The notes below the pieces were generated by a model. The model saw nothing but the letters and a program-made list of their open reading frames with translations. It ran no database searches and was not told the origin of the DNA. 25,040 nucleotides of DNA. It comes from a bacterium (GTDB lineage: Bacteria; Latescibacterota; Latescibacteria; Latescibacterales; Latescibacteraceae). How positions within the stretch are numbered: position 1 is the stretch's first letter; each line of letters opens with the position of its first letter. The position numbers and the translations under genes are program-made. The stretch spans positions 1-25,040 of the forward strand of contig JAJFUH010000146.1 in the NCBI GenBank assembly GCA_021372535.1, read 5' to 3'. This document shows, piece after piece, positions 1 through 25,040 of this stretch.

Positions 1-1464
1 GTTGACCGCGATACTCTCGGTCCTGTCGCCGTTCAGGGTCACCGTGACCCCGTTCGCTCCGGACACGATGCCCGATATGACGTACGTTTTCGCCGGTATG
101 GGCGTTGCGGAAAAATGTTGCGTCTGGTTCGCGGTCAGTGAAGTGACCGTGAAGTTCGACGGCGAAAAGGTGTAACCGGCCTTTGATGGCGTCACCGTAT
201 AGCTCCCGCCGTAATCCACTGTGAACGAATAGCTCCCCCCGCTGCCGACCGTCCGGCTGCCGGTCGCGTCGCCGCTCAGGGTTACCGTGACACTGTCGGC
301 CCCGGTCACCGTTCCCGAGAGGGTCAGCGTTATCTGTTCGAAATTCGCGATCACCGTCATGTTCCCCGTAACGGTCACCGTCGTGGTCGCGTTCGCGGCG
401 TTCGTCACGTTCCCCGCCCAGCTCACGAACCGGCAGCCCGTTGCCGGAATCGCCGTTATGGTAACCTCCGTCCCATCGTCGTATGTATGGACACCGGTTG
501 ACGGGTTCGTCGTCCCCCAGCCTTCCGTGTTCACCGCGAGCGTGAGCGCGTACTGTCCCGCCGGTATCTTCCCAAAGGTCGCGGTCACCGTCATGTTCCC
601 CGTAACGGTCACCGTCGTGGTCGCGTTCGTAGCGTTCATCACGCTCCCTGTCCAGCTCACGAACCGGTAACCTTCGGCCGGGATCGCCGTGACGGTCACC
701 ACTGTCCCCTCGTCGTACGCATGATCGCCGCCAGACGGGTTCGTTGTTCCCCACTCGGCGGTGTTCACCGCGAGCGTCAGCGTGTACTGTATTTTGGACA
801 CCGTCACCACGACCGTGTTCGACCAGCCGCTGCTCCCCGTGGCATTGTTCGCCCTCACACGGTAGTAGTATGTCCCCGCCGTGTTCTTGTACGTGTCCGA
901 CGTCCCGACTATCGTCTTCGAGGTCGAATCGGCAAATGTGCTGTTCGTGGATTCTTCGATGGTGTAGGACTGCGCGCGGCTCACTGTAACCCACGATACG
1001 GTGTACGAGGTCCCGGAGGTTATGGCGCTCTGCGGGCCCGAGGCTGTCGGAGTTTCCGGTTTGGAGGGTTTCAGCAGTATCGTGACCGTCGTCTGCCGGC
1101 CGACTGCTATGGTGATATTCGTTGCCGTGCCGCTGTGGGTTACATTGCCGTCGGCATCGTAACAGAACAACTCGGCGCGATAGCCGCTCCCCGATTTCAC
1201 GGTCACCGTGCCCGTGATGTGTTTGCCGTTCACCGTCAGGGACTGCTTGACGAGCGTTGCATTCTGGGCATCGTAAAACGAGATTTCCGCCTTGACTGTC
1301 GGATTCAGTTCGTCCGCGCGGGCCGGTTTCGCAGGCTCGACCATGCATTGGATGACAGCGGTTCCGGCGCCATCGCTCGGGTTCACGGGGTTTTCGTCGC
1401 TGCATGAGAATACGAAGGAAACAATAACAAGCATCGTAACAAGATACAAGACTGAACGCGTCAT
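1..1464 (-). CDS. Large cell-surface lipoprotein, 5' part only; the gene continues beyond the window start. My hand translation of the minus strand from the ATG at ~1464 runs to position 1 with no stop. It shows a lipoprotein-like signal (MTRSVLYLVTMLVIVSFVFSCSD), an Fn3-like domain (…YYYRVRANNATGSSGWSN…), two tandem ~78-aa InlB-B-repeat (Flg_new)-like repeats (YTLTLAVNT.EWGTTNPS…RFVSW.G…NATTTVTVTGNMTV) and then CarboxypepD_reg-like beta-sandwich repeats.
   Basis: Hand translation of the reverse complement. The provided + strand ORFs at 287..1407 are Pro/Arg-rich antisense shadows. Domain calls rest on motif recognition, not a database search. Confidence 0.8.
   Translation of the reverse strand, partial: MTRSVLYLVTMLVIVSFVFSCSDENPVNPSDGAGTAVIQCMVEPAKPARADELNPTVKAEISFYDAQNATLVKQSLTVNGKHITGTVTVKSGSGYRAELFCYDADGNVTHSGTATNITIAVGRQTTVTILLKPSKPETPTASGPQSAITSGTSYTVSWVTVSRAQSYTIEESTNSTFADSTSKTIVGTSDTYKNTAGTYYYRVRANNATGSSGWSNTVVVTVSKIQYTLTLAVNTAEWGTTNPSGGDHAYDEGTVVTVTAIPAEGYRFVSWTGSVMNATNATTTVTVTGNMTVTATFGKIPAGQYALTLAVNTEGWGTTNPSTGVHTYDDGTEVTITAIPATGCRFVSWAGNVTNAANATTTVTVTGNMTVIANFEQITLTLSGTVTGADSVTVTLSGDATGSRTVGSGGSYSFTVDYGGSYTVTPSKAGYTFSPSNFTVTSLTANQTQHFSATPIPAKTYVISGIVSGANGVTVTLNGDRTESIAVN
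347..814. repeat. Intragenic tandem DNA duplication inside the surface-protein gene, with a 234-nt (78-codon) period. Copies span ~347-580 and ~581-814. The first ~70 nt of each copy are about 90% identical. They encode the two InlB-B-repeat-like modules.
   Basis: Direct comparison of the two copies: gcg[a/g]tcaccgtcatgttccccgtaacggtcaccgtcgtggtcgcgttcg…. Confidence 0.75.
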
Positions 1465-2009
1465 AGTCGTACCTATTTCTATCACTGCAGGTTATTATTC
1501 CAATATGACTCTATAATTCCTCTCTCGTTATTTCGGAATTAATTCAATTCAATCTCCTGCTGCGCTGTTGTGCAAAATATCAGGTATTTATGCTTCAGGC
1601 AAGTATTTTTCTGTGAATTCATATCGAAGCGTAACAACATATCTGAAAGCCCCATAAAAAGCATATACGCAGTCTGAGGTTGTTTAATATGAAACAGAAT
1701 ATCGCAAAAAAAAACAGAAAAACGCATGAAAAGTGTCTTTTTAACACCCTCCCATTCTTTTCTTTCAATGTGGGCAGATGCGTAAAACACCTGTAGATGC
1801 TATAAAAATACTGTTGACATTCGTATTAAATTAACGTATTGTTAAAAAAGTGTTAGAATAATATTAAATATATCAATTTCAGCAATATCACTATACCCGC
1901 CTATTCTACTCACATATTCATAAATATCGACTAAAGGAGGTGATATTTCCCCAATTGCATTTTGTGCAGAGTTATTTAACGGTTTGATTAAGTGAAAAGG
2001 AGTGATGAA

Positions 2010-3833
2010 ATGAAAAAAGTATTGGTATTTATTTTGTTACTGACATGCGGAACAGTGTGGGCAGCAGGTTTCAGCCCGACAGTGTTGAAATTCGACGCTC
2101 CAAAAACAATGCAATATGATTTTGACGGGAAACCACTGGAACTTCCCATCACAGTCACCGGAAAACCGGCCACAGTGCTTTTCTTCGTATATACGAAGGA
2201 TCAGGCCGGTAAAATAGTCGGCGTTCAGAACGGGCATCTCGGATGGCATTACGTCAATAAGATTGACACCTGTGTATATATGTCCGAAGCTGTGACTCTT
2301 CCTGTCGGAAAAGCCAATATCACGTGGTCAGGGAAAAACAGCGACGGCGCTATGGTGCCTTCGGGCGAGTATACGTACTATCTCTGGGGTTTCGATTCGG
2401 TATCGCCCCGGGCGATTGTCTGCAAGTTTTTCGGCGGACGGCAGAACCAGGCGGGACTTATTCAGGAATATGATAGTAACAACGTCGCTCTTTCAGTCCC
2501 CATTTACTATCCACCGGCCGGTGCTATTCCCCAGATAGCGAAAGAAAACGGGGGATATGACGGTACAACCAATCCCGGAATTAAGACACGTTCAAAATGG
2601 ATTCTTGGCAGCGATCCCATGGATTCTACCCTGATTGAAACCACTGCATACATGGGCTGGAACGATCACGGGAAAATAGCATTTATGCCGGGCGATCACC
2701 AATACTTCTTTGTCGAGAATTATATCGTGAAGGCAGTGATACCGGGCGGTATGCAGCATGTCATGAAATTCAAATGGGTTCCGAACGGATTGTCGGATCA
2801 GGTGTTGGATTTCGGTGAAGATGGCATGTTCTCGATTGCAAATACTTCCGGCGGTTATGCGGGACCTATCACTGACAACGTCAATAGCCTCTGGCTCGTT
2901 ATCGGCGATAATTCATACCCTGATGTTGACAATCCCGAAGCCATGTACTATGTGGACACGGAAACCGGTTCACTGCTTCGGACATATGACTTATCATGGT
3001 TATGGTGGGATCAGAGGGAAGCCGAACGGGGTATTACTCTGAACTACAAGTACCACGGAGGCCCCACCATGGCGAATTTCAAGAACGGGCGAATGTACTG
3101 CGCCGGTCTGTCTTTCTGCATGAAACACTGCCTCGACCCGTACCAGGAAGATGATAACGATGTTACCCTCTGGTACAACGGCAATGGCGATTATGTGGGA
3201 GACCGGTTTTTCGAGCCGGACCGCGGGGATCTGGCATGGCTCTGCTCCGGCGGAAGCGGTGCACCGTGGGTATACGATTATACAGCTGACATGAACGGAT
3301 TCTCGATTTTTTCAGCCTATGACCTCGGCGCAGTTTCAATGGGACTCATGGCTCCCGATGGAACAGGTGTAGGATATTTCGCGTTTCCCGGCGAAGCATC
3401 AGCAATCAAATACGGTCAGCTTATTGTGGACAACGAAAGCGCTTTTGATGGTATTTATTGCGATAATGCCGGTGATCCCGACCTGATGAGATCATTATGG
3501 TATGTCGCCCAGGATTCCTTCAAGGGAACGTTAACCGCGTCTTCGGTTAATGTAGCGGAGAATGCACCCCAGGCATTTTTGGTGGCACAGAATTCGCCGA
3601 ACCCGTTCAATCCGACCACAACGATCAGCTTCTCGATTCCCGATGCCGGAACGGTATCTGTCGATGTCTATAACGTCGCAGGCCAGAAGGTAGCGACTGT
3701 CGCGAACGAATTCATGAGTTCGGGCAGTCATTCGGTCATCTGGGATGCGACCGGATTCTCGGCTGGTGTTTACTTCTATACGGTCAAATCTGGTGAATTC
3801 GCAAAAACCATGAAGATGACGCTTCTCAAGTAA
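2010..3833 (+). CDS. T9SS-secreted protein of unknown function with an N-terminal signal peptide and a FlgD-Ig-like N-terminal domain. The C-terminal ~80 aa form a type-A Por/T9SS sorting domain (NSPNPFNPTTTISFSIP…VDVYNVAGQKVATV…GSHSVIWDATGFSAGVYFYTVKSGEF…MTLLK).
   Basis: The ORF track starts at GTG 1992. ATG 2010 is preferred because an AAAGGAG RBS lies 7 nt upstream and the signal peptide (MKKVLVFILLLTCGTVWA) begins there. The C-terminal CTD motif (TIGR04183-like) is recognised by eye. Confidence 0.85.
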   Translation: MKKVLVFILLLTCGTVWAAGFSPTVLKFDAPKTMQYDFDGKPLELPITVTGKPATVLFFVYTKDQAGKIVGVQNGHLGWHYVNKIDTCVYMSEAVTLPVGKANITWSGKNSDGAMVPSGEYTYYLWGFDSVSPRAIVCKFFGGRQNQAGLIQEYDSNNVALSVPIYYPPAGAIPQIAKENGGYDGTTNPGIKTRSKWILGSDPMDSTLIETTAYMGWNDHGKIAFMPGDHQYFFVENYIVKAVIPGGMQHVMKFKWVPNGLSDQVLDFGEDGMFSIANTSGGYAGPITDNVNSLWLVIGDNSYPDVDNPEAMYYVDTETGSLLRTYDLSWLWWDQREAERGITLNYKYHGGPTMANFKNGRMYCAGLSFCMKHCLDPYQEDDNDVTLWYNGNGDYVGDRFFEPDRGDLAWLCSGGSGAPWVYDYTADMNGFSIFSAYDLGAVSMGLMAPDGTGVGYFAFPGEASAIKYGQLIVDNESAFDGIYCDNAGDPDLMRSLWYVAQDSFKGTLTASSVNVAENAPQAFLVAQNSPNPFNPTTTISFSIPDAGTVSVDVYNVAGQKVATVANEFMSSGSHSVIWDATGFSAGVYFYTVKSGEFAKTMKMTLLK

Positions 3834-3854
3834 CAGTTTTGACATTTTTTATCG

Positions 3855-3889
3855 AAAAAGCCCGGGAATTCTGACCGGGCTTTTTCTTT
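3855..3889 (+). terminator. Rho-independent terminator after the T9SS cargo gene: GCCCGG-gaattctga-CCGGGC stem-loop followed by TTTTTCTTT.
   Basis: GC-rich 6-bp stem with a T-tract, about 25 nt after stop codon 3831-3833. Confidence 0.75.
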
Positions 3890-4339
3890 ATACCGGTAAA
3901 AAATAATCCGTAACATGGCGATTGATACGAAAAAACATGTATGTGCGAATCAGCCGGTATTTATCTGAAAATACATTTTCATCCTTTTTTATAATCATTA
4001 CTGATCAGGGGATTATTCATAAATTTGTTCAACAGTGAATTGAACGCTCATATTTTCGCATCAGACGGATTTTCACAGAATACCGCGGTACGTAAGGCGC
4101 AACACAAGATTAAATATAACATTCATAAACTCTTACGAGTAATAAACGCTATAATAATTCCGGCTTTTACGGCATACTGTTTGAAGAAAAAACAATTTTT
4201 TTTTAAAAAACCATACATTTGACTTGATTATAAAAAAAAGGTTAATTATTTATAGGTGTAATTGTTGCAGAATATTATAAGAATATACTATTTATATTTT
4301 ATACTTTCATATTCTTCTCAAAAAAAAGAAACAGAGAAC

Positions 4340-5287
4340 ATGGACAAATTACATTTTCCCATACATCCTCAGACATTGAGGATCGATACCATCCGCTCAT
4401 TCGATATATTCAGCGAAGGTGAAAGCGGCGAGATGAAGCTGTATCACAGGGCCGGTGAAAACTATACCGCAAAGGATCATGCGAAAATCTTCAAAATGAA
4501 TGTATCTGCTCTCTTTGTGAAAAACAGCGAAAGAGGCCGTTATTACAAATATCTGGAAACAAATATATCCGATATCATCGATGACCCTCTTCTCAATGCC
4601 ACGAGTAAAGCCGAAATTATCCATTCCCTGTTGATTGCCCAGGCAATGACACTCTTCGACAGTCCCGGTGAAGAGATAATTAATAAGTATAAAGAATCAA
4701 TCAAATTAACCGTCGACTTCATCATTAAAGAAGAAAATGCCATCCGTTATCTCATACAATCGAGTACATCGAGTCATCACCTGTTCAATCATGTCGTAAA
4801 TGTGGGCATTTTCGGTCTGGGCCTCGCCCGGGAAGTACTCCCGGGCGATAGCTCGCATGACATGAATGAAATCGCGGCGGGTCTGTTCCTTCATGACATC
4901 GGCAGATTTACAATCCCGAAATATTTCAACACCAGAAAAGGTCCCCTCTCAAGCGAAGAGTGGGAAATAATGAAAAAACATCCTGAAGAGGGTTTTAAAA
5001 TACTTAAAAAGTTCAATGCTCTTTCGGATGAGATCACAGTCATCGTCTGGCAGCATCATGAACGGCACAATGGTACAGGCTATCCGGCGGGATTACGGGG
5101 AAACAGCATTCATACATACAGCAAAATATGTTCAATATCCGATACTTTCGATGCGCTTACCTCTCATCGCCCCTATAGACCGGGTAAATCATCGTTTAAC
5201 GCCCTCGCAATAATGCAGAATGAAATGAAAGGCGAATTCGATCCGAAATTTTTTGCCCAGTTCGTCAAAATTTTCAGCAGGCAATGA
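4340..5287 (+). CDS. HD-GYP domain c-di-GMP phosphodiesterase. An N-terminal ~150 aa of unknown function precedes an HD domain with the H…HD…HHE(R)…GYP signature (LFLHDIGRF…WQHHERHNGTGYPAGL…).
   Basis: HD and GYP motifs are present in the translation. The start was moved from track position 4262 to ATG 4340 (MDKLHFP…); the upstream codons are AT-rich promoter-like sequence. Confidence 0.85.
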   Translation: MDKLHFPIHPQTLRIDTIRSFDIFSEGESGEMKLYHRAGENYTAKDHAKIFKMNVSALFVKNSERGRYYKYLETNISDIIDDPLLNATSKAEIIHSLLIAQAMTLFDSPGEEIINKYKESIKLTVDFIIKEENAIRYLIQSSTSSHHLFNHVVNVGIFGLGLAREVLPGDSSHDMNEIAAGLFLHDIGRFTIPKYFNTRKGPLSSEEWEIMKKHPEEGFKILKKFNALSDEITVIVWQHHERHNGTGYPAGLRGNSIHTYSKICSISDTFDALTSHRPYRPGKSSFNALAIMQNEMKGEFDPKFFAQFVKIFSRQ

Positions 5288-5421
5288 CCGCTGCCGTCCC
5301 GGACAGAGTACGGTAATCGCGACTGTATATGGTTTTATTCCAACGGATTGATTATTGCTTTCAGCCCGGATTTGTATACATTTTACTGCATAATACAACT
5401 CATATGATCGAGGAGTCTTTA

Positions 5422-6864
5422 ATGAACAGAAGAAAGCTGTTGGGATTCATGTTTGCCGGTACCGGATTCATACTGGCGAATGCCGTCATGATTTTCGCCG
5501 CAACCGAAGCCGACCGTAAAATTGAGGTTGAACAGTGGGACAAGCAGCATCTCCGTTATGGCCAGGGAGTGGTTACGGATACTGCGAAGGAGTTTCTCAA
5601 GATACCCGATGGATATCCCGGAGTTATCAATTTCAAGGTGGCAAAAGCGGTTCCCGAAATAGATTTTACGCCGATACGGCATCAGATTCCTTATTTTTTC
5701 CCGGAGGATAACAAGGGATTGTGGTCGCAGTGGGGAGAGGTTACCAAAGGTCCCAACGGCTGTTTTTACATGGCGACCGGCGATCATCGCTGTAAGGACG
5801 GCCATGTGTTTATCACCGAATACAATCCGTCCCTAAAGGAACAGCGGATAGTTGTGGATGTCGGCAAGGTATGCGGATGGAAAAAGGGACAGTATGTGGA
5901 CGGGAAAATCCACGGGCGCATGGATATCCTTCCCGATGGCACGCTCGTTGCCGCCACATGGCTCGGCCGTAATGTGACTGCGGACGATCTCGATCACGGG
6001 TTTGTCAACGGGGGACATCTCCTGACCTATAATATTTACACTGGTATGGCGAAATATCATGGTATCCCCTTTCTCGGTGACAGCTGGCCCTATTACTCGG
6101 TGGACAAACAGACCGGTGTGCTCATGGCAATCGGAAACGATAAGAATTTCATGGCATACAATGTAATCACCGACAGGCTGCTGTACGGCGGAAAACCTCC
6201 TGCGGGCATGATATGGAATTCACGGTCGATGCTCCTCGATGAAAAAACCGGGTTCGTCTACAGCACCGATACGAAAATCGACCATAACTTCAAACCCGAC
6301 AAGGATACATATCCCTTCCTCCGTTTCGACCAGTTCACCAACACATTCACCCGCCTGTCCTGTACGGTACCGGTCAATCCGGAGACCGGCCTGTGTTCCA
6401 ACATCCGGACATATTCCGCGCGCCGCACACCGGAACAGTTTTTCTGGTGTTTCGATTACCAGGGGACACTGTTCAAATTTTACCCCGATGAGGAAAAAAC
6501 GGAACTCGTGGGTGTCAACTGGGATAAAGCCGGGGTTTACGCCACAAGCATGGCTATGAGCCCCCGCTGCCGTTATATCTACTATATCCCCTCCGAAAGC
6601 GGAAGAGCGCACAAATGGGGAACGCCGGTAATCCAGTACGATACCCGGGACGATGTCAAAAAAGTGATCGCATTTCTCGCTCCCTTTTACCATGAGAAAT
6701 ACGGCTACGTCGCGGGAGGAACGTTCGGTATAGAATTGAGCGGGGACGGCTCGCTGCTGGTTATAGAGATGAACGGAACATTCGGTCCGTGGACCGATAA
6801 AACCTCGTATGGCCAGGTGTCCATTTTTGCCGTTCATATTCCCGAATCGGAACGAATCGAATAG
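5422..6864 (+). CDS. Hypothetical exported protein (~480 aa), possibly beta-propeller-like. The N-terminus resembles a Tat/Sec signal (MNRRKLLGFMFAGTGFILANAVMIFAATEA). I recognise no domain.
   Basis: Long ORF. GAGGAG RBS at 5410-5415, 6 nt before ATG 5422. RR-x-LL motif. The track start 5329 lies upstream of the RBS. Confidence 0.7.
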   Translation: MNRRKLLGFMFAGTGFILANAVMIFAATEADRKIEVEQWDKQHLRYGQGVVTDTAKEFLKIPDGYPGVINFKVAKAVPEIDFTPIRHQIPYFFPEDNKGLWSQWGEVTKGPNGCFYMATGDHRCKDGHVFITEYNPSLKEQRIVVDVGKVCGWKKGQYVDGKIHGRMDILPDGTLVAATWLGRNVTADDLDHGFVNGGHLLTYNIYTGMAKYHGIPFLGDSWPYYSVDKQTGVLMAIGNDKNFMAYNVITDRLLYGGKPPAGMIWNSRSMLLDEKTGFVYSTDTKIDHNFKPDKDTYPFLRFDQFTNTFTRLSCTVPVNPETGLCSNIRTYSARRTPEQFFWCFDYQGTLFKFYPDEEKTELVGVNWDKAGVYATSMAMSPRCRYIYYIPSESGRAHKWGTPVIQYDTRDDVKKVIAFLAPFYHEKYGYVAGGTFGIELSGDGSLLVIEMNGTFGPWTDKTSYGQVSIFAVHIPESERIE

Positions 6865-6868
6865 ATGG

Positions 6869-6900
6869 CCGGAATTATCGTATTCCGGTTCCGGATTTAC
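6869..6900 (+). terminator. Probable terminator: CCGGAAT-tatcgt-ATTCCGG hairpin followed by a T-containing tract (TTCCGGATTT).
   Basis: 7-bp perfect stem immediately after stop 6862-6864. The T-tract is imperfect. Confidence 0.5.
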
Positions 6901-6921
6901 ATGGATAGTATGGCGCGCTTG

Positions 6922-7025
6922 TTATTGCTCCGGTGATTAAACAATGACATCGGATGACATCATACCAAACTTGATTCGGCATCTATTTTTATAGTGGAAT
7001 CGATATTTATTCGCCGAAGCAATAA
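6922..7025. repeat. Copy A of a ~105-nt intergenic element with terminal inverted repeats. TTATTGCTCCGG (6922-6933) is complementary to CGCCGAAGCAATAA (7012-7025) at 11/12 positions. The core carries the 10-bp-phased direct repeat ATGACATCGGATGACATC. Short modules of the same family flank it, at 6892-6908 and 7024-7076 (itemised in the repeat-module findings).
   Basis: Direct comparison with copy B at 23046..23150 gives ~80% identity overall and ~86% over the first 66 nt. Confidence 0.7.
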
Positions 7026-7160
7026 CATGGTTTTATTTATCGAACTCATGTAACCCGGATTTATCTGAAAATGCATCGACGGTTTCCTGTGGGGAAGCCC
7101 CGGCCAGGTGTCTGGTGTCCCTGTAACGCCGTCATTCCCGAATCTTTAATCGGGAATTCA

Positions 7161-7175
7161 TATGCAGCCTGCATA
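7161..7175. promoter_or_regulatory. Perfect 7-1-7 palindrome TATGCAGCCTGCATA, a candidate operator. It sits ~240 nt upstream of the flavodoxin gene, next to a hairpin ATTCCCGA-atctttaa-TCGGGAAT at ~7134-7157.
   Basis: Seen directly in the sequence. Function unknown. Confidence 0.3.
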
Positions 7176-7415
7176 CAGTGTTCATCCTTCGGTGTGACTA
7201 TCTGTGGCCATGGAGGTTATTCATGAAAATGATTTACCGCGAAGACACGAGGGCATAAAGTAACATAATATATTAATAATGTTATCTTTAGCGACAATTA
7301 TTCGTCGGTATAAAAAAAGATATAAAAAAAACATATTCGCTAAAATCCGCATTCCATTATAATTCATGAATAGACCAGATTAAAAATAATGTAACGTACA
7401 AGCATCAATGGAGAA

Positions 7416-7907
7416 ATGATGAAAATTTCGATAATCTATCATTCCGTTTCGGGGAATACGAAAAAGCAGGCGGAACTTGTCGAAGAGGGTGTTCGTTCTG
7501 TCGGCGGGATCGATGTCAAGACCATGTCTATCGATAATCCGGATAATGGATGGATTGAGGAGTCAGATGCGGTCATTTTCGGCTCCCCCTGTTACGAAGG
7601 ATCGTGCAGCTGGCAGATGAAAAAATTTTTCGATACTCCCAAGGTGGATTTCAGCGGCAAGCTTGCCGGCTTTTTCTCATCACAGAACTGGCCGGGCGGA
7701 GGCGGAGCCGATTTTGCCGAAATGACCATGATTGCCGCGGCTCTTGTGCTCGGAATGCTCGTTTATTCAGGCGGTGTATCCGAGGGGTATCCGCCTGTTC
7801 ATTTCGGCGCTGTGTCCCAAAAAGCCCCTACATCTGACATTGACCGTGAACGCGCAGTAAAGCTGGGAAAAAACATAGCTTCGATGGCGAAAAAACTGTT
7901 CGGCTGA
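7416..7907 (+). CDS. Flavodoxin-family protein (short-chain flavodoxin-like, 163 aa).
   Basis: The N-terminus MMKISIIYHSVSGNTKKQAELV matches the flavodoxin FMN-binding signature ([LIV][LIVFY][FY]xSxxGNTxxxAxx[LIV]). The start could be 7416 or 7419. Confidence 0.8.
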   Translation: MMKISIIYHSVSGNTKKQAELVEEGVRSVGGIDVKTMSIDNPDNGWIEESDAVIFGSPCYEGSCSWQMKKFFDTPKVDFSGKLAGFFSSQNWPGGGGADFAEMTMIAAALVLGMLVYSGGVSEGYPPVHFGAVSQKAPTSDIDRERAVKLGKNIASMAKKLFG

Positions 7908-7917
7908 AAATGACACC

Positions 7918-8634
7918 ATGGCAGATAATGCTCGGATACATCCCCCGCTCGGCACTACCGAGCGGATTGAATTGACCATCTCCTACGGACTCAAGATTCT
8001 TGTCCTCGGAACGATTATCCTGAGCGTGAGAAGATTCAACCTGTTTCTTATTACTTCCGCTGCCGTAATTCTTTTTTTCAGCGCACTCCCTGCGATGATC
8101 GAACACAGATTCAGGATAACATTACCGGTCGAGGTCGATCTTGCGGTAACGGCGTTTATTTTTCTCCATTTTATCCTCGGGGAAGTACGGGATTATTACA
8201 ACCGTTTCTGGTGGTTCGATTTGCCGCTTCACATATCCTCGGGCATCATGATCGGTCTCGTCGGCTTTGTCATCATCTATTTTTTCCTCTATACGAACCG
8301 TATCAGGGCTAATCCTCTTATGGTGTCCGTTTTCAGCGTCTCTTTTTCACTTGCCGCAGGCGCACTCTGGGAAATATTCGAATTTTTCATGGATTCCATC
8401 TTTGGATTCAACATGCAGAAAACCGGTCTCGTCGACACGATGACCGATCTGATCGTTGATTTTCTGGGAGCATGTGTCGTCGGTATTGCAGCATACCGTT
8501 ACCTGAAAAAAGGAGAGGGCGGCCCTTTAAAATCACTGGTCAACCGATTCATCCAATATAATGTCCGTCTCCGGATAAGAAGGCAGATAAGAAGAGTGAA
8601 GAAAAATGAATCAATGAATAATAAGTCAGCATAA
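7918..8634 (+). CDS. Hypothetical polytopic membrane protein (about 6 predicted TM segments, basic C-terminal tail). It lies 10 nt downstream of the flavodoxin gene and is probably co-transcribed with it.
   Basis: Hydrophobic segments are visible in the translation. I recognise no domain with certainty; a DUF2238/YjdF-like resemblance is only a guess. Confidence 0.65.
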   Translation: MADNARIHPPLGTTERIELTISYGLKILVLGTIILSVRRFNLFLITSAAVILFFSALPAMIEHRFRITLPVEVDLAVTAFIFLHFILGEVRDYYNRFWWFDLPLHISSGIMIGLVGFVIIYFFLYTNRIRANPLMVSVFSVSFSLAAGALWEIFEFFMDSIFGFNMQKTGLVDTMTDLIVDFLGACVVGIAAYRYLKKGEGGPLKSLVNRFIQYNVRLRIRRQIRRVKKNESMNNKSA

Positions 8635-8653
8635 TATCAATACTTATAAAATA

Positions 8654-10804
8654 TTATCGAAGAAGCATCATTCTCCCCGTTTTTACCGCAGAGTCAGTCG
8701 TAATCCTGTAGAAATAGATTCCCGATGCAGAAGTTTTACCGTTATCCGACCGCGAATCCCACATGACACTGCTTCTTCCGGCGGGGAATCGGCCCGATGC
8801 GAGTGTCCGGACCTTCTGGCCGTCAACAGCATATACCGTAACGGTGACTTCACCGGGGTCGGGAAGCACAAAATAAATTGTCGTGGAGGGATTGAACGGA
8901 TTGGGGTAGTTACCCGCCGTTATAAACGGTTCGGGTTTCCTGTTTTCCGCAACATGTTCCGGTGTGGGATAAAACTCATAGAGCCCGTAAAACTGTGATC
9001 GTTCATTGGTTGTGCTGTTGACATCGAAAGCATTGACCACATAACGTCCTTTACCGTCAGCCGCAAACCTGTCCGCAGCCCACGGCAGTTCCGGGATACT
9101 GTGCCAGGTGTCATCTTCGATATAACCGGTAGTTCCCAGACCCGAGGCCCATACCCTTTCCTCCTCATCAATCTCGACCATCCTCCCGCCGTTGAGGTAG
9201 GTAACATCTTTCCAGTCATCGTACTTGGTCCACCATGAAAGGTTATTTTTACGGGCACACCAGAGACGTCCGTCGCTGCCAATGGCAATATCCATGTCGT
9301 AAATCGTGTTGCTCGCGTGGCTCTCCCATACCTCTTCACGATCCTCGTCATACGAAACGATAGCGCCATAATTGGTCTGCATATAGAGTACACCGTCAGG
9401 ATCATAATTCATGTTGTAAAAGACCTTGAAGGGGTACAACCATTTAGGGTTGACCTTAAAATACACCGCAGGGTCCTTATATTCAATTAGACCGCCATAC
9501 GAAGCGATCCACATTGTCCCGCCCTCATCCCATGCAACATCGGCCACATTAACAGCTTTCAGGGTATCGATTGCAGCCCATGCTTTTCCGTTGAATACTT
9601 TCAATCCGTCATCCGTATGAGCGATAATCTCGTCATACGGCGAACGTTTCAGCAGATAGACATTGTAGAGATAAAGATCACCGTCTGTATTGAAGCTGTG
9701 CCAGTCAGTGCCGTTCCAGACGCTGATCCCGCAGTTTTTTCTCTCATCGACCGGTATATCTCTCAATCCATGACCGCACATGAGTGTTCCATCTCCGGTG
9801 TACACCATGCATGTCACCGTATCGGATGCGAGATCGAGGTTGTTTTTCACCTCGACCCATTCCGCGCCGGAATAAGTGAAAACCCGGAATGAATCAAAAA
9901 TCCAGACTTTACCGTCGGAATCTTCGGTCAGGAAATTCTGCCGGTTCGTTATTCCCTTTACGATTGTGCGCGAAACCTGCCATTTCCCGGAATCATCGAG
10001 CCTGTACAGTACACTGTTTTTGTATCCCCATATTCTGCCCGAGCTGTCAAAAGTCAGAAACATGGGTCCTGCCCCACCATCACCGAATGTCCAGGAACCG
10101 TCACGGTAAATCCCATAGCGGCCGAGGTTGTTGACCCACACAGCGCCATCCGTGGCAACCTGCACGGTTAATTCATTGGTCTTTGCCGGCAAAATGGCTG
10201 CAATCTCTCCGGAACGGTCGGTCCATGTCCCGCCATCGAGAACGACAAGACCCATCGTGCTGCTTTCGGGATTGATCACAGTCGCCCATACTTTACCCGA
10301 AGCATCCACCGCAAGCGATCGTGTCCGCCCCGTCTTCAGTTTTTTAACCGCTGTGCCGTCGAAGGAATACACACCACCCAGGGTAATGTCATACATACCG
10401 AAGTAGACGATCCCGTTACGGTCAGCTGCTGCGATGATCGGATACCGTATCTCCTGCCCCGTGTACCGTGTTATTATCCCCTGATCGAGCACCAGAAGAT
10501 CGCCGTAATCCTCAAAGTAAAACCGCCCGTGTTCATCGCGGAAAAACGGTGTATGATCACGGAGGGTCTGATCACCATACGTGTATTTTTTCCAGCGTTC
10601 TCCATCGAAAGCATGGAGCGTATTCAGCGTGGAAACCCAGATTTTGCAGTCATTACCGGGGAAAATGGCGGTTATGTCATATTGAGGTGTCTGGCGCTCG
10701 TGATGAATCCATCTTCCTGCGGGAAGGTCTCCCCGGGCATGATGGGGAATGCATAAAAGCAGAACAGCAAGCGCTGAATAAAAATAACCGGTAGTTTTTT
10801 CCAT
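8654..10804 (-). CDS. T9SS-secreted beta-propeller protein. It has a signal peptide, repeated Trp-containing Reg_prop (two-component regulator propeller)-like blades (GKVWATV, GAVWVNN, GRIWGYK, GKVWIFD, GTMWIASYGG) and a C-terminal type-A T9SS sorting domain (NYPNPFNPSTTIYFVLP…VTVYAVDGQKVRTL…GIYFYRITTD…MMLLR).
   Basis: CTD and propeller motifs recognised in the translation. Codon 10816 in the track is TTG; ATG 10804 (MEKTTGYFYSALAVLLLC…) is the likelier start. Confidence 0.85.
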   Translation of the reverse strand: MEKTTGYFYSALAVLLLCIPHHARGDLPAGRWIHHERQTPQYDITAIFPGNDCKIWVSTLNTLHAFDGERWKKYTYGDQTLRDHTPFFRDEHGRFYFEDYGDLLVLDQGIITRYTGQEIRYPIIAAADRNGIVYFGMYDITLGGVYSFDGTAVKKLKTGRTRSLAVDASGKVWATVINPESSTMGLVVLDGGTWTDRSGEIAAILPAKTNELTVQVATDGAVWVNNLGRYGIYRDGSWTFGDGGAGPMFLTFDSSGRIWGYKNSVLYRLDDSGKWQVSRTIVKGITNRQNFLTEDSDGKVWIFDSFRVFTYSGAEWVEVKNNLDLASDTVTCMVYTGDGTLMCGHGLRDIPVDERKNCGISVWNGTDWHSFNTDGDLYLYNVYLLKRSPYDEIIAHTDDGLKVFNGKAWAAIDTLKAVNVADVAWDEGGTMWIASYGGLIEYKDPAVYFKVNPKWLYPFKVFYNMNYDPDGVLYMQTNYGAIVSYDEDREEVWESHASNTIYDMDIAIGSDGRLWCARKNNLSWWTKYDDWKDVTYLNGGRMVEIDEEERVWASGLGTTGYIEDDTWHSIPELPWAADRFAADGKGRYVVNAFDVNSTTNERSQFYGLYEFYPTPEHVAENRKPEPFITAGNYPNPFNPSTTIYFVLPDPGEVTVTVYAVDGQKVRTLASGRFPAGRSSVMWDSRSDNGKTSASGIYFYRITTDSAVKTGRMMLLR

Positions 10805-10816
10805 AAAAGATTTCAA

Positions 10817-10826
10817 ATCCGATCTA
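10817..10826. repeat. Left copy of the perfect 10-bp direct repeat ATCCGATCTA. Its partner lies at 12021..12030. Together they bracket AT-rich island 1.
   Basis: Exact match found by eye. The repeat lies immediately upstream of the propeller gene start. Confidence 0.5.
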
Positions 10827-10947
10827 TTTATAAAAATTGATAGGACAAGGATTTTTACAAATTATAAATAATTACACAAAGGAAATAATATAAACAGTTT
10901 CACACTTTGTCAAATGCTTTGCTTAATTAAAGCTATAGCCAGTAAAT

Positions 10948-11730
10948 TTATTTAATTTCAAGACTTTTTAAATACTTAAAAATATCTTCTGATTCAAGCT
11001 GACTATAAATTCTATTTGAAATATTATCATCAATGAAGTCCAAATAAAAATAATTTGTATCAGTAAAAGCGTCTTTTATATTTATGATAATTTGTGTTTT
11101 ATAATATATATTTTCTGGTATATCATTTTCTGATTGGACTTCTTTTATTGAATATCTAGCCCAATAATAAGTATCATAAAGTATTCCAATATCGTTTGTA
11201 TACAAATATAAAAAATGCAAGACAAACTCAGAATCTTTAGGAAATTGTATTATTGGATATTTCTCATCGAATATTTTTGTTTGATTATTTTTCAATTCAA
11301 TATTTTGATAAAAGTCAGGGAAAAGTATAGCTGACTTTAATTGTCTATTTCTTAATTTTTTATCTAAAAGAATATTTCTTAACATTGTATAACCGGCGGT
11401 TGAATCAGTCTGAATCACTGCACATAATCTTGCAGAATGATTACCCTCATTCTTAACCTCCAATTTTAATCTTAAAGAATCTATTTCAACAAAAAATTCT
11501 ATTATATGATTATCCGTTGTAATTGTTTTTTCAGGTAATATTTTAGGAATAAAAAACTCAATAAGTGGTTCCTTTTGGATAACTAGGTTTGGCTTGTATT
11601 CCATAGATCTTATTTGGAAATTCATTTTATTTATTTTAGCATTCTGTTTTACATTAGAATAATAACCAAATATTGATATTAATATAGCAATAATAGTAAA
11701 AAACCAATGAATAACTTTTTCTTTTTTCAT
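10948..11730 (-). CDS. Orphan hypothetical protein (~260 aa) with an N-terminal membrane anchor (MKKEKVIHWFFTIIAILISIFGYY) and an Asn/Ile/Lys/Tyr-rich body. It is encoded in a strongly AT-rich island.
   Basis: The ORF is open to 11898, but ATG 11730 has a GAGG RBS 7 nt upstream and begins the hydrophobic anchor. Composition differs sharply from neighbouring genes. No domain recognised. Confidence 0.6.
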   Translation of the reverse strand: MKKEKVIHWFFTIIAILISIFGYYSNVKQNAKINKMNFQIRSMEYKPNLVIQKEPLIEFFIPKILPEKTITTDNHIIEFFVEIDSLRLKLEVKNEGNHSARLCAVIQTDSTAGYTMLRNILLDKKLRNRQLKSAILFPDFYQNIELKNNQTKIFDEKYPIIQFPKDSEFVLHFLYLYTNDIGILYDTYYWARYSIKEVQSENDIPENIYYKTQIIINIKDAFTDTNYFYLDFIDDNISNRIYSQLESEDIFKYLKSLEIK

Positions 11731-12020
11731 TTTCAACCTCTGCATATACAATTTATGTAGATAATTGAAAATAATATTGTTAATAATGTATTTAAATCTC
11801 CAAATCAACCGCTTTGTTTTCTCTAGGTCAAGCACATAGATACCCGCCACATTGATTGAACTGTGATCGCAATACCTCTGCATTTCCCTAATACTCATTC
11901 CTTATTAAAACCCAAACGCGATTAATCTATCCTAATAACCATATATATTATCAATAAGTTATATATGATATGTTAAACTTATTCTCCTCTTAGTCTTCGC
12001 GTGAAATTTTTCCCCAAATG

Positions 12021-12030
12021 ATCCGATCTA
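12021..12030. repeat. Right copy of the 10-bp direct repeat ATCCGATCTA.
   Basis: Exact match to 10817..10826. Confidence 0.5.
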
Positions 12031-12082
12031 ACAATTACCGATAAACGGTTCATTATATTAGACGCGGGAAGCACCGTCTGGT

Positions 12083-13027
12083 TTATTCTTTCTTGCCGAT
12101 CGAATCGACGATTATGGCAAAAATGAGGACAATTCCCGTAACAAATTCCTGCCAGTACGAATCGACCGGCATGATATTGATCGCGGAATCGATAGTCGCC
12201 ATGAGCATGGCACCGAAAAAAGCGCCGAGAACAGTCCCCTTCCCGCCGGTCAGAGCGCATCCGCCGATTATCGCGGCGGTCACGACCTTGAATTCCATGC
12301 TGACGCCCGCGGTCAGCGAGCCGTTCCCCAGCCGCGCGCTGAGCAGTATTCCTGCTATCGCGGCAAGCGCGCCCGAAAGCATATAGTTCTGAATCTTTAT
12401 TTTTGCCACGGGGATACCGGAAAGAACCGCCGCGTTCTCATTTCCGCCGATATAATAGTTCTGCCGGAAATACCGCGATTTTCTGAGCATGAAATCTCCC
12501 CCGGCGACACACGCGAGACACACCCATATGGGAATCTGCACACCGGCGAGTGTCTCCTGCCCGATCCAGGTATATGCCTTGTTCATGATCGGGATGTTAT
12601 TTCCCCCGGAGATGATGGTTGCAAGCCCTCTGATAAAAATCATCATGCCGAGGGTCGTAATAAAGGGATTGATGCGGAGCTTCGCAATCATCAATCCGTT
12701 TCCGAACCCGATCAGCGTTCCGCAGAGAACCGCCACAACCATGGCGACGATCCATGGCTGTCCGGACTTGAGAACGAGCGCCGCCGTAACTCCGCTGAAT
12801 GTCACCACGGAGCCGACAGACAGATCGAATCCGCCGGATACGAGCAGCACGGTCATCCCGACAGCGATGACCGCAATCGATGACATGGCGAGCACGGTGG
12901 CTCTGAGAACGGCTGGATTGAGAAATTCCCGGGGATAAAAAATCGTCATTATCACCCAGAAACCGAGAAGAATGAAAAATATGCGCCGCTCCTGGAACCT
13001 TCCGATGAGACGAATAATTGCTTTCAT
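12083..13027 (-). CDS. Sugar ABC transporter permease of the CUT2/RbsC-like (BPD_transp_2) family.
   Basis: Polytopic membrane protein with the typical RbsC-like conserved region (…GGFDLSVGSV…GIPVAKIKI…). Its start overlaps the ATPase stop by 4 nt (ATGA), indicating translational coupling. Confidence 0.85.
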   Translation of the reverse strand: MKAIIRLIGRFQERRIFFILLGFWVIMTIFYPREFLNPAVLRATVLAMSSIAVIAVGMTVLLVSGGFDLSVGSVVTFSGVTAALVLKSGQPWIVAMVVAVLCGTLIGFGNGLMIAKLRINPFITTLGMMIFIRGLATIISGGNNIPIMNKAYTWIGQETLAGVQIPIWVCLACVAGGDFMLRKSRYFRQNYYIGGNENAAVLSGIPVAKIKIQNYMLSGALAAIAGILLSARLGNGSLTAGVSMEFKVVTAAIIGGCALTGGKGTVLGAFFGAMLMATIDSAINIMPVDSYWQEFVTGIVLIFAIIVDSIGKKE

Positions 13028-14550
13028 GCCACTGCTTCTCCCGCACCGAGCGCATATGATATGATAAGCTCTTCGGTGGCATCACGTTTATCGATCGTTT
13101 TTTGGATACAGCCGTCCCGCATCACGACGATACGGTCGGACATGCCGAGAATCTCGTTGAGATCGCTCGAAATGAGCATAATTCCCGCTCCCCGCGAGGC
13201 GAGATCGTAAATATGACGGTATATCTCCTCTTTCGCGCCGACATCCACACCCCGCGTCGGCTCGTCGACGATAAGCACGGCGGGATTGATGCCCATCCAC
13301 ATGCCGAGCAGCACTTTCTGCTGGTTTCCGCCCGAGAGATTATAAACTGACTGACCGACCGAGGGTGTCACAATATTCAACTGCCGTATTTTTTCCTCCG
13401 CATATGCATGAATCTCACGGTCGTTGACAATACCCAGCTGCGAGGTGAAACGCCTTATCGAGGGGCTCACGAGATTCGACTCGACCGGGAGCGACAGAAA
13501 CAGCCCAAGCAGTTTTCGGTCTTCGGTGAGATATCCGATACCGCGGCAGATCGCATCATTCACGGACTCGATCCGGACATCCTCACCGTTCAGTTTTATC
13601 CGGCCGCTGTCGGGCTTTTCGAGGCCGAAAACCGTCCGCGCAACCTCGGTTCTGCCCGCACCGACAAGCCCGGAAAAACCTACAATCTCACCGGCTTTCA
13701 CCGTAAAACTCACATCCTCGAATACACCGGCCAGGGTAAGACCGTTCACTTCGATCACCGTACGGGATTCCCCCCCATATGGCTGTCTGCCGCCGAACAT
13801 ATCACCGATACTGCGGCCTACCATCCGGCTGATAAGCTCATCCTCGGTGACCGAACCGATGTCACAGGTGCCCTGGTATATTCCGTCCCTGAGGACAGTT
13901 ACACGGTCGGCAATCTCGAATATTTCGGGAAGGTGATGTGAGATGAACACAAACGAAATGTTTTTATCCCTCAGTTTTCTGATGGTGCGGAAGAGGGCTT
14001 CCGTCTCGACGCCGGTCAGGGACGAGGTCGGCTCATCGAGGAGAATGACACGGGGATGAAGCGTAAGAGCTTTGAGGATTTCCACCACCTGACGTTTGCC
14101 GATGGTCAGCTCGCCTGCGGGGATTTCCGGATCGATGTCTTCCTCGAACAGTGCGATCATATCGGCAGCGCGGCGGTTGAGCTCTCCGCGCCGTATGAAT
14201 CCGAAACGGTTCACCGGCTGGATATTGGCAAAAATATTTTCAGCGACACTCAGGTTGGGAACGACGGACAGTTCCTGATAGACTACCCTGATTCCCTTGA
14301 GGTGGGCATCATGCGCGCTCCGGAACCGCACTTCTTCTCCATCGAGGAGTATACGGCCGGATGTGGGGGGATAGATGCCGCCGAGGATATGCATGAGCGT
14401 CGATTTGCCGGCGCCGTTTTCGCCCACGAGGGCATGCACCTCGCCGCGCCTTATATCGAATGATACCCCGTCCAGAGCTCTGACGCCGGGAAAGACCTTG
14501 GTAATACCATCAAGCCTCAGGATACTGTCGTCCGATTCTTTTCCGCCCAC
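13024..14550 (-). CDS. Sugar ABC transporter ATP-binding protein with two fused ABC domains (RbsA/MglA-like).
   Basis: Walker A GENGAGKST, signature LSGGNQQK and a second nucleotide-binding domain. GTG start 3 nt after the SBP stop, with a GAGG RBS. Confidence 0.9.
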   Translation of the reverse strand: MGGKESDDSILRLDGITKVFPGVRALDGVSFDIRRGEVHALVGENGAGKSTLMHILGGIYPPTSGRILLDGEEVRFRSAHDAHLKGIRVVYQELSVVPNLSVAENIFANIQPVNRFGFIRRGELNRRAADMIALFEEDIDPEIPAGELTIGKRQVVEILKALTLHPRVILLDEPTSSLTGVETEALFRTIRKLRDKNISFVFISHHLPEIFEIADRVTVLRDGIYQGTCDIGSVTEDELISRMVGRSIGDMFGGRQPYGGESRTVIEVNGLTLAGVFEDVSFTVKAGEIVGFSGLVGAGRTEVARTVFGLEKPDSGRIKLNGEDVRIESVNDAICRGIGYLTEDRKLLGLFLSLPVESNLVSPSIRRFTSQLGIVNDREIHAYAEEKIRQLNIVTPSVGQSVYNLSGGNQQKVLLGMWMGINPAVLIVDEPTRGVDVGAKEEIYRHIYDLASRGAGIMLISSDLNEILGMSDRIVVMRDGCIQKTIDKRDATEELIISYALGAGEAVA

Positions 14551-14553
14551 AGA

Positions 14554-15555
14554 TTACCTCATGAAATATTCGCAGTTGCTCCTGTCGACAAGAATCGTAC
14601 CGGTATCGATATAACGGGGCACTCCGCTTACCTCTGCGGCGGTATTGTCAGAGGAGACAGGAATATCATGATGGTTGAGCTGATAGAGTATCATAAGCCC
14701 GTAATAAGGCATGAGCGCGGTCTGCTGAACGATGGTCGCATCGATGACGCCGTCCCTGATATAGGTGAGGACATCGTTGTCACGGTCCATGGCGACAACT
14801 TTCACCTTACCGACCAGACCCGCTTCCTTGATAGCTGTTGCCGCCCCGGCGGGCCCGGCCGCCTCAACACAGCCGAAACCGGCGATATCGGGCACCGATG
14901 TAAGCACAGCCGATGCCGCCTGTGCGCTGAGAACCACATCGGACTTCGTATCCGCGACACGCACGATTTCCACTCCCGGAAATGTCGCCAGAGCGTCCTT
15001 GTATCCCTGAACCCTTTTTTCCAGGTTATCCTGCCCCACTTTTGTCAGAATCGCAACTTTCCCTTTGCCGCCGACAAGCTGGCCGAGTTTGAGCCCGCCC
15101 CTGTAACCGGCATCGTAATTACCCGTACCAACAAAGGCGATACGTTTCGAGTTGGGAAGGTCGGAATCGAGGGTCACTACGGGGATACCGGCATCGACCG
15201 CCTTGTTCACAGCATCGTTGAGGGATTCCTCGAATCCCACCACCATGATTCCGGCGGGTTTTCGTGCGACGGCAAGTTCTATCGCCTGTATCATGGCCTG
15301 CATGTTCCAGTCGGGCGGCCCCTTGTATTCGGTTTCGACTCCGAAATCCTCACCGGCGCGCTGCAATCCCATTTTATGATCGTAAAAGTACGAAACAGCG
15401 CTGAGAGCCGAAACCTCGATATACAAATCCTGACGCTTTCCTGCCGATTTATTCTCCCCCGTCTTATCGGCCGGCTGTTTCCCTGTTCCGCAGGACATGA
15501 TAAGGAGAACACTCAGACATAAAAGTATCCGGAGAGCTAACCGTGAAAATTTCAT
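14554..15555 (-). CDS. Sugar ABC transporter periplasmic substrate-binding lipoprotein (RbsB-like, type I PBP fold).
   Basis: Signal and lipobox (LLIMSCGTG), a PBP-like sequence, and position in the operon. GGGGGAGGA RBS upstream. Confidence 0.8.
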   Translation of the reverse strand: MKFSRLALRILLCLSVLLIMSCGTGKQPADKTGENKSAGKRQDLYIEVSALSAVSYFYDHKMGLQRAGEDFGVETEYKGPPDWNMQAMIQAIELAVARKPAGIMVVGFEESLNDAVNKAVDAGIPVVTLDSDLPNSKRIAFVGTGNYDAGYRGGLKLGQLVGGKGKVAILTKVGQDNLEKRVQGYKDALATFPGVEIVRVADTKSDVVLSAQAASAVLTSVPDIAGFGCVEAAGPAGAATAIKEAGLVGKVKVVAMDRDNDVLTYIRDGVIDATIVQQTALMPYYGLMILYQLNHHDIPVSSDNTAAEVSGVPRYIDTGTILVDRSNCEYFMR

Positions 15556-15588
15556 GCGTCACCATCCTCCCCCTTTACGGGGGATACG

Positions 15589-16917
15589 CTATTTGAACAT
15601 CAATTCGCCCAGAACACCCGGAACGGACTCTCCATACGGAAGAATCTGATACCGGATTCCACTGCCGAACGATAAAACTTTATCATACTCCTGATCGATA
15701 ATGACTTCGCTGAGGGGCGAAATCTCCTGAACGTTTTTATAGCCCTTCTGCTTCCCGTTTTTATCAAGATAGACAACCTGCAGATACCCGCCGTAAAAAA
15801 CACCGAATTTCCCCTTTACCATACCGTCTTCGACATGCAGTTCCTCAGCAACAACGCCATGGGAGACGACCTTCACAACTCCCGAACAGAAGCAGGCGCC
15901 CCAGGTTACATCGAGCGCGGAGGACTCTCCGGGAGCCAGCCGTGTGAGCGGCCCCATGACCTCGAGCTCCATATTGGCCGTATCGGGCGAATATTCGGTC
16001 TGAAAATCACGGTTATTGGCGCGATATGTCCCGGCGCCGTTCGTCCATATCTCAACATTGCTCCCGTTGTCGGGATACTCGATACCTTTTTTGACCGGAA
16101 ACATCATGACAAAGACGGCGTTGTTCTGCTCATCGTGCCATGCTACCCATCCCTCGCGGACTTTCAGGCCGATCTTGCCGACACGCTTGTCATACCGTGC
16201 CCGGAACATCCCTTTTTCCACGCCGAGCCACTGCGGATTGTCCTTGTCGCCAAAAATAACATGCCATCCATCCTTGTCGACCGGCGCATAGACGGTTACG
16301 GGCCTGTCCACGGGGACTGTGGCGAGATGCCAGATGCCCCATTTCACCGGACGCTGGACTACATTTTTCATGGTCATATGGAGGTCGAGCAGGGAACTTG
16401 TATTTTTAAAGGCATAGGTATTCGTGTACTGGAGCCCGGTTCTCCCCTCTCCCGTATCGGCGGGGCTTGTGACCGTTATGGATTTATCGTTCGCCGTGTA
16501 TTCGTACGGTGAACCGTCCAGCACGTTGTCCGGCGGTCCCGGCCACTCGTCTTTTCCGCTCCAGCCCTGGGGCGCGGGCCAGACTTTCGCTCCGCCGGGA
16601 TTGAAGAAGCTCTCGCCGAAGCCGTATCCCTCGGTTTTGTACAGCTCACCCTCGCGTTTGGGATCATGCCAGAGAATCTGGAATCCCCGTAGGTCGTAGC
16701 CCATAATTTTGCCGCCGAGTTCGGGAACGACATCGACCTGAGCAAATGTCGTCCGAAGCGTCGCCGATTTCCAGCCGTGGAATCCTTCCTGAGCGATAAC
16801 GATCTGCTTTCCTCCCGCCGGAGCTTTCTGCTCGCTCTTCTTATCGCCGGAACAGGAATACATGAGCACTACGAGTATAAGAATGGCTAATGACAGTAAT
16901 TGCTTTCTGCTGCGCAT
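15589..16917 (-). CDS. Unknown lipoprotein (~440 aa, signal and lipobox LMYSCSG) encoded as the first gene of the sugar ABC operon. Possibly an aldose-epimerase-fold or DUF4380-like carbohydrate-handling protein, but this is a guess.
   Basis: The ORF begins at 16923 in the track, but the GGTGAGG RBS favours the second ATG (16917, MRSRKQLL…). No firm domain assignment. Confidence 0.65.
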   Translation of the reverse strand: MRSRKQLLSLAILILVVLMYSCSGDKKSEQKAPAGGKQIVIAQEGFHGWKSATLRTTFAQVDVVPELGGKIMGYDLRGFQILWHDPKREGELYKTEGYGFGESFFNPGGAKVWPAPQGWSGKDEWPGPPDNVLDGSPYEYTANDKSITVTSPADTGEGRTGLQYTNTYAFKNTSSLLDLHMTMKNVVQRPVKWGIWHLATVPVDRPVTVYAPVDKDGWHVIFGDKDNPQWLGVEKGMFRARYDKRVGKIGLKVREGWVAWHDEQNNAVFVMMFPVKKGIEYPDNGSNVEIWTNGAGTYRANNRDFQTEYSPDTANMELEVMGPLTRLAPGESSALDVTWGACFCSGVVKVVSHGVVAEELHVEDGMVKGKFGVFYGGYLQVVYLDKNGKQKGYKNVQEISPLSEVIIDQEYDKVLSFGSGIRYQILPYGESVPGVLGELMFK

Positions 16918-17069
16918 AAACATACCTCACCTGTGAAAACAATGAATTATTATGGAAATTTTATTGCTTTTCCGGTGTTTCCGAGGTTTTCAATATAATT
17001 CTATTAGGGGGAGCATTCAAGATAAAATCGTGTCTTCATCAGATCAACTTGTAAAAATCAATAGTAATG

Positions 17070-17104
17070 CGGATTTACACGGATAGAGCGGATTAACGCG
17101 GATT
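17070..17104. promoter_or_regulatory. Array of four CGGAT(T/A) motifs phased 9-10 nt apart (gCGGATTtacaCGGATAgagCGGATTaacgCGGATTcg). It sits ~150-185 nt upstream of the sugar ABC operon start and is a candidate operator or regulator-binding array.
   Basis: Seen in the sequence. The helical phasing suggests protein binding on one DNA face. The first 17 nt also match a motif at 6892-6908. Confidence 0.3.
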
Positions 17105-17620
17105 CGTTTTTAAAAGTCTGAACAGTTGTGTCTGGTCAAAATATTGAGAAACTCTTGTATGAATTAGAACATAATAATTGCCAACTTTAATCATAGAAAC
17201 TCACCCCGCGCATAACACTTTGATAAAACGGATTTTAGCTGGCGCTTCACCTCTCTTGGAAAGAGAGGGGATCGATGGGTTAGTTCTGGTGGGGAATAGG
17301 AGTGACAATCATATTCAAAACAATCCACAAGCAGGTAAAAGCTCTATTTACATATTTTTCAAACTGTTATTACAATTTAACCGGAGAGTTCTGGTATTCT
17401 ATATTATTATCATTTTCGCTTCGAATAATGCGAGCTCGAGTAATAGTCTATATCTGGAGACTACTCATCCAAAAGACTTTATTAAGACACATAAATATGC
17501 ATATCTTCGTGACTAGGTATTAATAAAAGTGTTTTGTGTAATCGACGCCCTGTTCGATAAAAAAAACGAGTTATTATTTGTAGATCATTGAGAAATATTT
17601 TTTGCATTCTGTTCCCTATT

Positions 17621-18118
17621 TTATAATATAAGTTCTACTTCTGAGTTTATATCTTTTGTAATAGAAATTGCATACGTAAAAAAATCATCGTTAAGAGATT
17701 CAGCTCGCGAGAGATTAGCATATTCTATATACTTTAGATTTTCCCATCTCATAAAATCCGATGTGGGTACTGTCATAAAACCATCTGCTTGACTTATTGC
17801 CCATGCGTATGTAGAAGGGTTTTTATTTTGCATAGCATATTGAAAATCGATCTTTATAATTTCATAATATAATTCCTTTCCTTTTATCCATTTTTTGGCA
17901 TTCTTTTTTTCATTTTCGTCTTTATAGTTAGCGTTATTATAAATGACATTAAATTCAATCTGCATGCTTTCAACTATTTTAAAAAGCTTAGAAAATTGAA
18001 TCATTGTTGCATCCGAAAGGATTTCTTTGTTTTCATTCATCTCATTTTTCTGTACTTGAGGCTGACACCCATACATTAGAGAAAACACCAACAATAATGA
18101 AAACATTAATCTTTTCAT
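17621..18118 (-). CDS. Orphan small lipoprotein (165 aa; MKRLMFSLLLVFSLMYGC lipobox) in AT-rich island 2.
   Basis: Clean ORF with signal peptide and lipobox cysteine. Composition is very AT-rich relative to the core genes. No domain recognised. Confidence 0.6.
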   Translation of the reverse strand: MKRLMFSLLLVFSLMYGCQPQVQKNEMNENKEILSDATMIQFSKLFKIVESMQIEFNVIYNNANYKDENEKKNAKKWIKGKELYYEIIKIDFQYAMQNKNPSTYAWAISQADGFMTVPTSDFMRWENLKYIEYANLSRAESLNDDFFTYAISITKDINSEVELIL

Positions 18119-18582
18119 TACATTTCTCCTTTTTGGGGTGTAACAAAATAATATACTCTTTAATAATTTAATATGTACAGATGTTTCGTAAAAAACAAGA
18201 AAAAAGTGTCGATTTTTCGTATACTTTTTGTTTTTCCACTGAGTGTGTACTTACTCTTTTTATTCTCTGATCTCTTTTAACATCACGAGCAAGTTTTCAG
18301 GTGCTTTTGAAGCATCTTCAGGAGTATAACAAGCCAGTCTTACAGTTTTCTAACAAGTCTTTATAAGTAGTATGTCTTATGTGTGATTTCTGTCAGTCTA
18401 CAGAACTCACGCATAGTGTTATATAAGCTTATACCAAGTTGTGGTCATACAGGTAACTATAGCAACTCATTGATTATTAATGCTAAAACAGGTTCAGCAT
18501 GACGGCGCTCATGTCACCCTGAATTTATTTCAGGGTCTATTGCATACGTTATTACTTCATTGAACGCATTTTGATATGAGAT

Positions 18583-18614
18583 AAAAAAAAGGCACCCCGC
18601 AACAGGATGCCTTT
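18583..18614 (-). terminator. Rho-independent terminator for the CRTAC1-like gene. On the minus strand it reads AGGCAUCC-uguugc-GGGGUGCCU followed by U9.
   Basis: ~8-bp stem (one G·U pair) plus a 9-nt T-tract, ~25 nt after stop 18639. Confidence 0.75.
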
Positions 18615-18638
18615 TATCAACCGCTGTATTTCCACTGT

Positions 18639-20210
18639 TTATTTCGGTTCGACAATCTTTATCGTCTGTCCAGCCGCAACGTTTTTCTCAATGGCTTCTT
18701 TACCGGAGGGGAACTTGACGACGACATCGTATTTCTTTGTCGCGTCGACACCGAAATGCTGCTGGAGCGGGTTGCCGGGGAATGTTCCGCTGCCCGCTAT
18801 CACCTCACGGAATCCACGGAGCGCCTTCGAATCCTTCGCCCTTCCGGCATCGTAGACCCACACCTTGCTCATGACCGCGGAACGGTTCGAGGTTGTCCCT
18901 TCGAGGTTGACTTTCAGGAAGTTCTTGTTATTCGTTTTGTTCTCGAAAAGAAACCACTTTCCGGGATTGCTTGCGCTCTGCCTGCGCCAGTTGCCGCCGA
19001 CAAGGTCGAGGTCGCCGTCGCCGTCGAGGTCGCCGAGCGCCAGTCCATGCCCGTAAAACCACGATCCGCCGGTTTTTTCATGGGATTCGGTGAATTTCCC
19101 CGTGCCGTCGTTGATGAGAACGAGCGCATCGAACCAGCTGTTGGTGACTATGATGTCGAGGTCGCCGTCATTGTCGATATCGCCCATAGTGCAGCCGCGG
19201 GAATTGGTCTCGATGTCGACACCCGCCTGATGCGAAACATCGGTGAATGTGCCGTTCCCGTTGTTGCGGAACAGCGAGTTGGCGCCCCATTTCTTGTCGG
19301 GGTACACCGGGCCGGCGCTGTTGGCGAGAAACAGGTCCTGGTCGCCGTCGTTGTCGACATCGCCCCAGAAACAGGTGATGTTGGTGCCCTGCGCGGCAAG
19401 CCCGAGCTCTTTTGTGACATCGGTGAATGTGCCGTCTCCGTTGTTGCGGTAGAGGACGCGGGTGAGCGGCTCATTGGGATTGTCGTTGATGTTCCCGACA
19501 TACAGATCGGGATCGCCGTCGTTGTCGTAATCGCAGAAGGAGCAGCAGTAGCCGTTGCCGCGGTCGGCGACACCGGCCTTCACACCGATATCGGTGAACG
19601 TGCCGTCTCCGTTGTTCACATAGAGGGAGTTGGCGCAGTCCATGCCGCTGCGGTACCCGCCCTCGGAAACATAGATATCGAGCAGACCGTCGCCGTTGAC
19701 ATCGGCGGTCGTCACACCGCACGAATAATTCGGTCCTCCCATGAGACCGGCCTTTTTAGCGCATTCAACGAATCCCTCATCATAGCCGAGATAGAACGAG
19801 TTGGGCTGGTCTGTCTCGCCGCGTATCTGCGTCAGGGCTTCGAGATTGTTCGCCACAAACAGGTCGAGATAGCCGTTGTTATCGAAATCGGCCCAGACAA
19901 TGCCGTGGGTGTCGTGAATATCGTCGACACGCATGACCCGGGACATGTCCTTGAATTTGAGGTTTCCCTCGTTCTGGAACAGCTTGTTATAGGAATAGAC
20001 CACGCTCACGTAGATGTCAAGGTCGCCGTCTCTGTCCCAGTCACCCATTGCAATGCATTTTCCCCAGCCCTGGTGATCGAACCCCGACCCATCGGTCACA
20101 TCACGGAATATCGTGCCGTTGAGAAACAGATTCCTCGGCTCGTACTGCGCATATACGGCGCATGCAGCCACTACCGTAAGAATCAGCGCGAAAATAAGCA
20201 CACGTTTCAT
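18639..20210 (-). CDS. CRTAC1-family secreted protein with multiple FG-GAP/VCBS-type repeats (F(T)DVT…G….GDxDNDGDxDL.V.N) and a C-terminal ASPIC/UnbV domain.
   Basis: Signal peptide MKRVLIFALILTVVAACAVYA. Repeated DxDNDGDxD Ca-binding loops. C-terminal UnbV-like segment. AAGGAGTG RBS. Confidence 0.85.
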   Translation of the reverse strand: MKRVLIFALILTVVAACAVYAQYEPRNLFLNGTIFRDVTDGSGFDHQGWGKCIAMGDWDRDGDLDIYVSVVYSYNKLFQNEGNLKFKDMSRVMRVDDIHDTHGIVWADFDNNGYLDLFVANNLEALTQIRGETDQPNSFYLGYDEGFVECAKKAGLMGGPNYSCGVTTADVNGDGLLDIYVSEGGYRSGMDCANSLYVNNGDGTFTDIGVKAGVADRGNGYCCSFCDYDNDGDPDLYVGNINDNPNEPLTRVLYRNNGDGTFTDVTKELGLAAQGTNITCFWGDVDNDGDQDLFLANSAGPVYPDKKWGANSLFRNNGNGTFTDVSHQAGVDIETNSRGCTMGDIDNDGDLDIIVTNSWFDALVLINDGTGKFTESHEKTGGSWFYGHGLALGDLDGDGDLDLVGGNWRRQSASNPGKWFLFENKTNNKNFLKVNLEGTTSNRSAVMSKVWVYDAGRAKDSKALRGFREVIAGSGTFPGNPLQQHFGVDATKKYDVVVKFPSGKEAIEKNVAAGQTIKIVEPK

Positions 20211-20329
20211 AAATCACTCCTTCATACCGGTTGTTTAAAAAATAATCAGTAAATATATTTCGCCAAAAAAATGACAGTGTCAAGAAATATAAGATATTCC
20301 GGGTATCAAGTTAAATCAGCACACATCAT

Positions 20330-20430
20330 TGATCCCCCTCGGCTTCGCGTATCCCCCTTATAAAACAAAGAGGGAGCCGATCCATTTTCCCCCCTTAAAA
20401 AGGGGGGATGCCGCAGGCAGGGGGGATAAT
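20330..20430. promoter_or_regulatory. Cluster of five C6/G6 tracts. ATCCCCC occurs three times (the third, at ~20379-20392, is interrupted) and GGGGGGAT twice. A perfect nested hairpin CCCCCCTT-aaa-AAGGGGGG sits at ~20387-20407. The outer tracts can pair in alternative ways.
   Basis: Seen directly. The cluster lies ~120 nt upstream of the CRTAC1-like gene start and ~110 nt downstream of the phosphohexomutase stop. No adjacent U-tract, so it is not a canonical terminator. Confidence 0.35.
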
Positions 20431-20542
20431 ATGCTATCGGGAAAAAATATCAACTTTGATTTAAAAAGGTTCTCATGCTTACCAAACTGGATAACCGGAT
20501 TCTTTTTTTGATATGGGAACATTACTTCGGGAGGAACAGTGT

Positions 20543-21877
20543 TTATCGACCGATCACCTTGAACACTTTATCGACCAGTCCCTTCGCTTCTTCCGTAGTC
20601 GGAGCCTCGGCTATGATCCTTACCACCGGTTCGGTGTTGGACCCGCGAACATGGACCCAGGAAACGGGGAATATGATCTTGATACCATCCCTGGCATCCA
20701 TTTTCTCTCCGGCAAAAGCGGCTTTGAGCGGCTCGATCCATGTTCCTTTTGCGGAAATGGCAGCTTTTTCCTTGATCATCGAATAGCGGGGGAACTCATC
20801 GGCCAGAGCGCTGACCGTTTTGTCCCGCTCAGCCATGATCTGAAGGATGAGCGCCATGCCGAGAACCGCATCACGCCCGTAATGGAGAGAAGGAAAAATC
20901 ACTCCGCCGTTTCCCTCGCCTCCTATTGCGGCGCTGTATTCGCGCATGGTTTCCACTACATTGATCTCACCGACCGGCGAGCGATAGACAACCGAACCGT
21001 GCCGGGCGGCAGCATCGTCGATCAGACGTGATGTCGAAAGGTTGCAGGCAGCCGGTTTACCCGTCTTATCCATGATGTAATCGGCGGCAAGCGCCAGTGT
21101 GTATTCCTCACCGAGTGCCTCGCCCCGTTCGTTGACGATTGACAGGCGGTCCACATCGGGATCGACAGCGAATCCGACATCAGCGTCGCATTCCCTGACA
21201 AAGGAGCAGAGATCGCCGATATTTTCCGCAACCGGCTCGGCGCCATGGGGAAACTGACCGGTGGGCTCGGCATAGAGAGCATGAACCGTGCATCCGAGGC
21301 GATCGAGCAGCTCGCCACAGATCGATCCACCCGCGCCGTGAACCGTATCGACACATACCGTAAAACCGCGCGAGGCTATCAGATCACGGTCAATCACATC
21401 GAGATCGAGAACAGCCTCGATATGGTAATCGTCCGCAAAACACCATGACGATAACGATACGGTGGAAGATGCAGCTTCGCCGGGCGATGTCGATTCATAT
21501 TTTTTTACCAGTTCGGCACCCTGTGAAGCGTTGAGAAAAATTCCATCCGGCCCGAGAAATTTGAGGCCGTTCCATTCGCCGGGATTATGACTTGCGGTGA
21601 TGATGATTCCTCCCGAGGCGCGACAGGCGACCACAGCCATTTCGGTCGTCGGCGTCGATGCGATCCCAAGATCGATTATATCGGAACCGGCGCAGGTCAG
21701 TCCTTCGATAACCGCCTGAGTGATAATGGGGCCGCTCACACGGGAATCTCTGCCGACGATAACCTTTTTACCGTAGAGCTGCCCGAAAACACATGCAAAC
21801 CGCTGTGCTATCTCCTCTGTCAAACCATCCCCGTAAACTCCCCGGACACCGGATATTCCTATCATCAAACGAGGCAC
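20543..21877 (-). CDS. Alpha-D-phosphohexomutase family enzyme (phosphoglucomutase, phosphomannomutase or phosphoglucosamine mutase).
   Basis: Active-site phosphoserine motif TASHNPGEWNGLKF, four-domain length (~444 aa), GTG start with GGGAGGA RBS. Confidence 0.85.
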   Translation of the reverse strand: MPRLMIGISGVRGVYGDGLTEEIAQRFACVFGQLYGKKVIVGRDSRVSGPIITQAVIEGLTCAGSDIIDLGIASTPTTEMAVVACRASGGIIITASHNPGEWNGLKFLGPDGIFLNASQGAELVKKYESTSPGEAASSTVSLSSWCFADDYHIEAVLDLDVIDRDLIASRGFTVCVDTVHGAGGSICGELLDRLGCTVHALYAEPTGQFPHGAEPVAENIGDLCSFVRECDADVGFAVDPDVDRLSIVNERGEALGEEYTLALAADYIMDKTGKPAACNLSTSRLIDDAAARHGSVVYRSPVGEINVVETMREYSAAIGGEGNGGVIFPSLHYGRDAVLGMALILQIMAERDKTVSALADEFPRYSMIKEKAAISAKGTWIEPLKAAFAGEKMDARDGIKIIFPVSWVHVRGSNTEPVVRIIAEAPTTEEAKGLVDKVFKVIGR

Positions 21878-21965
21878 ATAATCCTCCCATAATCACACAT
21901 AAAATCAGCCGACTCTTTTTAACCCGATATTATGGTGTATTCGTCCTATGCAGATTACTATGGAA

Positions 21966-22760
21966 TCAGTGTTTGTCAACGAACCGTACATACCCGAACC
22001 GCTCGGGAACATGGTATGAGAAGAGCTTGAGCGGAGACCATCCTGACAGCTCGATATTATCGTCCCCGGTTCGGGAGCGCTCGTAACGGTTAATGTTGAT
22101 ACGCCAGACATCGCCCGGTTTCGGAGGAATGTTCGCCGAACCGGCAATTTTTCCGAAACCTTTCCAGGGCAGAGCGAACTCGAAAACAGAGCCGAGATCG
22201 GTGTCCTGTCTGTTGTTTATGGTGCCGTAATTCACGACAGCATGCTGCATTCCTTCAAGCGTCCATGTATAGAGATCGGTCCAGTCCACGGGGGAACCGT
22301 CCTGGTATTTGAAATCATTCCGCGGAATCCAGAGATCGTTGATGGTGTTGAGACAGTTTATATGGATTTCGGCATAATCCTTGCCATCACCATCGGGATC
22401 GATAAACAGCTCGACAGTCTCCTCCTGGCAGAGGCAGTCCTTGTCCCTGATGGTCATGGTGCTCCAGATATCTGGATCATCCACGGTAACGAGGATATAG
22501 AGATTATCCTCGTCCCAGAGCATCTTCGCGCATGTCCGGAAACCGACGGTAAGGTCGCCTTTTTTCTGGAATCTCGTAAATTCTCCGACCTCGGGCGCAA
22601 GCTGCCAGGCAAATTCATCGCCGACACCATCAACGACAATCGACCCGCTTTTCACCATGCAGTCGTAATGACGTTCCCAGTCGACATCCTCGACCTGAGC
22701 CCATGCCGATGTTTCCATCCCTAAAAACATGCAAAGTAAAGTAAAAATCCCCTTTTTCAT
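21966..22760 (-). CDS. Secreted carbohydrate-binding family 9 (CBM9/DOMON-like) domain protein.
   Basis: Signal peptide MKKGIFTLLCMFLGMETSAWA. A CBM9-like pattern (VDG…DEFAW……LWDEDNLYI…ELFIDPDGDGKDY.E) recognised by eye. Confidence 0.7.
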   Translation of the reverse strand: MKKGIFTLLCMFLGMETSAWAQVEDVDWERHYDCMVKSGSIVVDGVGDEFAWQLAPEVGEFTRFQKKGDLTVGFRTCAKMLWDEDNLYILVTVDDPDIWSTMTIRDKDCLCQEETVELFIDPDGDGKDYAEIHINCLNTINDLWIPRNDFKYQDGSPVDWTDLYTWTLEGMQHAVVNYGTINNRQDTDLGSVFEFALPWKGFGKIAGSANIPPKPGDVWRININRYERSRTGDDNIELSGWSPLKLFSYHVPERFGYVRFVDKH

Positions 22761-23045
22761 ACGTGTTCCCTTTCATAAAACACGGCGTTGAAATATAAAT
22801 TCAGCATTTTCGTCTCATTGTAAAAGTTATACCGGATCACTAATGAAAAAACGCCGTAAAGCATAAAGGCACAAAAAGACATAATAGATTATTAATACTA
22901 TATTTAGTGATAATTATCCATCAGGGTCAGATAATACAAATCCGCGAAAACCCACCCGATAAGCGAAAAACAGTATTCCAGTAAATTTGTAAATTGAATG
23001 GATTGTACAAAGAAAAAAATAAATTATATAAAAGTAAAGCCTTAT

Positions 23046-23150
23046 TTAATGCTTCGGTTATTTAACAGTGACATCGGATGACGTTATACCGAACTTGTTT
23101 CGGCATCTATTCCTGATATCGGTATCATAATTTATTCGCCGGAGCAATAA
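23046..23150. repeat. Copy B of the inverted-repeat-bounded ~105-nt intergenic element. TTAATGCTTCGG pairs with CGCCGGAGCAATAA, and the core carries GTGACATCGGATGACGTT. An imperfect hairpin with a 12-bp stem (GGGCGGTGAAAA-agaatc-TTTTCACACGCCC) follows at ~23165-23195.
   Basis: Aligned by eye to copy A at 6922..7025. Confidence 0.7.
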
Positions 23151-23219
23151 TGCCTATAATAAAAGAGGGCGGTGAAAAAGAATCTTTTCACACGCCCGAT
23201 CCCGATACTGTTCCGGCAG

Positions 23220-24101
23220 TTATTTATTGAGAATCATCGGTACGCTTTTCAGATCATCGGGGATGATGATGATTGTATTGTTGGGCGAATTGATAAGCTG
23301 CTTGAGCATTTCGATACGATACCACTGAATGTAGCTCGAAGTCAGTCCCTGGGCGATAATCTTGTTTGCATCGCTGATACCGACCGCTTCGATTTTTTTC
23401 CGCTCGGCCTCGCGTTCCTCTTTCTGGAGCACGAATACCATTTTCTGGGCTTCCTGTTCGGCTTTGAGTTTTTCCTCGATAGCGTTGGTCACCATATCGG
23501 GAAGCCTGATACTCCTCAGGAGCACCTTTTCGATGATAATGCCGCGTTCCGTGAGAGACTGCTGAAGATCCTCATAGAGGGCCTGGGTTATGATTTCCCT
23601 TCCCGCCGTATAGAGGGCCTTGGCATCATAGCGCACCGATACCGTGCGGGCGGCGCTCCTGAACGAAGGCAGAATCACGATTCTGTCAAACTGCGGGCCT
23701 ATCGTCCTGAATATTTCCGAAGCATTATCGGGTTTGATCCGGTACAGAATCGAAACATCGAGATCGACCTGAAGACCTTCCTGGGAAGGCACATTCATGG
23801 TTTCCTGCATTTCCTTTGTTTTTATCGAAAATGTATGGACACGCATCAGGGGATTGACCAGGTTGACACCCGAATTGATTTCCCTGTCCGATACTTTTCC
23901 GAAGAGGTCGAGTACTCCGACTTCACCCGGGCCGATAATTCTCAAACAGCTCCCGGCAAAGAGGATTATTCCGAGCACAATGCCGATTTTTCCGAACAGG
24001 GTGATGGATGAAGCCCGAAAATCCCCTCTTTTATGAGCGGCATTTCCGATAATAATGAAAATGGCACTAATGATAATAACAACCAGGCCGGCAAAAAACA
24101 T
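23220..24101 (-). CDS. SPFH/band-7 (prohibitin/stomatin-like) family membrane protein with an N-terminal TM anchor.
   Basis: Typical SPFH core (…GEVGV…VNLVNP…VHTFSIKT…) with a C-terminal coiled-coil, an EQEA-rich segment. GGAGG RBS. No adjacent NfeD-like partner gene. Confidence 0.8.
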   Translation of the reverse strand: MFFAGLVVIIISAIFIIIGNAAHKRGDFRASSITLFGKIGIVLGIILFAGSCLRIIGPGEVGVLDLFGKVSDREINSGVNLVNPLMRVHTFSIKTKEMQETMNVPSQEGLQVDLDVSILYRIKPDNASEIFRTIGPQFDRIVILPSFRSAARTVSVRYDAKALYTAGREIITQALYEDLQQSLTERGIIIEKVLLRSIRLPDMVTNAIEEKLKAEQEAQKMVFVLQKEEREAERKKIEAVGISDANKIIAQGLTSSYIQWYRIEMLKQLINSPNNTIIIIPDDLKSVPMILNK

Positions 24102-24550
24102 AGTATAGCCTCCGCTGTTTAATTGTGTATGGTACAGTCACAGATTCCGTTTCTTTTATTACTACAGAAAACCTTAGCAATTTATTCATCTGCTTCCAAA
24201 ATGGCTCATAAACCGGTGAAAGTCAATTAACGTTTTTCCGGGGATATGTAACGGACATCACTGCTTTCCCGTCAGGTTCATGGTATTATTGCTCTGGCGA
24301 ACATGCAGTCATAGTGAAGGGTCTCATGATATATCATGTCCGTGTCCATTTTCTCAACGGTGCCGTAAACATATCCACCGGAGCGGTATGATCGATTAAT
24401 CCCGATGAAACACCATATCTTTTCATAAAAACAGGAACAAACTTATACAATGAAACGTACAATGTAGGTAAAAAGTGATAGCTCTATGTATCCTGAAATA
24501 CTATATTGATATAAAAGTATAAAAACGGTAAATATATTATTGGATGAATT

Positions 24551-25040
24551 ATGGATATGATAAAAAAGACAATTGGTTTACTGTACATAATTTTCCTCAC
24601 GGCAGTGAATATACAGGCGGAACCTTCAGTCCCTTGTATCAAATGCGGTACTCCCGATCTTCTGTTACAGCTTCGGACAGGAGTGGCAAAAACTGCCGGC
24701 AGGCCTGTCATGCAGGTTTCTCTGCTCTCTTCGGAAGGGCATTTCAGAGTACATTACGATTCCACGGGCGTCAACAAACCGGCTCCGACCGACACCGACC
24801 GTAACGGTGTCCCCGATTATATCGATTCAACCCTTGTCTACCTCGAATATGCATGGAATCTTGAAGTCAATCAGCTCGGTTACGAAGAGCCTTTATCCGA
24901 CGACGGTATCGGCGGTGGCGACGAGATCGACATTTACATACTGGATTTCGGCAAGGGCGGGTATGGAATAACATTCCCCGACCATCCGCAGAATGGCATG
25001 GCATCGGCATATATCGAACTGGACAACAATTATGCCGAAA
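24551..25040 (+). CDS. N-terminal fragment of a secreted protein; the gene runs off the window end. It begins MDMIKKTIGLLYIIFLTAVNIQA and contains …HFRVHYDSTGVNKPAPTDTDRNGVPDYIDSTLVYLEYAWNLEVNQLGYEEP…GGGDEIDIYILDFG…. This may be the N-terminal region of a secreted hydrolase or protease, but I cannot assign a family.
   Basis: My hand translation from ATG 24551 is open to position 25040 and starts with a signal peptide. The ORF track omits it because the ORF is incomplete. Confidence 0.6.
   Translation, partial: MDMIKKTIGLLYIIFLTAVNIQAEPSVPCIKCGTPDLLLQLRTGVAKTAGRPVMQVSLLSSEGHFRVHYDSTGVNKPAPTDTDRNGVPDYIDSTLVYLEYAWNLEVNQLGYEEPLSDDGIGGGDEIDIYILDFGKGGYGITFPDHPQNGMASAYIELDNNYAE

Follow-up and report, generated by a model that had tools for sequence, protein, structure and literature searches.

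Do two nearly identical 17-nt sequences in the intergenic DNA of one bacterial contig belong to a family of repeats, or is their likeness accidental? The window analyzed here comprises a complete contig (25,040 bp) of an NCBI MAG (locus tag LLG96), and its best protein relatives are from “Candidatus Latescibacteria” (~70% amino acid identity). The original prediction, drawn from the letters of the window, was that the match is very unlikely by chance and that it reflects a family of short repeat modules, either REP/BIME-like or remnants of MITE ends, or else a shared binding site for one protein. The two sequences are present as predicted, CGGATTTACATGGATAG at 6892-6908 (site 1) and CGGATTTACACGGATAG at 17070-17086 (site 2), both on the plus strand, and both are noncoding. 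They differ by a single C-to-T transition, and no third copy with up to three mismatches exists in the window.

The two 17-mers and their surroundings

The 17-mer of site 1 starts 28 nt past the stop codon (6862-6864) of a 511-aa ORF (5329-6864) and ends 11 nt short of a 105-nt element, called element A here (Table 1). Site 2 precedes a DUF4380 gene on the minus strand by 147 nt, counted to the gene's start; a sugar ABC transporter operon begins with this gene.

Table 1. Features of the 25,040-bp window discussed in the text
Feature	Position	Strand	Remarks
Short hairpin, outside the repeat family	6869-6888	+	CCGGAAT-tatcgt-ATTCCGG; directly after the stop of the 511-aa ORF, left of site 1
Site 1, two-box look-alike holding the 17-mer 6892-6908	6890-6908	+	TCCGGAT 6890-6896, CATGGAT 6900-6906
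Element A (105 nt), copy 1, MITE-like, with 22-nt terminal inverted repeats	6920-7027		Inverted repeat I13; direct repeats D5/D13 to 23046-23150
Site 2, probable solo arm of four boxes	17068-17103	+	Only periodic GGAT chain in the window
Site 2 box 1, TGCGGAT	17068-17074	+	
Site 2 box 2, CACGGAT	17078-17084	+	
Site 2 box 3, AGCGGAT	17087-17093	+	
Site 2 box 4, CGCGGAT	17097-17103	+	

The frequency of such matches was estimated with first-order Markov simulations of the window, in which any pair of 17-mers agreeing at 16 positions was counted in either orientation. Simulated windows contain 2.1 ± 1.5 pairs each, and the assertion that a 16/17 match is very unlikely by chance fails as it was worded. 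The real window holds ~8 such pairs that no obvious repeat explains; another shared pair, ATTTATCTGAAAAT (3959/7059), shows no extension of the similarity. The pair stands out because one of its members, site 2, is a real structured element. By our own arithmetic, a chance 16/17 pair touching the 38-nt element at site 2 is expected in ~0.3% of windows, and in ~0.04% per window if both sites must be intergenic.

At site 2, the four boxes are separated by the spacers TTA, AG, and TAA, with box starts 10, 9, and 10 nt apart. No other chain of three or more GGATs at 8- to 11-nt spacing occurs in the window, and four-unit chains are expected 0.003 times per simulated window. When an array is defined as at least three C-R-C-N-G-A-T boxes on one strand at 9- to 10-nt spacing, site 2 is such an array, with two perfect boxes and two that deviate at core position 1 only. 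A profile of the family described below, built from 225 arm 20-mers without the 17-mer, gave its two highest scores in the window to the two halves of site 2 (19.1 and 17.2 bits).

Box arrays in many bacterial phyla

A scan for CGGATTTACAYGGATAG across one genome per species (596 Gb) returned at least 130 matches. Those listed come from Acidobacteriota, Bacteroidota, Ignavibacteria, Cloacimonadota, Verrucomicrobiota, Chloroflexota, Desulfobacterota, Nitrospirota, Planctomycetota, Lentisphaerae, WOR-3, and Gammaproteobacteria, and among them are Luteimonas genomes with several copies each. The listed matches comprise 117 of the C-variant, the form of site 2, versus 13 of the T-variant, the form of site 1. 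Another CGGAT stands exactly 9 to 10 nt upstream in 72 of the 117 listed C-variants (0.04 expected per 24 nt), and 91 of these 117 have some feature of the family, while a CGGAT within 24 nt upstream, or a family feature, accompanies just 2 of the 13 listed T-variants. Likewise, at least 87 of the 117 listed C-variants are intergenic, though a crude ORF caller marks 85% of these loci as coding, while 11 of the 13 listed T-variants fall in coding sequence. Intergenic sites among the listed matches lie between convergent genes in 19 cases, tandem genes in 36, and divergent genes in 5; thus, the elements favor the 3′ ends of genes.

The repeated unit is a 7-nt box with the consensus (A/C)C(A/G)C(G>A)GAT, and most chains, or arms, have three to four boxes. 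Two to three variable bases separate neighboring boxes, which therefore recur every 9 to 10 nt, roughly one helical turn. Paired arms converge in 54 cases versus 6 in which they diverge, and their outer ends are typically (TT)GCCACGGAT...ATCCGTGGC(AA). A typical element reads TGCCACGGAT-ga-ACGCGGAT-ga-CGCGGAT-tt-ACACGGAT-AGAGC, followed by an interior and by an inverted arm ending in ATCCGTGGCA. In our sample the interiors measure 18 to 149 nt and are unique to each copy; with a gene inside they reach ~600 nt. Spacers co-vary between the arms of an element (56% identity versus 34% expected; none of 1,000 shuffles reached 50%). Solo arms are common among the listed matches.

The elements are retained at orthologous loci across genera, with turnover by indels (L021 versus L070), and this persistence fits long-lived residents as well as mobile DNA. 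The origin of a solo arm by deletion was seen directly at an orthologous Luteimonas locus, where one genome has both arms (L068) and another lacks the left arm and part of the interior (L011). Apart from this partial deletion and the L021/L070 indels, the orthologous loci that were fetched held no clean empty site. Target-site duplications were likewise absent from 79 complete elements, with two matches at k = 2 and zero to one at k = 3 to 9, below the offset control. Mobility is thus something that we infer. The three hits in viral contigs were all unstructured and chance-like, and the family is therefore not phage-borne.

The arm family appears to be undescribed in Rfam and in the searchable literature. 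Rfam covariance models gave no match in the window at the gathering threshold and matched only tRNAs in 17 loci with complete elements, and searches of the literature by DNA string or terminal motif, by peptide tail, and by family name turned up no description of the arms.

Site 1 fits this family poorly. Both of its boxes break the C-R-C core, so that it does not form an array as defined above, and its score is 0.8 bits, which simulated windows reach ~5.9 times each, under a profile that penalizes core deviations heavily because it was trained on strict-core chains. The resemblance to site 2 stops at the edges of the 17-mer when the sequences are read outward. Element-rich loci contain 15 natural relatives of the 17-mer with one mismatch, all of which, unlike site 1, lie in family context. 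The region around site 1 (6860-6925) folds no better than shuffled sequences (z = -0.42), and the scan called no terminator at the adjacent hairpin. In the loci of relatives, no 17-mer with up to three mismatches was found (L001 and L003), the synteny around site 1 is not conserved, and no element follows the orthologous gene in L003, L207, L208, or L209.

Together with the number of pairs expected per window and the largely coding, context-free T-variants listed above, these observations argue that site 1 is a mere chance match to the real arm at site 2, in which case the window would contain no two-site feature. They have to be set against the rarity of a random pair that involves the site 2 element, against the intergenic position shortly past a stop codon, which is typical of the family, and against the nature of the sole difference from site 2, a transition. 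In addition, Latescibacterial relatives have periodic GGAT elements, of a different flavor, behind the orthologue of the gene next to site 1 (L001/L002). To us it seems equally probable that site 1 matches by chance and that it is a two-box fragment in advanced decay; it is not a demonstrable member of the family. The observation behind the original prediction is therefore real and its significance was overstated. Its interpretation as a family of short repeat modules is partly right and holds for one site: site 2 consists of 7-nt boxes with a 9- to 10-nt period and looks like the remnant of one inverted end, while site 1, with its core broken twice and a score at chance level, does not support it.

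Arms at the ends of GxxExxY genes

The ORFs of 120 arm-bearing loci were clustered to find recurring neighbors. The sole protein family that recurs next to the arms across phyla is GxxExxY (~125 to 127 aa), which matches TIGR04256 (E = 1e-39) and PF13366 PDDEXK_3 (E = 1e-38); no transposase family recurred in these loci. The start and stop codons of GxxExxY genes abut or overlap arms, and L006/L077 and L054 show the gene framed exactly by two arms. Far more often, a pair of inverted arms encloses no such gene and only a short, unique interior. The left arm of L006/L077 holds the start codon, so that the N terminus MYTDD is arm-encoded, and the right arm directly follows the stop codon. In L006 an ABC transporter has the cassette between its ATPase gene and its permease gene.

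The association was also found when 80 metagenomic GxxExxY loci were sampled independently, by protein similarity alone. With the strict box flavor, a left arm was present in 27 of 75 loci, a right arm in 27 of 75, and both in 21 of 75, versus 1 to 1.5% of control windows. In a test free of flavor, a flank with a 9/10-nt period accompanied 51 of 74 GxxExxY genes versus 12 of 409 control windows, and thus the arms look to be the termini of a small nuclease-gene cassette, many derivatives of which have no gene. In 38 of 74 loci the left flank matches the right one as its reverse complement; after shuffling, this holds for none of the 74. Sister flavors of the box include CGCAGAT, CACAGAT, CACGAAT, CACAGAA, CACGAAA, CACTGAG, and CAGGAT/GGGAT, the last being the type downstream of the Latescibacterial orthologue in L001. 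GxxExxY proteins whose genes share a flavor are more alike (63% versus 56% identity, p = 5e-12). Arms are oriented in sense with the gene in 43 cases versus 6 in antisense, a bias from which we conclude that arms and gene are functionally coupled; the link may instead reflect co-inheritance rather than recognition.

GxxExxY is a large family, and 7,903 of the 8,000 scored candidates fall at E ≤ 1e-10. Annotated members begin with MNTDKHGF or MNADKRGL and end with DNPRK-IRENPCSSVA or IRVNPC; both kinds of terminus are in-frame readings of the boxes. An AlphaFold2 model of the protein (mean pLDDT, 83.7) gave weak and generic fold matches in the PDB, all of them to PD-(D/E)XK nucleases and including lambda-exonuclease-like and restriction-endonuclease-like folds, a splicing endonuclease, and Hjc resolvase. 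The protein is predicted to have a minimal PD-(D/E)XK nuclease fold. It had no hits in PADLOC, PHROGs, or a sequence search of the PDB. In the one classification paper that includes PF13366 (PMC3424549), the family carries the entry “Unknown” for function and “multiple transfers, mixed clades” for phylogeny.

Site 2 can be compared with these cassettes. It shares the exact 17-mer with family members in other genomes (>10 phyla), and its minus strand reads RIRVNPLYPCKSA, which resembles the arm-encoded tails of GxxExxY proteins. Neither an inverted partner arm nor any inverted pair of boxes was found anywhere in the window, and neither tblastn nor a permissive six-frame hmmsearch detected a GxxExxY gene or remnant there (best E of ~0.4 to 2); site 2 can therefore only be a gene-less derivative. 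Its predicted fold is no better than that of shuffled sequences (z = -1.96 on the plus strand and +0.67 on the minus strand). With partner arm, gene, and remnant all missing, its membership is argued from sequence and periodicity. On these grounds we consider it likely that site 2 is a gene-less solo arm of the many-phyla family of inverted arms, with the arm-cassette link included in this assessment. It is probably an inert fossil. A solo arm of this kind would be left behind once the partner arm has been deleted.

Proposed mechanism and comparison with known systems

How might the arms act? Mismatches between the two arms of an element comprise 237 transversions versus 163 transitions, and the wobble-compatible (G:U) changes show no bias toward the sense strand (88 versus 75). 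The 7-nt cores match between arms, and the spacers often differ. This combination of mismatch pattern and matched cores favors protein-binding DNA boxes over a selected RNA helix. The boxes would then be repeated protein-binding sites on duplex DNA, and the likeliest binder may be the nuclease encoded in the cassette or else a host factor that acts as an oligomer. Such a binder would bring the two arms together and act at their outer ends by cutting or resolution, and gene-less copies could be kept or moved in trans without target-site duplication. The trans logic would be that of REPIN/RAYT or MITE/IS pairs, with a different enzyme. We propose this binding-and-cleavage mechanism tentatively, as a reading of the analysis that falls somewhat short of even odds. 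Slightly less secure is the wider view that CRCNGAT arms and GxxExxY form an undescribed, many-phyla class of selfish or domesticated element, in which the nuclease would recognize the boxes, move or maintain the cassette, and leave thousands of gene-less or solo arms in environmental bacteria.

The main alternative is that the family acts as RNA, the arms forming a long imperfect hairpin of which site 2 would be half the stem. Roles in transcription termination or insulation, in occlusion of the start codon, or in RNase III processing as in the intervening sequences of 23S rRNA would be conceivable. The strong excess of converging arms, the preference of the listed matches for gene 3′ ends, the co-variation of the spacers, the start codon inside the left arm, the stop codon abutting the right arm, and the cassette inside an ABC transporter operon are all in agreement with this alternative. 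Yet transversions predominate among the mismatches and no sense-strand excess of G:U changes is seen, the cores are conserved as sequence across phyla beyond what pairing requires, solo arms are common and persistent, and site 2 alone has no significant fold. We regard an RNA role, in the general form as in its specific versions, as unlikely.

Direct repeats with a period of ~10 nt are typical of winged-helix response-regulator sites, and the 17-mers could accordingly be operators of one host factor, e.g., of the OmpR type, that co-regulates the flavodoxin region and the DUF4380/sugar ABC operon. Such a role would suit the spacing at site 2 of about one helical turn, its location shortly upstream of the first gene of the sugar-uptake operon, and the placement of both sites in intergenic DNA on the plus strand. 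It is hard to reconcile with the fact that the identical sequence accompanies unrelated genes in >10 phyla, usually as inverted pairs at gene 3′ ends, and the same observation leaves the predicted binding site for a single protein without support. Furthermore, site 1 follows a gene, with the next start ~500 nt away, no similar site is found near orthologues of its neighbor gene, and a promoter scan gave nothing above shuffle level. Operators of a common regulator are therefore very improbable.

With protein-binding DNA boxes remaining the preferred reading, the relation to REP units, MITEs, and element A can be considered. The homology of element A stops at its TTATTGC...GCAATAA ends, and in the alignment the flanks of its two copies are unrelated. 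The 17-mer lies outside copy 1 and is absent at copy 2 (23046-23150), and the lone element A end at 24282-24301 has none within three mismatches; there is no positional link between 17-mer and element, and an origin of the 17-mers as remnants of its ends is not supported. That they are REP/BIME-type units, or ends or targets of element A, is hardly credible: site 1 does lie only 11 nt from copy 1, but the homology of element A stops at its own terminal inverted repeats, neither site is palindromic, folds better than shuffles, or carries a GTAG-type signature, the boxes are direct repeats, and the elements have unique interiors and no target-site duplication (2/79 at k = 2).

In its logic, the arm family does resemble REPIN/RAYT and MITE/IS systems, but it fails their defining tests. 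Like REP/BIME and the REPIN-RAYT systems of Escherichia coli and Pseudomonas, the arms are short, abundant, intergenic, and biased toward gene 3′ ends; as in REPINs, the functional unit is an inverted pair that can be drawn as a long imperfect hairpin. Many gene-less copies coexist with a few that flank a small nuclease- or transposase-like gene, and inheritance at orthologous loci is vertical, again as in REPIN-RAYT. However, a REP unit is a palindrome with a GTAG-type head, whereas an arm is a nonpalindromic series of three to four direct 7-nt boxes with a 9- to 10-nt period. The REP enzyme is a Y1 HUH transposase (RAYT), whereas the gene of the arm family encodes a PD-(D/E)XK protein of ~125 aa; a Y1 transposase is not among the families recurring beside arms, where only GxxExxY recurs. 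REP sequences are species-specific, whereas the boxes hardly differ among >10 phyla.

With MITEs and their parent IS elements, the family shares terminal inverted repeats, the coexistence of gene-carrying and internally deleted gene-less forms, and genome-specific subfamilies, e.g., in Desulfobacteraceae (L043/L080/L082/L113). Unlike MITEs, it has no target-site duplication, unique interiors, and no DDE or known transposase, and its arms are made of repeated boxes instead of a single terminal inverted repeat. The ends of Mu, the TnsB-bound ends of Tn7, and Rep iterons also have several short boxes per end, phased at about a helical turn, and the logic they share with the arms is that of two ends brought together in a nucleoprotein complex. 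Their sites are 19 to 22 bp long, element-specific, and served by large DDE transposases or Rep initiators, in contrast to 7-nt boxes with a minimal nuclease as the candidate partner.

Intervening sequences of 23S rRNA, of the Leptospira and Coxiella type, have a long stem with inverted flanks and a small ORF in the loop. They are inserted into a transcribed region without destroying it, and the cassettes may resemble them in these respects; unlike them, the arm elements are found outside rRNA, carry another cargo family, and have mismatches that do not look RNA-constrained. Homing-endonuclease-type genes are comparable to GxxExxY as small, stand-alone nuclease genes that occur in distant lineages beside housekeeping genes, but the cassette has no intron or intein host and no evident homing site, and inverted box arms are not known from homing endonuclease genes. 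The mixed phylogeny of PF13366, with “multiple transfers” (PMC3424549), is a trait shared with homing-type selfish nucleases.

Within the window the outcome is modest, consisting of one 36-nt probable fossil arm in a promoter region and one doubtful 17-mer. The family matters more, as a box array present in many phyla that brackets members of a very large protein family listed as of unknown function. If the proposed link between boxes and nuclease is true, PF13366 would gain a testable function, and REPIN-like systems would include one that relies on another enzyme. The very common spurious ORF tails of the IRVNP and NTDKHG types would also be explained, and annotators would have a rule by which to trim the arm-encoded tails of GxxExxY proteins and to discard spurious ORFs of the IRVNP type. 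As to its present surroundings, site 2 is situated in the promoter region of the DUF4380 gene and the sugar ABC transporter operon.

Elements at orthologous loci in other genomes

Arms of the family, which are arrays of 7-nt boxes with a 9- to 10-nt period, can be followed at several orthologous loci. In locus L001 (11480-11625), with an identical copy in L002, the Latescibacterial gene orthologous to the 511-aa ORF (the one just left of the two-box look-alike at 6890-6908, site 1) is followed on its 3' side by a palindromic element, complete and of a sister box flavour, TCTGAACCGGGATTTATGGGATGACAGGATTATCGGGATTC ... GAATCCCGGTTCAGA. Because such an element is missing behind the other orthologues of the 511-aa gene, that of L001 is an independent insertion. 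At an orthologous Luteimonas locus, L068 carries the full two-arm element, while L011 (7616-7732) retains the right arm only, and this pair is a direct example of deletion giving rise to a solo arm. L009 (5636-5847) and L042, from two related genomes, occupy the same intergenic slot of an orthologous locus with arms of differing box flavour (CACAGAG type versus CACTGAT/CACGGAT type), a difference that points to a preferred site where elements are turned over or replaced.

Overlap of arms with GxxExxY genes

Arms that bracket a GxxExxY gene (PF13366) also contribute to its product. In the database GxxExxY proteins (P0121-P0240, alignment A5), arm-encoded extensions read MNTDKHGF or MNADKRGL at the N terminus and IRENPCSSVA or IRVNPC at the C terminus. 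The coding sequence of DNPRK, near-invariant at the GxxExxY C terminus, runs across an AATCCGCG box, so that arm and gene share sequence at this end. In L158, one of the GxxExxY loci, a truncated second C terminus (...LLLNFGVKPEV) directly follows the right arm, which hints at tandem or nested cassettes.

Other features of the window

The look-alike in the spacer of the HD-domain gene scores 6.4 bits, ranks third in the window among hits of the profile built from 225 family arm 20-mers and is possibly another decayed fragment. Element A, the 105-nt element of the original prediction, has terminal inverted repeats of 22 nt (TGTTATTGCTCCGG.../...CCGAAGCAATAACA), and the flanks of its copies in the window showed no relatedness. 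The two AT-rich stretches (22-37% GC, against ~50% for the contig) look like foreign DNA.

Coordinates of elements, box-like fragments and AT-rich stretches
Feature	Position	Description
Element A, full copies	6920-7027 and 23046-23150	MITE-like, ~106 nt, 80-86% identity
Element A, lone end	24282-24301	Inverted orientation
Weak two-box look-alike	4064-4080	GACGGAT-ttt-CACAGAA; spacer 5' of HD-domain gene
AT-rich stretch 1	10948-11898	316-aa membrane-protein gene; weak cytochrome b561 match
AT-rich stretch 2	16924-18640	Island with site 2 (four-box solo arm) and orphan lipoprotein-like ORF (17621-18118)
L158 truncated GxxExxY C terminus	~110 nt downstream of GxxExxY gene 1501-1869	

Three further repeats were seen. 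A second near-identical intergenic pair, ATTTATCTGAAAATRCAT (3959-3976 and 7059-7076, 17/18), has one member that shares a spacer with site 1; its similarity does not extend past the matched stretch, and chance and a small regulatory motif are both possible explanations. A 21-nt inverted match (15939-15959 versus 21724-21744), of which 18 nt are perfect, has both ends within unrelated minus-strand genes (DUF4380 and phosphoglucomutase); by an arithmetic estimate, chance alone would give ~0.009 perfect 18-mers per window. At the GC-rich left contig end, a 229-nt tandem duplication (328-556 and 562-790, 81% identity) probably represents a domain repeated within a protein that has no Pfam hits.

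What the first reader, a model, noticed from the sequence alone, without database searches (positions are those of the whole stretch)
6922..7025. Conserved ~105-nt TIR-bounded intergenic element, two copies in 25 kb
Two ~105-nt elements sit in unrelated intergenic regions, between an exported-protein gene and a flavodoxin gene (6922-7025) and between an SPFH gene and a CBM9 gene (23046-23150). They share ~80% identity overall and ~86% over the 5' 66 nt. Each is bounded by 12-14-nt terminal inverted repeats (TTATTGCTCCGG…CGCCGAAGCAATAA in A, TTAATGCTTCGG…CGCCGGAGCAATAA in B). The inverted repeats retain pairing in both copies despite sequence differences. The conserved core holds a 10-bp-phased direct repeat (A/G)TGACATC-GG-ATGAC(A/G)T(C/T) and a conserved CCRAACTTGDTTCGGCATCTATT block containing a short hairpin (CCGAA…TTCGG). 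The architecture fits either a MITE-like non-autonomous mobile element or a structured small RNA or regulatory module with a long closing helix. Orientation relative to flanking genes is inconsistent between copies, which argues against a simple cis-acting 5'-UTR riboswitch.
Basis: seen in the sequence. Interest (0 to 1): 0.75.

Follow-up and report, generated by a model that had tools for sequence, protein, structure and literature searches.

The report
Small mobile inverted-repeat DNA element (MITE-like)
The two 105-base look-alike stretches are real copies of a short, non-coding "jumping" DNA repeat in an uncultured Latescibacterota bacterium: a related strain has a third copy at a site that is empty in its nearest relative, which makes it an ordinary kind of element with no sign of a conserved RNA.

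Summary
Copies A (6922-7025) and B (23046-23150) are 82% identical, and homology stops exactly at TTAWTGCTYCGG…CCGRAGCAATAA. I found two more copies:
- C, an intact copy in a JGI metagenome contig (L008:295-399), between hicA and hypA.
- D, a decayed relic in the window (24286-24389), with both ends recognisable at the right spacing.

A locus about 90% identical to C's (L015) has the same hicA-hypA arrangement but a 37-nt spacer and no element, so it is an empty site. Relatives with the conserved SPFH-CBM9-PGM gene order have no element at B's position. About 84 kb of relatives' DNA holds no copy.

The copies lie in both orientations relative to their neighbours. There is no Rfam match. RNAalifold finds no compensatory pair on either strand and 6-7 broken pairs.

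Best reading: a non-autonomous MITE-like mobile repeat, confidence about 0.68. Three things are unresolved:
- Target-site duplication: 6/7 at C, none at A or D.
- The transposase that moves it is unknown.
- Genome-wide copy number is unknown.

This is a new member of a known kind, of low to moderate interest.

The parts
6922..7025 (+). Copy A of the 105-nt element (intact). It lies 58 nt after the stop of + gene 5329-6864 and 390 nt before the flavodoxin gene.
   Evidence: nhmmer E 3e-31
23046..23150 (+). Copy B (intact). It lies 70 nt after the stop of the minus-strand SPFH gene and 285 nt upstream of the minus-strand CBM9 gene, so it is inverted relative to its neighbours compared with A.
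   Evidence: nhmmer E 6e-34
24286..24389 (-). Copy D, a probable decayed relic in the opposite orientation. Its right-arm-type end is TTATTGCTCTGGCGAAC and its left-arm-type end is CACCGGAGCggtat, 104 nt apart. The interior has diverged.
   Evidence: A TIR pair at the correct spacing was found only here and at the intact copies in 153 kb searched.
6922..6942 (+). Left terminal inverted repeat of A. The core is 12 nt (TTATTGCTCCGG), extended imperfectly to about 21 nt.
7005..7025 (+). Right terminal inverted repeat of A (ATTTATTCGCCGAAGCAATAA).
23046..23066 (+). Left terminal inverted repeat of B (TTAATGCTTCGG…).
23130..23150 (+). Right terminal inverted repeat of B (ATTTATTCGCCGGAGCAATAA).
6944..6961 (+). 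Direct repeat ATGACATC-GG-ATGACATC with 10-bp phasing. On the minus strand it can pair with itself through G-U pairs.
6964..6980 (+). Core hairpin ACCAAACTTGATTCGGC. It is a perfect 6-8 bp stem in copy C (GCCGAACTTGTTTCGGC) and resembles a REP-like hairpin of Treponema saccharophilum.
6944..6994 (+). Possible 16-codon small ORF inside the element (MTSDDIIPNLIRHLFL*). In B it is 23068-23130 (20 codons). Weak evidence only.

Best explanation
This is a family of short (104-105 bp) non-autonomous mobile DNA repeats (MITE-like) in a Latescibacterota lineage. Each copy is bounded by a 12-bp terminal inverted repeat with consensus TTATTGCTCCGG, about 21 bp if imperfect matches are allowed. The left and right arms differ from each other in the same way in every copy. 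The interior is built from nested inverted and direct 'GTCATNCCGA'-type units. The element encodes no transposase. The inference is that a transposase encoded elsewhere in the genome recognises the ends and inserts copies into AT-rich intergenic DNA in either orientation, usually within tens of bases of a gene end. What is shown: dispersal to unrelated sites, identical sharp boundaries, both orientations, presence/absence polymorphism, and decay of an old copy. What is inferred: the transposase, the chemistry of movement, and any effect on neighbouring genes (terminator, ribosome-binding site or promoter).
For: - **Unrelated contexts.** Three intact copies lie in three unrelated contexts with homology ending at the same terminal bases. 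Pairwise identity is 82-91%.
- **Empty site.** L008 carries copy C between hicA and hypA, 5 nt from the hypA ATG. L015 has the same hicA-hypA arrangement and flanks about 90% identical on both sides, but a 37-nt spacer without the element. L016 and L017, also with HypA 88-90% identical, lack it too.
- **Absent at B's position in relatives.** Relatives keep the SPFH-CBM9-PGM gene order. The spacer is 49 nt without the element in L012 and L014, and 560 nt without it in L011.
- **Confined to a narrow lineage.** There is no copy in about 84 kb of relatives' DNA, in the GTDB species-representative genomes, or in IMG/VR.
- **Decayed copy.** D keeps arm-specific ends at the correct spacing while its interior has diverged.
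- **Orientation varies.** Relative to the adjacent genes, A is sense while B and C are antisense.
- **No support for the alternatives.** No transposase or other mobility gene lies in the window. No RNA family matches and no covariation is seen.
- **Possible target-site duplication at C.** ATCGGAG / ATCGGAA, 6 of 7 bases, directly abutting both ends.
Against: - No consistent target-site duplication: none at A or D, and an imperfect GCCTTAT/GCCT-AT at B. The empty-site allele L015 reads TTTCGAGagggcgCCCGATG, so C's apparent duplication could be pre-existing sequence.
- No autonomous parent element or transposase was found.
- Only four copies are known, so a high copy number in the genome is not shown.
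- Variable positions cluster in columns 67-84 (9 of 18, against 12 of 87 elsewhere; p = 0.0016). Most of the interior is therefore as conserved as the ends. That could reflect recent spread from one master copy, or a function of the interior.
- L015 could in principle be a precise deletion rather than an unoccupied site.
Confidence: 0.68

Rival explanations
1. REPIN/BIME-like element. Two inverted terminal modules plus inner REP-like hairpins are moved by a REP-associated tyrosine (Y1, IS200-like) transposase as single-stranded DNA, without target-site duplication.
For: - The geometry fits: two inverted arms of about 21 nt separated by about 63 nt, total about 105 nt.
- Three of the four copies have no target-site duplication.
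- The interior is built from inverted 'GTCATNCCGA' units.
- The core hairpin is 27/30 identical to a REP-like hairpin present 18 times on Treponema saccharophilum megaplasmids.
- A further hairpin of the same style lies at window 7131-7157.
Against: - The arms are A+T-rich at their tips and lack the conserved GTAG/GTGG tetranucleotide of described REPs.
- No Y1 transposase was found in the window.
- The two arms are inverted copies of each other right up to the termini, as in DDE-transposon ends.
- The similarity to Treponema is confined to about 30 nt and had E = 0.07.
Confidence: 0.12
2. A dispersed family of structured small RNA genes or cis-acting RNA modules. A long closing helix encloses two or three hairpins, and the RNA is transcribed most plausibly from the minus strand.
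For: - Single sequences fold better than shuffles: A minus strand -33.8 kcal/mol (z = -5.0), A plus strand z = -3.5, B minus strand z = -2.6.
- Several one-sided changes in the two inner hairpins stay paired as G-U on the minus strand.
- The interior is conserved outside columns 67-84.
Against: - No compensatory pair on either strand, and 6-7 broken pairs on each.
- In the closing helix, the changes in B and C are tolerated only on the plus strand and the change in A only on the minus strand, so there is no consistent coding strand.
- No Rfam match.
- No promoter or terminator is shared by the copies. Homology ends at the helix, leaving no room for a shared upstream promoter.
- Orientation relative to neighbours varies.
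- Inverted repeats fold well as RNA whatever their function.
Confidence: 0.1
3. The repeat carries a small protein gene of 16-20 codons, M/V-TSDD[IV][IM]PNL[IF]RHLFL…, possibly with an antisense or structural regulator as in short type I toxin-antitoxin repeats. Alternatively, the ORF is a relic of the N-terminus of the parent transposase.
For: - ATG/GTG start at the same column in all three copies.
- GGTGAT (complementary to the 16S rRNA 3' end) lies 6 nt upstream in A and C.
- Eight substitution events fall 4:0:4 on codon positions 1:2:3 and are synonymous or conservative in this frame.
Against: - P is about 0.04 before correcting for the three possible phases.
- The stop position differs in every copy (16, 20 and 17 codons).
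- B has GGTTAT in place of the Shine-Dalgarno-like motif.
- The peptide is not hydrophobic like type I toxins.
- The same region is constrained by the hairpins.
Confidence: 0.05
4. Chance similarity or ordinary segmental duplication.
For: None beyond the small number of copies.
Against: nhmmer E-values are 1e-31 to 1e-35. The flanks are unrelated. A third copy exists in a different organism and context.
Confidence: 0.01

Closest known systems
Bacterial MITEs, e.g. the Correia elements (CREE/NEMIS) of Neisseria. Comparison from my own knowledge of the literature.
   Same: About 100-150 bp, no coding capacity for a transposase, terminal inverted repeats, dispersed in intergenic DNA close to gene ends in either orientation, and presence/absence polymorphism between strains. 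They are able to fold into a long hairpin if transcribed.
   Different: No sequence similarity. The TIRs are shorter (12 bp perfect, about 21 imperfect, against 26 bp). No consistent TA or other target-site duplication. No conserved IHF site seen. Copy number is unknown. The host is an uncultured Latescibacterota lineage.
REPINs / BIMEs (REP doublets mobilised by RAYT transposases). Comparison from my own knowledge.
   Same: Total length about 100 nt, two inverted modules around a spacer, intergenic, no target-site duplication required, and inner short palindromes.
   Different: No GTAG-type conserved tetranucleotide. The arms are not G+C-rich palindromes. No RAYT gene is seen in the sequence available.
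REP-like hairpin GTCATTCCGAACTTGTTTCGGAATCT of Treponema saccharophilum megaplasmids pTS1/pTS2 (unannotated; found here).
   Same: 27 of 30 bases match the element's core hairpin, including the CTTGT loop and the GTCAT/ATCTAT flanks. It is multi-copy (18 places) and intergenic.
   Different: Only the hairpin is shared. The Treponema copies sit in varied surroundings and lack the TTATTGCTCCGG ends. The host is in a different phylum. The match is statistically marginal (E = 0.07).
Integron attC sites.
   Same: Length range (57-141 bp), imperfect inverted repeats at both ends, and location just downstream of genes.
   Different: The ends do not fit the RYYYAAC / GTTRRRY core sites. Orientation relative to the upstream gene is not constant. 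The neighbouring genes are conserved chromosomal genes in fixed synteny rather than cassettes. No integrase is in the window.

Membership tests
MITE (miniature inverted-repeat transposable element) | Short (less than about 600 bp) with no transposase gene | tested here: met
   104-105 bp. The longest internal ORF is 16-20 codons.
MITE (miniature inverted-repeat transposable element) | Terminal inverted repeats at the exact boundaries of homology | tested here: met
   TTATTGCTCCGG … CCGGAGCAATAA consensus in A, B and C. The arm-specific extension to about 21 nt is shared by all copies.
MITE (miniature inverted-repeat transposable element) | Several dispersed copies in unrelated sites, in either orientation | tested here: met
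   A, B and relic D in the 25-kb window, and C in L008. Only four copies are known; the genome-wide number was not obtainable.
MITE (miniature inverted-repeat transposable element) | Presence/absence polymorphism (empty sites) | tested here: met
   L008 (filled) against L015 (empty), with flanks about 90% identical. The orthologous SPFH-CBM9 spacers of L011, L012 and L014 are empty.
MITE (miniature inverted-repeat transposable element) | Target-site duplication of fixed length | tested here: inconclusive
   C shows 6/7 (ATCGGAG/ATCGGAA), B is imperfect, and A and D show none. The empty allele does not show a clean single copy of the 7-mer.
MITE (miniature inverted-repeat transposable element) | A cognate autonomous IS or transposase with matching TIRs | not testable with these tools
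   No transposase in the window. No longer TIR-bounded unit in the 153 kb held.
REPIN / REP-RAYT system | REP palindrome with a conserved 5' GTAG/GTGG tetranucleotide | tested here: not met
   The ends read TTATTGC…; there is no GTAG-type motif next to the palindromes.
REPIN / REP-RAYT system | RAYT (Y1 transposase) gene in the genome, usually flanked by REPs | not testable with these tools
   None in the window. The rest of the genome is unavailable.
Known structured RNA family (Rfam 15) | Match to a covariance model | tested here: not met
   No match at gathering score. At E up to 10 there were only spurious miRNA/sRNA hits.
Structured RNA in general | Compensatory base-pair changes supporting one strand's structure | tested here: inconclusive
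   0 compensatory pairs and 6-7 broken pairs on each strand. Only three sequences were available.
Integron attC | R''/R' core sites RYYYAAC … GTTRRRY and constant orientation after cassette ORFs | tested here: not met
   The ends do not fit. Orientation varies. The neighbouring genes are syntenic chromosomal genes.

The most novel reading that the evidence does not exclude
The element may be more than a passive MITE. Its conserved interior (a phased direct repeat, a hairpin shared with spirochaete repeats, and a possible 16-20-codon ORF with a Shine-Dalgarno-like motif buried in the closing helix) could be a functional cargo. That cargo might be a small RNA or micro-protein gene, or a binding module for an uncharacterised transposase or regulator family. 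It would be spread by transposition and shared across phyla.
Probability: 0.1. Interest if true: 0.6.

Novelty: new member of a known kind. Interest (0 to 1): 0.27.

Why it matters
As it stands, this documents an undescribed MITE-like family in Latescibacterota, a candidate phylum known almost only from metagenomes.

- **Practical uses.** It is useful for annotation, since it explains the unusually long intergenic spacers. It can serve as a strain marker. It is also a hint that an active transposase exists in this lineage.
- **Possible effect on a neighbouring gene.** One insertion sits 5 nt from the hypA start codon and replaces the native upstream sequence. Such copies could therefore alter expression of neighbouring genes, but that is untested.

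It does not open a new biological question unless the conserved interior proves to be functional.

Tried and rejected
- **Rfam.** The whole window at gathering score and the three loci at E up to 10 gave nothing meaningful.
- **GTDB genome scan.** The pattern TGACATCGGATGACN{10,25}TTCGGCATC found only a chance hit in coding DNA of a Pseudomonadota MAG. The window's own genome is not in that collection.
- **IMG/VR scans.** Five patterns gave only chance hits or nothing.
- **Metagenome scan.** One true copy (L008) and two chance hits (L009, L010).
- **More contigs of the source MAG.** Its proteins are not on record in the contig index.
- **Loci of 511-aa-protein homologues (L005-L007).** Synteny with copy A's locus is not conserved and there are no copies.
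- **Alignment of the window's SPFH-CBM9 spacer to that of L011.** Only a weak match next to the insertion point (E = 0.057), too A+T-rich to call an empty site.
- **Plasmid and phage collections.** Only the 30-nt Treponema hairpin and a chance phage hit.
- **Literature.** Searches for Latescibacteria MITEs and for the hairpin sequence returned nothing relevant.
- **Rejected readings.**
  - attC site: the core sites do not fit.
  - Riboswitch or leader: orientation varies.
  - Self-cleaving ribozymes: no Rfam hit.
  - Intrinsic terminator: no consistent U-tract.
  - Composite transposon around the SPFH gene (B and D flank it in inverted orientation): relatives have the same synteny without the elements.

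Full report

Yes. Window 6922-7025 (copy A, 104 nt) and 23046-23150 (copy B, 105 nt) align with one single-base gap. They are 81.9% identical overall and 86% identical over the first 66 nt. A profile built from them scores each at E 1e-31 to 1e-34, against nothing better than E about 0.03 elsewhere in the window. Identity stops abruptly at both ends and the flanks are unrelated, so this is not a segmental duplication.

- terminal inverted repeats TTAWTGCTYCGG … CCGRAGCAATAA;
- the 10-bp-phased repeat ATGACATC-GG-ATGACRTY;
- the block CCRAACTTGWTTCGGCATCTATT with its small hairpin.

The neighbouring genes are as described: an unannotated 511-aa protein and a flavodoxin for A, and SPFH/Band_7 and CBM9 for B.

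**2. Where the window comes from**

The window's proteins are identical to NCBI entries with locus tags LLG96_… from an unclassified 'bacterium' MAG, on a 25,040-bp contig. The closest named relatives are Candidatus Latescibacteria/Latescibacterota MAGs. Several window proteins carry type IX secretion C-terminal sorting domains, in keeping with the Fibrobacteres-Chlorobi-Bacteroidetes (FCB) group. No transposase, integrase, reverse transcriptase or Y1 transposase lies in the window.

**3. More copies**

Five IMG/VR scans gave nothing real.
Its nhmmer E-value is 5e-35, and it is 91% identical to B and 86% to A. Its context differs again: it lies between the stop of a hicA-like toxin gene and the start of hypA, 5 nt from the hypA ATG and inverted relative to both genes.
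- *Copy D.* Searching the window for isolated ends revealed 24286-24389, upstream of the SPFH gene. One end reads TTATTGCTCTGGCGAAC, 15 of 17 matches to the right-arm type. Exactly 104 nt away the other end reads CACCGGAGCggtat, whose CACCGGAGC is 9 of 9 matches to the left-arm type. The interior is no longer alignable. A search for such end pairs in all 153 kb held returned only A, B, C and D. I read D as an old decayed copy in the opposite orientation.

**4. Is it mobile?**

Two orthologous comparisons bear on this.

- *The hicA-hypA locus.* HypA homologues 88-90% identical to that of L008 were found and their contigs fetched. L015 has the same hicA→hypA arrangement. With the element removed, L008's flanks align to L015 at about 90% identity on both sides. 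L015 has only a 37-nt spacer and no element. That is a filled/empty pair. L016 and L017 have other sequence upstream of hypA and also lack the element.
- *The SPFH-CBM9 locus.* The gene order SPFH→CBM9→phosphoglucomutase is conserved in Latescibacterota relatives. In L012 (SPFH 80% identical) and L014 (74%) the SPFH-CBM9 spacer is 49 nt. In L011 (82%) it is 560 nt without the element. In the window it is 459 nt with copy B.

About 84 kb of DNA from relatives contains no copy. Relative to flanking genes, A is co-oriented while B and C are inverted. All of this fits insertion of a mobile repeat that is confined to a narrow lineage.

**5. Anatomy**

- *Ends.* The consensus ends are a perfect 12-bp inverted repeat (TTATTGCTCCGG / CCGGAGCAATAA). 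The repeat continues imperfectly to about 21 nt. The two arms differ from each other in the same way in all copies: GGTGATT on the left and GGCGAAT, read as reverse complement, on the right. The left and right ends are therefore distinct, as in insertion-sequence ends.
- *Substitutions in the ends.* Each copy carries its own single-base changes: G→A in A's right arm, C→T and T→A in B's left arm, and C→T in C's right arm. None is compensated.
- *Interior.* It is made of related 'GTCATNCCGA' units in alternating orientation, which gives the direct repeat and the CCGAAC-TTG-TTTCGG hairpin.
- *Variable positions.* They cluster in columns 67-84 (9 of 18, against 12 of 87 elsewhere; Fisher p = 0.0016).
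- *Target-site duplication.* C has ATCGGAG|element|ATCGGAA (6 of 7). B has an imperfect GCCTTAT / GCCT-AT. A and D have none. The empty allele L015 reads TTTCGAGagggcgCCCGATG, so even C's duplication could be pre-existing sequence. I leave this unresolved.

**6. RNA alternative**

- *Folding.* Single sequences fold better than shuffles (A minus strand z = -5.0, A plus strand z = -3.5, B z = -2.6 and -1.3). Any inverted repeat would do the same.
- *Covariation.* RNAalifold on A, B and C finds 31-33 pairs on either strand. There are no compensatory changes, 6-7 pairs are broken in at least one copy, and the covariation term is positive, i.e. a penalty.
- *Strand.* One-sided changes in the two inner hairpins remain G-U on the minus strand. 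In the closing helix, the changes in B and C are tolerated only on the plus strand. No strand is consistently favoured.
- *Other signals.* Rfam gives nothing. No promoter or terminator consensus is shared.
- *Caveat.* With three sequences this is weak negative evidence, but nothing positive supports an RNA gene.

**7. Small ORF**

On the plus strand all three copies have ATG or GTG at the same column, followed by TSDD[IV][IM]PNL[IF]RHLFL. In A and C, GGTGAT lies 6 nt upstream. The eight substitution events in this stretch fall 4:0:4 on codon positions 1:2:3 and are synonymous or conservative. Against this:
- the chance probability is about 0.04 before correcting for phase;
- the stop differs in each copy (16, 20 and 17 codons);
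- the region is also constrained by the hairpins.

I record it as a lead. It may be chance, or a relic of a parent transposase's N-terminus.

**8. Link to other repeats**

A BLASTN search of plasmids found that the core hairpin matches 27 of 30 bases of a hairpin in Treponema saccharophilum. The element has GTCATgCCGAACTTGTTTCGGCATCTAT and Treponema has GTCATTCCGAACTTGTTTCGGAATCT. The Treponema hairpin occurs 18 times on two megaplasmids, always intergenic and in varied surroundings. A further hairpin of the same style lies 105 nt downstream of copy A (GTCATTCCCGAATCTTTAATCGGGAAT, 7131-7157). Only the hairpin is shared, and the first match was marginal (E = 0.07). This could mean common descent of a REP-like module or convergence. 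It is the main reason I keep a REPIN/RAYT-type mechanism as the leading rival.

**9. Conclusion**

- *Best explanation (about 0.68).* A MITE-like, non-autonomous mobile repeat moved in trans by an unidentified transposase that recognises the 12-21-bp ends.
  - Shown: dispersal, sharp common boundaries, both orientations, a filled/empty pair, absence from orthologous sites of relatives, and a decayed copy.
  - Inferred: the enzyme, the mechanism of movement, and any regulatory side-effects. One example is the insertion 5 nt from the hypA start, which places the element's GGAG 11 nt upstream of the ATG.
- *Rivals.* REPIN-like element (0.12), structured RNA family (0.10), small-ORF gene (0.05), chance or duplication (0.01).
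- *Novelty and interest.* It is a new member of a known kind. It would rise only if the conserved interior proves to be functional.

Noticed in passing
window 24286-24389: A decayed fourth copy (D) of the element in the opposite orientation, upstream of the SPFH gene. Together with B it brackets the SPFH gene in inverted orientation. Relatives have the same gene order without the elements, so this is not a composite transposon.
   Followed up: yes
L018:302-333, L019:293-331, L020:301-334, L021 (Treponema saccharophilum plasmids pTS1/pTS2): A REP-like hairpin GTCATTCCGAACTTGTTTCGGAATCT occurs at 18 places on two megaplasmids. It is 27/30 identical to the core hairpin of the Latescibacterota element. 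Only the hairpin is shared.
   Followed up: partly
window 7131-7157: A perfect hairpin GTCATTCCCGAATC-TTTAA-TCGGGAAT of the same 'GTCATTCC…GGAAT' style lies 105 nt downstream of copy A. It is single-copy in the window.
   Followed up: partly
window 6944-6994 and 23068-23130; L008:317-370: A possible 16-20-codon ORF lies inside the element (M/V-TSDD[IV][IM]PNL[IF]RHLFL…). It has a GGTGAT Shine-Dalgarno-like motif, and substitutions avoid codon position 2. The statistics are weak.
   Followed up: partly
window 22761-23219; L011:1600-2159; L012:10883-10931; L014:3509-3557: The SPFH-CBM9 spacer is 49 nt in two relatives but 459 nt in the window and 560 nt in the closest relative. The 105-nt element explains only part of the expansion. 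The rest is unexplained A+T-rich DNA.
   Followed up: partly
L008:400-1024, L015:1-250, L016:202-579: A hicB-hicA toxin-antitoxin pair sits directly upstream of hypA in L008, and hicA likewise precedes hypA in L015 (that contig begins inside hicA). In L016 hicA is missing and the hicB-like ORF overlaps the hypA start, so this junction is a rearrangement hotspot.
   Followed up: no
window 7054-7076 and 3954-3976: A 23-nt match (CCSGKATTTATCTGAAAATRCAT, 20/23) lies in two intergenic regions, one of them 29 nt from copy A. It may be chance or a shared regulatory site.
   Followed up: no
window 7278-7301, 22894-22917, 24497-24520: A 24-nt A+T-rich motif (AATRYTATMTTTAGYGAYAATTAT-like) lies about 115-135 nt upstream of the flavodoxin and CBM9 starts. 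The third, weaker copy sits about 25 nt upstream of ORF 24544. It may be a promoter-region motif.
   Followed up: no
window 18989-20048: Periodic repeats of about 150-180 nt lie inside the minus-strand gene 18639-20210. They correspond to its FG-GAP/VCBS-type protein repeats (Pfam FG-GAP_3), so they are coding repeats and not a DNA element.
   Followed up: partly

What the first reader, a model, noticed from the sequence alone, without database searches (positions are those of the whole stretch)
10817..12030. AT-rich ~1.2-kb island with one orphan gene, bracketed by a perfect 10-bp direct repeat
The interval between the propeller gene start and the ABC permease gene end is far more AT-rich than the surrounding genes. 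By eye it is about 25-35% G+C against 55-60% in the core genes. It encodes one membrane-anchored orphan protein (10948-11730) with Asn/Ile/Tyr/Lys-rich composition. The perfect 10-mer ATCCGATCTA occurs at both edges (10817-10826 and 12021-12030). Such a match is improbable by chance within ~100-bp boundary windows and resembles a target-site duplication or att-core repeat of an inserted cassette. No transposase or integrase gene and no obvious terminal inverted repeats are present, so the insertion mechanism is unclear.
Basis: partly seen in the sequence, partly recalled or inferred. Interest (0 to 1): 0.65.

Follow-up and report, generated by a model that had tools for sequence, protein, structure and literature searches.

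The report
Foreign AT-rich single-gene islet insertion
About 1.2 kb of foreign, AT-rich DNA carrying one membrane-protein gene sits between two conserved genes of a Latescibacterota genome; this is an ordinary kind of horizontal gene gain, the gene is not a true orphan, and the 10-base repeat at its edges may or may not be the scar of the insertion.

Summary
ATCCGATCTA occurs only at 10817-10826 and 12021-12030. The bracketed interval has 25.5% G+C, against 50-55% in the flanking genes. It holds one gene, 10948-11730 on the minus strand, with GC3 of 16%.

The window is a whole contig of a Latescibacterota MAG. Seven related loci keep the order ABC permease then T9SS propeller, with a spacer of only about 54-305 bp and no gene in it. 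The interval is therefore a lineage-specific insertion.

The gene is not an orphan. A profile search finds 331 clusters of about 260-aa proteins that no library names. Each has an N-terminal membrane anchor, an outward-facing Ig-like beta-sandwich (model pLDDT 88.7) and a C-terminal helix. The family has no fixed neighbours. It is AT-rich relative to higher-GC hosts and lies beside tyrosine integrases in three loci.

The 10-mer as an insertion scar is unproven. A chance match has probability 1.8% at the outer edges and 16% anywhere in the two spacers. There are no terminal inverted repeats, no recombinase and no structured site. No relative is close enough to show a single-copy empty site. A second AT-rich islet in the same contig has no such repeat.

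Verdict: an ordinary horizontally acquired islet. The scar reading is about even odds.

The parts
10817..10826 (.). Left copy of the direct repeat ATCCGATCTA. It starts 12 nt upstream of the propeller gene's ATG (10804, minus strand).
12021..12030 (.). Right copy of the direct repeat ATCCGATCTA. It ends 52 nt downstream of the ABC permease stop codon (12083-12085, minus strand).
10827..12020 (.). AT-rich segment bounded by the repeat (1194 bp; 10817-12030 has 25.5% G+C). It is absent from the orthologous spacer of seven related loci.
10948..11730 (-). Cargo gene of 260 aa (NCBI MCE5251109.1), G+C 23.5%, GC3 16%. It has an N-terminal signal-anchor helix, an extracytoplasmic Ig-like beta-sandwich and a C-terminal helix. 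It is a member of an unnamed family of at least 331 clusters.
11737..11740 (-). Shine-Dalgarno-like GAGG, 7-10 nt upstream of the cargo gene's ATG. Similar motifs precede most core genes of the contig.
   Evidence: sequence read directly
11947..11976 (-). Sigma-70-like promoter match (TTAACA-18-GATAAT, 10 of 12), about 220 nt upstream of the cargo gene. This is a consensus match only.
10885..10913 (-). Strong sigma-70-like promoter match (TTGACA-17-TATTAT, 11 of 12). It lies inside the repeat-bounded segment, downstream of the cargo gene and about 80 nt upstream of the propeller ATG. This is a consensus match only.
8654..10804 (-). Conserved flank: beta-propeller protein sorted by the type IX secretion system (T9SS; Reg_prop repeats, FlgD_ig / Por_Secre_tail C-terminus).
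12083..13027 (-). Conserved flank: ABC permease (BPD_transp_2). It is the last gene of the DUF4380-SBP-ATPase-permease operon.

Best explanation
The interval is a horizontally acquired, non-autonomous, single-gene islet. About 1.2 kb of low-GC DNA entered the short spacer between the last gene of a sugar-type ABC transporter operon and a T9SS-sorted beta-propeller gene. This happened in the lineage of this Latescibacterota MAG, after it split from all seven available relatives. That step is shown, and I put it at about 0.85.

The cargo is a bitopic envelope protein of a large, unnamed and fast-evolving family. It has a signal-anchor helix with the N-terminus inside, a helical stalk, an Ig-like beta-sandwich facing the periplasm, and a C-terminal helix. 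The architecture is shown; what the protein does is not. I infer an accessory envelope role, perhaps exclusion or defence, only from the family's nomadic occurrence next to integrases, a toxin-antitoxin pair, a helicase and a restriction enzyme.

The gene carries its own Shine-Dalgarno-like motif and promoter-like sites, so it is probably expressed on its own.

The exact 10-bp direct repeat is most simply read as the junction footprint of one integration event. In that reading a circular intermediate crossed over with the chromosome at a 10-bp identity. The crossover could have been made by a tyrosine recombinase acting in trans, or by one later deleted (a CIME-like remnant), or by illegitimate recombination at a microhomology. 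The product would be attL-islet-attR. This last step is inference, at about 0.5 on its own. The overall confidence of 0.5 given for this explanation is for the whole statement including the footprint step.
For: Insertion:
- The order DUF4380-SBP-ATPase-permease-propeller is conserved in L002-L007. L023, a short contig, keeps the permease-propeller junction.
- Their permease-propeller spacers are about 54-305 bp, against 1278 bp here.

Foreign composition:
- Gene G+C is 0.235 and GC3 is 0.161, against GC3 of 0.53-0.73 in neighbours.
- FYMINK residues are 0.47 and GARP residues 0.11, the second most AT-type of 60 family members.

Real gene in a real family:
- 331 clusters have E<=1e-3 and 227 have E<=1e-10, nearly all full length at 245-290 aa.
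- Conserved motifs are visible in the 60-sequence alignment.
- The AlphaFold2 (AF2) model has pLDDT 88.7 and pTM 0.84.
- N-in/C-out topology: net charge is +2.8 on the N side and -0.3 on the C side, and 53 of 60 sequences are more positive on the N side.

Nomadic family:
- It has no conserved neighbour.
- It is lower in G+C than its flanks in L001, L010, L016 and L025.
- It is integrase-adjacent in L018, L026 and L029, the last beside tRNA-Gly and tRNA-Cys.
- The nearest relative, P0017 (36% identity, neighbour-joining sister), is in another Latescibacterota MAG at a different locus and is also AT-rich.

Repeat:
- It is exact and unique in the window and absent from the 28 loci held when one search was run.
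- It lies at the outermost edges of the spacer; the chance of that is 1.8%.
- Removing one copy plus the segment leaves a 74-nt spacer, inside the 54-305 nt range of the relatives.
Against: - No empty site with a single copy of the 10-mer was found, because the spacers of the relatives cannot be aligned.
- A direct word of 10 nt or more anywhere between the two AT-rich non-coding stretches arises in 16% of shuffles. About eight AT-rich intervals were open to inspection.
- There are no inverted repeats, no recombinase, no tRNA, no structured site and no Rfam match.
- The second gene-carrying islet (16924-18638) has no flanking repeat of 8 nt or more.
- No flanking repeat or shared non-coding sequence recurs at other family loci.
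- The native spacers of relatives are themselves AT-rich in four of six (G+C 0.26-0.33). Part of the AT-rich non-coding DNA could therefore be native, and the true junctions could lie inside the repeat.
- The function of the protein is unknown.
Confidence: 0.5

Rival explanations
1. This is the same horizontally acquired islet, but the 10-mer is a coincidence. The DNA would have entered by a route that leaves no long duplication. One such route is double-ended illegitimate or homology-facilitated recombination. Another is homologous recombination through the conserved flanking genes, with DNA from a relative that already carried it.
For: In 16% of dinucleotide shuffles, the two non-coding stretches share a direct word of 10 nt or more. 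Several AT-rich intervals were available for inspection. There are no inverted repeats, no recombinase and no structured site. The second islet and the other family loci show no comparable repeat. Relatives have AT-rich native spacers.
Against: The repeat contains four G/C bases and sits at the outermost edges, bracketing all the AT-rich DNA. The chance of a match placed like that is 1.8%. The reconstructed empty spacer of 74 nt is a plausible length.
Confidence: 0.35
2. The islet is a non-autonomous transposon-like cassette. A DDE transposase acting in trans moved it and generated a 10-bp target-site duplication.
For: The direct repeat is exact, 10 bp long and sharp-edged. Lengths of 9-12 bp are typical of some IS families (general knowledge, not tested here).
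Against: There are no terminal inverted repeats just inside the repeat copies. There is no transposase in the window. There is no second copy of the islet's non-coding ends in the window or in any fetched locus.
Confidence: 0.07
3. The gene is ancestral at this position and was lost independently, or once, in the relatives.
For: Only seven relatives are available, and the nearest is distant, with 63% amino-acid identity in the propeller.
Against: All seven lack it, including the nearest, L023. GC3 of 0.16 in a genome whose core genes have 0.53-0.73 is incompatible with long residence. The nearest homologue, in another Latescibacterota MAG, is at an unrelated locus.
Confidence: 0.03
4. The islet is a metagenome assembly chimera: reads from a low-GC organism were spliced into the contig.
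For: The window is a MAG contig, and no read data could be examined. Two AT-rich gene-bearing intervals occur within 25 kb, whereas about 95 kb of related loci show no internal one.
Against: A chimera would need two precise junctions inside one intergenic spacer, with perfect synteny restored on the far side, and this would have to happen twice in one contig. A 10-bp identity is shorter than usual assembly k-mers (general knowledge). The cargo gene has a host-like Shine-Dalgarno motif. Its nearest relative is in another Latescibacterota MAG, again as an AT-rich gene between GC-rich genes.
Confidence: 0.04

Closest known systems
Laterally acquired 'ORFan'-type genes and genomic islets
   Same: Like these genes, this one is AT-rich relative to the host, narrowly distributed among relatives and lacks annotation. 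[quoted passage not shown] Here the gene is absent from seven relatives and has GC3 of 0.16.
   Different: It is not an ORFan in the strict sense, because a profile search finds 331 homologous clusters. At 260 aa it is not short. It is a single-gene islet in an intergenic spacer rather than part of a multi-gene island.
CIMEs (cis-mobilizable elements): integrated elements that have lost their integration and transfer genes but keep attL and attR (PMC6323972)
   Same: The segment has direct repeats at both ends, carries cargo only, and has no recombinase or transfer genes. Family members elsewhere do sit in integrase-bearing islands.
   Different: The repeat is only 10 bp and cannot be shown to be an att site. 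The site is intergenic, not a tRNA or the 3' end of a conserved gene. No cognate integrase-bearing element is known for this genome. The 1.2-kb size is small, although I did not check published CIME sizes.
Insertion sequences and MITEs with target-site duplications
   Same: The segment is flanked by a short, exact, sharp-edged direct repeat.
   Different: There are no terminal inverted repeats, no transposase and no other copies. The segment carries a full protein gene.
Integron gene cassettes
   Same: The segment holds one promoter-independent-looking ORF as a discrete unit. The right junction happens to read GTTAGAT, which fits GTTRRRY (read).
   Different: The other junction reads AATAGAT, which does not fit. 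There is no RYYYAAC partner and no attC-like fold; the 3' non-coding part has a z-score of -0.57. There is no integron integrase.
ApaG/DUF525, TRAP-alpha and TMEM106B-type Ig-like beta-sandwich domains
   Different: Sequence identity is 9-13%. There is no Pfam, NCBIfam or PDB sequence match. Foldseek gives no PDB match at E<=0.001. The family has its own motifs (NxGNSxA, DTxSG, HxLxLYxN, YDTYYWAR) and a C-terminal helix. The fold is generic and predicts no function.

Membership tests
Horizontally acquired genomic islet | Absent from the orthologous site of related genomes | tested here: met
   Seven loci have permease-propeller spacers of about 54-305 bp, against 1278 bp here.
Horizontally acquired genomic islet | Composition atypical for the host | tested here: met
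   G+C is 25.5% against 47.6% for the contig. GC3 is 0.16 against 0.53-0.73 in core genes.
Transposon / IS / MITE | Target-site duplication | tested here: inconclusive
   An exact 10-bp direct repeat is present. The chance of it is 1.8-16% depending on the null. No single-copy empty site is available.
Transposon / IS / MITE | Terminal inverted repeats | tested here: not met
   No inverted repeat pairs the two ends just inside the repeat copies.
Transposon / IS / MITE | Transposase gene, or multiple copies of a non-autonomous element | tested here: not met
   There is no transposase domain in the window. The islet's non-coding DNA has no other copy in the window or in the fetched loci. The rest of the MAG was not available.
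Integrase-mediated island / CIME | attL and attR direct repeats | tested here: inconclusive
   A 10-bp repeat is present, but it cannot be shown to be an att core.
Integrase-mediated island / CIME | Tyrosine or serine recombinase in the element (island), or a cognate element elsewhere in the genome (CIME) | tested here: not met
   There is none in the element or in the 25-kb contig. A cognate element elsewhere in the MAG cannot be tested here.
Integrase-mediated island / CIME | Integration at a tRNA or the 3' end of a conserved gene | tested here: not met
   There is no tRNA or tmRNA in the window. The site is intergenic, 52 nt past the permease stop.
Integron gene cassette | attC site (RYYYAAC ... 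GTTRRRY, folded imperfect palindrome) at the 3' end of the ORF | tested here: not met
   Only one junction fits GTTRRRY. The 3' non-coding region folds no better than shuffles, with a z-score of -0.57.
Named protein family (Pfam, NCBIfam, PHROGs, PADLOC) | Significant profile match | tested here: not met
   The window's protein has no match in any of the four libraries. The 60 family members, scanned against Pfam, NCBIfam and PADLOC, gave only scattered single weak hits.
ApaG/DUF525-like beta-sandwich | Fold similarity together with sequence-profile membership | tested here: not met

The most novel reading that the evidence does not exclude
The 10-mer is a genuine att core. The 1.2-kb segment would then be a minimal, recombinase-less integrative cassette that is excised and inserted in trans by a tyrosine recombinase encoded elsewhere in Latescibacterota genomes. 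It would ferry members of a large, uncharacterised family of periplasm-facing membrane-anchored proteins that act in phage exclusion or envelope defence. That would make it a single-gene 'hitchhiker' class smaller than known CIMEs, in a candidate phylum with no genetics.
Probability: 0.12. Interest if true: 0.55.

Novelty: new member of a known kind. Interest (0 to 1): 0.3.

Why it matters
The finding as posed is ordinary. AT-rich, narrowly distributed genes dropped into intergenic spacers are the usual signature of horizontal gain, and nothing here requires a new mechanism.

Two modest points are of use.

First, the supposed orphan defines a sizeable protein family that none of the four libraries searched here names. 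It has at least 331 clusters at 50% identity. There is now a confident fold and topology for it: a signal anchor followed by a periplasmic Ig-like sandwich. It behaves as mobile accessory cargo, which makes it a reasonable candidate for curation as a new domain family and for defence or exclusion screens.

Second, the locus offers a clean and cheaply testable case of whether very small, recombinase-less islets in an uncultured phylum integrate at short identities. The predicted empty-site and circular-junction sequences are explicit and can be looked for in reads.

Tried and rejected
1. Exact-sequence look-ups of the window's own proteins found nothing on record.

2. The word-indexed homologue search found only one relative, then three when queried with the family alignment. 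It badly understated the family; the exhaustive profile search was needed.

3. Structure prediction from the two-sequence alignment was useless, with pLDDT 48. The 60-sequence alignment gave pLDDT 88.7.

4. Fold searches against PDB and viral models gave only generic Ig-like hits. The afdb50 library was not available.

5. No relative was found in viral contigs, phage records, plasmid records or PDB sequences.

6. There was no Rfam match at either threshold, no tRNA, and no non-coding fold better than shuffles. I therefore rejected an ncRNA, a tRNA-linked att site and an attC site.

7. I considered the integron cassette idea because the right junction reads GTTAGAT. I rejected it because the left junction does not fit and there is no attC.

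8. I looked for flanking repeats at the other AT-rich intervals of the window, at other family loci (L010, L016, L025) and in related loci. Nothing of 10 nt or more turned up, apart from an AT-only word in L025 that overlaps the coding sequence.

9. Nucleotide comparison of the islet with all loci matched only the conserved YDTYYWAR coding motif.

Full report
**1. The observation**

ATCCGATCTA occurs exactly twice in the window, at 10817-10826 and 12021-12030, on the same strand. None of 100 dinucleotide-preserving shuffles gave two matches. The identity stops sharply at 10 nt; the flanking 20 nt on each side match no better than random (read).

The bracketed interval has 25.5% G+C, against 47.6% for the contig. 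Its four 300-bp windows read 22-30%, against 48-55% next to it.

One long ORF lies inside, 10948-11730 on the minus strand, 260 aa. It has one N-terminal hydrophobic segment and a composition rich in Ile, Lys, Asn and Tyr. FYMINK residues make up 47%, against 21-36% in the core genes.

There are no terminal inverted repeats, no tRNA and no Rfam match at either threshold. The non-coding parts fold no better than shuffles. No transposase or integrase is present anywhere in the window.

**2. Where the window comes from**

The orphan matches NCBI protein MCE5251109.1 (LLG96_12905, organism given only as 'bacterium') on a contig of 25,040 bp, which is the window itself. The closest relatives of the flanking genes are all Candidatus Latescibacterota MAGs or single-cell genomes.

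The left flank is a T9SS-sorted beta-propeller protein. The right flank is the permease of a DUF4380-SBP-ATPase-permease operon.

**3. Is it an insertion? Yes.**

In six genome loci (L002-L007) the order DUF4380-SBP-ATPase-permease-propeller is conserved. The gap from permease to propeller is 54-305 bp and holds no gene.

The contig of the closest propeller orthologue is L023. Its propeller is 63% identical at the amino-acid level and its permease tail 82% at the nucleotide level. It shows the same adjacency with a spacer of about 125-200 bp. In the window the gap is 1278 bp.

Together with a GC3 of 0.16, against 0.53-0.73 in the core genes, this makes gain on the window's branch far more likely than repeated loss.

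The 10-mer is absent from the 28 loci held when one search was run, so it is not a common genomic word.

**4. Is the gene an orphan? No.**

The word-indexed search found one homologue: P0002, 30% identity over the full length, E = 6e-36 pairwise.

A profile of the two sequences, searched exhaustively against 1.84 billion representatives, found 331 clusters at E<=1e-3. Of these, 227 were at E<=1e-10, and nearly all were 245-290 aa and matched end to end.

A 60-sequence alignment shows invariant P47, N94, H172, Y177 and Y188. It also shows the motifs RPxL, NxGNSxA, DTxSG..LR, FTLHxLxLYENexGxLYDTYYWAR and DxNxSxxxYS. The window's protein matches nothing in Pfam, NCBIfam, PHROGs or PADLOC. The 60 family members, scanned against Pfam, NCBIfam and PADLOC, gave only scattered weak hits, and the family profile matches no PDB sequence.

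With this alignment AlphaFold2 gives a confident model, pLDDT 88.7 and pTM 0.84. The model has a long N-terminal helix (residues 2-44, comprising the membrane segment and a stalk), a beta-sandwich, and a C-terminal helix (244-259).

Across the family the N-terminal side of the membrane segment carries a net charge of +2.8, and the C-terminal side -0.3. In 53 of 60 sequences the N side is the more positive. By the positive-inside rule, an established principle, the sandwich faces the periplasm.

**5. How the family behaves**

The family has no conserved neighbour. The contexts found are:
- after GroEL (L010);
- after a sulfide-quinone-reductase-like oxidoreductase (L011);
- between DUF6886 and DUF1028-TPR genes (L015);
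- next to a YafQ/RelB toxin-antitoxin pair, in a block of about 0.35 G+C beside a gene of 0.55 G+C (L016);
- between a UvrD-like helicase with DUF6998 and an integrase fragment (L018);
- directly after a truncated integrase, at the edge of about 10 kb of hypothetical genes ending in a Type ISP restriction enzyme (L026);
- in a tRNA-Gly/tRNA-Cys-integrase-PEGA-family arrangement (L029).

In low-GC contigs the gene has the host's composition. In higher-GC contigs (the window, L001, L010, L016 and L025) it is clearly AT-richer than its flanks.

The nearest relative of the window's protein is P0017, at 36% identity and as a reciprocal best match and neighbour-joining sister. It is in another Latescibacterota MAG, GCA_054642035.1, at an unrelated locus between an ion-channel gene and heparinase II/III-like genes. 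Its G+C is 0.28, beside a gene of 0.62.

No homologue was found in viral contigs, phage records or plasmid records.

The picture is of itinerant accessory cargo. It is sometimes carried on integrase-borne islands and stays AT-rich in GC-richer hosts. That intracellular mobile elements tend to be AT-richer than their hosts is a known pattern (title and abstract of PMC6519830). ORFan-type genes being AT-richer is also documented (PMC3514957).

**6. The 10-bp repeat**

In favour:
- The repeat is exact and not AT-only, with 4 of 10 bases G/C.
- It lies at the extreme edges of the spacer, 12 nt from the propeller ATG and 52 nt from the permease stop, so it brackets all the AT-rich DNA.
- Deleting one copy plus the segment leaves a 74-nt spacer, within the 54-305 nt range of the relatives.
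- The chance of a direct word of 10 nt or more between the outer 60 and 100 nt of the two non-coding stretches is 1.8%. For two arbitrary 100-bp windows of the contig it is 1.4%.

Against:
- Between the two whole non-coding stretches, the chance of any direct word of 10 nt or more is 16%, because they are AT-rich.
- About eight AT-rich intervals could have been inspected.
- There are no inverted repeats, no recombinase and no structured site.
- The second gene-bearing AT-rich islet of the contig (16924-18638) has no flanking repeat of 8 nt or more.
- No other family locus shows a comparable repeat or shares non-coding sequence with this islet.
- The spacers of relatives are themselves AT-rich in four of six cases. 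Some AT-rich non-coding DNA here may therefore be native, and the true junctions need not be at the 10-mer.
- The spacers of the seven relatives cannot be aligned with the window's flanks, so the single-copy empty-site test could not be done.

I put the footprint reading at about 0.5.

If the footprint is real, the absence of inverted repeats argues against a DDE-type target-site duplication. It favours a single crossover of a circular intermediate at a short identity. That crossover could be integrase-mediated, followed by loss of the integrase. This would resemble CIMEs, which keep attL and attR but have lost their integration and transfer genes (PMC6323972). Alternatively it could be illegitimate recombination at a microhomology. 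The family's presence next to tyrosine integrases elsewhere gives slight support to the first option.

**7. Expression signals (consensus matches only)**

The cargo gene has GAGG 7-10 nt upstream of its ATG, like most core genes of the contig. A promoter-like site lies about 220 nt upstream of it, at 11976-11947.

The best promoter match of the region is TTGACA-17-TATTAT at 10913-10885. It lies inside the repeat-bounded segment and points at the propeller gene, about 80 nt from its ATG. If the islet interrupted co-transcription of the propeller gene with the ABC operon, this site could now drive it. That is speculation.

**8. Verdict**

The 'inserted cassette' reading is supported as to insertion. 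The 'orphan' reading is refuted. The 'TSD or att' reading is undecided.

This is an ordinary horizontally acquired single-gene islet, that is, a new member of a known kind. The side product is a large uncharacterised family of membrane-anchored periplasmic Ig-like proteins, now with a confident fold. Interest is low to moderate.

Noticed in passing
window 16924-18638: A second AT-rich interval lies between DUF4380 and the FG-GAP gene. Its core, 17001-18400, has 32% G+C. It carries another compositionally foreign gene at 17621-18118 (-): 165 aa, G+C 0.29, GC3 0.27, with a signal-peptide or lipoprotein-like N-terminus, and no Pfam, PHROG or PADLOC match. The orthologous gap is 212 bp in L004 and 806 bp in L005, and no tblastn hit to this ORF was seen in any relative. 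No flanking direct repeat of 8 nt or more was found.
   Followed up: partly
window 18478-18545: A short hairpin-containing element reads atgctaaaacaggttcagcatgacg...gtcaccctgaatttatttcagggtc. From memory it resembles the widespread REP-like 'MLKQVQHD / TCCTGAA-n-TTCAGGA' repeats of environmental bacteria. It sits at the right edge of the second islet.
   Followed up: no
window 10885-10913 (minus strand): The best sigma-70-like promoter match of the region (TTGACA-17-TATTAT, 11 of 12) lies inside the repeat-bounded segment and faces the propeller gene. The inserted DNA may now supply that gene's promoter.
   Followed up: no
L023 2627-4548: In the closest relative's contig, the propeller orthologue is followed directly by a phage-type integrase gene and hypothetical genes, instead of the 7918-8634 and flavodoxin genes seen in the window. 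The neighbourhood therefore also received foreign DNA in that lineage, but on the other side of the propeller gene.
   Followed up: no
L029 2820-6786; L026 9419-10795; L018 3838-6024: Family members lie in integrase-associated contexts. L029 has tRNA-Gly, tRNA-Cys, an integrase, a PEGA protein and then the family gene. L026 has a truncated integrase immediately upstream, followed by about 10 kb of hypothetical genes and a Type ISP restriction enzyme. L018 has a UvrD-like helicase and DUF6998 upstream and an integrase fragment downstream.
   Followed up: partly
L025 1-1556: In a second Latescibacterota MAG, the nearest homologue (P0017) has G+C of 0.28. The ion-channel gene upstream of it is also low, at 0.37, against 0.62 for the downstream heparinase-like genes. 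The AT-rich block there may hold more than one gene and runs off the contig end.
   Followed up: partly
L001 1015-1211: The flank of the first homologue found (P0002) holds three hairpin repeats of the GTCATTCCCGCGAAAGCGGGAATC / ...CTCGCAATGACA kind. These are REP-like elements that were not examined further.
   Followed up: no
P0021, P0036, P0048, P0055, P0085 (family members of 413-510 aa): Some family members are much longer than about 260 aa, with N- or C-terminal extensions. For example, L016 2275-3516 is 413 aa and its extension has no Pfam match. These may be fusions or miscalled starts.
   Followed up: no
window 5329-6864: A 511-aa gene with no Pfam match and normal composition (G+C 0.50) lies between the HD-domain gene and the flavodoxin gene. 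It gave no tblastn hit above 70 bits in L004 or L007, where those two neighbours are present and 1.0-1.4 kb apart. It is a lineage-specific gene without a compositional signal.
   Followed up: partly
window as a whole, against L002-L007 and L023-L025: By one criterion (200-bp windows at least 0.13 below the locus mean, over at least 600 bp), the window has three internal AT-rich intervals, two of them with genes. About 95 kb of related Latescibacterota loci have none.
   Followed up: partly
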